Part shown: one piece after another, positions 1-64,000 of the stretch
Layout: every line of letters begins with the position of its first letter
Numbering within the stretch: the first letter of the stretch is position 1
Translations under genes and position numbers: made by a program
Notes under the pieces: model-generated
The model's input: the letters and a program-made list of their open reading frames with translations, nothing else
What the model was told of the DNA's origin: nothing
Databases searched by the model: none
Origin: Podospora anserina
Taxonomy: Eukaryota
Assembly: GCA_017654855.1 (NCBI GenBank)
Contig: CM030337.1
Location: forward strand, 1,302,001-1,366,000
DNA: 64,000 nt
Direction of reading: 5' to 3'

Positions 1-80
1 GCGCTTGGATATCCCGGTGGTCCTCTGATTTATTCAAAAGTTTGCAGGCTTGGGAGACCAAGGAGCTCTCGACTGAAGCC

Positions 81-1704
81 ATGGATGCCTTTGTGACCAG
101 GCGGCCACAGAAACGCAAAACAAGCGACGACTTTGCCGTGGAATCGCATGAAGAATCGACAGACATCAAACTGGCGATTCTAGCTTCCCTTCATCCTGAT
201 ATCGAACAAGAAATGCTTCTTGATATTCTTTTAGCGCACGACGGCGATGTCCAGGCCACATCCAACACCCTCAAATCACCATCTACCCCCCGATCTGTCA
301 AAAAGACTGCCAACAACAGAATAGCAGGACAAACATCCCTACGAGCCTTCGCTATCGACCCATCATCCGGCGAGCCATCCCCAAAGAAACCCAAAATTCT
401 CTCCAAAAAAGGCCAAACACTACACCTCTACGACCCGCAAGACATAAGCGAGCACACCCCCTGCACCATAATCCACAACTTCCTCCCCGCCCACGAAGCC
501 AACGAGCTTCTATCCGAACTCCTCGAAGAGTCCAAAACATTCCAAAAGGCATCCTTCAAACTATTTGACAACATCGTCTCCAGCCCCCACACCTCGGGGT
601 TTTACGTTGGCAGTCAGAAGGAACTGCAAGAGCAGAAGGATGACTACCACTATAACGGTGGCAGGATCAGCGTAGGTTTCTGCTCTCATTTCCCCGGCTC
701 CGCTACTTTCATAGATTCTTACAGGATTGTACAGGATGTCCGCACCCTGACACCAAAACTAGAAGCTGTACGGGGGCGAGTGCAAGAAACAGTCAATTCG
801 GCAATTGAAGAGCACATTCGCACTCATCACGGTGGTCAGAAGCCAAGACATCAGCCTTCTGAGCCTTGGTGTGCGAATGTAGCTTTTGTGAATTGTTACA
901 ATGGGCCGCAGGAGAGCGTTGGTTGGGTACGTCTGTTTTCGTTCCATTTCTCTCCACATCTTATGTCCACACCACAACCCCTGAGCGTTTCCCTGCCAAC
1001 CACACCCCCTTATTCTCACTACTTGTCCCCTTCACCAACAACCCTCCATTTTATTTTAGACATATGCTAATGGTTAACAGCACACCGACCAACTAACCTA
1101 CCTCGGCCCCCGCCCCACAATTGCATCCCTTTCCCTAGGCGTAACCCGCGAGTTCCGCCTCCGTCGCATATCTTCTTTTCTGCCCTCTTCCACATCTGAC
1201 AATCCTGATCCAAACCTCCAAGGCCAGGTCTCGCTCCCCCTTCCCCACAACTCCTTGTTGATCATGCACTCCACCACCCAAGAGGAATGGAAACACTCCG
1301 TGTCACCTTCCCCAACCCTAACCCCGCACCCTGTGTCGGGCAATATCAGGATCAACATCACCTACCGCCACTATCGCTCTGCTTTTCACCCGAAATATAC
1401 ACCAAAGTGTCACTGCGGTGTGCCGGGGGTGTTGAGGGTGGTGACGAATGACACCAAGCAAGCAAACGGTGAGAGGGAGAGGAAGGAGAATCGGGGGAGG
1501 TATTTCTACATGTAAGCCCGCCTTTCCCCCTAACGTTCTTTGGCCTCCCCAAGGTGATGTGCTGATAAAACTGATCTAAGGTGCCACGCGGGTAACGTAC
1601 CCGACCCTACAAAAAAGAAGTGCGGGTGGTTTTTGTGGGGCGATTTCGACCAAGATGGAAATCCGAGGGGTCTGAATATGGCCAATCAGAGCAAGCCGAG
1701 GTGA
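81..1704 (+). CDS. CUE-domain / AlkB-family 2OG-Fe(II) dioxygenase / GRF zinc-finger protein (4 exons)
   Basis: N-terminal CUE-like segment (IKLAILASLHPDIEQEMLLDILLAHDGDVQAT). GT-AG introns at 672-734, 927-1080 and 1512-1580. Splicing yields the AlkB motifs NCYNGPQESVGW|HTDQLTYLGPRPTIASLSLG, EWKHSV and RINITYR, and a GRF-type finger PKCHCG...GRYFYM|CHAG...CGWFLW. Stop TGA at 1702-1704. Confidence 0.88.
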
Positions 1705-2669
1705 TGTCCGCCAGGGACCTCGGATCACCAACTGCCAATATTTCATGTGTGGGAGGATCTTGACAATCGACGAATGAAAAATGAGAGGGAGAGATGCCCG
1801 GTTTCTTGTGTGACGGATTCGATATTCGGTTTTGTAGAAGAACAAAACTGCGCCAATCGGAGATGGGGCCGGTCGGGGTGAGGTCCGTATGCTACAAGTC
1901 TTGTGGACTCTCCCCTCATGTCCAGATTTGAATTGTAGGGATGAACAATCAACACATGAGATGAAGCCACGACCGGTGTGATGGGGGGATTCAATTTATG
2001 AAAAGGTTGTCCAATAAAAACTGGTCCGGTTAATGTCCGGGTGTTGATCTCTCCCAAAGCACCCGGTATGAAAAGCTCATTTTACCATTTCTTGCCCACC
2101 ACGAGCGGCCGGTGTGACATCATAACTGTTCATGTTCCAACGGCGCATGCTCCGTAAACTGATGAAGTTCCCATTGCGGATACCCGAATCGCCAATCAAA
2201 TGACGCCGGTGAGAGGCCCATAGTGTAGACTCATATTCCGACGGCGTAAACTCCGTACATTGATATGTCAATACTCGCGAATCAGAAGCAGCCGGGGTGA
2301 CACCCGTAGAGTTCCTATTCGGTAGTCTGTAAAAGTGGTACAAAAGGCCTGATTTATGAATGCTCACCGATTACAGCAGCCCGGGGAAAGATCCGTATTC
2401 CCCTGTCTTCTTTTCTCGTATTAGAACAACCATGGCTACCCACTTTGATGGAGTAGATACCTAGCCAAACTAGCAAATTACGCGAGAAATGAGGAATGGT
2501 CTGTACAAGCACACGAGTCAATGTGCTTATTATACATGTAATTCCGCATGTACATACTGTAAACACAAACAATTATTCCTTGTAGCTAATGCGCCCTCGA
2601 CATGGTTTAGATTTCGGCAACAGCCCATTTCGCCTGCCTCCTAAAGTCATGGAGAACCCTCTGTGAACA

Positions 2670-4675
2670 TCAAATGACAAGCACATCCTCCTTATCCGAT
2701 TCTCTAATTTCGGCCGGAAACAAAGGTCTTATATCCCCTCTCGCCTGCCAAAAGCGCCCGATCCGCACAGCTTCGCCCGAAGCATTCTGCCTGATCACCA
2801 ATCCAAGATCAAGCACTTGGTCCGGATTTTCATCCGCGTTCCTCGCCAGAAGTAAGCAGCAAAGCCCTTCTTGTTGCCCCGTGATGATGCCTAAGGGACG
2901 CTTCGAATCCTCCACCGTATCCGCCGCCCAAGAGGCAACCGCATGATCCCCTCCTCTATCCCTATCAACTAAACCACCCCCAGAGCCATCTCGACGGCGC
3001 ACAACCCGCTTCACAGCCCCCCGCAAACGCACATACCCCCTCCCCTTCTCATCCATTCCCGTCTCGACAACTTTTCCAATCCACTCAGGAAGAAGATCCT
3101 CCCCGCTAGGTCCAACGCGAGGCATCAAACCCATCTCCTCAAAAACCCTCCCTTCCAAGCCCGCCCATGACCACGTCGGCGCCAAATACTCCCTCGTGTG
3201 CGGCCGATCACTAGGTGCATCAGTGAACCACAAAAGTTCATCAAGCAGCTTGTCCTCCCACATCCCCCAGAGGTTCTTCCATGATGTCAGCCTCTCGATC
3301 CGCTGAATAAGACTCGACACGGCAACAAGGCGGTCGTCAAAATACGTTAGTTGACAACCAGTATAGGCCGCCCGGACAGCGCGCCACGCTGAAAACAGCG
3401 CAGTGGATGAGTCTCCCCCAGAGGAGGAGGAGGAAGGGGCTCGAAAGCATTCCCTCAAGAAATCCGCCTTTGGAGAAAACCGACCAACCTCCCCCCAGGG
3501 CTTGCTCTCCGTCGCCAAGCACTCTACACACTCCCAAGCCAAACCCCAGGCGCCGTAGTACACCGTCCTGGGTCCCAAAATCCGCTCCTGCAGAACCCAC
3601 GCGCGTGCAGCGGTAAAGGGGAGCGGTCAATCTGCAAAATCGTGTCAAGACGCTGGTGGCAATCAACGTGAAGCCCGTGAGGGAGATGGCAGATTCGAAA
3701 AGCGAGCGGGTTCCGCGGCGTGGTCTCTTTGCCGTCGGGGCTCTTCTCTGCAAAGCACCCCTGGACGGAGGAGAGGGCCGTCAAGGCGGAGATGGTGCAG
3801 ACGGAATTCGCGTATATGTCGCCCATGATCTTGGATTCGTCGCGCCAGTCGGCTTTGGAGTCTTGGATGATGCAGAGGGAGTTGATCCAGATGTGTGTGT
3901 GGCCTAGCTGGCGCGTGACTCTTGCTGCCTCGCGGAAGGTTGGAGGAAGTTGGTTGAATGGGATCTGGTGTTGGAAGTCGGCGAGGTTGTCCAGGAGGAG
4001 TCGGAGGATTTTGGCCGCTCCCCAGCAGTGGGAAAGGGTGAGGTAGGGCGGTTTTGATTTGCTGAAGTTTTCTGTGAGGACGAGTCGTAGATTTAGGTTC
4101 TCATCTCCGGTGACTTGAATGAGCCGTGTCGGGTAGCCGTGGTTAGGGGTGGCGAGATTTGCCGCAAGAGCACAATCTTTATGACTTGTGACGCATTGCC
4201 TAAGCCATTCTCTTGCCAGAGCGGCCGAGACATCGTGGGAGAGAGACTTGGACAATCGTGCATTTCTGTAAATGCTGGGGTCTGGAAACATAAAAGGCGA
4301 AGCGGGCTCGGGCGGATTGTCAAGCCGTCCTTCCAAATTCCTAAAGACAGAAAGCTCCCCCATTATCTTTTCTCGAGTTTCCCCCGGATCGAGAATCCCG
4401 ACTTTTAGCCAGGCCCCTCCTGATCGTGAGACGAAGAGGTTAACCTGTACACTTCCAGAACCAATGTCGCTGCCTCTCAACACCCCAAAAAGCAGAGAAC
4501 AGAGATGGCACCCTGATAGCGACGAAAGCTTGAGCTCAGAGAGGGAGGCATATGACCGAAAATTCTCGGTGCCCTTTTTCAGCGTCGGCAGGAGATCTGA
4601 GTTGGAAGCTGCGCTGTGGCAGGCTGTACACAAGACATGTTCTTCTGCCAGATCCGGAGATCGAGTAGCAGACAT
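2670..4675 (-). pseudogene. HET-domain (heterokaryon incompatibility family) gene with one frameshift
   Basis: HET motifs PTRLI, YLTLSHCWG, LPPTFREA and WINSLCIIQD..DW..E...MGDIY lie in ORF 3524-4786. WVLQERILGPR, YTGCQLT..DDRLVA and APTWSWA continue in a different frame (ORF 2670-3578). The break is in CTG CAC GCG CG TGG GTT CTG CAG at about 3598-3606. Confidence 0.8.
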
Positions 4676-5007
4676 AGCATCCTGATGAGATTCCAAGCTC
4701 GAGGATGCAGGCGATTGACGAGAAACCGCCAAGCTATTGTGAACCGAGTTGGCTATCAGAGGGTTTGTCTTGCCGGATTCCTGCACCGGACCCAGCTCCG
4801 TCGTTACTGGTGGTTGAGAGCGAAAGCATGGGAAGCACCTGGGACGGGAAAGGGAGCTAGCTTAGCGGTCGACGGGCAGGTTCAAGGTGTAGGGAGAACG
4901 AACCCAAAACAACTCGAAAGTCTTGCCATATCAGGGGCATGATGCCATCACTACCTCCCATACACACGGAGATAAGATTTTTAGAGGTGGTTGAGCAGAA
5001 ATGTTTC

Positions 5008-5040
5008 GGTTGGGTAGCTGGTTGGGTAGCTGGTTGGGTA
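5008..5040. repeat. 12-bp tandem repeat (GGTTGGGTAGCT, about 2.8 copies) in the divergent spacer between the two HET genes
   Basis: Read directly from the sequence. Confidence 0.8.
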
Positions 5041-5132
5041 CCCATCATAGCCTGGCGCGCTCCACCTTGCTATCCAACGCCTTGAAACCTACCCGGCAAC
5101 AAACTGTCATCACAGTTCACCTTCCCAATATA

Positions 5133-6787
5133 ATGACCGACAATGCCATCAATCTCCGCCACGAGTGCAAAAACGCTGATTTTGTTAAAATCTTGAATAG
5201 TGACGCGTTGCGACCGTTGATTCACAGAGGGCGAAACCCTGAATGCACACTCTGCACCTTTTTACAACAGACCGTGGTGCTTTCTGGCATCAAGCGTCAT
5301 GGAACGTCGCTTGAGCTCGAAATCAGGCGGAACCACGAAGAGATCGCGGGAGAGCTCTGGTCCCTTGATCTGGTGCTTCATTCGTCCTGCATCATCTCAC
5401 GATGTCCAATCACTGCCATTCGCCCGCCCCCCCAAGGACGATAAATATCACAGCGGAGACTCCCCGTCTCGCATGATGTATCCCCGCACCATCGAATCAG
5501 ACAGGATCGACTACGACATCTTTGCGTAGATGGATATCCGACTGCGAACAGCAGCATTCACTCCAGGGTTCAAAATGCCGCGAGGCCGCCCCCTTTCATC
5601 TCGACAGCTCCCGCGTGGTTGACTGCGCAGGTGCGGAGCCAACCCTCATTGCGTACCCCCTTGTGGGCCAAAGAGAGCAGGAATATGCAGTGCTGAGCTA
5701 TGTCTAGGGAGCAGGAACCCCCTGGGCAACTCGCGGCTGGACCTACCCGGAAGGTGTCCTGTCCAAGCGCCGGCTCGTGTTTACCAAACATCAAGTCATC
5801 TTTCAGTGCCAGAAAACGCAGTTTCTGGAGGTTCTCTACCCCTAATCGAGGGAACTCCCAATGCCTTTTTTGAAAGACGTGTTTCCCTTCGCCTGGAGGG
5901 ACAAGAGCCCACTTGAAGTGTTGGGAGACCATATCGAGCAATATGTCGCCCGGAATTTCACGGCATCGACCGACGGCCTAGACGCTCTCAGGGGTGTTCT
6001 ACAGCGATACAAGGCAGACGAGGATCCCCCCCCCCCCCTACTAGGTCTTTGTGGGGCGCCCGTCTCTCCTCGACGAGTGGCACCATCCCGTTGGCATGGC
6101 CATGCCCGACAACTTCACGCTTGTCGCGGCTTTGTCGTGGACGATCGCGGAAGAGCACGGGGTTACACGCCGTCCTGGAGGCTTCCCGAGTTGGACTTGG
6201 CTTGGGTGGAAGACGGGGAAGAGGACGAGCTTGTATCTCTTATCGGTTCGACTTGATTCGGCCGCGTCATGTTGCCCAACTGCCACTTGATCAAAAGCGG
6301 TTGTCAGATTTCAGAAGGACAACAGTAGTACTAGTGCCTGGGTTTGGTATTCAGCGGTTGGGAAACGAAAAAGAGATTTTGTCTCAGATCAGAACATGAA
6401 AAAATCTCGAGACTGGAGATTCCGGGTTGGCGGCTCGACATCACGGTCCGGGTCAAGTATGGAGACAGGTTGAGTATTGTTTCGTCCCAGGTTTTTTGAG
6501 GGGTTATTTTTTCACTCAGCACGGACATTGGATGTCATGGAGCCTCACACCTTTTCAACGAGGATGGCATCGGTACCTTCACTTGTCTTCTCCTTTACCC
6601 GACAAGAGGTGATGATAACGAGTGGGAGTTCTACCTCTTGCTCCTCAAGCCACTACCGGAAGCTGATCATTTTGAACGGTCGGATCGTATCTGGGCCGAG
6701 TCGTGGGAGGAGTTCCTTCAAATTGACGAGGAAACGGCAGAAATCGGGAAGCTGCCCCTGAAACGGGACAAGATCATGTCGATGTGA
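5133..6787 (+). pseudogene. Degenerate HET-domain gene (frameshifts, stops, internal deletion)
   Basis: Collinear HET-family fragments IDYDI/LRRWISDCEQQH, YAVLSYV*G (TAG 5705-5707), PWATRGWTYPEGVLSKRRLVFT..QVIFQC, TAA 5843-5845, YVARNFT..TDGLDALRGVL, and FPSWTWLGW. Frameshifts near 5521 and at or just after the C13 run 6026-6038. The HET core between LSYVWG and TRGWT is missing. Confidence 0.8.
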
Positions 6788-7099
6788 GAATTTTGCAACT
6801 TACACCAGGTCTGTCGCGCAGTGTTATAAGTAAAGGCAGTCTGAGACCATGATTGGACAATTAGATATAGAATTGAGATACAGAGTTTGGGCAGACATCG
6901 AGGCTGAAAAGATAATAGCAATGGGCAAAAATCTAGGGAAATGCCGCTCCCAAAAAGGCATGTCTCGCATATCCTCTATCCACTACCTCTCACGGAGTGG
7001 TTCCAATCAAACCATAGAAGGCACAAACACAACCCTCCTATTCATATCAGAACTAACATATTCCTCAACTTCTAACACAAACCCCACTCACTCACTCAC

Positions 7100-9886
7100 T
7101 CACTGCCACCACCCCGACCAACCCCCCCACCCCCGTTCCTTATCCTTCTCCTTCTCCTTCTCCTTCTTACTCACCCTCCTCCCCATCCCGCCATTCCCAC
7201 CACCGCTCTCAATACCCCTCACAATACTCCCAAAAATCTTCTCCCCTCCCAGTCCTCCAGAAGTAGACGGCCTCCCCCCGCTCCCTCTACTCTCCCTACT
7301 ATCCCTACTATCCCTACTATCCCTACTATCCCTACTATCCCTACTATCCCTACTATCCCTACTATCCCTCCCCCTATCTCCCCTCCCCTCCTTCCCATTA
7401 GACCCATCACCCCCCAATGACCTCCTCCTTCCCAACAAAGACTGATAAGACTGATACGACGGCCTCTCCCTCTCCTCACTGTTACCACCCGAACTTGTAC
7501 TTCCCACACTATCCCTCGGTACTTCCCCCACCTCCTGAATCAACATCGGCGTGATCTGCGGCGACGCAACACCACCACCACCACCACCACCACCACTCAT
7601 CTTCAAACTGCTCGGCAACCCCCTCACTTTACTCGACCGATACGTAGTCCGATTAGTACTTGTAGTAGCAGGCGTAGCCATTGATATCGAAGACGGGGTT
7701 TCCTGAGCTACTACCCCATCATCATTCCCACCAGTATCACTACCGCCCGAAGTCCGGGGCGACTCAGGCCAAGACTCTATCTTGATCATCTGTGCAATAT
7801 CCTTGGTGTCACTCCTCAAATGTCTCTGTTGCGGCTGTTGCACTTCCTGTTGTGCCTGAGATTGGTCAACAGGCACCTGCCTCAAACTCGTCTGCCGTTT
7901 TGGTATAGTAGGTGGTACAGGAGGCGCCATACTTGTCGGCGGAGTAGAACCCAAAGCAGGAATGTCCTGCTGCTGTCGAGGGCGCACCATCTCCTCGCTG
8001 TGCGAATCCTCCCTCGTATGATCCTCGCTAAATCGACCATGGTCATGATCCTCCTCTCCACTCTCCTCAGGACTAACCAGAATTGGCGTTAACCTCCCTC
8101 CGGTCAAAATACCCAAGGGGCCCAGTAGCGGCGGCGAAATAGCTCGCTTTCTTGCCGTCAACGGTTTTGAGCTGATAATCCTTTGCATCACCTCGTTTGC
8201 GCTCTGCACTCCCCAGTGCGAAGCAATAATCTTAAATATCGGATTCGGCTGCGGAGCCCGGGGTCGTGGAGACCATGGCGAAGATGAGTTGTGACGTTTG
8301 ATTACTGCCACGGCAGTAGTTTGAATTGATGTCTGGACGTTAGCGATGCCGTCACTGGAGCCTTTTTTCATGGTCATATTTCGCGTTTGTTGTTGTTGCT
8401 GCTGAGGAAATCCAGAGTGTCGATATGTTACACGGACCCGGAGATACTCTGTCATGGTGCTACCAAGGTGGTGCTCGAGGTCTTCTATGAGATCGTCAGA
8501 GCTTTGATGAGCCTTACGGCGAAGACGATGTGCATTCGCCGATGGTAGCAGGCGAACATGAGCTACAACGAGCAAGCGTGATCCAGGGTACAGTGTGCTT
8601 CTGTCGGCCAAGTTAGCAGCTCAAAAGCCCAAAAAGGAACCCTCCAATCCTCACATTGCGCAAGCCTTATCATCCACAACCTCAATAATCGAACTCCTAC
8701 TCGTCGGCAGTATCTCCAACGAAACATCATACAAACACCCATACCGAAACAAATCTTGATCTCAAAGTTAGCCACCCGCCCCCCAAAATCTCTCCATTCT
8801 GTCCAACTCACCCGCCGGCGAAGGCTCATGCCCATGCTCCCCAACCAACCCACAACCCCCCAACTGATCCGGCACATTTGCCCTCGAAATCTGCGTCGAA
8901 AGCTGCACCGCCGCCCATAAACTCACCGCCCCCTCATCCAAAGCCTTGTGCTCCGGTGTCACCACAATCCTCGGAACCAAGACCAACGGATCCGGTGCCG
9001 CCCCTACCCCATCGGGCGAATTCCTCGCGCTATCCGGCTCGGGCGGCATCGGAGACCTCGGCGGCTCAACAATGCTATCCATGCCATTCATCCCATCCGC
9101 CGTTCTCGCCAACTGAAACAGACTTCTCGCGTTGCGCAAACGGTGCCCGTCAGACGCCGTCGGCACGACAGGTGTTGTGTCTCGCCAACCATGCTCTTGA
9201 TCCTGATCCGCACTCCCATCCAAAACCTGTCCCCGTCTTCGAAAGCTCCTGCTACTCGCCAAGTAGAAAGCCCGGGTTAACGGAGGGGATCGTGCCCGGG
9301 GGTGTCGTCCGGCATTGCAAGAGGTGGATCGCCGCTGTGTTGACTTGGGCGGTATGGTTGGCGCGATGTTTCCTACATCTGATAAGTGTAAGTGTGGTAC
9401 CCTCTCACCACAACCAAGTGGCAAAGACCCACCATTTGGCCTCAAAGCACTCCTGAACTGGCAAGAACCATCAGGCGTAGGAGGATTCGTCGATTGCGCG
9501 CTGGGATTGCCCCTTCGTTTGGCAATCGTCAACGGGACATGAGCCTCAGGAAGCTCAGGTAGGCTCTCGAAGCTCGCATCGGTTGCATCGCTCTGCGTGC
9601 TCGACCTCCGCGAGTGACCATACGTTCGACTCCCGCTATACTCGGACGATTGCTTGCGTATATGTAACGGCTCAGGTACTTGACCCCAACCAAGATCGCG
9701 CGCCGGTGGTAGGCAATGCAGTTCTCTATCAGCCATGGTGGATGGTTGACCACAGACAGCAACCATTACCGCCTTATCGCTTTTCCTGAAACGTTTGTAT
9801 AGTCGATCAACGGTTTGTCGAGTCAGGTCCGTACAGCTCTCGGGATGCGCGTAGCAAACAATGCTGGTTGATCTCTTGCGAAACAA
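7100..9886 (-). CDS. Uncharacterised low-complexity fungal protein (3 exons; start codon uncertain)
   Basis: Long ORFs 8768-9886 and 7100-8611 are joined through a small exon (DLFRYGCLYDVSLEILPT...) by two introns. These have GTGAGT/GTGAGG donors, GCTAAC branch points and AG acceptors (about 8755-8811 and 8601-8654). Confidence 0.7.
7293..7369. repeat. 9-bp coding minisatellite (TCCCTACTA)x8 encoding (RDS)8 on the minus strand
   Basis: Read directly from the sequence and the translation. Confidence 0.95.
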
Positions 9887-10321
9887 CCAGGAAGAACCAC
9901 GTATTCAAAACGCCTTGGCCACGGGTTTGACAAGTCTGAAACAGTCGGGAGAAGAAGAAAAAGATGGGGTGTTGAAGTATTATGAGCAGTTTATCTACCA
10001 TTAAACATGCCGGCAAAGCAATGTCGGTACCATGTTAAAGTGTCGTTATTTTTTCCAAAAGTTGAACCAAGAAACAGAATAGGCAGCAAGAAAAGACAGG
10101 CAACCTGGACCCTCCCCGTTTCAGCAATTAGGTCACCCCCCCCTTCCCCAAGAGCAGCAAGCGCAACCCATCCCATCAGATGAATTCCCGGCCCGTCACT
10201 CTCTGGCAGTTGATAGCGCTCAAAGTCGGCATCATGCAAACCAAGCAGGAACTTCCCTGACAAGGGCAAGGCACGGTCCGCCCCAACCCACCGTTCCAAC
10301 CTTCGGGTCCCTCACCCGGCG

Positions 10322-11498
10322 TTAAACCACGGCGCCAAGCGTTCTCAGGAGATTCTGCTTGACCCCCTCAACCTCAGCCTCGTCCATCGGCAAGAAATTG
10401 ATTACCTCATCCGGCCCCCCAGCTCCCCCAAACAGCACACTTTCCGACAAACTCGCCGCAATCCCCCTCTTCACCCTCCTCTCCCAAACCCCTTCCCAAT
10501 TCCACTCCTCCGGTCTCCTGCTGCTCATGGGCGTAGCCGGCACAGCCAAACTCCCAGAACTAGTCCTAGCATCAACCACGCTCCCCCTCCCATCATCACT
10601 CACCACCGTCTCCGCCTTTTCCACCACCTCCCCTTCCCCCTCCCCCTCCTTCCTCTCCTTCTCCCTCTGCTCCCTCTCCCTTTCCCTTTCCTCCTTCTCC
10701 TTCTGCATCCGTCTATGCGTCCTCCAAGCATGCCAAGCCCCCGGATTCCCCGCCGCCTCAAGCGGCACCCCATCCAACACCTTCTCATCATCAAACGTAC
10801 TCCTAATATACCTCAACACCTCCCACGTGCTAACCTTCCTCTCCCCCCGTCCCCTTTTCCCTTTCCCACCCACAACAAACGCACCCCCCATCCCATCTCC
10901 CCCCTCCCGCTCGGCAAACCACTCCGGAAACCCATGCGACAGTCCAAAACCCCCAGGAGGCAGCCTCACACCCCCCTTCTTCCCGCTCTCCTCACCGACG
11001 TACGTCGTCAGCGGGCTGATCAACGGGTGGAAAATGTCCGTCGAGAACGTCACCAGCGGTGCAGAGTCAGGGTAATCATCCGGGAAAGAGATCTGAAACC
11101 GCAAGATAGCCGTGGCGTAAGGCCCTTTCCTGACAAAAAGAACGCCCGACCAGAGGGTGGGGTAGTCGGGGCTGTGGGGGGATGGGGGCAGGGAGACGAT
11201 TATCCCCGGGGGTGGGGAGTGTTTGAGGGCGGTGCTATGTATCGTCGTCAGCTTCTGATGGTGTAAGGGAGAAAATTTTGACAGCAGGGAACAGCACATA
11301 CAATTCAGCAATGAGGTTCGCCCTCTTGATCGCCGGCAGGGAGGTGAGACGTTTCCTGGTGGATTCGACCGTGTGCTCCGACCCAACCACAATCGTGGGC
11401 GAAGGGGCGATGCTGATGATGCCCGCACCGCTGCTGAGGTTGGTGCTGGAGTTGGCGGGGGAAAAGAAGGATGATGAGGATGACCTAGGGGAAGCCAT
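10322..11498 (-). CDS. AKTIP/FTS/crossbronx-like ubiquitin-conjugating enzyme variant (UEV)
   Basis: Intron 11235-11301 (GTATGT...GCTGAC...TAG) joins LIAE|FTALKHSPPPGI..WSGVLFVRKGPYATAILRFQISFPDDYP..APLVTF.TDIFHPLI. This is a UBC-fold start with no catalytic Cys after the HP motif, typical of AKTIP-like proteins. Confidence 0.78.
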
Positions 11499-12765
11499 TT
11501 TGCGTACTGTAGGATGTACCGAGATGTCGTGGAGCAAAACTCAGTGATGGCTGATTATTATGCCAACTCTCTGCCGCGGTGATAGATCAATCTGGGTTTG
11601 TTGAGTGAGCGAGAGTGAGTTGTGAGTGTGAACCTGAGTCAAAGTCGGTGAGACCGCCTCCCCTGCAAACCAAAGGAAACGAGCGACGACGATGAGCAGC
11701 CTTGCTATCTCAGGAGGGCCAGTTCCTAGGATGAGAGAGAGTGAAACAGGAAAAAGATGGTATATTTTAGGAGAAGTTCGACGATGAGAATCAACACCCA
11801 TCCAAGCGATGACATGTCGTCGTCCACAACCCATCAAGGTTCAAGGGTCCATCCAGTTCATGCCAAATCCCTTGGCGCCAAGCATCCAACACCACGCCCC
11901 CACCCCCATAATTCAGGGTTAGGGTCTCTTAAAATTTCCCCGAAATACTCCGCATTCCCTGCCAAAATGAATTATCATGAAATATGGCATCCATCCAAAA
12001 TCAGAAACCACCTCACCGCCCAGCCCACCACCAACAACCCAACCCAGCCCTACCATACCGAAACTTCTCAATCAAGCCTAGCCAAGCTGACATGCCAAGC
12101 CCTCAAGGACCCCGAATAATGGCCTGAGTTTCAGTTGTAGATCGTCTGAGCATATCTTTGACTGGTCCTAGAGAAGAAGCCATCACATCCATTCAAGCAG
12201 CGTTCGTCAGCAGCAAAGCCCCAACCAAGCCCTTGGGACCGGACCTACTAAAAGATGTCAAAAGAGGCAAAACGTGGTAAAAAGTACATTGCATAATCAC
12301 TAATTCCAAACCCAAGGCAGCATTGGCCTCTATGAGAACTGTTTCTGCTCAGCAACAAAAAAAGTACATAATGAAAAATCCCAACCAACCATACTGACAA
12401 AAGTCCCCTCCCCTCCCCTCCCCCCCCCCCTTCCAAATGAGAAAAAAATAATCAATGATTTGCTGTCCTCATCTTAACGCTTTTTATTGGGTAGAAAAAC
12501 GAACCCTATCGCCCCCCTCCCCAACGGCAGCCCTTCTCCGAGTCTGCCCTATGAATTTCCTCCTCCCACCCCCATCCTCATCCTTTTCGGGCCACCCGCA
12601 GGACCGATCAAGACTTGGATCCCCCAGAAAGGTTGACCGGTGTGCTCTCCGCTCCCACTTCATCAAACCTTAACCCCCCGGTAGCCGTCCGTTTCCCCGA
12701 AGACCCAAAACCTTCCCGTAACCCATCACATATCCCCTCGGCACTCAATCCTCGACCCCCACGCT

Positions 12766-14078
12766 CTACTTCCCCAATCTAGCCTCAATCTTCCTCCTTT
12801 CCTCCGCCTTCAACTCGGCCAGCTCCTCCTTGGTAGCATCATACCTAGCGCTAACCTGATTAAACGGGTTCTCCGGGCTCTTCTCAAACTCCTTCTTGAT
12901 CTTCTCCTTCTTCTGGTTCAACCTCAACCCCTGGCCCGTCCCGTCCGACTCCATCTCGGCCAGCCTCCTCTGCTCAAAAGCCGCATATGCCGCCTTGAAC
13001 CTCCTCTCGGGATGTCTATCGATCTTATCCTGCGTCGCTGGGCCAGCCAAGCTCAGCGCGTCAAGCGCATTGTCGATGCCCGATGCGTTGAGCGCCGACA
13101 GGCCAGAGCTAGGCTCATCAAGCTGCGACAGATCCAAGCCCCGGGACTTCTTGACGGCCGTTTTGGCGTTCTTTGGCTGGGAGCGACCGGGAGTGTTCTT
13201 CTCTTCCTCGGCGAGCAGGGCGTCGCGCTCGGCTTTTTTGCGGGCCAGTTCGGCTTTCTTTTGGGCTTCGGTTTCCCTGAAGTGAACGTAGATATGTCAG
13301 CAAACTGTAGATGTCGCCATGTGCATGTATCATCATGGTGTCTGGGTCAAGGTCCCTGCCAAGTAATTGTCCACAACCAAACTTTGGCCAACCTCGGTAG
13401 CCCTCTGTCTGGTAGGTGGCTTGATCCCACCATGTGGTGATGGTGGTTGCGTGAGCTTGTTCCCCCTCCCTTCTTCCAACCAAGCCGGCGACCGAGCTCC
13501 GACACTTGAGAAAGAAAAGCAGAGGAGGGGCCAAGGCAAAACCTCTCGCGTGCTGTGACTGGTGTGCCGAACACTCTCCTCTTGCTTGCCACACGCATAA
13601 CACCCATGCCCAGCACTGCTAAATCCCCCCTCCCGAGTAGACGTATGTCGTACAGACTATACCGCACCGAAACCCCCCCCTCCCGCCCAATGAGATCCCC
13701 CCCCTCCTCCTCCTCCTCCTCCTCCTCCTCCTCCTCCTCCTCCTCTATGGAAATCACTACCACACCCAGCAACCAGCCAACCGCGAGCCTATTCCCGACG
13801 GCTGTCCGCAGACCCAACTTCCCCCGATCAATCAATCAATCAATCGACAACCAACCCACCCAACTCTCATCCACCATCAAAGGGAATAAAAAAAACACTC
13901 ACTTCTTCGCATTACTCTTAGTCCCCTTCTCCCACTTCGCCGCCTCAGCAGCCGCCTCCCGTTCACTCTCCTCCGCAGCCTTCCTCGCCGCCGTCTCCGC
14001 CTTCCTCGCCTGGCCCAGAGCCTTCTTGCTCCCCTCCGCCGCATCCCCTCCCCCCTTGCCCTTCTTGCCTCCGGCCAT
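12766..14078 (-). CDS. CCDC124/Oxs1/Lso2-family (DUF1014) protein, 2 exons
   Basis: Exon 1 reads MAGGKKGK...SKKALGQARKAE...KW. Intron 13277-13902 (GTGAGT...GCTGAC...CAG). Exon 2 carries the signature IDRHPERRFKAAYAAFE...GLRLNQ...FEKSPENPFNQ. Confidence 0.9.
13704..13745. repeat. (TCC)n microsatellite inside the CCDC124 intron
   Basis: Read directly from the sequence. Confidence 0.9.
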
Positions 14079-14466
14079 GGTTCGTTCAAAAAACCGTCAC
14101 GAAATAAATCACCTGAGCCGATCTCAATGCACGCAGTAATGCTGTGGTTGGTTGATGTGCGTGTGTGTGGTATTGCGCGCGTGTGTAGAACAGAAATTCG
14201 AAGAAGTGTAATCGAAGCAACAAATTCGAATGCAAGCAAGCTTGGCCCGCGCCCGCACCGCACCCAGGCAAGTGTGCGTCATTCAAGATAAATGGCGGGG
14301 TAAATAATTGCTCCTTTCCTCCCGTCGAGAGGGGGAGTGAAATTAGTGATAAAAGTGGGGTGGTCACTCTCAGGAAGAGCAGCAAAGTGAAATCTCTTGG
14401 CCCGTGCGAGGAATCCAACAGGGACCTTTTGTCGAGAGGCTATCACCACCCGCTTTCCTTCCACAT

Positions 14467-14468
<2 letters not shown>

Positions 14469-14544
<76 letters not shown>
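14469..14544. repeat. (CA)38 microsatellite
   Basis: Read directly from the sequence. Confidence 0.97.
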
Positions 14545-14545
<1 letters not shown>

Positions 14546-17500
14546 CTCGCACACAAGCCGGGCGAGTACCGCGCGCGGGGAGTTTCCCCCCTGCCGTGAT
14601 GACCACAGTACAGGCCGACAAGGGTAGACGGCAGGTCCGGTCCGTGAAGGTGACAAAGAAATGTGAAATGGGTGCCCAAGGCTTTGATATATATCCCATA
14701 CGCACACATGTTCGCCTTCCCGGCCTCTTCTTGTTATACATACCAATGAGAAATCCTTCGACCAGGCACCGCAAATAAGGTCCTCCCATGTTCCTCGTTT
14801 CTGTGAGAAACCAGAGCCTGCTAGACTTGGATGTTGCCGAAGTTCAAACAATGGCGTGAAATACCCAGAGGCCGTGAGCTGCACAGTTCTCCCATCCCAT
14901 GTCGCGTCCCGCCGCCGCTGGAGCGGCATCAGCAGCAGGCTTGACCGCCTCCTTTTTCCGCAGTAGCCTTCGACATACCAAATAAAGCCATCCCTCTCCG
15001 GCAAGACTCTGTGGAACTGAACCGATGCACCGCGGCAACCCGCTTACCCCCGACTCTGATGGCCAACTCAACATCCAGACCTGTCATGCTCTCACGACAC
15101 TCTTCTGTGTGACAACGTAAACATAGATCAAGATCAACCTGAGACAGGCGCGGGTAGGCTTTGGGGACACACGGCGTTGGGGCTAGGTAATCGGAAATGG
15201 CCAAACTAGGAAAACTGACAGCCTGAAAAAGAAGCATCGGAGGCGGGCCAAGCAGCGAACAGCTATGTTCGACAGCTCCTTGCAACCTTGGCTGGCTGTG
15301 GTCGCGCCGAAACGAGTCGTCAGAAAGTGACAGGTCACTCGGTTGTGAGACTCCAAGTGGGATCCAGAACACACAACGGGCTGTGATAAGCGACTCCAAA
15401 ATGCACCTCGCCCGAAGTTACGACGCCACAAGGCCGGCTGGAGGTTGTTATCGCGTCAACGAAACTGCATGCTTCTCAGTCCAGTGGTCCGTTCGGGTTC
15501 CTGTTTACGAGACCGGTCAAGATGGCGTGCCTGCCTCTCCGTATCTGCCAAGGGTGGTCAGGCTTCGTGTAGCAGTGTAGCGTAGATTAAATCTCTCTCA
15601 GATGTGACGGCGATCGGCTGACGGAAAGCGGCTTCGTACCTGTGTCTTTGCTTTTTTTTTTTTCCCATGATCGATGCAGTTGCTTTCCCCATAGCGGCCA
15701 GAGTTCAGAGGGGTATACGGGTGGGTGTTCCCGTTCCTTGTCCGCAATACGTGCCCCCCTGTCGCAGGCTTAGCAAGGGCTCTTGATATGGGGGAGGACA
15801 CCAACGCATACGCATACCAATGCGACCAAGCAACGTCAAGCTGTGCCAGCGGTGATGGCGCTGCTCTTTCGCGGTGGCATGAATCATCCATGCTTTGCGT
15901 GCAGCAGAATGGATGCAGTCAGACGGCGGCATGGCCTCAGCATGTCCGGGTCACGGGGCTTTCGGGTCCGGAAGGCGAGGTCAGTTAGGTCGTAGTGTCT
16001 TCGGAGCGAGATCCGCTGGGGGAAAACGAACTATGAGGCCGCGGGTCAGTTGGCTGCACTCTCCGACGCTGCAGCAAAGCCAGTGGCTAGCTATGGCGGA
16101 AGAGCCATGCGGGTTGGTCCGGAAATGTTAAACATCCTGATTTGAATGCGACTGCGCCAATCATCCTGGCCAGCCTCCTCGCAGTCGCCCCGGAGGTCAT
16201 CATGAACCGGGCCTAGTGTTGAGTTGCCCGTGGAAATCATCCCCAGATGGCTGGGGACAACTGAGACACTTGCTTCTGCGCAGCGAGAGGACAACGCTAC
16301 GTTTGCAATCCGGAGAACTGGTTGATATTGAGATGGGCCATCATCTGAGACCCCAGAGCGCCAAGAAGGGCTTGACATGGGCGGCGAGGATCCTCGACCG
16401 GCTTGCTCGGGAACCTTGACCACCGGTGCAGAGCGTGCACTCAGCTCAGCCCAAACCACAACCTTGGGTCTGATCTGGTCGCCTGCAGTTGCAAACATGA
16501 CGTCCTCGCTCTAGAAAGAGACCCTGTAGTTAGCCTTCCCCCTATTGGATAGCCCGGCTGCTTATACCGCCCCGTCTCAAAGCGGATCGGCACTCTATTC
16601 TGATGTTACAGATCAGCTCGGACGCTGACCGCCACCAGCAACTCCTTTGATGATAGGGGAACGGTTTTTCTGGATTCAAGGCCAACGGGGGGAAACATCG
16701 TATCGACACCCAAGGCCCCATTGGTGGACGAAACAAGAAGGAGGTTTCTTGTGCAGAGCACCGAGGCCAGCGTCGCTTACCAGTCAGTGCGGGTAGAGGC
16801 GCACAGGCGCTGCAAGACGCAGTGTTGGTCGAATCGCGTTTGCCCTGCAGGGCTAATTCATGCGGAATCCCTACACGATAGTCATCTAAACCTTGGAAAT
16901 AACCACCGTGGATGTCTCACTGTCAGTGACGAGCAACGCTCGCGTGGGGCGCAGTGAGCAGACGAGTGTCTGCCGTGCACCTGGGCGGTTTTCCAGATCC
17001 AGATAGCACGAAGAGGAGATCCCATAGGCATGGCTCCGGCGCGCACACATGCTTCTACCTACTGCATCACACAGGCTTGCTGCGGCGTAGACGGCACTTG
17101 TCCGGGGTACGGAGAGTCAAGAAGGATTGGCGCCCTGGTGTTGATGGGCCAGAGAGGCAGCAGGATCGTTGCAAGCGCAGGAGGACCGATTAGAAACAAT
17201 GTTTTGCTGATGAAAGTACCGTCAGTCCGCAACCGAGATGCAGTGCACCGTCGCGAGCCATGGTTTGGACAAAAAGGCGGGGATGAGAAAACGGTTCTTT
17301 GGTGAGGTGGCTGTAGTTGCATGTATGTAGCCCTTTACAGCGAGCGAGAAGAGGTGAGGTTGCAACAGAGGCGTGTAAGAGATGTGCCGTCTGGTAGCGT
17401 ACCCTTCCTCCGTCGTCCTTGTAAGCGTGCGGCTAAACCTCGGACTGGTCGTACGTCGTCTGGCCCCCTCTGGCCCTTCCTCAGCAATCGTCACACAACC

Positions 17501-20500
17501 TGGAGGAAGCCGCTCCTTCGTCCTTCTTGCCTCGGCTGGGGAGGATTCCGCTGATACGACTATTGCTTCCCGTCTTCTGCAAGGTTCCAGGCATTGCTAA
17601 AAGCAGGCAAGTAAACCTGAGAAAGGACGGAGCCAGCAGCAACGGACCTTCCCATGTGAGGTCTAAGTCGGTGCTGTTGGTTGACGTTACGAGCTGCCCA
17701 GAAGGTCTCTCTGGTTAGCGTCTCACACAAGGTCCCGCGTTCCATGTCGAACCTGGAAGATTCCGTATAAAGGATAGATGTGGACATGAGAGCCACAGGC
17801 AGTCAGCGTGCGCGTGGGGGAATATCGTGCGAAGACTTGTCGATTGGCCAGCTTGCGGCAACCAGGCAGGGGAGACGGGTTGTTTTGTAGATCCATGCTG
17901 CATCCCTAAGCAAGGTCGGCCGTTTTCAAGGCAACTTGTGTCTGATGTTGCTGGAACTGACGGAGTCGGTGAGGGGACATTGCACCGGTGAAGTGCCGGT
18001 GTGTACCGTATGTTGTTGACATCGTCTGGGGTTGGTTGCGCGGAGGGTGACGGCCCTGGTGGAGCTGTGGTCTCAGCCCCATGGTAAGCGGTGCCCGGCT
18101 TTTGGCCGGCTTTTGCGGATCCGAACCCCCAGACTGTCGATGTCGGTGCGAATTGCATCTGTATTCGAGCAGCCCCATCGTTCATTTCATACAACATCGT
18201 CCATCCCAGCCATCCATCCAAAGTACTTCCTGTATCCCCCACCCCTCCTTTTCGGTGACCTCCCGCACCACCGAGCTGGCAAAGTGGACAAGATGAGTCC
18301 TCAGTGGTCCAGAAGCTGAATCAAACCAACCATTCGGCTGCTCCCCATGGGTTGCGCCAGTTTGTTGTTCACGATGGCATCCACCTTGCGTTTCAGCTTT
18401 ATTGCCACTGCATATCACATTTCCGCCGACTGAGGGCTGGTTGGAGACGCTAGAAAAGGAAAAAGAAGAAAAAAAGCACTCGCAAATCAGCGGCCTTTGC
18501 TCCGGCCTGTGAACCAAGCACCACGAGTACCGACCTCGGGACCACGCAAGCCACCAGGGCTAGACCACGTCAAAGCAACAGCTGGATCTCCGTTTTCTGT
18601 CCCAGAAGCTGCACGACATGCAGAATGCATATTGGAAGACCGCAAGCAATCTTGCCGTTCAGGCGTAGGCCATGTAGTCATGTTCACGGTGAATTTGCCG
18701 ACCCCTGAATTCTACAGTGTACACCGAAAGGAAGGAGGCAGATCGTCTTTGGTATGTACTCCGTATCGGGCTGGCCCTTTTTTTTTTTGTGGCATCGAAA
18801 CTGCAACAGGGTCCGCAGCCGCAGTTCCCACACCAACTTTTTTCTCGGGACTTGAGAAAATACTGCGTCATTATGAGACCCGACAATCTCATTGGCCCTG
18901 CTGTCGAGTTTTCCCCTGACAGTAGTTCTAGCAAAAGACGGGATGCAACCACTCGCAAATGAACGTTGGAGAGCACATGATTGCTGGTGTATGCGCGCCT
19001 TGAAACGGGGCAGCTGGAAGGTCCAATGAGCAACGTCGCCGTCTGGAGCATTTGGGGAAGGTTGGTTTCGTCTTGGCCCTCTGGTAACTGCGGGATGCGG
19101 ATACGGAAGAAAGGGGTCAAATTTGCGGCAGAGGTTGATGATACTGATCATAGAAAAGTCTCATTGCTGTTTTTGTTCCAAGTTTCCCCATGTGCTTGCT
19201 GCGTGAGGGACTGACGTGGTGATGCCCGTCACCAGCCACACGGGCATTTACTATCGCCTCTGATGCCGTCAACAGCGCTGGATAAGCGCCTGCTGATTGG
19301 CCGGAGAGGGGGTGGGAGCAGTGCTTCAAAACCAACACCTGTTTACCCCGGCCCGACAATCTGGTTGGGGCTTCCAGATGGAGAATTCGATTTTCTGGAA
19401 GCGAGGTCTTACCAGGGTCACCCTTGTCGATCGAAACTGGCGCTCATCCCCAGGGTCCGTCTCGGGTACCGATTTGTCAAGATCTGCTGGGAAGATTCTG
19501 ATAACACCAGCAGCAGCACTGAGCAGTTGTTGATATGCAAGGTTTTCTGCAGACCCCAGCGAACTCTTTTAATATGTTATCGGAATGGAGGCACTGGGGG
19601 TTTGCTCAATATCCAGGATGAAGAGCAGAAGTGGACATTTTCGTATTGTACAAAGTACCGGTGGTTGGGGGGAGCTCGGCAGATGGCTTTTTAGTTGCAC
19701 ATGGTCATCTGGCTCGGTGAGCGAGGCGCCTTCCAAGCCGCCCTTGACGCCCCCACCATCATGTCCCCACGCCGACGGTACGGCTCCGGTTGGTTTGTGT
19801 CGACTTCTGGTGGGCAGAGCGAAAGAAAAAGCTTCCCCACGCATCGGGCGATCCAGCTGAAAAATACAGGTCGTCCCAAAGACGGTGACGCCGTGCCGGA
19901 GCTCTTGCCGCCTGACGATAGCGGTGATGCCCACGCGAGTTCACGGGGGGCTGATGACGTGTGGAACTCGAGTTATGAACGCTCTACCCGCGACAAGAAC
20001 ACCCGAGGAGGGATGAGGTTAAAATTAGCGCTTGACATGACGGGAGCGAATCCGACCTGGCATGTGTGGCATGATACCTGGTGTTGATGGTGTTGATACT
20101 TGCGGGATATTAGGCGGCATACCGCCATTTAGTATAATGCACATGGAGCCTCGTAGCCTGGGCGATCACCGTGGCTTCTCAGTCGCTACCATTGCATAGG
20201 GTCAAAAACCACGCACAAGATGGTTGATACACGGGTGCTGTCACCCCGAGCAGCTCTGCTGATTGGCGGGCTTGTATGGCCGACGTTCCAGGCTGTTTGA
20301 CTGACCAATTGGTGCTGCGAACCCTGCCATCCATCCGGAACGCTGGGCTGGACTAGGACTGTCAGTACGAAAACAGGACTGGGAGTGTACATGAAGCTGT
20401 CGATATGTACCTGGATGAGAGCTACGCAGTGTCTGCAAGGTCGTTCAGTGGTTCGGTCTGGTGTTCCCAACAAAGTCGGCGCGGTGACAGGGCCTGTTGC

Positions 20501-23500
20501 GGGGCCAATGTAATCAACATCGCTCGTTCGAGTATCCTGCTCGGGCTATCTCCAGGGGTTTTGATGAAAGTGCACTTTTCGAAATCATGAAAATGAAGCA
20601 ATTGCAGAGTCTTAATCTGTGTCTTCGGTCAGCAACTGGAGCCGAGTGAAGTGTAATAAAAAAGAGGCTTCGACCGGAAAAGTCCCATTCTCTTTGTGCA
20701 ACCACCCCCTCCTTCCCCACCACGCCAGCGACAGGACATGGATTGTAGTGTATGTAGGAGACAAGTGCTGGGGAACAAAACATCCGTGACACCTCTCGGC
20801 GAAAAGCCCGTTGACGTTGATATGTCTTGAAATGTGTCTTGGATTTGCCCACACCCGCCCTGTTTCGGAGCCTCAACAGGCCCATCAGAAATGAGGCGCC
20901 CTCTTGGCTCACTGGTCGGTCGTGGGATGGCAGCGATGGCAAACGTGGAATGGCTCACCATCTCCGCGGCGCGGCATGGGCGGAAGTCAGCATCCTGTTT
21001 CCGGGATCGTTTGCTGCTTGATGTGTGTCGCCGTCAACGGCTCAATAAAAATGGCATCGGGCCATGAACGAGGTGCGCAAGAATGCGACTGTCCGTGCTT
21101 GTCCGGCGGCGAGCCAATGGCCGACACCTGCCGTCCATGATCGTCGAAACTCGTCAGAGCGCTGTGCGACGCGGACACCCCGGAAAGCAACAGCGTCAGC
21201 CTAATGCTCCGTCAGACCGGGTCCTTTTGCCGTTGAGGCTTGGGGTTGAACCAGATGTCTTTTTCGATGGAAGAAGCCGACCACCAGCCAAACGGTGCAG
21301 TGTAGGTGGGCTTGGGCTCTCGTGGCCCTGCTCAATGCCCCGCTACATGCCACCTGTGTGTACAGCTTTGCTTCCAGTTGTGTGTGTAACGTCGGTCCTT
21401 CGGGCTTCATCGGGCCTCTAGCGCATTATCCATACTGGGCTGTGACGGTCGAAGGATCCTAGTGGAAATCAGAGAACCTGATATTTGCCCATCTGTATGT
21501 AGCATGCAGGTTCGCGCGCCGGGAGGAGCATCACAGCTCTCACCTCACTGTCCAGCCCCACCTTTTCTCTACGGCGGCACGGCGGGCAACAGGAGGGGCG
21601 GACGAGTGGTTGAGGTGGAATTGCTGAAAAAGCAAATTCGAGAAAAAAAAGTTTTCATCTTTTCTGGTGTCATTCAGGTGTCATCGGCTAATCTTTCTGT
21701 CTCAGGTCAATCTGTCGCCTTGATTTGGCTGAGCTGGTGCCCTTTCCACAATCCTGAAATCGAAGGTGTTTGCTTTTCTCGGGTGCTTTTGTGCCTGCCG
21801 CTACCTAGGTGTTGCTGGCTCCGATCTCCGCGAGGTTGGGCGCGGCTCTTCTGCTGTTGCACGGTACCTCCCTTTTCACCGCTTCTACCGTAAGCTCCTC
21901 CCATGCTCCGATCGGGGTCAGCAATATTACCTCCCGTCCATATCGCTCGGATCACAGGAGAGCACCCGACCTCAGCAAATACTGACAGTAAGCTCTCAGC
22001 TACCTTGCCTGACGAGGTACATACATGCCTGAACTGAGGTGACGAGCAGCCATAGGTAGGTGTGGAAGGCACAGCCCGCTACTAGCTAGGTACCTACCTA
22101 GGTTGGTGAAACTACGGCGCTGTGTAGGAACAGGGAGGCCGCTATGCTGCAGGTGTGCAGGTGCAGGTATTCATGCAGTTGCGCCTTGGGCGAATGCAGT
22201 CACGCATTTAGAGACACATTGGACTGCCGCTTGATCCACCTCTGCTCTGCTTGCGCTCATATCACCGGACCTTTCAATCATACCTCAGGCCTTCCCTTCC
22301 GTATCATCCAGCAGCAAGGTCGATAGCCGCGACTCGCGACAGAGTAAGGCCGTGATGGAGATGACGCAGCCACACCTGACCATGCGATCCGGGTAGACGG
22401 TCTGCCGACCCGTTCGCTGCTGTGCGATGCCCTCTTCTATTCTTCTCTTTCAAATCATCAGCCCAGAACGAGGTACGACGGGTTCGCGGCTGCATCGAGC
22501 CTTACCCGGCCCCGCGGTGGACAGTTCGGCAAGCGCAGCATGCTTCCTCGCAAATGCAGACGGCAGACGGCCGTCGTCGACGACATTGGATTGGCAAGGC
22601 GATCACTTTGGCCGCCTTGTTCTTCCGTACCGTACCGTATGTGTGTAGACAGTGTCCTGTCGGAGGAGGTCCTCAACGGCGGACGGCGTTGTGAGTGGGT
22701 GGGTTCATCAATCCCACGTCCCAGCGAAACGGTGACGAACCCTCTGAGCCGTCGACGTGCCTGTGGGCGGTATCCCTGCAAGGCATGGGTGATTGACATG
22801 GGCCAGTCAGTAAAGTCGGGAACCAGCCATCCATGGATGCCAAGATTATTGCCCTGGACCTGGTCGACACACTATCCGCCGCGCTCACTTCCAACCTTGC
22901 GGTAGCACCTGAATTGACCTAGTGCTCCCCCAGGATCGTCCTGTCGTCTTCCCTCTGATCAGAGAGAGTCACCGCTGTTTCACGGCTTCCCTTCACCAAG
23001 ATGATTTCTTGCCCAGGTTCCCACATCCCGCAACAACATGGGTCCCCACAGTCAGATGGCTGATCCGGTGACCACTGGCCAGGGCTCTCAGCCCTTCCCG
23101 CACCCCGGTGTGCTTCCTGGGGATCCCATCCTTTCTGGGTGGACTGCATTTTCTCCTTGAATTAGACCTGGCTTCTATCGGTACCAAGGTGTAAACATAA
23201 GTAAGCTGCCGACATGGCCGTTCGTCCCTCTCGTCCCCCCCCTCGCCCTCTTCGGTCCCTCTCTGTACAAGTACCCTCTCGGTCCCCCCCCCCTTCTCTC
23301 TTGGGCCGACTCACCATTGCTCCTTCACTCGATACATTGTCCACTTGGCACCTGTCACCAATGATTGTTTCACGTCACGAGTCTACATAACGTCTTTGTC
23401 CTTTGCCTATATAACTGTCAAGGGTCCCACGGCGTCAGCCACTTGTATCACAAACACACCTACCTCTGGGACATTGCCAGCCATCATCAGTCACCAACAA

Positions 23501-23508
23501 AGCACACA

Positions 23509-25510
23509 ATGAGGACGAGACGACGCAACAGCATGGCCGGCAGCGAGAGATCAGTCGGCTCCAAGAAGCCACTTCCACCATATCCATCAAGACAGCTCAC
23601 CATTCTCGGTAGGTTCTCGACTACCCAACTCTGCTATTGTCAGTCAGTTCAGTCTTGTCTAACAGGTTGCAGCTCTTTGCCGGATATGCGAACCCATCGC
23701 CTTCATGTCCATCTTTCCATACATTTGGCATATGGTGAGAGACTTCAAGATCACAGAGGATGAGAGCCAGATATCCTTCTATGCTGGCATGGTGACCTCG
23801 GCCTTCACCTTCGCCGAGTTTTCCACCAGCTTCATCTGGGGAAGATTGAGTGACAAGATTGGGCGCAAGCCTGTCTTGTTGATGGGAATGACTGGAACCG
23901 GTATCAGCGTGATCATGTTTGGCTTTGCGCCGAATCTTTGGGTTGCCCTCGGTGCTCGAGCACTCGGTGGCTTTTTGAACGGGTGAGTCCTCCTAGGCAA
24001 GCGGTTCTGAGGGCTCCCAGGCTAACGGAAACAGAAATATCGGAGTTTTGCAAACTACTGTCGCGGAATTGGTCACGGTCAAAGCACATCAACGTAGGCT
24101 GTTTTCTTGGCACACTTTCATGAGGCGAAGTACTGACTGAGTACATACAGCCAAAGCATATACGGTGATGCCGTTGGTATGGTGCATAGGGTGCGTAAAG
24201 ATGTGATATCACCCATGGGATGAAGGGAACCGGATGGACTGACCTGGCTACAGATCTATCGTTGGGCCTATGATCGGAGGCTGGCTCGCAAAGCCTGTTG
24301 AGGGCTTCCCAGGTTGCTTCTCGCGTGACGGTATTTTTGGCACATTCCCCTACCTGCTTCCCAACCTCTTCAGCGCCATCTGCGTCTTTATCGGTGTGAT
24401 CGTCGGCCTCTTGTTTCTCGAAGAGACACACGCTGAAAGGAAGCACCGGCATGATCCCGGTATCGAACTGGGCCGATCTTTGATGTCTCGGATCTGGGGG
24501 TCCGAAAAGGTGGAAGAGAACAAGGGGAAGCTGCCGGCCAAAGCCGTCCCAGAAGAGGAGCGACCTCTGTTGTCGGAAAACGACGAGCTGCTGCCCGGTT
24601 ATCGAACGGGCTCTGCACGATCGTCGTCGCCTCCAGACACTGTTTCGGAGGAGTCACTCGATCTTGAGGAGGGAGGGGGCCTTGAGCTGGCAGAGGCCGA
24701 GAGGGCACCTGCAGGCAAGGTATTCTCCCGAGCCGTGATCATGGTGATCATCTCTTACGGTATTCTTGCCTTGTATGTTCCTCGCGCGTGGAAAAGTGAC
24801 GACACGATGCTGACATTGCTTCTAGTCACACAATGGCCTTTGACTCACTCCTGCCGGTTTTCCTCAGCACCAGCCCACCTGCGACCGAAATCCCAGCAAA
24901 ACTACCATTCAAGTTTGCTGACGGTTTCGGCTGGGACACCCAAACGATTGGCTTTATCCTCTCGGTTCAAGGCGTGTACTCACTGGCATCGACAAGGCTT
25001 CTCTTTCCATTTGTTGCCAACAAGATCGGAGCGCTTCGACTGTTCAAGATCATGTCTGTCTTGTACCCGCTCCTCTACCTTTTTACGCCATACATTGTCC
25101 TTCTCCCCGACAGCCTTCGCAAGCTTAGCGTGTACGGCATCGTTGTCTGGAAGATGACGTTTTCAACTCTGGCGTATCCGAGCAATGCCATCCTCCTCGC
25201 CAACTCGGCCCCGACGACACTGACTTTGGGAAGCATCAACGGCGCGGCCGCCATGACAGCAAGCTTGTGCCGAGCACTCGGACCGATAATATCAGGATTC
25301 TTCTATACGCAAGGTATGGAAAGCGGTTACTCTGGTCTGTCGTGGTGGGTTGCCGGGCTGGTTGCCGTCATGGGCGCTTGGGTTGGCCTCCAAATCACCG
25401 AGCCCAAGGGACGGATGGATGAGAAGGAGGACATGGACGAGACGACCGAGGATGAACCAAGGACGACAACCACACCAAACAAGGACGATCGCACAAGGCC
25501 TTCGCCATAG
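23509..25510 (+). CDS. Major facilitator superfamily transporter (ZIF1/YCR023C-like), multi-exon
   Basis: Spliced product contains ICEPIAFMSIFPY, WGRLSDKIGRKPVLL (MFS motif A), GPMIGGWLA, FPYLLPNL, FLEET and LGSING...ASLCRALGPIISG. Five short GT-AG introns lie between 23609 and about 24826. Confidence 0.88.
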
Positions 25511-27579
25511 CGACTTTGACGATTTTCTTCTCTTTTTTTCTTTTTCCCTTTTTGTACACGAATACTATTTGTCGGGTGTCTCTGAAGTCTAGCGGGTGAT
25601 TTTGCAGGAGATGCCTAGACGGCGTTTTGGGATGGGTTGTTATCAGAAAGTGACACTGAATTTCGGGGATTAGACCATGATGAATTTTTTTTTAACTTTT
25701 CAGACAAACCACTCTGTGCTGTGGGGGTACATTGCGAAGGGAGGGCGTGAGATTTTCTTTCTGCGGTGTCTTTTACTCAACGGGGTCTACTATCGGGGAT
25801 TACTTGGGGGCGAGGGCGGGTACAGGGGCATCAATCACTATCTGGGCAACTTTTTCCTCTCGGGCGGGCGAGATTTTTTTTGTATTACAACATGGGTTAC
25901 CATCAACACATGCCTTTTCTTGTAATATCAGGGCGTCTCTCTTGGATACCATGAGAAGATGGATCGGGTTTTTTTCTCTTTTCTTTTTTCGATTTCTGGT
26001 GGGTTTGGTCTTTGGTTGCCACAGGATTGGCTGGGAGATTGGGGGGATTGGGGAGGTTTATTTAGGGATTAGATATACCTATTAACCATGGGTGGTTTGG
26101 GATATTATGACTTTGAGATTTGAAATACAAAGATATTTATCTCTCAACAATTGGGATGGGTTTGAGCAGAGTTCAATGGTTCAGAAGAGGAATGGCTTCG
26201 TGATATGGGTGGTTTGCCGAGGCTCCCAGGGTCGAGGCTTGGTGATAAGCTTGACAGCCTTGTTGGGAGGGGCGGTACGAGGGGAGAAAGAGAAAGTTTG
26301 GATGCAAGGTCATACCTGGGGAATGTGAATTGGGAGTTAGCTAGTATTGTGGCATCAGCACTAACAACACCAGTGGACCTCATCTTTTGACTTGATAAAT
26401 TTCCCGCAATTGTGAAACCTGAAAACAAAAAACTAAAACTCGAGAGTTGGAAAGTTGAAGGATTGTGGTTGGGGGGATAGGAAAGTGGGGGTTCTTCTGG
26501 GCGATTACTCGATACAAAAGAGCGAGTTCTGGCTGGTGATTCGTTGAATGGTTGTGCTTATCAGCAACCGCCAACGGTTGGGCAAGTGCGGTGGTGGGAC
26601 TTTTTATTTTTATTTTTTTACTGAGTGTGTATGTAACGGGTGGTTTTGAGGTGTGTGTGTGTATTTCACGCAGGACGGTCCCCCTGTCTTACTCCGCTCC
26701 GTACTTTTTCTTTTCTCTCTTGAGGAAAAACAGAGGAGGGGATTGACCGAGTTCACCGAACTTGCTGACCGAACGGTGGTCATTTTTTATTGCTGTTGTT
26801 GCCAGAAGCTATCGCAACTACCGACGCCGTCGCAGGGAACGCGTTAGATCCACCGGCGACCAATTGCAAGGCTGGATATTATCTTTCGGAACCCCACACT
26901 TTTTTGAAGCTTCCGCAGCAGCCCAGGTACCGATTGAGTTGCCAGTTAGCAAGCAACTGATCGGTTTCCCCCCCCGCTGCTGCCCCGGTGTCGCTGTCGT
27001 CGTCGAAACAAAACAATTCAACCAACTTCTTTTTTTGCGATCTCCAATTTCGGGTTCCCTCCCCCTTTCCCACCGAAGTCACCCCGAGGACCTAAGAAAA
27101 TATTGACGATTCAATGGGGCAGATGCACGGTGTAAGGAAGAGGTTAGAATAGAGAGCAAAAGCTGCCAGAGACGGGACGGGCAGGCCGAACAGGGAAACC
27201 TTTCCAACCAACCTTTTTTTTTTTTTGAGAGAGAGAGAGAGCGAAAGTCAATTGTCCCCACCATTATACCGTACGATACCATACCGATTAAACGAACGAA
27301 CGGACGAGCTTCTTCCTGTCGCAGCGCGCGCGCGCGCGATACCTGTCTGTCTACTAGCAACCAGACTCTCCAACTGACTCGGGTTGTTTCCTCTCTGCTT
27401 GTCTCCCCCGCCTTTCTCATCGGAACTTTGTGTCGCATAGTATCGAGCGCGCTCAGTTAGTTGTCTCGGGCCTTTCCCGCGCCCTGACCAGAGACACCAC
27501 CCGAGCGTCCGTCCGCCTTGCCGCCCCGTCCGACCAACCGAACTGGCTCGGCGCGCAAAAAACCACCACACCACCCACC

Positions 27580-30500
27580 ATGCCGGCACCGGCCACCTCG
27601 TCTCATGCACCCCCCTCCCCCGACCTCCAACACCCCTCCAAACGAATGCGCCAGTCTAGTCCCGGCCCTGACAAAGACTCACCTGCCTCGTTATCCCTCT
27701 CCGCGGGCGCGAACTCGCCTTTGGCAACACCGACGCATGAGCACCCCCCTTCTGCTGCTGGTGGGCTGGACGGCTCGGCCAAAGTGGGACAGTCGTCCAG
27801 TTTCAGGAATGTCTCTGCGTGTAATCGGTGTCGGCTGAGGAAGAATAGGTGTGATCAGAAGCTGCCGAGCTGTGCGAGTTGTGAGAAGGCGGGTGTACCT
27901 TGTGTGGGGTATGATCCGATCACGAAGAGGGAGATACCGAGGAGTTATATCTTTTATTTGGAGAAGAGGGTGGAGCAGTTGGAGGGGATATTGAGGGAAA
28001 AGGGGGTTGGGTTTCCGAGGGCCGAGGAGCTGGAGTGGTGTAGCAAGGTTGGGGGGGTCAATGGGGGAGTGAGAGGGGAGGTTGAACAGATGGAAGATGG
28101 GGGGCAGATGTCAGCAAAAGAGGGAGGGGGTAATGGGGAGGATGAGGGCGGGGTTGTGGCGAGGAGGGAGACGGTGAGGAGAGGAGCAGATAAAGGGCAG
28201 GGGAGGCATCTGGGCTCTACCACGGGGATATCGTTTGCGAGGGTTGTTTTTGCGGCGGTGCAGAGCTCCGTGTCGGATCAGAGGTCGAACTCGGATAAGG
28301 GGGGGATAAGACCGTATAGACCGCCGGCAGGGGGGGTGAATAATGGGACGACGACGAGTATGAGGGATTCGTTTTTTGGTTTGCACACCAAGCCTACGAT
28401 ACATCCTGCGACGTTTCCGAGTAAGGAGTTGGGGTTGAAGCTGATAAACCTGTATTTTGAGCATGCGAACCCTCAGATGCCGGTGGTGCATAGGGTGGAT
28501 TTTATGCAGATGTTTGAGCAGGCTTATGCAGAGGGGGCGGAGAGGGTGAGGGGGCCGAGGGAGCTGTATTGTTTGAATATGGTGTTCGCGATCGGGGCGG
28601 GAATTATACTGGCGGAGAGCAAGGGGGATCAGGGGACGAAGCAGTGCCAGCCGGAGGAGTACCATGCGAGTGCGATTGTGCATTTGGAGGCGTGTTTGGG
28701 AAGTGGGGGTGGGTTGGAAGAACTACAGGCTGTGTTGCTGCTGGCGAACTTTGCGCTGCTGAGGCCAGTGCCGCCGGGGTTGTGGTATATTATTGGCGTG
28801 GCGGTGAGGTTGGCGGTGGATTTGGGGCTGCATTATGAAGATGGGAAGGATGTGGATGCTGGACTTGGTGGTGAACAGCAAAGGGAGAATGCGGCGAGTG
28901 AGAGGGGGAGGAGGGAGTATACGAGGGATATGAGGAGAAGATTGTGGTGGTGTACGTATTCGTTTGATCGGCTGGTCAGTGTTTGTGTGGGGAGGCCGTT
29001 TGGGATTTCGGATCAGGTTATCACGACCGAGTTCCCTTCCTTGCTGGACGACAAGTACATCACGCCAAACGGGTTTCTGGAAGCGCCACCGAATGCGCCG
29101 ACCTATAAGCTGGTTGCTCATCACTATTTCAGGCTGAGGTTGCTACAGTCTGAGATCTCGCAGGTACTGCAGTATCAGCAGGCGAGGGTTGCGAGGGATT
29201 TTGGGCAGAATCAGAAGAACCCCCATATGCACACTTCGCTACCGTCGCCGTTCCTGTCGAGGTTTGACTCGTTCAGGTCCTGGAGGATCAATATCGATAA
29301 GAGGTTGTATGAGTGGAAGATGACAGCACCAAAGAAGCAAGATACAGGTGTGGCCTTCTTGACGGACTTTTTGGACCTCAACTACTGGCAGGCTATTATC
29401 ATGTTGTATCGGCAGAGTTTGAGTGTGCCCGAGATGTTCGAGGGCGAGTATCACACTGCCAAGGAAGTGGAAAGCCCATCTGTCCACAGCGTGGAGCTTC
29501 GCGAGGATGAAGATCGTGTGTATCTCAAGGTGGCGGAGGCGGGCCAGAAGATTCTGAGGCTATACAGGCAGCTTCATCTGGCTGGGCTGGTCAACCATAC
29601 ATATCTGACGACGCACCATCTGTTTGTTGCTGGAGTTTCGTATCTTTACGCGATTTGGCACTCGCCCATTGTTAGAAGTCGACTGGTAAGATTCCCCTAA
29701 CCACCACGTTATCACCCCTCGACTAACCCATAAGAACAGTCCATGGACGAAGTAGACTTCACCATCCTCGCCGCCACATCAGTCTTCACCGACCTGATGG
29801 ACAAGTGCCCCCCAGCCGAAGCTTGCCGCGACGCCTTTGACCGCACGGTGAAAGCAACGCTCAAGATGGTAAACGCCCGAGGTGGCTTCGGCCAGAAACA
29901 CCCCCCACCAGCTCCACCAGCAGGAGCTTCTTCGACCACCTCTAGAAACAATGATCATCATAGAATGGACTGGTCATCCAGATCAGACACTGCTTCTCTG
30001 TCGAGCAGTTCTCACCATCAACACCACCACCACAGACAACCCCGCCCTGCACCGCCCCATCGTACCTCGAGTTCGATCGACCAAATATCCGATATTAAGT
30101 CGGAGGCGTATTCCACCACCCCATCACAATTCTCCGCCTTCAAAAATCAATACCGACCCCAACTGAAGACAGAAGGAGACGGCTTCTCCCTCATGCGCAA
30201 CCTACCTGGTCCACCAAGGTCAAACGCCAGTTCTGTGAATGATGGGCCGTTGACGCCAGAAGCAGGTATGCCCTCTCCAGCTGGGGGACTGGCTTCGCCG
30301 GGAGGGGTAGGGGGGTTAGGGTCGCCGGTTATCAGTATGGGACCTCCTCAGCAGCAGCAACAAGGAGGGGGGATGTTTAGTCCGGGACTGTTGTCGTATA
30401 ATGACTTGCGGGGGGTGGAGTTTTTGCAAGGTGGGCTTGGGGGTGTTGGTGGTGGTGCTGGTGGGCAGGAGGGGATGTTGGATACGAATATGGATTTGGG

Positions 30501-30642
30501 GTTTGGGATGGGGTGGGATGGGGGGTTGGGGCAGCATGATTTCAGTGATGGGGCGGGGGGGCTGGATCTGTTTGATGGGTTTTTCTTTGGGGGGCAGCAA
30601 GGATCTGGGGGGGTGGGAGGGGGTGTTGGGGGTGGGTTGTGA
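27580..30642 (+). CDS. uaY: Zn(II)2Cys6 transcription factor, positive regulator of purine utilisation (UaY/Pco-1, Ppr1 family)
   Basis: FRNVSACNRCRLRKNRCDQKLPSCASCEKAGVPCVGYDPITKREIPRSY matches the UaY/Ppr1 DNA-binding domain as I recall it. Fungal_trans region (AVDLGLH, RRRLWWCTYSFDR, GRPFGISD). Intron 29686-29739. Confidence 0.85.
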
Positions 30643-31209
30643 AGAGAATGGTGTAGGGGGTTGTTTTCTTTTGTTGTTGAAGCGGGGAAGAGTGTTTGTT
30701 GACTTGGAAGTTGTAGAAAGAAGGGCACCAAAGGGGTGGTGGTTATGGAGAATTAGCTTCGCTTGTGTTAAGAAGAGCGTGGCATTGCAAAGAGGAGATG
30801 GAAAGTTTTCAGTTGTTATTTATCAAAAAGACTCTTTTGCTGGAAGGGAAATAGGAATGGGGAATTTGGCTCATCGGTCGGTTGGTGGTGGACATGGCAA
30901 GGACGATTTTTAGAATCTCGGGTGGGAAATTTGACGAAATTTCAACTTTGCACAGCAGTTGTACTTTTTACTTGTCTCGTTGCTTTTGTTTTTTCTTTTT
31001 CTTCTTTTTTCACAGTTCATTTCTTTTCAATTGTATTGTAAATAGTTGTAGTGGTGTGGTATATACCCAATTCCCTTTTTTTTCATGCCAAACGAAAAAC
31101 AACAGCCTTGGTATCTAACGCCTTGAACTCCCTCCCTGCCTGCTTTTTGCAAGCTTTTATCCCCTCGATCATAACCCAAATTATTGACTTTTATGCACAC
31201 CCCTTCTCT

Positions 31210-33053
31210 TCACTGGGCATGCTGCCTGATCTGATCATCACTCTCACCCCCCCCATTCGCCCCCCTCACAGCCGGCACCTCACCCTCGGCCTTGTTGTCA
31301 GTGCTAGAGGCAGTCTCCTCATCAGGCATATCATACTCCCCCGCCAACTCCTCCAGCGTCTTCCTCTTGGTCTCGACAATCATAGCCGTAGTCCCCAGAC
31401 CGAGCAGCATGAACAAGGCGTAAATTTCCAAAACGTGATCCATCCAGGGGTTAGGGTTACCAGGCGTGGCGCCCCTTGTCCTCAAAGGAGCAATCGCACT
31501 GCTACCGATAATCGAGCCAATCTTGCCCATCGCGGCACTGATACCATGCGACGTAGACCGGTACCTCGTAGGGAAGCACTCCCCTGGCACGATGAAAGTA
31601 GTCGCGTTGGGACCAAAGTTGAAGAAGAACTGCGCGAGGACAAAGATAGCTAGGAGACCCTTGGGGGAGAGCTTATCGTACGCGAAGCCCATTACGACGA
31701 AGAGGACAGTGAGGATACCGAAACCCATGAACTGAATGGGCTTGCGACCGATGGTGTCAACGGTGAAGACGGTGACCCAGTAACCCGGTACGGCACCGGC
31801 AAGGACAATGATCATGTTTCCTATGGCGGTGTTGTAGAGGATCTCGTAGGTGTTTTTCGCGTTGTTGGTCGAGTACCCGATCACATCCAAAATGGTGGCA
31901 TTGTTGAGACTGACGCCGTAGTAGGCGATGTCGAGGAAGCACCACGACAGAGCCGTACCAGCCAAAAGCATGGCATTCTTGCGCTTGGAGTAGTGACGGA
32001 AGAAGTCAGACCAGGATGCCTTGGGGATTTCGAGCTTCTTTTGGGCGGTTTGCTGGGTGATGGCCTGGGCGACGGTATCTGGCTTGCCCTCGGGCTCACC
32101 CTTGAGATAGGCTTCCGCGTCGGCGGAGGCTTTCTCCACGTCCATTTGCACGTCAAAGGTGTAGCGGGGGGTTTCGGGGATGGTGAGGCGGTAGTAGAGG
32201 GCGATGCAACCGGGCACGGCACCGAAGCCGATGAGGATACGCCACATTTGGTCGACGGCCACGCCGCAGTCGCCGGTGCAGGTTGCGAGGGTGGGGGCTG
32301 GTTCGAGGGATTTCTTGAAGCCGAGGGTGATGAAGAGCATGACGAAGGCGGCGCCGAGCTGGCCGAGACCTTGCATGGCGAAGACGGCACCCATCATGGC
32401 ACCGCGCCATTTGGTGGTGGCGAACTCGGAGGTGATGATGCTGGAGAGGGGGTAGTCACCGCCGATACCGACGCCCTAGGGTGGGAGGTTAGATAAGGGG
32501 CTGGTTAGGGGGGTTGATGTAGGGGAACATACTTGAAGGATACGCCAAAAGATGATGACGCCGACGATGTTCATTGAAGGCGACGACGAGGTCAAGGCTT
32601 GGGCGAGGGTGGCGATGATGATAAGGATCAACTCGAGACCGTACATTTGCTTGCGACCGACGATATCGGCGAGGGTACCGAAGCCAACTTGACCGATGAC
32701 AGTACCGGCCGATGTCGCCATCTTGATAGCCGTGTCGGAAGTGGTGGGCATCTTGCCAACGCCGGGATAGTAGACAATGCCAAGCATCAGGGTGAGGAGG
32801 GAGACGGTAAAGATGTCATATCTAGAGCCAGGTCAGTGTGTTTTCCGAGGTATTATTCAGTAAGTACGTCAACTTACGAATCGGTAAAGAAACCAACACC
32901 AGCAACAAGAATAGCTCTGATATGGTACCAACCGAAGGGAGCTCTGTCTACTTCGGCGAGGGCAAGACGCCTGCGTTCGTTGACATCCTTGATGTGGAGG
33001 AAGTCATTGTTGAAATTGTGGTAGGCATTGTTGCCTCCGGCAGTTTTGGTCAT
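31210..33053 (-). CDS. PHO84: High-affinity phosphate:H+ symporter (Pho84/PHO-5)
   Basis: Motifs GVGFFTDSYDIF, GIGGDYPLS, RGAMMGAVFAMQGLG, FFNFGPNATTFIVPGECFPTRYRSTSHGISAA. Introns 32822-32877 and 32476-32532. Confidence 0.95.
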
Positions 33054-34777
33054 GGTGACTGAGAGTAGGGGGAATGACAACCAAGTCCTTGGTGCTCTGA
33101 GAGGGAGTGGTGCTGACTGGAGAGAACAGAGAGACAGAGGACCAGAAATCAGGACGAGGAGGGGGCAAAGGAAGAACTGGTTATATGCCCTACACGGGTC
33201 CAAGTGGGATGAACTAGCGATGTAGGCCGAATTCCGTAGGGTGCCATCGGATGTAGAATTCGACGGTCTAGTGCTGTACAGATTGTGTACCGCATGCAAG
33301 GAATGCCCCTCGGATGCAGGTATCTATCCTGAGCTGACGAAGCCCCAGTTGTGGAGTTGTGCCCACGCGACCTATATTGCTCAGTGTTATCTGATGATCA
33401 TCTGGATCATTGCGTCCAGCGGTGAAGTGGCCGAGAAACAGGTCAGAGACCAGTCTCGGAACTCCGTTGTCGGTTCATGCTGATCAGCTTCCTGGAGAGT
33501 AGGATGGGCATTCAGTTTTCGTGATTGACTTTGATGAGGTGCTGCATATCATCACTCTTATCGAGCAACGTCGCTTCATACTGGTGTTCCAGCGCCGCAT
33601 TCAGCGACGGGAAAGAAAAGCTTTCCGTGCCTTGGAAAATCCACAGAAAATATCGGGTTCCTCGGTCCTTCGTGGGGGGAAAAGTCGTCAGAGTGTCTCA
33701 AAGAAAAACCGAAGGGCAGCCGGAGAATTCGACGTCGCCATCACGTCGTCCAATCCCGACGCCGCTCATGTGCCGAAAAGGGAAGGCGGCTTGATGACAG
33801 TCTGGGGACCTTCGTGTGGGATCTTGGGAGGCGGCAAGATCCGACAGGGGTCCTCCCCGCGAATGGCATGGGGGAGAGCAACACGTTGTAAAATCCGGGG
33901 CTGTGGTTCGTCGAGAAGGTTTTTACTGGTCGACTCTGGGCGTTCTGGGCATTCGATGGGCGTTCTGGGCGTTCTGGGCAATGTGGAGGTTCGGGTGGAC
34001 CGGTTGAGCTTTCTGCCGAAAACCGTCTTTGTTTTCAATTTCAGACGTAGAATGGATGACGACCTTCATTGTCCTTTGTTCAACCGGTGGCTATTTGCCA
34101 GCAGATGTTGTGTCGTGGGAAGCTGTAATATCGAATGAAATATCAACCACATCAACTCTGATAGCGCAGGGGTGAAGTTGGGAAGGCTGTGGGTGCAGGA
34201 TAGATGAGTGTGGTTGGCTCTTGTCGTATGCCCTTCGGGGAGAACAAAAGCCAGCAGATGACAAAGTTCCATTCTGACGTCTACCGTGAGGTTTGCTCTC
34301 AATATAGACTTATTGAATTATCAGGTAGATTCCCACTGCTTCCTCATGCTTTTCTCCGTCTTCTAGCACCCAATATTCGGACATTACAGACAAATCTCAT
34401 GATAGCATCGAGGGATGTCAGATATTGGGACAGCTTCATGTCGTTGATCTGCCCTAACAAGCTTTACTTGGCCCTCGCTTGGCTGTTGCTTGATCTGCTT
34501 GGCCATTGCTTGAACTCCTTGGCTGAGTTCTGCCGCCGTGGCGGTCGCACAGAGGTCTTGGAAGCTCTTGGGATGTCTGGGTTGACATGTCTTGGAAAGC
34601 TTGGCCATCAGAATGAGGAAAACAGTCGCGTGCTCACATACCTCATCAGTGGTAGTAATGGGTAAAGTACCCGCGAGTGGTGACGTCGTGTGGTATTAGA
34701 TTCCAGCTGGTCATAAGGGGGCGTTGGCCGATGTTGTAAGCTTTTTTTTTTTTTGGCATTCTGGGTGCGGGCTTCTT

Positions 34778-36035
34778 TTAGATCTCAACTATCCTGTTGT
34801 CGTCATCGTCCTCCTCCTCTATCGCCTTTTCAGCGCCATGCTCAGCCTCGTCGGCCATAATGACGTTTACCAGCCGCTCACAAGCCTCGCGTACACCGTC
34901 GTCCTCGACCCGGAGATGGGTTTCGCGGATGACAGGATACACCTTCACATTTCTCATGAGATCTCTCCCTTCTCTTGTCGTGGTGAGGAGTGTTAGTGTC
35001 TCGATATGTGTCTGGATATTGTTGTTGTCCGTGTCTCTTTGCTTGTCGGGTGGCAAGAGCTGCAGATCGGGCAGCATATCCAACATCTCATCCTCGTCGT
35101 ACTGCTCATTTCCAATGATGGGAAGAAGCAGATACGGCAGAATGTTGATCTGATCCTCATCCAAAAATTTAGGATGTGATGGCACGTCGAAGGCAACATT
35201 TTTGATGATGTTGGCTACACCCTTCCTCCTGATATCGGACTTGTGCTCGGTGAAAACCTTGATCTTGTTCAGGGGAAGGACACTGTCATACTCCTGTTCG
35301 GACAGGAAAAATCGGCGAATCTCTTCGTGTTTCGATAGATCAGCCAATGCATATGCGAGGTAGTCGTAATCAGCGTGCTTGTTGTAAGACCCGTCGGCGC
35401 CCTTAACAAAGAGATCCATCAGTTGGTTGAGGACAAGCTCATCCGAGTGGAGGCTCTCAGGAGCAGGTTGTTTGCGGCTGATGATGTCCTTCAGTCCATC
35501 CCACTTTGTCATGTTGGCAAGCAACATAGCCAACAAATTTGCATTGGGCTCCTTTGGATCCTGAAGACGGAGTATGGTGATTAGCTATGATTCTGAGAAA
35601 AAAGCATTCCATATGTAATACTCACGACCAGCAGGCCTAATGCAATTCCGAGGAACTTCTCATCTGATGCGACAAACTCCACAACACTAGCATCTGCTGT
35701 CAAGTTGATGAGAATGGTGAGGGCATGTTCGGCAATTTTCTACGTCATGGGTGAGCAAAACTGCCGTGGTTTGGATGCGTAAGTTAAGGGTCTTACAGGA
35801 TGGTCTCGTATCAGAAACTTGAGGTGCTTGACGGGAGTGAGGTTCTCCCTCTTGAAAATGGAAGGATCTGAAACCGAATATGGCACCAGGTTCTCAATGG
35901 CTACCAACCGAATCTGCGGGTTCGGGTGGGCAATGAACCCTACGAGCTGGCAGACAAGATTTCATGTCAGTCATGTTTGAACGAGAAGCGGACATTAGAA
36001 GGAGTATGGATTACCTCTTCAAGTTCTGTGGGCAT
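34778..36035 (-). CDS. HGH1: Hgh1/FAM203 (eEF2 chaperone), 4 exons
   Basis: Spliced product MPTELEE|LVGFIAHPNPQIRLVA...; YDYLAY..ADLS, IRRKGVANIIKNVAFD, NILPYLLLPI, LQLLPPDKQRD, VYPVIRETH. Confidence 0.9.
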
Positions 36036-36231
36036 TTTGATGGAGGGAGTCGGGGAAAAACACTAGCTAGTTACGAGACTCTAAGACCAAGCTTTCTTTT
36101 CAATAGCTCCAAACTATCATCGAGAGCTCTCACAGCGCAAAGCAGCTCTCGCTCATACTTGGAAATCTTGACGAGGGGCATCGCGGGGAATTATTATCGA
36201 TAAGCTCCCGATTAGAAAATTGTGGATGCCA

Positions 36232-36361
36232 AGGGGCAGCTGATAAGATAGTAGCCAGCGATAAGCGCAAATGTGGGGTAACTCCGGCCAACCAGGGGCA
36301 GCTGATAAGATAGTAGCCAGCGATAAGCGCAAATGTGGGGTAACTCCGGCCAACCAGGGGC
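36232..36361. promoter_or_regulatory. Perfect 62-bp tandem duplication with GATAAG motifs in the bidirectional HGH1/ENP1 promoter
   Basis: The unit AGGGGCAGCTGATAAGATAGTAGCCAGCGATAAGCGCAAATGTGGGGTAACTCCGGCCAACC occurs at 36232 and 36294, followed by AGGGGC. The repeat is certain; the regulatory role is inferred. Confidence 0.75.
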
Positions 36362-36574
36362 GAGGCGCAATCAGTTCACTTCACTACAGAGTACCCCACA
36401 ATAAACTTTTTTTGGGGAGTACCAAAAACCCAGGCGTTCACTGAAAAACCTCGGGTTGAATCCCAGTCGATAAACACCAAAGTGCCGTTCTCCTTGAGAG
36501 GCACACCAACTGCACCGACACCGACATTATTGAACACATACCTCTTGTCGCAATTCAGCATCGAGACTTCCACC

Positions 36575-38253
36575 ATGCCGAAAGCACCCTCCTCTCTCCC
36601 CGGCAAGAAACGCCATAACCCTCTGGCCGACGATTTGGTCGCCACCGGAGTCCTCAAGAACAAGCCCTCAAAGCGAAATACCAAGGCCGAGCCCGAGGAA
36701 GGAGAGAGATATGTCGACTCTCGCGCAAGCAAGAATATTCTGGCGATGAGCCGGGAGCTACTCCAGGAAGATGAGCAGCAAAGCGAAGAAGATAAAGGCG
36801 GAGAACGAGGAGCCTTCGGTTGGAACCCGTCAAACTTCGACAGTCGCGAGCAGGATGAAGAACTTTACGGCGAAGACGAAACCTGGGGGGACGAAGAGGA
36901 GGAAGTAGAGGAGATTGAAGTAGAGGCTGGTGACCTGGAGGTGTTCCATAAGTTCATCAAGCCCTCTATGGAGGACGATCCGCTCCTTACGCATGGCTGG
37001 GATATGAAGGGTGATGGTGGTCAGGAGCAACAACAGGGTGGTGGACAAGATCTGGCCGAAATGATCCTGGCCAAGATCGCTGAACATGAAGCTCAGCAAC
37101 AAGGCGGGTGGCACGACGACAACCCGGCCGACGAGGAACACGTTTTGCCACCAAAGGTCATCGAAGTCTTTGAAAAGATTGGAATGTTTCTTTCTCGGTA
37201 CCGTAGTGGTACGTGTGCCCCCCCTTCCCTGTACATTTTTTTCCGTTTTTTTTAATTTTTTTAAAAAAAAAAGAAAAGAAAGTTGAAAGCTAACCAACAA
37301 CCCCAGGCCCTCTCCCGAAGCCGCTAAAGGTGCTCCCTCAGATCCCCGGCTGGGAAATCATACTCCAGGTCACCCAACCCCACAACTGGACTCATCATGC
37401 CGTTTTTGCTGTCACCAGAATCTTCGTGGCAGCCAAGCCAAAGGTTGTCCAGCGGTTCATGGAGATGGTTGTTCTTGACCATGTCCGTGAGGACATCTCC
37501 GAGAACAAGAGGTTAAATGTACATCTATTTAACGCTTTGAAGAAAGGTCTATACAAGCCGGCTGGTTTCTTCAAGGGATTCCTTCGGCCATTAGTTGCCT
37601 CAGGGGTTACTCTTGTCGAAGCTCGCGTCGTAAGTGGTGTTCTCACACGCGTGTCGATCCCCGTGATACATTCGGCCATGGCCCTCAAAGAGTTGTGCGA
37701 TTTTGCGGCGGAGATGGTTTCATCAAAGAACGAGTCTGTTAGTGCCGTTAACTACCTGATCAAGGTTCTTCTCGATAAACGGTAAACCACCCATATTGTC
37801 TGTCTATCTGTACAACCTCTAACCAGCATACAGATACGCTCTGCCCTGGCAATGTATTGATAGGTAAGGTACCAAACTTCCCTTTTATATATACAGAGAA
37901 TACTGATGTTATCAAATTGTAGCCTAGTCTTCCACTTCCACAGGTATGCTGGACTAGCACGCGATGCCAATACCCACTCGGATCTCCCTGTGATCTATTG
38001 GCAATGCCTCTTGGTCTTCTCACAACGTTACCGAAACGATAGTAAGAATCCCTGATTGGCATCTTTAATGGACGTGAATCTCACAGTCTCAGTTTCCGAA
38101 GATCAGAGGGAGCTGCTCCTCGACTTATTACTCAACGGTCACCATCAAATAGCCCCCGAGATACGCCGGGAGCTTTTAGCGGGCCGTGGCAGGGGTGTTC
38201 CCATTGAACAGCCAACTGTTGCTTTTGATGGCGATGATACCATGATGATGTAG
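36575..38253 (+). CDS. ENP1: Bystin / Enp1, 40S biogenesis factor (5 exons)
   Basis: Motifs RHNPL, LPPKVIEVF...LSRYRSG|PLPKPLK, ATRIF-like AVTRIFV, ALKKGLYKPAGFFKGFL, LLDKR|YALP, QRELLLDLL..H..IAPEIRREL. Includes a 30-nt exon at 37834-37863. Confidence 0.93.
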
Positions 38254-38874
38254 GGTATCGTATCTTGGGATATCATTTTCTCCCTTTGGGAAAGGGCGTG
38301 GAGTTAGTGGAGTTTAAGGCGTCTCAACATATATTCTGAGGGGCATTTTGTCTGGCTATAGCATCTCATTCAGCTGAAAGATGTGGTTAAACTGTGAGGC
38401 TTGATTGACTAGCCGGAGAGTACTTGAAGCGGGTCGCATCATGGCTGAATATGTGCTCTGTGACCTCCTAACACCCCTGAATACCCCTGAATACCCTTGA
38501 ATACCCTAAGATCCAGGTACCAATACATCGCTGTCAAAGGTCATGGCCCTATTGCTCAGCACACTTTTCTTTGAGAGTTATTTTGAAGGATTTGTTGTGT
38601 TGAAATGATTACGTGATGTTCCTGCCTGGGTTCAGGCACACACGTAGTGAGAAGGCACATCCAAGTCTGTGGGGACACGACACAGGTGGCCAGTTGGCTT
38701 TTGAAATGTTCAAGATTTTCTAAACCTGCCCGAACCATAGATCACCTAAAATCTCCCCTCCTACGTCTTTTCTTCTCATTTATATTCGTTATACTTCTGG
38801 ATAGATTGGCTTGAACTAGAACCTGCACCACGCAGCTGACGAGACAAGGATGGCCCCGACGAACTTGGGATGAA

Positions 38875-40678
38875 ATGGATGGATTAACGAACAACACACC
38901 TCTGTCTGCCTCGTCTATGAGCCGAAGCACACAGGAACACCATCATTCGCCAGCTCCAACTCCCGGATCCAGTGTCGACCCTCCTCGGCCGCCAAAAGAT
39001 GGGTATGAGTAGGTCTGGTACCCAGAGGGATACTGGGCGGAGAGGCCGTTCAGTCAATCAGCGACACCGCCTAACGGCAAAGGATCGCCTGATCTCAAGA
39101 TATGGAGACGAAGGAGGCGATCCAGACCGAGCGGCAGCGGCGGCCAAGACAGCGAATCACACACAGCTTCGCCCAAAACCTACCCTCCTGTGCCGCCGAT
39201 TCCCCTACAGACTGCACAAAGCCCCTATCTTTCGGAATGGGCTCATGTCTACTCTCTCCAAAAGCCACACGAATCATCAAGTAATACTATCGAGCAAGAG
39301 GGGGAGTGGCTTGCCCCAAAAGGTCGAGGTTTCTTTCCAAGTCTACCGACGATAGTACCAGCGGCCGAAGTCAAACCTGAACCAGGCCTGGTTCGTTCGC
39401 ACAACTCGTTCGCCTCACTTAGCTGGAACCGACTGAGCAACTCATTGAGAGGCTCACGAGACGTAGGTTATAATTACGGATGGCTGATTTTGGTGTAGTT
39501 GGTGGCTGATTGAGGATTTACACAAACAGAAGAAGCGAAGCGAATCCTCGGAACAAGCCCCTGTCGACGATGGCAAGTTTGATGCAGTCAAGAAGTATCT
39601 CGATCGCCTGCCCGAGGCGGAGAAGCCGGTCCCAGAACAGAAGACCGATGTCGAACCGAACACCAAGGGCCGTCGTGTGCGCTTTGGAAGAGTGCTGTGG
39701 CATCGCCGGAGGTCGACCCGAGCAACGGACAACTCAAACCCGAGCTTGTCAGATGTGGACCGCAAAGAACGACCCAGTATGTGACAAGCACCTTGGTAGA
39801 TGAACTGACATGAAAGCTCCATCTTCTGACATATCCTGTAGGCGGTCCGGCGATATGGTTGACACAGTTTCCAGGCGGAGTAAGAGCCATCCGTCTTTTC
39901 CATACATCCGAACTCAGAAACGCTAAAATTCTCTATAGGAGGCAACTCGTGTCCATACTCCGCCCTACAAAGAAGACACAGTCGACGGACGACCGCGTAG
40001 TCTCTTCTTTGACGTAGCTCGGCCAAACAGTCGACACGATCAAACTCCATCCGAAACATCCTCTACGCGAGAGAAAGTCGGTATCCGAACCTCCCGGTCG
40101 TCCCCATTGAATGTGAAGAGCCGTGGCAGAAGATCGCAACAGAGAAGTTCGGCCAGCGGCGCATCGGGAAGAGGTCTTGGCGGCAGTATCTCGCCGTACA
40201 GAGTTCCATCGCCCCGTAAGGCGAAAGAGGATAGCTCCCCAAGTCGGAGCAAAAGCGGACCTGCAAAAACAAGAGAAAAGACCAGATCTCCCCTTGCCAC
40301 CACCCCAAAAGAAAGCGTCAAAGAGTGGTGGGACGCACCTTTGAGAACGCCAGACACCCCACCTTCTACACCGACACCCCGAACCCGGGTCACGAGAGCA
40401 ACCACGGGGACAGCGGCGATGTTCAAGTTTGATGTGCCGGAGCACTTGCCCAGCAGTCCCATGTGCCCTGCCAATCCCAAGAATCCCAAGTCATTGGGGA
40501 AGGGGGTCTGCGTGGTAAGTTTTGAATCACGGGAAAGGGGATCGAGTGCTGACCAAGGGAATAGTATCATGGGAGACGACGGAGTTCACGTTTTGGGTTG
40601 GCGGGGTCGGATTCTTTGCTTTCTCCGAAGGTTGAGAGGGAGGAGGCGGCTTATGATGATGGGAGTAATTCTATGTAA
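38875..40678 (+). CDS. Uncharacterised fungal protein with one in-frame TAG (39010-39012); candidate A-to-I editing-dependent gene
   Basis: ATG 38875 is in frame with the TAG at codon 46, and the same frame stays open to 39462. Canonical introns 39463-39529, 39777-39841, 39880-39938 and 40515-40565 give WLTQFPGG|EATRVHTPP..EDTVDGRPRSLFFD and PEHLPSSPMCPANP...GVCV|YHGR. Stop TAA 40676-40678. A further upstream exon is possible (branch/acceptor at 38834-38848). Confidence 0.78.
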
Positions 40679-41332
40679 TGCTTGATTGACCACACGTGGG
40701 AATGTTTAAAGAATATTCTGTAGTTCAGTTTCATGGAGCAGCTCCGTTTTTGGATGGCTTTGCTTTAGTGATTACTTTACCCCTACGCGCAGTTGTTCCA
40801 GAGATGCGCATGATTGCCATTGCTGTGTAATTTTTGTTGAACGTTTCATAGTATGGCAGAAACTACAGACAATAGAAAATATCCTGTATTCCGCTTATTC
40901 TACTTTGAGCTTTTGTATTTCTCGGTTGCTCGTCACTAACGAGACTGTTGTTGACTTTTGGGACGGGATTCAGGGGCTGGGAGGAAGGGGCAACCAAATG
41001 TGGGGCCTTTCTTGGTCTCTCGAGCTTGGTCAAAGCTCCTCAAGAACAGACTTTCGATGGCTAAAAGTGGGTCGGAATCTGTCGCGCGGCACGCATCTCT
41101 GACCTCTGTCGCGCATCTTAAACTTCAGCCTCGTCGCCAAACTTACCTACCACCGTGGAGCTCTCTCTTCCTCCCATCTCGATAATTCTTTTTCCGACGT
41201 CGCGCGACACACTTGATCTGAGGAGGTTTTTTTTTATCGATTTTATTCCCGCCGCCGAACCCACGTCGTATCAATTGACTGCTCGATAAATCTTGGAAAC
41301 AAACGAAGGTCGACCAACCACGATTCGCGAAG

Positions 41333-42641
41333 ATGGCCTCCCCGATGACCGATCCCCTTTTGCTGTTTCGGCAATCCATCCGGACGTCGTCACGGATTGT
41401 TCCTGTCGCCTCGGCCGAGTCGAACGACGAGGTTGCGCTGTCGCAGGCGACAAATCTGGTGTTTAGTGATGAGGGGAAGAGGGTGGTGTTTCCGGTGGAT
41501 GTGCAGAGCAGGTTCATGAGCTCGGAGGGGAACTTGATTGACCTGCGGTCGATTTATTTTGCGTGGGTGAATAGGGATATCACGATTCCGGAGTATAATG
41601 CTGCGGCGGAGAAGCTGAATGAGGAGTTGGCTGGGGGGAAGGGGGTGCACAAGTTTCCGTTTGTGGAGAGGTTGAATCTGATTGCGTGGTTGGAGGGGGC
41701 GGGGGAGGATACGGAGTATATCAAGCCGCTTGTTGGGGGGGATGCGGGGAAGGGGGAGGAGGGGGGGAAGGTGGAGAAGGTTGGGGATGATGGGGGGGTG
41801 AAGAAGGAGAGGAGGGGCAAGGGGACGTTGGATCCGAGACTGGTGCAGATTTATGAGGGTGAGAGGAGGATGGGGGATCGGAACAGTGTGTTGAGGGGGA
41901 TAAAGCCTACGGTGGGTGGTTCTAAGGATGGTGCTTTTTGGGAGTGGAATGCTAATATTTTCTGGGGGGTAGGACTTTTCGCATATTCGCAAGCTGGCTG
42001 CGCAGTTCATGACTAGGAAGCCGACTGGTGGGAGTGGTGATATTCGGTCTAGCACCAACATCAGCAATAACCCTTCGCTTGCGCTCAATCAGAAACCGGC
42101 TAGGCGCCCGGATCCGATTATCCTCTTGTCTCCGTCGGCTTCTTCGTTGCTCAGGATGTCGAACGCGAAGGCTTTCCTCGAGGGAGGGAGGTATACGCCT
42201 CCTGACCATAGCACACCCCCAACGATGCTTGCTGTGTCACGTATCATCAAGGACATGGACCCCAACCGACCAATTAGGTTCATTCTTGTGGAGGGTCCGG
42301 AGAACTTCAGGCCGGAGTACTGGAACCGAGTGGTGGCTGTTTTTACCACGGGCCAGACCTGGCAGTTCAAGAGTTACAAGTGGACGAACCCTGTGGAGCT
42401 GTTCAAGCATGTACAGGGTGTGTATCTGGGGTGGAGAGGGGAGCAGCCTCCTGAGAGCGTGAGGGCGTTTGGGCATAAGGTGCTCGCGTGTTCGGTTGAA
42501 AAGTGGAGGGATCCGGGTCAGCCGGGGGCGGAGCAGAGCCGGTGGAGGGATCGGGAGGTGGTGGAGAGTATTTGGAAGGCGATTGAGACGAATATGAGGG
42601 CTAAGGGATGGAGGAAGGATGCGGCGCCTACTAGCATTTAG
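41333..42641 (+). CDS. CDC73: Paf1 complex subunit Cdc73
   Basis: DPLLLFRQSI, DLRSIYFAW, DRNSVLRGIKPT|DFSHIRK (intron 41912-41972), PIILLSPSASSLL, YWNRVVAVFTTGQTWQFKSYKW. Confidence 0.95.
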
Positions 42642-44575
42642 GGATGCTGAGGCCAGTGGTACTGTTTTGGGTGGAGGGTACAGAGCGAGCAAGTTTGGTG
42701 GTGGGTCAAGGGAAAATGGACGAGAGAAAAACGGAAGCAGATTGCAATTGCGTATATGTACAGATATCGCTTGCTCAAGACATAGTATGGCGTTCAGGAA
42801 GGGCATTCGGTTATCTTCTTTTTGTTGGGGGGAGTTTCTAGGACTGAAATGGGATGTTCTTCTAAGGGCTCATGAAAATGTGTAGCTATAGAGACAAGGG
42901 CCATGATAATTTTTGAGGAGTGGAATTGCATCTGATGCTTCTGTATTTAGGAGACATCAGACATCGGTTCGCAAGCCTGGTGTTTGATCAATCCCATACC
43001 AGAGTATTTGTCTTGCAACAGTGGACGCCGCGGCAATAGTACAACGTACGATTGTCTAACCTTTACGCCGTTATTCCAGGTCGAAAGTTCTTCGACGAGA
43101 GGGATGCCGTGAAAAGCTCGTGGCCGTGTACAGGGCGGTTTAATAACTTGGGCAAACTCGGAAAAAAGGAGCGGGTGTGACGTTGGACGAGGCCAATATC
43201 GCAGTTCGGGGTATCATGTTTGCAGAGTTCAGCCGCATTACGCGTGGCCTGATGTGATTTGCATGCTCCGGAAATGGGACGAAGGAGAAGATGGAGTGGA
43301 ACGATAAAGTTAGTTCGATAGAAGTTCAGGACATATTGGAGTTCTCTGTGTTTGGCACGAGTAAGTTGTTGTTACTTGATTGTTTTACCTTATGAGAGAG
43401 GAGAGGAAAAGAAAATTGACAGAGGCGTGTGGTGTGCAGACATGCCGACTGTCAGGGGCAAGCATACCACAACCAGGAGGACGCTAAGCTGCAGGATGGG
43501 AATGGGTTTTTCAATGATAGGATTACCTCTTGGTCTTGTGAATATGCTCAGGAGGCAGGAGCGTAGAAATAGGATGTTCTCTTTGGTGGGTGATAGAGTT
43601 TGATAGCTTAGCTAAGGTATTGTTTTTTTGTATAAAAAAAAGGAATAAAAAAAAGAAACCAGTGAAACCGTGATGAATTCTAGCACAGGTACCTACCTGG
43701 AAACAAGAAACCAAAAGTGGTGATATAGTAACTGAGTCAAGAAGGATGTCTCAGAATAAATTGCTCTTGGGGATATCATGTCCAGTTTTGTGGCTGACAT
43801 TCAACGGGTACACCCGCCAGGTGGGTGGTGTAATGGTCAGAGGCGTTTGCCTCAAAACCATGCTCAGAGAAACTACCAATTGCACCAAACGGTTCGGTTG
43901 GGTCAGGATCGATGGCACCTGCACCGGGACATTACGCTCCACTGGGTAGGATTCACGGGTTTGACTCCAGCAGGAGCAGAACTTAGTCTTTTAACATTTT
44001 TTTCTAAGCTAGGTAGGCAGCTTTCTTGCACCAATTGCCTGCTTTTACAAATTGTTTGGCCTACCTATCTACGTCATATTCACTCGCTTCAAGTCCCTTG
44101 GTGTGCTTGCTACGTACCTACATACTTATCTGTCGACTTTTTGAGAATCTACAGCTGGAATGAGAGTGGGCCAGATTTCAGTTTCGCCAAAATCAACTTA
44201 TCGCAGCAAACGCTGAAAACAACGACTCCCTTTCGACACATCCATTTTGGAGTATCATATAAAACTTTTCAGGAGGCTTGTCTGACAGTTGAGAGGTGTG
44301 TTTTCTTACCACAACGTACCGCTATCGACCTCATGCAACAACTCGACTGGACCACTTTCAAGAACAACGTTGCTGTCAACGCAAATAGCAGTCACCACGA
44401 AAGCTCCAAAGAGGATGTTTTGTGGTAGCAAGTCTCCACGAAAAAGGAGCCATCAATTAGTGTGGATGACTATCTAGGTAGGTAGGTGAGGCACCTTAGT
44501 AGGGAGCAAAGCCCCATTAAGCTGAGGCATATGATAACCGAGCCCAGCCCAGCCATCCCTCGTGGCACCAGCGCT

Positions 44576-45432
44576 TCAGCAACCACCGACATCCACGGCG
44601 ACATGCCACTTCTCATCAGTACGCTCTATCTGTCCCACAACCAAGTCGTCGTTTGGGTCGTCGATACCCCTGTCTACATCGAAGTTGCTAGCACAAATAT
44701 TTCTTACTCCCTTTGACATGAGTAATGCCAGCCTGGAAAACATCAGAGTCGTCAAAAAACTCCCCAGGTAACTTAACTTTGTTGCACCGATTCACGATAT
44801 AACTTGCGCCGGAGGCGATTTCCAGCCAGGAAACCTCTTTCTCGAACTTGTTCTGTAGGTTTCCTTAGGATCAGTAACAGCACACAGCATAGGACCAGAG
44901 GGATGATACATACGTTATTGCACAGTAGATGGCAGAATAGTATGAGCAGCTAACACGGCCACAGTTTTCGGGTCCTGGGCCATTCTTCGCTGTGCCACTA
45001 ACCCCCAAAAGGTACCGGATCCCTTCACGGATGCGAGCGGTATCGGCGGAGAAAGGGGGGAAGTTGGGATTTGTGCAGTTGGCCGGGTCGAAGTTGATGC
45101 GCAAGGGCTTGGAATCGGCCTTTACGCCGAAGGGGGCAGAGTGGGCGGCATGATGGGCGGCAGACTGGGCCAGGAGGCCGGCGTTCCAGCCGGAGTAATC
45201 GTTCTCCATCTTGGCGACGGCCTGCTCGATGGTGCCGGTGAAGCTGACGGTAGCGCTGCTCTTATTAGCAGGGTTGATGGGGAGATTCCAGGTAACATCG
45301 GGAATGTTGTCCGGGAGAGTATAACCCTGGGCAATCTGTCTCGCATGTTAATAATGCTTCAAAGAAAGAGCTGAGATGTCATACCCCGAAGAAAGCCAGG
45401 GCGTTGGCCACGAGAGTGATGATGGAAATCAT
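44576..45432 (-). pseudogene. Small secreted Cys-rich protein paralog A (disrupted)
   Basis: Signal peptide MISIITLVANALAFFG|IAQG; core GTIEQAVAKME...GIRYL...NGPGPENCGRVSCSY. A 1-nt deletion in the Trp codon (TAC TG TGC AAT AAC, 44923-44924), and the third intron donor reads TTAAGT instead of GTAAGT (44776). C-terminus GQ...WHVAVDVGGC*. Confidence 0.75.
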
Positions 45433-46131
45433 CTTGTGATAGTATGTTGATTGCCTCTGGGCTTGGTGAAGAGAGGGGAAGACTGGGATTCTGGTAGAGA
45501 TGAGTTGTATAGAAGAAGAAAAAGGAGAACTCAGCGAGGGAGAAGGCGAGATATATATACTACTTACTGTAGCTCACAGGGTGGATATTGGAGCACATGA
45601 GCTGTTTGTATTCACTTGTTGGCAAACCGAAGAGGGTTGCTCTCAAATGGTAGGCAATGGCTCCCTGCTCCTGCTCACCTATAAGGGTCCGTTGGTTATC
45701 GGACGATGCGGTAAGAGCAGCAACACAGATGTGTTTGTTGAGCTCGGTATAGATGGGATGGTACCCAGGTAGGAGCATAAGGTCTGCCAAGAGTTAATCC
45801 GGATCGGGTGAGTTCGGTATAGGTGAGTTGGTATCCAAGTAGGAGCAGAGTGCTAAGAAAAGCCGGTGAATCTGGAGCAGTAAGATACCGCCCCTCTGTT
45901 CGACAACGGAATCATCTGCTACGGGCGTAGGGACAGAGAGCGACCACCTCTCAAGCATATGACAAAAGTTGAGATAAAATCGGGGACATGACAAAGTTTT
46001 AGCACCTTTGGTAATATCTTTCTCGAGAAAAGGCATCAACTTGTGTTAATATCTATCTAATGTGGAAGCACCCAGAGATCCCAGAATCACAGACGAGCTC
46101 AGCCAAAGCCATGCCTCATTGTACCAAGCCC

Positions 46132-46885
46132 TTAGCACCAATCTCCGCGAACGACGACATACCAGCCGTCGTCAAAATTAGCATGTCCCTTGACGGTCAT
46201 ATCTCCCTCTACAAAGGTTTTTTCAGCACAGATACGCCCACTGTCCTTAAGAGGAGTGATAGACTTGCGCTTGCTGCATTGGTCAACAACATACTGTGCG
46301 GCACCAGCGATCTGAGTCCACTGGAGCTCCTTGTAGAAATTGTTCTGCAGAGTTTCTGAGGTTAGGCAACCGAAAAGCACACGCGTACGAGAAAACATAC
46401 GTTATTACACCAAATGATGGCAGAGTTCCACGAGCAGCTAACGCGGCCGCAGTTCTCAGGCCCTGGACCATTGCCGGCCGTGCCAGAAAGACGGGACAGA
46501 TACATGACACCGATCCCAATCTGGGTCCTCTTAGCATTGCCGTCCCCGGGGACGTTACAGTCGTGTTTGATGGGAATGCCGGCCTTGTCACCGGCCGGAC
46601 TGGAGATGGGGTCCTGGGCCATGAAGGTCTCGTTCCAGCCCGGATAGTCGTTTTCCATCTTGGCAACAGCTTGCTAGATAGTGCCGGTAATGGTTAAGGT
46701 AGCGCTGCTATCGTCGGCGGGATTGATGGGCAGGTTCCAGGTAACATTGTGGACATCTTCAGCGACGGAGACGTGGACAAGCTGTCTTTTGGTTAGTAAT
46801 GTCTTACTAAATGCCTAAAGAACTGAAGAGGTATTACTCTGAAGAGAGCCAGAGCGCTGGTAGCGAAGGTGATGAGGGAAATCAT
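46132..46885 (-). pseudogene. Small secreted Cys-rich protein paralog B (in-frame TAG)
   Basis: MISLITFATSALALFR|LVHVS...GTI*QAVAKMENDYPGWN, with TAG at 46674-46676 where A and C have Glu. The rest is intact: NGPGPENCGRVSCSWNSAIIWCNN ... WYVVVRGDWC*. Confidence 0.75.
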
Positions 46886-47710
46886 CTTGTAAACCGTGAG
46901 GTGTCAGGTTGTCTGTGAAACTTTTATTGTTTTTGGTGAAAATGGGAACCTCAGTCCAGAACGTCGAAGATGCATACTGCTACCTGAAGCCCACCAAGGA
47001 TCTGGCTGGAGCACCCGATGATGGCCTCTGCCCACTGCCAACTTTCTGGTAGGTATAGTATCCATTATCTGCCAGCTCTCGAAGAAAGTCTCCACCTAAC
47101 GCCACATGTGTAGGGCTCGTGATCCCTTCTGTTCAAATGATGACGTGCAACTTGCTCGTTGAGGCTGATATCTTGTTGAATCAAAAAGCAGGAGCATGCT
47201 GAGTGGCGGAAACCTGTTTTGTGTTCTTGATAAGCAAACTCCACGGTATACAGGTAAGAGTCGGTGTGCCTCCTGCGGACTTTGACCAACATCTCAAAAC
47301 ACTAACCTCGTTCCCAAACCAAGGCTATCAAACTCTCGTCTGTGAGCTGTGTATCTTAGATACCTTGGTCATGATCTGCGGGAGGACATGGGTTGCCCCA
47401 AGGGCTCGTGTCGCAATATTCTGACTTATGGCGCTGAGTAATGTCTAATCGGGTCGTACTTGCCTTACCGGCAGTAACTTTGGGTGCTTCCACCTTCTTC
47501 CCAAGCGCCTTCCTTCCTGCCTTAGGTCTTGATAACAACTGTGAATTCACAAGGAAGGTACGAGACGGTTCTGGACTTCCTTCGCTTTGGTTTCAATACA
47601 TGTTCAACAACATGGTTATCACTCCGCAAAGTCAGAGAAACCCAGTCCCATGAAGAACAATTTATTAGCTCTCCCCCAATATCTAGATGCTCTTCACAAT
47701 ACCTTAACAC

Positions 47711-48459
47711 TCAGCAATGCTCTTTGCGGACGATGACTCCCCACTTATCATCGTGTTCGACATGCCGTCTGATCACGTTGACATTGACTAAAACCCACGT
47801 TAGTCGAATCCGCTTCTTACCCCAGCCAAAGTCGGTAACAACACAGAGAACTTACCGTCAAACCAGCATTTATAGGTGATATCACGGGCAGCATCGGCAA
47901 TGTCATTCCACTCAAGCTCCTTCTCAACGTCATCCTACACCTCACATGTCAGAAACCAGCCAAACGAAACCCTTCCATAGGAACCCACCTTGTTGCACCA
48001 GATAATGGTGGAATTCCACGAGCAGCTCACACGGCCGCAGTTGTCGGGCCCAGCTCCGTCTTCGCCGTGCCAGGAACTTTACGGAGGTATTGAATCCCGT
48101 CCCTGATGGCGCCTCTGTTAGCCCAGCCTTCATGGTCAGGACGGCAGTTGAAGGTGCCATTTTGAAGAGGCTCCTCATCATCTCTATCTCCATCAGAGGG
48201 GTGAGGGTCCCTCGCCATGAAGGTAGCGTTCCACCCGGGATAGTCGGTATCCATTTTGGCAACGGCATTTTCGATGGTGCCGGTGATGGTTACGGTGGCG
48301 CTGTTGGGGTCGTTAAGGTTAATGGGGAGGGTCCAGGTGAAATCGGGGGTGGAGGCGTGGGCGACCTGATTGCCATGTTAGCATGTTTTTGATAGAATGA
48401 AGCGTACATACTCCAAGGAGCGCCAGGGCGCTGGCGGCGAGGGTGTTGAAGGAGAGCAT
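47711..48459 (-). pseudogene. Small secreted Cys-rich protein paralog C (frameshift)
   Basis: MLSFNTLAASALALLG|VAHAS...GTIENAVAKMDTDYPGWN...GIQYL. A 1-nt deletion at 48058-48059 (AAG AC GGA GCT GGG CCC GAC AAC TGC) interrupts KNGAGPDNCGRVSCSWNSTIIWCN. Last exon ends KWGVIVRKEHC*. Confidence 0.75.
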
Positions 48460-48944
48460 CTCGTGATATAAAGGTTGCTGCTGAGGATCACGAGAAAGGG
48501 CTTGAGACATCACACGCCCGGATTATACATCTATGGATGGAGCCCACCATGGTTTTCGCAGTGATACTTGCCGCTTGCTCCTGATTGTCGGGGGATTTGA
48601 GGCTCTATACTGCTCTCAAGCGAAGATGGAACTTTACTCACGGCCGCCAGCCAAGGCTTCATCCAAATTGAAAGTCCAGAGACCGGGACCACACTGGAAA
48701 CCAGCCCCAGAGCGGCGGAAACCTCCTTCTTTGTTTTGATAGAGCAACTTGTGTCTTGATCAGTATGTCTGTGGGGGTTGAGCCCCTCTTATTCACCGAG
48801 CTCTTTCTGGCACAATCACTTCTTAACAATCCCATCCCCAACACTCTACATTTTGTGGATCACCATTCCCGTCTCTCCAGCCGACGCATCATCAGCCAAC
48901 CCCTTCAACGACCTTTTCTCACTCCTCTCCCATTCCATCATCCT

Positions 48945-48952
48945 TATATAAA
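48945..48952 (+). promoter_or_regulatory. TATA element about 30 bp upstream of the 5S rRNA gene
   Basis: TATATAAA at -31 to -24, the position known for dispersed Neurospora 5S genes. Confidence 0.65.
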
Positions 48953-48975
48953 TCCCCTTTTCCTATTTTACTGTC

Positions 48976-49094
48976 ACATACGACCATATCCAGCTGAGAA
49001 CTCGGGATCCCGTCCGCTCTCCCCTAGATAAGCAGCTGAGAGCCAAACTAGTACTCAGGTGGGTGACCACTGGGGAATCCTCGGTGTTGTATGT
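48976..49094 (+). rRNA. Dispersed 5S rRNA gene
   Basis: ACATACGACC...CTCGGGATCCCGTCCGCTCTCCC.TAGATAAGC...CTAGTA...GGTGAC...GAATCC..GGTGTTGTATGT, 119 nt. Terminal helix ACATACGAC/GTTGTATGT, followed by a T-run Pol III terminator. Confidence 0.96.
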
Positions 49095-49606
49095 TTTTGC
49101 CTACTTTTTGGACTCCACTTGACTCCATCACTGAGTCGTGGCATACACCCCCAAGCCTCAGCCAATCCAGCTTAGAAGGGAGATAGTGGATGGTTTGAGC
49201 CACTGCCATGGTGACTGCTACGTTTGGTTGGTGGTCAGAGAGTTATGTTTTGCCTGAAAGTTGGTCTAGGAAGGTGATTTAGCTGGGCTGGATGTAGGAG
49301 AGACTGAGACTTGATCCGAAACGAATGTGCATCAGGAGGCTCGTAGATGTCAAGGCTATGTTACTTTAACATATTGAGCTTGTATCTGCTGGTTGATTGC
49401 ATTTGTAGATCTGCTTAGAACACATCATAGCTGGGAACAAATCCCTCCAGTTTCTCAGCTCTCACAGAGAGCTAAAGCAAACGTACGTCAGCCTTCAACA
49501 TCCACTCACATCCTGATTTGACAACACTCCCAGCACCTCATGCCCTATCAACATCAAACCAAAAAGCATTATTCATGACATTATTCTTCGATAAATGACA
49601 CCTCTC

Positions 49607-49975
49607 CTAGTGAGAAGGCAGGTTCCTACCGCCGTGCGGCGCGCTATGATGAGGCTCCCGATCCTTCCCACCACTCCGGCTGTACTTCTGTCCAATATCC
49701 TCCGGCAGCTGACCGCCCCCAGCACTGGTAACCTCCCCAAGATATGTGCTACCAAGAGCGTTATCCGAGATCCCCGAACCAAGACTGTCAGGCTTGTTCT
49801 CTCCAGCGTTGGATGGGACAACGTTGGGCTTTGCGGCGTCCTTTGGGACTGGAGAGTTTCCATGTTAGTAGTCATTGGTTTGAAACACGAAAGAGAGGGT
49901 GGTTAACAAACCCTTTGTGCCGGTGGCGGCCATATCGGAGAGGTTACCTCCCTGGGGATGAGGGTCAGATGGCAT
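49607..49975 (-). CDS. Small hydrophilic Gly/Ser/Pro-rich protein (about 101 aa, 2 exons), absent from the ORF track
   Basis: MPSDPHPQGGNLSDMAATGTK|VPKDAAKPNVVPSN...GEVTSAGGGQLPEDIGQK...NLPSH*. Intron 49849-49911 with GTTTGT donor, ACTAAC branch and CAG acceptor. Confidence 0.72.
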
Positions 49976-50978
49976 GATGGATTTGTTTGCTTAAGGTAGG
50001 TATCTGGTTGACGGTGATGTGGGCTTGGGAATGGGTTGTTGTTTGGTAGCAGAGCTGTTCGAATGCGTGGTGGTCAAATGGTGAAGTAGATGTTCGGTCA
50101 TTGTTTATATGTGTGGCAGTTGATGATGTCACGTATGACCTGCCGAGAGGTGCCCCTTTACTCAGTGACATCACGATTGTCAAAGCCGTGCACCACCCAG
50201 TCATGAGAGTCGGTGATCAGCTCCCAAGTGATTCAATTGGCTCTTCTGTGTTGACCATATTTGAAAAGAAAAGGAAACTCGTTGCATCACTTCGTGGCAT
50301 CATGTCGTGAAGAATAGGGGTTAGGGGTCAGCTAGGACTCAGGGGGAATGCAAGGGTTAGGGTGGACACATCTCTCTTTGCCTGACAACCAATGAATACC
50401 AGGTATGGCTCCTGTTCCCTCATGTATGTTGTGTGAGAGCAAATTATGAATATTTACCATTCTGACATGTGGTTTGAAGAGCCAATGACTTTGAATTGAG
50501 GCATCTATGGTCGCTGATCAGGAATCTGGATGCATGAACCCCCTGAAGCAGCTATCCCAACGCCAAAACGGTCAAATGGGAAGATATTTGAAGGTCTAGA
50601 TCTTGATTTATACGTCTGTAAATCATCTGCACGCTCGTTCCTTGTAGCTGCTGACATGGTATGTGGTGTAGTGGTCTTGAAATCTTCTCAGCATCGACCT
50701 GAGGAATAATGTTAGCACGCCGCTGGCCTACATCAGCGCACCTGGCCATGCCGTATGCTTCATAAAATGTGCGTACTGAAGAAAAGTAATAAGTTCAAAT
50801 GTGTGAAAGTATCTTGGAAGATATTGGCCACTGGTAATTCATGCCCCTCCGTTGTTCTGCTCATCAATCTTGCTGGAAGGCTGTCACATGTCTGAAGAAG
50901 CTTGCCTTACGCCCCTTCTTCCAAAGGAGAAATAACACAGCACCTTCCTTGACTGTTCAAGAAAGAGTGAATGAACCT

Positions 50979-51554
50979 CTAATTAGAGCACAGAACCACC
51001 GCCGCCACCAAGGCACCCAGCGCCAAAAACACACTCTGATGCTTCTCCTTCTTTTTCCGCCTCCTCCTCTCCTCCTCCTCCCGTTCCTCTTCCCACCTCC
51101 TCCTAGCTTCATACTCTGACCTTCCCCCATAGCCCCCCCTAGGATAAGACTTTTCATGAGGATGATGAACTGTGTACTCCTCTACACTCTCCACATCACC
51201 GTCATCATCATAGTAATTCCGCGCCCTTGTAACCGTGGTGTGTTGATGGTGGCGGGGGTGATGATCAGATGGTAATGGCCTCCGGAGGACAACAGCCTGG
51301 CTCTCATCGTAGGTGGGAGGAGGGGTGGCATCCGAACAGCAGCAGGTGGAAGGGCAGGTGGAGCATGATGATACAGAAGGGGAGGGTGAGCGCCGGCAAG
51401 GGCGGTCACGGCGTCTGTGTGATGATCGCCGGGGATGATGGTCGCGATAATCGCGATCATAATCGCGAGCATAATCCCGCTCCCGCTCCCGCTCGCGGTC
51501 ATATCGCCGCCGTGGTCGGGAGGAGGAAGAGTCTGAGTAGGTTGATCCAGGCAT
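50979..51554 (-). CDS. Arg/Asp/Ser-rich small protein with C-terminal hydrophobic tail (191 aa)
   Basis: MPGSTYSDSSSSRPRRRYDRERERERDY..., a CSTCPSTCCC cluster, PPPTY, a charged stretch and terminal VFLALGALVAAVVLCSN. Single exon. Confidence 0.6.
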   Translation of the reverse strand: MPGSTYSDSSSSRPRRRYDRERERERDYARDYDRDYRDHHPRRSSHRRRDRPCRRSPSPSVSSCSTCPSTCCCSDATPPPTYDESQAVVLRRPLPSDHHPRHHQHTTVTRARNYYDDDGDVESVEEYTVHHPHEKSYPRGGYGGRSEYEARRRWEEEREEEERRRRKKKEKHQSVFLALGALVAAVVLCSN

Positions 51555-52750
51555 CCTTCTGGTCGGTTTGTGTTGTAAAGTGATGACGGTCTCACAAGAA
51601 GAACTGATTCTGGGTAAATGTTGGATGGTTTTATGAGACGAGATGTATTTTTGGAGTTGTGAAAAGGGAAGGATCACAAGTTTTGGAAACGCGAAAGGAT
51701 TCGCAACTGACAAATGTATATGGCAATGCCAACCGTTGACTGTGACTGGTTGGCTGGTTGGTTGGTAAATCCGAAGATCGCCACTCAAACTCACCGAGGT
51801 CGAGTGATTGAGCACCAAGTTCAAATAGGTGGTATTCAAGCAGGCAGATGAGAGAGCCTTAGAGCCTCAATTCTGCAATTGATAAAGTGCACAACTGCGC
51901 AAGCCCACCCTTTTCTCATTCACCGTGTTACTCACCTTCGACTTTCCTGGCTGACTGGCCTGTCTGTCACAGCCAAGAAGGTGAAACCAACACTTTGCGA
52001 TGAGCGGGAGGCCCAGAGCCTCGCCGCGCAATCAATGGCTGCATGCCGCCCTCTTTCCTCGGGCGATGCGGCTCAGTTACTGTGCAGCAAGCAGCCATTC
52101 ACCATAGGTCTCAACATACAAGACAAGGCAGGCAGCCACCATCTCTTTCACCGCCCACCACCTCAGACGAGAATGACACTTTGTTGCCTGACTGCCTCGT
52201 GAGGCCGCCATGCGAACAACCCTCACCTCCTCCAGTTCAAAAGTCGGAGAGCGATCTCTAGGGAAAAGACAACACCCCGGATAACAACAACGGGAATGCG
52301 GGCGGGGGGGGTGCGTACGCCTGTACGTTGAAAAAAGAATGAAGACGTATCTGAACCCCTGCTGGGTTGGGGGTCGTCAACGTCCTCCGGCAGTTGAGAC
52401 GATCACCGTTAGGGAAATCACCACCGGTCTTCCAGGGGTGGTGGGAGGCCAAGCGGCTCACATGGATCATCAACACCACCACCACCACCACCACAATGTT
52501 GGCCAAACCCTGGCTATCTCAGCGGGTAACGGGCCTCAATCTGAACAAAAGAAGCGGGGCAGATGGTATCACAAGAACAAGGTCCCGGTTTTCGGGCCCT
52601 CACCGCATCTCTCAATGCTGCTGCTGTCCGCCCGCCCCGCCCGACCGCCATGCTGCCCTCCGGAGTGGGTTTGCGTTGCTGTGTGTACAATCGCCCAAAC
52701 CGCCAAAAATCAAACCCAATTCTCTCTCTACTTTCTCACCAAAACCAATG

Positions 52751-52773
52751 AAAAAAAAAAAAAAAAAAAAAAA
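52751..52773. repeat. A23 homopolymer
   Basis: Read directly from the sequence. Confidence 0.85.
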
Positions 52774-55700
52774 AGAGGCGGTGTCAAAGCGGAGCATTAG
52801 GTTCATCTTTCATTTTTATTTTACCTCGCTTTGTATCGGGCACTTTTGGACTTTGGCATCGTCGTGTCTTGGCTTCAGACCATTAACTATCTAGTACCTA
52901 AGGTGTGCCTACCCCTCCATTCCCATCCCAACTCCGTCCCTCCCGCCCCCTCCCCGAATGGTACATGCCATGTGGTGGATTGGTGATGATGTGTGTGGTG
53001 AACAATAATGGTGGAGTATCACAACAGGTCGATATTATCATGTCATCCAACATGATCGCGACCTGACTTTTCCCCGCCCCGCCCCCCCCCCACCCTCTCT
53101 CTCGCCGTGGGGTTGGTTGGGTTCAGGTAACCCCACCATCTGCGCGATCGCAAGACGAAAAATATCGCGATGAGACAGAGACATTGCCAGGTGCCTAGGG
53201 TGACATTTTTTGTGTGAGCTCTCACGGCATGAGCTTCTGAGTTGAGTTTTGTCTTTCCGAGCCAGTGAGATCAGATCTATCCCTCATGCGGTGGGATATG
53301 TCTCGCACAGATATGCCCACGATATCCAGGAGGGAAGACATGTAGATAACCGAACCTACCTAACCTGTCCGGTCAAACTCACACCGACAGGGCACGTGGT
53401 AGATCTCGAGACAACAACTGCATACAAGACACACACATCCCCAAATGCTGTAGTAAGGAGATCCAGTTGAATCCGGTCACACCAAAAAAAACAAAAAACC
53501 ACCACCGCCTTCCGGCACCCGCAACGGCGCGTATCGGCTACCTGCTGCATCAAACACAACCGGGGGGCACACTCATGAGCCATAACTCTGCATGTCCTTT
53601 TTTTGAGCCTTTGGGGACCCCTACCCTACCCGGTGAAGGGGGGAGCCCGGCAATTGCAAGACCACGTTGCTATTTGTTGAAGACTGCGCCGCGAGGTCTG
53701 GCCATCTTTGTCGACCCCGGCCTTGCTGTGCCTCACTCGAGATGTCGTGGGACAAAAGGCTTACACCGTATCTGTCCGTGGGGGAAATGATGTAGACCTG
53801 CTGCATCTTCGTCCGAGAGATCAAAGACAACACAGAGGTGGTAATACTATCACACCCTAGATTGTGTACGTTGTGTGTGTGTGTGTGTGTGCTGGCGTGC
53901 CACTACACCAGATCTGGCTATTGTGAAGTCTGGCCAGACCTTTTGTTCAACTTCAGACTCAGAAGGGGGCTTCCCGTTGAGGTATAACCCATGATCCCAT
54001 CCACCACTCGAACCATCTCTCTCGGTGCGGATTCCTGTCATGCTTTCTTTTTCCCTCGCCTACCCAACCATGACCGGTATATCCGGCCAAGGAACCGCCC
54101 CCCCCCCTTTACCTCACTGTCGGGACAACATCTCGGGACTCCCCTAGCCCCTCACAAGCTTGCAAGCTCGTCATTTTTTTTCAGCCTCAAATTTGCCTCC
54201 CTTGTGGAGTACGTACGGCGCAAAGCTCGGTTGTGAAAGGAGTTAAGCCAGCATCAATGCGTGTGCGGCTGACCAGGAGAAGTTTTCCAGAAAAGTCTGG
54301 GTCCTTGGTCGTTGAGAATGGAGTTCGGTTAGAGTTGTCGAAGTCTCAGCTCGTCCCATAACACTTTCCGGGTGAATTGGCCGAGATGGTGGGGTACGGA
54401 GGTCCCGGTCCTTTTGTTCTTTTCTTTTTCAGCCTTGGGGAGACGAAACTCATGATCTGATCTGGGGTCATCCATTTAGTAGGAAAAGAAAAAACACAAC
54501 GTGTGTGATAAGCTTGGCGGGGATAGACTGGTTACGCTGGTTGGTGGATAGGGTTTGTTGGTCAGAATGGTCTGATGAGGGATAGAGACGGATTCCGACT
54601 GTCTCGGTTGTTCTGGACTCTTTGAACCTTGTTGTCTACGAGATATATTCGTGAACGGGTTGTACGCAGTATGTAGGTCTGATGCAGGTCTTCTCAAAGC
54701 AGCGAAGCCCGCATAATCGGACGAGGCGGCTGGGTATAATGGAACGGACCAATTGTTTGCGCATATGCTGTGTGTCCTCTCTTCTTGTTTATATTGAACG
54801 ATATGTCAATGCCGATGGTTCCACCAGCCTGGAACAGATTTTGTCGCCGCCCGCGAGTGTGATGTTGTTACCAACAAGACAGACACAGGAGAATGCTGTA
54901 TCTTGACTGGTCGGTTGGGCGATCGGGCTATGCGATTGGAACCTCATGGCTGGCCACGCGCCACTTGGCAGGGGATCTTCCCGGCTGTCTGCCATGTGGT
55001 TGGTGAGGGGGGGCCGGCCAGAAAGGAAAAGGGCTGGGAAGGGGCACAGTTGCGATGCCGCTTTACCCCTGCTTTTGCTGGAGGACGATGGGAGGAGAAT
55101 GAGAAGAGTTCCTGATGTGAGCAGATGCTGTGTGGTTCTCGATTTGTCAACAACGTGAAGTTGGGCGGGAGTCTCCCAAGCCATGTTACCGCAAGGTCAA
55201 TGTTGATGGCAGTGTAGCCTCGTCGTTGTCAATTGTTGCGGACCCCCCCTGGCCTGCACGTGGCATCCAGGTGCGGCTGGGGGGGTTTGTCGCGCGTGAA
55301 AGTTATCTGTTTTCTGCCGCCGTCGTCTCTTCCTCCTCTCCTCAGGTTGGTTGAGTGGCTCCACTCAGACGGCCAAGCTTGGAGGGTGAGCACAAAAACC
55401 ACGTGGCGTGGTCCCGCACAAAGTACCAGTACATTGCACCGCTGTGCCCGCTGTTCTCGTCCAAGATTACAGGGAGCGAACGCCTTCTGAAGAAAAGAGA
55501 AAAAACCCCTCTTCGTGCGTGTGAAGACAACCCGTCTCCCCGGCCTTCCAGGTTGTGTTTCCACCGGGCATGGGGGAGCATTTCTCGCCGTCATCGACAC
55601 CTAGGCTCAAAATGGTGTAATTCAAAAGCAAAGAGATCGCTTGTTGCATCGCATCATTTCGATTTCGAGAAGAAAAGGCTTCTTTTCCCATGGGGGTGAC

Positions 55701-58700
55701 GATCTGCCAAGTGGTGCTGTTGCCGCCAGTAGATTAATTGACTAGATGGATGCGGGTGTTGGTGCTCACCTTCACTACGGTAGAGTCGCATCACTGCTAT
55801 TGCCGTTGAAAGTCCGTAGCCGCTCCAATTGAAGACGCGACAGCGGTAAAGTGGTCGGGAACCGCATCCCGGAATGGGGATGGTGAGGGAAGCATGAACC
55901 TGCAGCATCAGCCCAGAGCTGGTTGATGAATCATGAAGCTGTGCATCAGTCCCTGAAGAGAGGGTTTTTTTCTTTTTTTCTTTTTGGGAGCTCCTGCTGG
56001 CTTGGGTAAAGATCGTCAGTTGCCGAGCGGTTTCGCACGCTGGACGCAATGGCTGCATCGCAAGCTTCGAAATCGGAGTCTTGAAAATGGCGGTATGAAC
56101 TGTGAGAGCAAGGGTATCATGACCATTCAAAAGGCAGTCGTTCTCGCAGTCACACCGATTCTGCAGTTTTATACTGTGAATTCTCAGATTCTGTCATTTT
56201 TTTCTCGTCGACCTTTTCGTTGGAATTTGACGACTGTCCAGATACGATCAGCAGGATGCCGTGACCCCTGGCCGGTATTCCCCGCACAATCTGACGTACA
56301 TACAACATGGCAACCTGCAAGGAGCTCCGAGGAGGGCAAAAAAAAAACGTGGAATTTTTCTCGTTTCTTTTTAGAAAACGGAGATCCGATGGCTGGGTGC
56401 ACGATGTGATTGTGCCAGCAGCGAACGCCACCGTCTATCGACAACCCAACAACTTGTACCGAGATGATGGACCATGGAGCGATGGGGCCAACAAGACACC
56501 CCACGGAGTTGCTGATAACATTTCCCCTCACGTGGTGGTTCGGAGTGGAGGTTGAGCAACCGATCAACCGAGAGCCTCCACTGAGGGCTGTATCAGATCA
56601 TGAGCGATTGCAGCGATGGCCCTGCCGTTTGAAGCTCCCCTCTCCCTTCACTATCTCGGAGCGTCCGAAATTTCCTCTTTTGCCAGTTATTCCACTCTCT
56701 CAAATTCGAAACTGACGATTACGTCACCTCAACTGCTTATCGCTGTTGACAGGTCGAGGTTCGGAGAGTTTGACAGCGGGGACCTGAATTGAGGCTGCGA
56801 AACAGTCGTTCGGCTTGGCTGTTGTATCTGTGAACAAAGAAACAGAAAGCTTCACCATTAACCCTAGACTTCTTCTTTCACACAAAATGTCATAATTATG
56901 CGGCTTATTGCGTCGGCATTCTCTCATCGTCCTAGATAGATATATACATACCTTAAGGTACCGTCTTAGCGAGGATACAACCCCAGAGTGGGTCGCAAGA
57001 GTTGGACATGCGAAACACAGTCGCCGTTCACTTTTCCATCGTCCACTAAGGACCTAAAGGAATAAGCCCTACCAGCGAGCCTGGCCGTTTCTCTCGCAAG
57101 TTATGCCGGAAAAGACGAGGTAATCGCCGAAACTACACGGAGCCCATGTGTGCTGCATCATCGCGGGAGAGCTTCGTCAATGTTTTTGAAACCTGCCACG
57201 GCGGAGCGAAGCTTTTGGAACAGAGCCCCTAGAAGCCCACATTCATGCGTTGCAAAAACCTTACGAGAGATACGACTGCTCAGAGAAAAAAATGTGATAT
57301 ACGCAGTGAGAACAACAGTCAGGAAGCGTAGAGGCGTGGGGTTTGGAACCAGCCCGCAGATCAGTCATGGCTTTCCTGTCTTCCAATAATAGCTGTTTCC
57401 AAAACTGGCGATCATATTCTGGCGTTGCACAATGGTGGGAGAATGAAGAAACGCACGGTCAGCAGAGAAACGGGCGACGACGTGCAACGAAGCACCTCAC
57501 GGAGAGTCAATGGTGTTCAGATGGGTTTTCCCGTTGTTGGGATGAAAGCTGGCGGTAGGTAGTGGGGTGGCTGGCTGGTGGTGGCCTAAAAGAGGAGGCG
57601 GTGGATGGATTACGAGAAGGTTTGTCCATCTGCCAATTGTTGCGCTCTCGCTGGTGTCTGCTGAAGATTGTGACCCTCAATCAGATGGGGCCCTTCTCCC
57701 ACTGTCTGGTTCCACCCAGTGAGGGGTGCTTCTTGTTCCAAACGGGCTAGGCTGTGTCTGATACCCCTGCAAAAGAGGAAACCCTGTAAGCCATGTGCCT
57801 TGTTCGGCATAGCATTCGCTCCACCACATGGCTCCTGTGCTTCCCGCACCCTGCCCGTTCACTCGCTGCTCCCCCTCGGCGCTCCGTCACCGCGGTCACC
57901 GCCCACAGTTTTTTTCAAGCCACCGCCTTGCGAGGGGGGGGGAAAAAACCAGAAGGGAAACCGCCACATGAAGGTCGGCGGTAGCACTGCAAGTGGCGGT
58001 CGTCATTCAACGAGAAAAAAAGAATGGGAGCGATTGGAAGGGCCGAGTTCCACGCGACTGCAGCTCGCTTGGGGGGAGGAGCGGGTACACCTTCATGCTG
58101 CAACGCCGTTGATGATATTCCTGGGCCTCCTCCACAAAGCGGTAAGAAGGGCTGCGGTGTCTGACCTGGGGGAGGGGAGGGCTACGTCCAAGTTTTATAT
58201 CTTGATATTGCAGTTGGTTGGTTGATGGCAGTTTCCGACCTAACCCAGCGCTACGTCCGGGGCTGGTGAGATGCTGAAACACGGCCATGCGCTGGGATTT
58301 GAGCTGTAATATCAGCCACTTTTACCTGGCAAGCAAGCACCAAGTGAAAGGGGCACCGTGTTCACGGCGTCCGGCGTCCGGCGTCCGGAAAACAAACAAA
58401 GAAAGGACAGCCCAAGTTTCGCTAAACGGCAAGCGGCAGAGGCGGGCAGGAAGAGAGAGGGAGAAGAAGGAGAAGGTGAGGTGAGGGTACCTTGGCCAGT
58501 CGCTTGGCTTGGCTCTTGGGTACCTGTACATGACTTGGCGAGAGGTATTCCGCACTGCACCGACCTGGCCATGGGCCAAGAGTCCATAGCCCACCCCATG
58601 CACCCACGCTATTTTGTCTTGACCCCTCGAGCCCTCTTTTTATTTGAACCAGCCAGTCCCGCCGCGGCACGCACACCCTTCCCATAGAATATTCCACCGA

Positions 58701-58734
58701 TTGCTTGCAATGTGTACGTAGCTGCTGCTAGTAG

Positions 58735-60947
58735 ATGGCCGCGACGTCCAACAATAAAACATCGACCACATCGCCCACGGATACTAATCTTCAATCGCCC
58801 ACCCTCCCGAGCGACAACCCCTCGCCTGTCGGTCCCGGTCTGTTGGCTACCCAAGTTCCAGCACTACAAGCCGCCGTGTCCACCTCCACTCCCGCTTACA
58901 CTCCCACCACCACCACCACCTCCACCTCCGCCTTCACCTCCGCGCCATCACCGTCGCCATCGTCCACCATCGCCCACCGCCCACACCACTCCAGCAGCCC
59001 CTCCACCATCTCGTTGCGCGCGGCTGGTTTTCTGGGCTTCTTTGACAGAACGCTCTCGGGCAAATCCGAGCCCAGAGTCCGTTCGCGCCAATCGCTCAGC
59101 CGTCTTTCGACTGGCCCCGAGGCTCTCGCCACTCTTGCTGCCGTCAGTGGCATCCAGCCTGGCCAGTCGAGCCCCGAGAGACCTCCTCGCAGCATCCGAT
59201 CGGCGTCGCAGTCGACCAGGAACCCCCCCTCTCAGCCTTACAGCGAAACCGACCCAAGCAGACCCGAACCGACTCTTGTCGGTCGATTGGACAACAAAAT
59301 GCACCAAACATCGTCGAGGTTACTCCGCATGACGGATGATGATAGGCCGTTTACTAAAGTCAGTCTTTCTTGTTTGCAATCGCATTGTGCAGAGGTGGGC
59401 TCGGTCCTAACTAGCAAGTGTAGGACTTCAAGGATTTGTTTGCGACACTAATTGTCAGCCTTCTGCCACTGTCGGCCCATCGCGTACGACTGACCAAGAT
59501 TGAGCACACCTTTTTGTCTGAAGATGCCATCAACAATCTCGGATCGCTCAAATTCTCCCAATCCAACCGCATGCCTGATCCCAAGGACCCCTCCAGGATT
59601 GTGACAACCACCACCACAACGACGTTCTCCATGGCTAAGGACATGGCCCGTTCGATTTGTCAGAGGTTTCTGGAGGCGCGGTTTATCGAGTCGGCGGACG
59701 GGAGGTATCAGCAAGTATACACAATGAAGGGCTCGGTATGGCAGCTCACGCCTAAGGGCATCTCTATTTTGGACCGCTTCTGCTCAAGGAACGGCATTCA
59801 GCAAAAGCAGGTGGCCGAGCTCGTCGGTGCCTCGCTCCCACAGCTGGTATCTCTGGAGCGCGATGGGCAAACCGACAAGCTCCTCACAGACCGGGGAACT
59901 ATCGAGGTTATCTTCAGAAGATTCATCGGCGCTAACGGCCCCAATGTGAAGAGCAGCGTCAGCTCCGCCGACTCGGACTCGTTGAGCGACTACAAGGATG
60001 GCCTTACTGGGGTCAAGATGGCCGCGGAACGCAAGGTCGGAGGAAAGACGTTCAAGGATACCTTTACCGGAAAGTCAGCAACGGATTGGTTGATGGACTG
60101 CTCGACCACGGTCGACCGCCGGGAAACTATTGAGATCGCTTCTCTGTTTGTGGAATACGACCTTATGGAGGCTGTCCAGCAAGATCGCTCTCACATGTCC
60201 CAGTATCCCGCTCACAACCTTTTTCAACCAACAAAGCATGCCATTTATCAGGTTACGGCCAAGGGTAGGGATCTCGTGAACGGGGCTCTGGCCAGGGGGC
60301 GGCCATCAGAAAGCGACGGCCATAACACTAGAAGTGGTATCGCCAAGGATTCGAACACGCAACGTCTGGACAAGATTCTCAACGACCCCGCGCTGCGGTT
60401 GCTGTTCCGCGAGAACCTCCGTGAGACGCACTGCGAGGAGAACCTGTCCTTTTATATCGACGTGGACGAGTTTGTGCGCCAGTGCAGGACGGCCATCAAG
60501 TCGGTGCAAAGGACCCCTGCCAATGTGTCATCTCTGGATGGGATCAAGGAGATTATGGCCCAGGCTTATGGCATCTATAACGCATTCCTGGCTCCCGGTT
60601 CTCCCTGCGAGCTCAACATTGACCACCAGCTGCGTAACAATCTCGCCACCCGCATGACCAAGGCAGTCGGGCAGGATGTTGCCATGATTGATACGCTCCA
60701 CGAGGTCACCGCTCTGTTCGAGGATGCTCAAAACGCCGTCTTCAAGCTGATGGCTAGTGTACGTTTTTATTCTCCCGCACATCATGGTACTCTTTGCTAA
60801 CAAAATCTCCAGGATTCCGTCCCCAAGTTTTTGCGCAGCCCAAAGTACGAGCAGACATTGAAGAACTACAACTTTGACACGATCGGAGCCACCCACGGCC
60901 AGCCCCGTGTACCAGAACGGAGTCAAAGCAGGTCGAATCGCAAGTGA
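58735..60947 (+). CDS. flbA: Regulator of G-protein signalling FlbA/Rgs1 (DEP-DEP-RGS)
   Basis: MHQTSSRLLRMTDDDRPFTK|DFKDLFATL, TTTTTTFSMAKDMARSICQRF, DPALRLLFRENLRETHCEENLSFY, FLAPGSPCELNIDH, KLMAS|DSVPKF. Introns 59359-59423 and 60759-60812. Confidence 0.95.
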
Positions 60948-62256
60948 CAGCCCAAACGACTCTTGTCGTTGAGGCTTTTGCGGCCCCCACTTTTTTGGCA
61001 GGATATGCAGTGAACAGGATATGTATCCTTCACGCAAATTCAGAACAAACTCACTGGCAGTATGCATTTGATGTATAGCCAGATAATACGAACACGCTAC
61101 AAGAAATATTCTATCGTCGAGTTCTATTTCGGTGGGGGTGTGTACCAATCATGACTTGTCCGAGCTCATTGTTTGTGTTGACGAATAGAATATTTTATTT
61201 TTTTGCGTTGTCTCGTCTTTTTCCTGTCCGTTTGTCTCACTAATATAGTCATCGCGTTATGATATTCCCTTCTTTTTCTTCTTTGTTTGGGGAGGTTCTC
61301 TATGGGGATGTGTTGATCACGAAATGATGGGAAGGAAGGAAGGGAAATCATGGCGTTTTCGTTTTTTTTCGTTGTTGGGAGGGAGGGGGGGCGGGGGATG
61401 GATGGATGGATGGATGGATGGACAGGTTGGTAGCATAGATTTTGGGGGAGGGAAAGGGGGGTTGAGGAAGCTGGTTGTATTGGCATTTACATATTATACC
61501 TTTTTCTTTTACTTACCACTACACACGTACACAACGTTTTTTTTTTGTGGCGGGGAGGGGGGTTCATCATTGCGAAGTTAAGGGGGGGTAAAGCGGGGAG
61601 GAAATGTAAATTGAAAATAGTGCGTGGGGGGGATATGCGGATGAAACATGGAGGCATTGTGTAGGACATGGCTGGGAGGAAGAAGATACTCAGAGAATGG
61701 GGGATAAGAAATGAAAACAAAGTATTAAACTTTGTTGCTGTGTTTTGTTTTTGTTTTGGTGACATGAGAAGAGGAAGTAAACAAACCTGATGTGAAAAGG
61801 GGGCGTAGGGAGGTAGGAATGCAATTTTCGCTTGGCGAGGCGTGAAAGATGCCGTTTCATGTTGGAATGTATCCCCGCATTTCACTGAATAATTCCCAGC
61901 GTGCCGGTTAGGGTTGGTTATTGGATTGTTTTGGTGGATTGAACTGTTTATTGGCTGTGGATGGAATTGATGCACGGGTTTGAGGTGGTGTGATCCGGGG
62001 TGCTGGGACAATGTATGGTGGTTGCCATGCCATGGGCGTTATAATCTAGGGATGGACGACGGGCAAGATAAAAAGATGGGATGGGCGCGCAGTTATCGGA
62101 GGGGTTGGTTTTTTGTTTTGTTACTTACTGTCGTCCACGCTCATTATATCCCACGGCTTGAGACACACTACTTGCAAACACATCAAGACCAACATCTTTC
62201 AGGCAAGATACATTATCTACACTCACCACCACAACCACGTTATCATTATCGTCAAG

Positions 62257-62620
62257 ATGCAGCTCCTCGCCCTTGTTCTCTTCGTCACGGCCACCTTGGC
62301 CGCCGCCAGCACAGAGCAACAGCCCTTCCGCAGACAGGTCGGCTCCAACTCGACGCTTGTTGTCGTGCAAGCGGCTGAGACTGGTGTATGTTTTCGCCTT
62401 CATTTCCCTCCTCTTACTCCACTGACACTGACATATCATCCTCCAGGCCTTCCGCGCAGGCGCCCCCCTCCCAACAGACGGCCTCGGCGCCGGCCGCTTC
62501 GCAGGTGACAGCGGATCTGGCTTCTTCGAGGTCTCGGGCGCGCCCAGCTCAACATTCACCGCAATTGGAGGGTTGCTGGGCGTGGTTAGTGCTGTGGTAG
62601 GCGGTGTTATGCTGCTCTAA
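62257..62620 (+). CDS. Small secreted, probably GPI-anchored protein (100 aa, 2 exons)
   Basis: Signal peptide MQLLALVLFVTATLAA. Intron 62386-62446 (GTATGT...CTGAC...CAG). C-terminus EVSGAPSSTFTAIGGLLGVVSAVVGGVMLL* resembles an omega site plus hydrophobic tail. Confidence 0.75.
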
Positions 62621-64000
62621 ACCTACCCGATCAGCACATGTCACCACAACCTCCTATTTGGCACCGCTACTTGCCCTCCCTCTCCCAAAAAGTAGCTCGC
62701 CTCTCCCTCCCCCTGACCCCTGACACATGACCATCATCACCATCCCCGCACATGGCCCATCCCAAATCTCATCTCCCCGTCGCCACGTGTCCCCGAGCAC
62801 TCTCGGGCTTCCATTCTCCAAAACAATCAAAGCGAGCGAACACGAACGGACTTTGATCCGTTCCGTTCCCCCTTCTCTATCACGCGGGCGGGGGACGGAA
62901 CGGAAACGGGCTCGGTACTTCGGCTTTAGCTCGTCATGGATTGATTGTGTGTGGCCTATTGTTTTGTCTGTTGTTCATTGCCGTTCTTTGTTGTACGGGT
63001 CCCGAATCCCCGGGTTTAGTCGCCGGTGAGGGAAGGGAGCGGGAACTTGCCATTGATTATTGTGTGACTCTTCGGGTATCTCCGAGGCTTGGTTTTTAGA
63101 GAAGGGGTTGTTTTATTTTTTTTTATTTTTTTTTATTTTTTATTTATTTTTTGTTTTTAGGTTTACTGTGGCTTCTGTTAGGGAGGAAAACAATCAGTGT
63201 CTGTCTGGGATTGGAGTTTGGGGCTTTCTAGGGGCACACATATTACTCTTGCTTTTTTTTCTTGGGAGGGAGGAGATTCATGTACTCTATTCGTTATTCA
63301 TGTAAGGAAGATACACAGGCTGGTTATGTGTTAAGAATTTGAGATTGGGTTGGAAAGAGCGTGTTCAAGGGGAGTGTTGTTACCAGTTCCGAGACGAGGG
63401 GCTATAGCCTCGCTGGCGCGTATCGACCATTGCTGGGTTCAAGCATAGGATGCCTTTCCGGAGACCCTCCCAAACCGGGGTCCATTCCTGACCATATCTT
63501 TGTCCCCTTCCACACCTTCCTCCCTTCACAGCCTTACCCTTATCACCATCACTATCACATGGCTCAGTCTCATCTCTCTCGTCACAATAGGTAGATGCAA
63601 AAGACAGAAAGATTCGCAATAGGGGTATCTACAACCAAAAATCTACATCAAACAGCAAACTCACAAACTTCCCAGTACATCCACCCCGTATCCTCCGTCC
63701 CCGTTCCAAACCCCAATTCCGGTCCCGAAAAAACAGGCGTGGCTTGGCGGCCGGGAACTTCCCTACTATCTACAGACCCAAGTACCTCTACCCCCCCAAC
63801 CCAAACAAAGAAAGGCTTATCACCACCAACTCGCAGTCACTACACCCGCCCAGATCCAGCCCCAAGTTCTCATAACCCCGCGATAAGAACAATCAAATGA
63901 TGCGATCCCTCAGCCTACCTCCATACCAAAAGTCCCCTAACCAGCAACCCACCACCTACCACAGGAAGCTAAAGCACCTCCGGAACAAAAGGCCCCCTCA

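What the first reader, a model, noticed from the sequence alone, without database searches (positions are those of the whole stretch)
38875..40678. Intact gene locked by one UAG at a Trp position: candidate target of sexual-stage A-to-I stop-codon correction
Seen in sequence: the frame from ATG 38875 reads ...PPRPPKDGYE*VWYPEGYWAERP..., with TAG at 39010-39012 as the only lesion I found across five cleanly spliced exons. The aromatic-rich block straddles the stop and reads naturally as GYEWVWYPEGYWAER; I recall this motif from fungal hypothetical proteins but have not verified it. The target A (39011) has U at -1 and G at +1. It lies in the 11-nt loop of a 7-bp hairpin (TGGGTAT 39000-39006 / GTACCCA 39018-39024). 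Established: Sordariomycetes (Fusarium graminearum, Neurospora crassa) perform ADAR-independent A-to-I mRNA editing in fruiting bodies through Tad2-Tad3-Ame1. That editing prefers UAG in loops and restores premature stops to Trp (e.g. PUK1, AMD1). Inference: this uncharacterised gene yields a 45-aa peptide vegetatively and the full protein only during sexual development. Annotation pipelines would likely truncate it or invent a 45-51-nt intron (GT 39003 or 39009 to AG 39053) that lacks a CTRAC branch point and deletes the motif.
Basis: partly seen in the sequence, partly recalled or inferred. Interest (0 to 1): 0.88.

Follow-up and report, generated by a model that had tools for sequence, protein, structure and literature searches.

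The report
Stop-locked Podospora gene repaired by RNA editing
A five-exon fungal gene carries one in-frame stop codon at a conserved tryptophan position, and public RNA assemblies show that stop rewritten to tryptophan, a well-supported but ordinary example of the stop-correcting mRNA editing already known in related fungi.

Summary
A five-exon gene (38875-40678, +) encodes 520 aa with a single in-frame TAG at 39010-39012. A DNA-like run keeps A at 39011. One spliced RNA run has G at 39011 and at 38917. Two other RNA runs keep A. No contig splices over the site. Two transcript-derived 520-aa proteins equal my model except M15V, stop46W and (one of them) I160M. All three are A-to-G changes at U-preceded adenosines.

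The hairpin is real and rare: 3 of 989 TAGs in the window fold this well with the A in a loop.

Of 175 family proteins, 94 have Trp at this position. The 36 models that break there all bear names of Podospora relatives or Hypocreales. A Fusarium-like metagenome contig has TAG at the same codon.

Verdict: premature-stop-correcting (PSC) A-to-I editing, a new member of a known kind. Sexual-stage specificity and strain-matched DNA/RNA were not testable. The Fusarium graminearum ortholog may already be a catalogued PSC gene.

The parts
38875..39462 (+). Exon 1 (codons 1-196), starting MDG... and holding the in-frame TAG
   Evidence: N-terminus MDG is shared by orthologs. RNA contig X1 record 1 covers 38768-39099 without a gap.
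39010..39012 (+). In-frame TAG (codon 46) at a conserved Trp position. A 39011 is the edited base.
   Evidence: A in DNA-like run X8. G in X1 RNA contig (depth 35.7 of 35.7). A in X2 and X3 contigs. W46 in P0002 and P0022. W in 94 of 175 family proteins.
39000..39024 (+). RNA hairpin: 7-bp stem plus 2 inner pairs, 5-nt loop UAGGU presenting A 39011
   Evidence: -12.6 kcal/mol, z = -2.86. (3 of 989 TAGs in the window do as well).
38917..38917 (+). Second A-to-G site (ATG to GTG, M15V), U at -1, in a predicted hairpin loop
   Evidence: G in X1 contig. V15 in P0002 and P0022. Fold.
39354..39354 (+). Third, variable A-to-G site (ATA to ATG, I160M), U at -1
   Evidence: M160 in P0002 only. I160 in P0022. 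A in X1 record 2.
39009..39053 (+). 45-nt pseudo-intron used by the public P. anserina S gene model to remove the stop. Not spliced in the RNA contigs seen.
   Evidence: P0003 N-terminus is reproduced exactly by deleting it. No joint in X1, X2 or X3. No CTRAY motif inside it (read).
39463..39529 (+). Intron 1 (67 nt, GTAGGT..CAG)
   Evidence: Removed in P0002 and P0022, which read ...GSRDKKRSESS.... No contig joint was seen.
39530..39776 (+). Exon 2
   Evidence: X1 record 3, X2 record 7
39777..39841 (+). Intron 2 (65 nt)
   Evidence: Joint 39776>39842 in X1 and X2
39842..39879 (+). Exon 3 (38 nt)
39880..39938 (+). Intron 3 (59 nt)
   Evidence: Joint 39879>39939 in X1 and X2
39939..40514 (+). 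Exon 4, holding the motifs FPGGEATRVHTPPY and FDVPEHLPSSPMCPANPK..GVCV
40515..40564 (+). Intron 4 (50 nt). Retained in the public model P0003.
   Evidence: Joint in X1 and X2. The P0003 C-terminus reads through it.
40565..40678 (+). Exon 5 and stop codon
   Evidence: C-terminus YHGRRRSSR...GSNSM in P0002 and in the P0024 cluster.

Best explanation
This is a functional Podospora anserina-type gene for a 520-aa, mostly disordered protein. Its codon 46, ancestrally TGG (Trp), is TAG in the genome.

The transcript is repaired by A-to-I mRNA editing of A 39011 (UAG to UIG, read as UGG). That adenosine sits in the 5-nt loop of a strong local hairpin with U at -1, which is the substrate form preferred by the fungal Tad2/Tad3 (ADAT) editing system. 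Unedited mRNA ends translation after 45 codons. Edited mRNA gives the full protein, in which Trp46 lies in an aromatic beta-hairpin (EWVWYPEGYWAE), the best-ordered element of the predicted structure. This is premature-stop-codon-correction ('restorative', PSC) editing.

Shown here: the genomic TAG; an otherwise intact, spliced, conserved gene; G at the site in RNA-derived contigs; the hairpin; and Trp in relatives. Inferred: that ADAT is the enzyme, that editing belongs to the sexual stage, and that the lock serves to keep the full protein out of vegetative cells.
For: (1): one TAG in a 1563-nt spliced CDS.

(2), four runs laid.
- X8 (12.7-kb contig, depth 67, no joints) has A at 39011 and 38917.
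- X1 is shown to be RNA by three GT..AG joints. Its 332-nt contig over 38768-39099 differs at exactly two places, A>G 38917 and A>G 39011. Its other three contigs (about 1,365 laid bases) have no difference.
- X2 and X3 contigs keep A at 39011.
- All 3 differences listed across the four runs are A>G.

(3): P0002 (3 contigs, longest 1746 nt) and P0022 (1 contig, 1757 nt) are 520 aa. They are identical to my model except M15V and stop46W (both) and I160M (P0002 only). Each is a single A-to-G change at an A preceded by T.

(4): the hairpin is in the top 0.3% of TAGs in the window.

(5): 94 of 175 family proteins have W at the site. The upstream DPPRP motif is nearly invariant, so both flanks belong to one selected reading frame.

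(6): the beta-hairpin 44-49/53-58 has pLDDT about 90, while 335 of 520 residues are below 50.

(7) Parallel case. The Fusarium-like contig L002 has GAG TAG GTC TGG at the same codon, followed by an open frame. The transcript-derived P0134, in a Fusarium 90% cluster, has W there, while genome-annotated members of that cluster start after the site.

(8) Literature passages read.
- Fungal editing prefers U at -1 and hairpin loops, and corrects UAG in about 71 F. graminearum genes (PMC11156358; PMC10776026).
- RNA-seq showed editing of a stop codon in another Podospora gene (PMC8092012).
Against: - No DNA run from the same strain as X1, or from the sources of P0002 and P0022, was identified, so a TGG allele in another strain is not formally excluded.
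- All runs were Logan contigs, which drop minority variants. Editing level cannot be measured, and 'G only' in X1 means the majority only.
- Run descriptions are coded, so the stage (sexual or vegetative) of X1, X2 and X3 is unknown.
- X8 is identical to the window and may be its source, so it is not independent confirmation of the genomic A.
- The third site (39354) is not in a convincing hairpin.
- The ADAT/AME1 genes of this organism could not be examined, because no genome is held.
Confidence: 0.85

Rival explanations
1. Strain polymorphism. The RNA contigs and Logan proteins come from isolates whose genome has TGG at codon 46 (and GTG at codon 15). The sequenced strain then simply carries a recent nonsense mutation.
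For: itself warns that strains and alleles look like editing. X1 was not matched to a DNA run of the same strain. X2 and X3 show A.
Against: - All 3 differences from the genome are A>G on the sense strand at U-preceded As. The third varies between two otherwise identical transcripts.
- About 1,365 further laid bases of X1 show no difference.
- Six DNA-like runs from three studies hold all 203 sampled words of the stretch. Only X8 was laid, so this is weak.
- Genome-derived gene models of P. anserina S avoid the codon. Models bearing the names of four sibling species leave out all of exon 1 (P0024 shown; P0144-P0146 by name and length).
- Models named Triangularia, Cladorrhinum samala, P. australis and P. 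fimiseda also avoid the codon.
- This pattern is not expected if TGG were the common allele.
Confidence: 0.07
2. Dead or dying pseudogene. The TAG is a plain inactivating mutation and the transcript differences are noise.
For: There is an in-frame stop early in the CDS. Pfam finds no domain. Most of the protein is predicted disordered.
Against: - It is the only lesion in 520 codons.
- All four introns are correctly removed.
- Conserved motifs lie on both sides of the stop across orders.
- The same codon is TAG in a Fusarium-like genome with an open frame after it.
- G is present at the site in RNA.
Confidence: 0.03
3. The stop is removed by splicing of a real 45-nt in-frame intron (39009-39053), as in the public gene model, or is bypassed by translational read-through.
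For: GTAGGT...CAG borders exist and the length is a multiple of three. P0003 uses it. In F. graminearum FgBUD14, both editing and alternative splicing act on a PSC site (PMC11156358).
Against: - None of the 3 contigs covering the donor is spliced there, and no joint was listed.
- It would delete the most conserved and best-ordered motif.
- It has no CTRAY branch motif.
- It is shorter than the gene's real introns of 50-67 nt.
- Contigs cannot exclude a rare isoform.
- Read-through was not tested, but it is unnecessary given G in the RNA.
Confidence: 0.05

Closest known systems
[quoted passage not shown] 2024, PMC10776026; review PMC11156358)
   Same: An in-frame UAG at an ancestral Trp codon in an otherwise intact gene. 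A to G in the RNA. U at -1 and a hairpin loop. A protein rich in disordered regions (50 of the 71 F. graminearum genes have such regions). Independent origins of TAG at equivalent sites in different Sordariomycete lineages are reported there (passages read).
   Different: The species is Podospora. I found no genome-wide editing catalogue for it in the library (searches). Stage specificity and dependence on Tad2/Tad3/Ame1 are not shown here.
F. graminearum PSC69 (Qi et al. 2024)
   Same: The paper describes PSC69 as a hypothetical protein with only disordered regions. Its orthologs are wide in Sordariomycetes plus single Leotiomycetes, and its stop arose in the ancestor of Hypocreales. This family has the same range, is mostly disordered, and its Hypocreales models break at the site.
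   Different: Identity is untested. The main text gives no gene identifiers, supplements are closed, and FGSG_05228 (the F. graminearum ortholog found) gave no paper hit. Several of the 71 genes could fit this description. The paper says the stop arose 'only' in Hypocreales for PSC69, whereas this family also has it in Podospora.
CHE1 of F. graminearum (Zou et al. 2024, PMC11169179)
   Same: A conserved PSC site that causes the same three annotation errors seen here: truncation, a start at a downstream Met, and a fake small intron (compare).
   Different: CHE1 is a C2H2 zinc-finger protein edited in hyphae. It is unrelated in sequence.
Uhera gene of the Podospora Enterprise element (Vogan et al. 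2021, PMC8092012)
   Same: The same genus. A stop codon near the start of the gene is conserved in homologs and is reported as edited in RNA-seq (one passage read).
   Different: It is a DEAD-like helicase gene inside a transposon, at a different locus.

Membership tests
PSC-edited gene (fungal restorative A-to-I editing) | A single in-frame UAG in an otherwise intact, conserved coding sequence | tested here: met
PSC-edited gene (fungal restorative A-to-I editing) | Genomic A but G in the RNA at the middle base of the stop | tested here: met
   (X8 has A; X1 has G). P0002 and P0022 have W46. Caveat: DNA and RNA are not shown to come from one strain.
PSC-edited gene (fungal restorative A-to-I editing) | U at -1 and an edited A in a hairpin loop | tested here: met
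   U at -1 is automatic for TAG; the hairpin is the informative part.
PSC-edited gene (fungal restorative A-to-I editing) | The post-editing residue equals the ancestral or orthologous residue (Trp) | tested here: met
   94 of 175 family proteins have W. 5 of 6 metagenome loci have TGG.
PSC-edited gene (fungal restorative A-to-I editing) | Editing confined to, or strongly raised in, sexual fruiting bodies | not testable with these tools
   Run descriptions are coded. Only this can be said: X1 shows G, X2 and X3 show A.
PSC-edited gene (fungal restorative A-to-I editing) | Dependence on Tad2/Tad3 short isoforms and Ame1 | not testable with these tools
   No genome is held. This needs genetics.
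F. graminearum PSC69 orthogroup | Orthology to the gene named PSC69 | not testable with these tools
   No identifiers in the main text. Supplements are closed. No hit for FGSG_05228.
F. graminearum PSC69 orthogroup | A disordered-only protein, wide in Sordariomycetes plus a few Leotiomycetes, with TAG in Hypocreales | tested here: met
   The description is not unique to PSC69.
Ordinary decaying pseudogene | Several lesions, lost splice sites, relaxed conservation | tested here: not met
Gene with a true mini-intron over the stop | A splice junction 39008>39054 in RNA | tested here: not met
   0 of 3 contigs covering the donor show it. Contigs cannot exclude a rare form.

The most novel reading that the evidence does not exclude
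The same tryptophan codon, in the one well-ordered aromatic beta-hairpin of an otherwise disordered Sordariomycete protein, was converted to an editable TAG independently in the Podospora lineage and in Hypocreales. In both lineages a strong RNA hairpin around the stop appeared with it. The 31-nt folds are -12.6 and -8.7 kcal/mol for the two TAG sequences against -3.2 to -3.9 for five TGG sequences. This would be convergent evolution of a developmental 'lock' on one residue. It may concern the survival-versus-reproduction trade-off gene described as PSC69 in Fusarium.
Probability: 0.5. Interest if true: 0.6.

Novelty: new member of a known kind. Interest (0 to 1): 0.45.

Why it matters
It gives a directly supported case of stop-correcting mRNA editing in Podospora anserina, a model fungus for which I found no editing catalogue in the library searched.

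It corrects public gene models. The strain S model uses a fake 45-nt intron and keeps a real intron. Models bearing the names of four sibling species run past the size of the neighbouring bystin protein; the one I aligned fuses bystin to exons 2-5 of this gene and drops exon 1.

It also shows that the same codon is stop-locked in Fusarium-type genomes. That makes this gene family a compact system for asking whether such locks arise repeatedly at the same residue, and whether the RNA hairpin evolves together with the stop.

Tried and rejected
- No whole genome is held for this window, so ADAT/AME1 genes and other PSC candidates could not be surveyed.
- Pfam gave nothing but a sub-threshold DUF3490 hit on exon 2 (E = 0.11).
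- The protein atlas gave only unnamed clusters, with recognition below the useful level.
- Earlier findings of this scan, searched by sequence: nothing.
- The look-up of sequencing runs listed no holder on record as RNA. The 'RNA?' labels were guesses. X1 and X2 were shown to be RNA only by their splice joints.
- No contig bridges intron 1 or the gaps 39100-39114 and 39433-39529 in X1.
- CHE1 was considered as the ortholog and rejected, because it is a zinc-finger protein.
- Paper searches for Pa_6_3400, Pa_6_3380, Pa_6_3390 and PODANS_6_3400 and for FGSG_05228 found nothing. PSC69 occurs in a relevant sense only in Qi et al. 2024.
- Eight of the 14 metagenome loci (L004-L009, L012, L013) matched only the C-terminal motif. 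The N-terminal motif was not found in them, so they say nothing about the codon.
- I did not run a fold search, because the model is mostly low-confidence.
- I did not use the search of protein representatives or complex prediction.

Full report
**Observation.** The frame opened by ATG 38875 reads MDGLTNNTPLSASSMSRSTQEHHHSPAPTPGSSVDPPRPPKDGYE, then TAG at 39010-39012, then VWYPEGYWAERPFSQ... in the same frame.
- With exons 38875-39462, 39530-39776, 39842-39879, 39939-40514 and 40565-40678, the CDS is 1563 nt (520 codons).
- Introns are 67, 65, 59 and 50 nt, all GT..AG. The TAG at codon 46 is the only in-frame stop.

**The hairpin.**
- The 33-nt fold is -12.6 kcal/mol, z = -2.86, and 2 of 200 shuffles fold as well.
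- Of 989 TAG trinucleotides on both strands of the window, only 3 reach that energy with the A in a hairpin loop.
- 'U at -1, G at +1' holds for any TAG and carries no weight of its own.

**Organism and neighbours.** The closest named protein is an uncharacterised protein of Podospora anserina strain S (P0003).
- The gene upstream on the same strand is bystin. Its ORF in the window carries the residues of PODANS_6_3390 rather than those of sibling species.
- No whole genome is held.

**RNA against DNA.** Runs are coded and all are Logan contigs. Four were laid on 38750-40750.
- X8 covers the whole stretch in a 12.7-kb contig at depth 67, with no difference and no joint. It behaves as genomic DNA and may be the window's own source.
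- X1 and X2 contain contigs that skip 39777-39841, 39880-39938 and the 50-nt intron 4 with GT..AG ends, so they are RNA.
- In X1, the contig over 38768-39099 (332 nt, depth 35.7) differs from the window at exactly two places: A>G at 38917 and A>G at 39011. Its three other contigs have no difference.
- X2 (38750-39047) and X3 (38949-39224, depth 4.7) keep A at 39011.
- No contig in any run shows a joint over 39009-39053.
- All three differences listed across the four runs are A>G. The third is 40517 in an intron-retaining X3 contig at depth 2.6, which may be an error.

**Transcript-derived proteins.** The protein search returned a 520-aa Logan protein, P0002 (3 contigs, longest 1746 nt). Its cluster mate is P0022 (1 contig, 1757 nt).
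- These contig lengths fit a spliced mRNA, not the 1804-nt unspliced gene span plus untranslated ends.
- Both proteins are identical to my spliced model except M15V (ATG to GTG, 38917) and stop46W (TAG to TGG, 39011).
- P0002 also has I160M (ATA to ATG, 39354).
- All three target adenosines follow a T. 38917 and 39011 lie in predicted hairpin loops.
- Two otherwise identical transcripts differing at a third site, again A-to-G, speaks for partial editing rather than fixed strain differences.

**Family and the Trp codon.** The family is wide in Sordariomycetes, with a few Leotiomycetes names. Pfam has no model for it.
- 36 have DPPR but break off exactly there, 3 begin inside the motif just after the site, and 42 lack the region.
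- By the names given, the 36 broken models split into two groups.
  - Six carry names of Podospora relatives: P. anserina, Triangularia setosa, T. verruculosa, P. australis, P. fimiseda and Cladorrhinum samala.
  - Thirty carry Hypocreales names: Fusarium, Trichoderma, Cladobotryum, Stachybotrys, Cosmosporella, Stylonectria, Dactylonectria, Aphanocladium and Akanthomyces. Assigning these genera to that order is from my own knowledge.
- The F. graminearum model FGSG_05228 jumps from MNEPKYLRPMPTV to GYWAERQ. Partial models of F. vanettenii and T. virens begin at GYWAERQ.

**DNA evidence from elsewhere.** Six of the 14 metagenome loci hold the N-terminal motif.
- Five have TGG.
- One, L002, reads like Fusarium (...KSFFKWRNRSTKSASE...) and has GAG TAG GTC TGG at the same codon, followed by a long open frame.
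- A transcript-derived protein in a Fusarium 90% cluster (P0134, contigs up to 1720 nt) has W there. Genome-annotated members of that cluster start after the site.
- The 31-nt folds are -12.6 (window) and -8.7 (L002) for the two TAG sequences, against -3.2 to -3.9 kcal/mol for the five TGG sequences. The sample is small, so this is only suggestive.

**Annotation artefacts.**
It also reads through intron 4.
- P0024 (named P. pseudoanserina) joins the N-terminal part of bystin to exons 2-5 and drops exon 1.
- Its 12-member cluster holds three more over-long models (679-721 aa) under the names P. pseudopauciseta, P. pseudocomata and P. bellae-mahoneyi. I judged these by name and length only. The rest of the cluster is plain bystin entries and fragments.
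- The CHE1 paper describes the same three kinds of error at another PSC site (PMC11169179, passages).

**The protein.** AlphaFold2 on a 28-sequence alignment gives mean pLDDT 51, with 335 of 520 residues below 50.
- There are two ordered patches. One is a beta-hairpin at 44-49/53-58 (pLDDT about 90) that contains Trp46. The other lies around residues 461-488, the CPANPK...GVCVYHGRR motif.
- The stop therefore replaces a residue of the most structured and most conserved element.
- The protein's function remains unknown. The atlas search gave only unnamed clusters.

**Mechanism and comparison with what is known.** I read passages and named sections of four papers.
- The review PMC11156358 states that fungal A-to-I editing prefers U at -1 and hairpin loops, and often corrects UAG. 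It is done by Tad2/Tad3, with stage-specific short isoforms and cofactors such as Ame1.
- Qi et al. 2024 (PMC10776026; passages plus sections 6 and 9) describe 71 such genes in F. graminearum. Most derive from TGG, and TAG arose independently at equivalent sites in several Sordariomycete lineages.
- Their PSC69 is described as disordered only, with orthologs wide in Sordariomycetes plus single Leotiomycetes, and a stop that arose in the Hypocreales ancestor. It is needed for ascogenous hyphae, and its TGG allele is stress-sensitive. That description fits this family, but the identity could not be tested. The main text gives no gene identifiers, supplements are closed, and FGSG_05228 gave no paper hit.
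- Vogan et al. 2021 (PMC8092012, one passage) report RNA-seq evidence for editing of a stop codon in another Podospora gene.
- I found no Podospora-wide editing catalogue, and no mention of this gene, in searches.

**Verdict.** The remaining doubt is mostly a strain allele, because no DNA/RNA pair from one strain was available. Stage specificity and the enzyme are inferred. It is a new member of a known kind, and its Fusarium ortholog may already be catalogued. It is of moderate interest for Podospora annotation and for the question of recurrent stop-locking at a single residue.

Noticed in passing
window 36344-38300 (+) and 38750-39047: The upstream gene is bystin (PODANS_6_3390). An X2 RNA contig of 2389 nt (mean depth 219) runs from about 2.1 kb upstream into exon 1 of this gene and stops at 39047. 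This suggests read-through or overlapping transcripts. It may explain the fused bystin gene models published under sibling-species names (P0024 cluster).
   Followed up: partly
window 40517: A>G at the third base of intron 4 (GTAAGT to GTGAGT, T at -1), in an intron-retaining X3 contig at depth 2.6. It could be an error, an allele, or editing of unspliced RNA.
   Followed up: no
window 38851-38887: Two short upstream ORFs lie in the 5' leader (ATG 38851, 7 codons; ATG 38870, 5 codons, overlapping the main ATG 38875). The X1 contig starts at 38768, so both are transcribed.
   Followed up: no
L002:447-560 (metagenome contig, Fusarium-like): TAG at the orthologous Trp codon, with an open frame after it. 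Some published Fusarium models (F. agapanthi, F. mexicanum, F. anthophilum) continue in a wrong frame after the site.
   Followed up: partly
L004-L009, L012, L013: Eight metagenome loci match only the C-terminal FDVPEHLP..CPANP..GVCVYHGRR motif (58-68% identity over about 40 residues) and lack the N-terminal motif. They may be a second family sharing this short motif.
   Followed up: no
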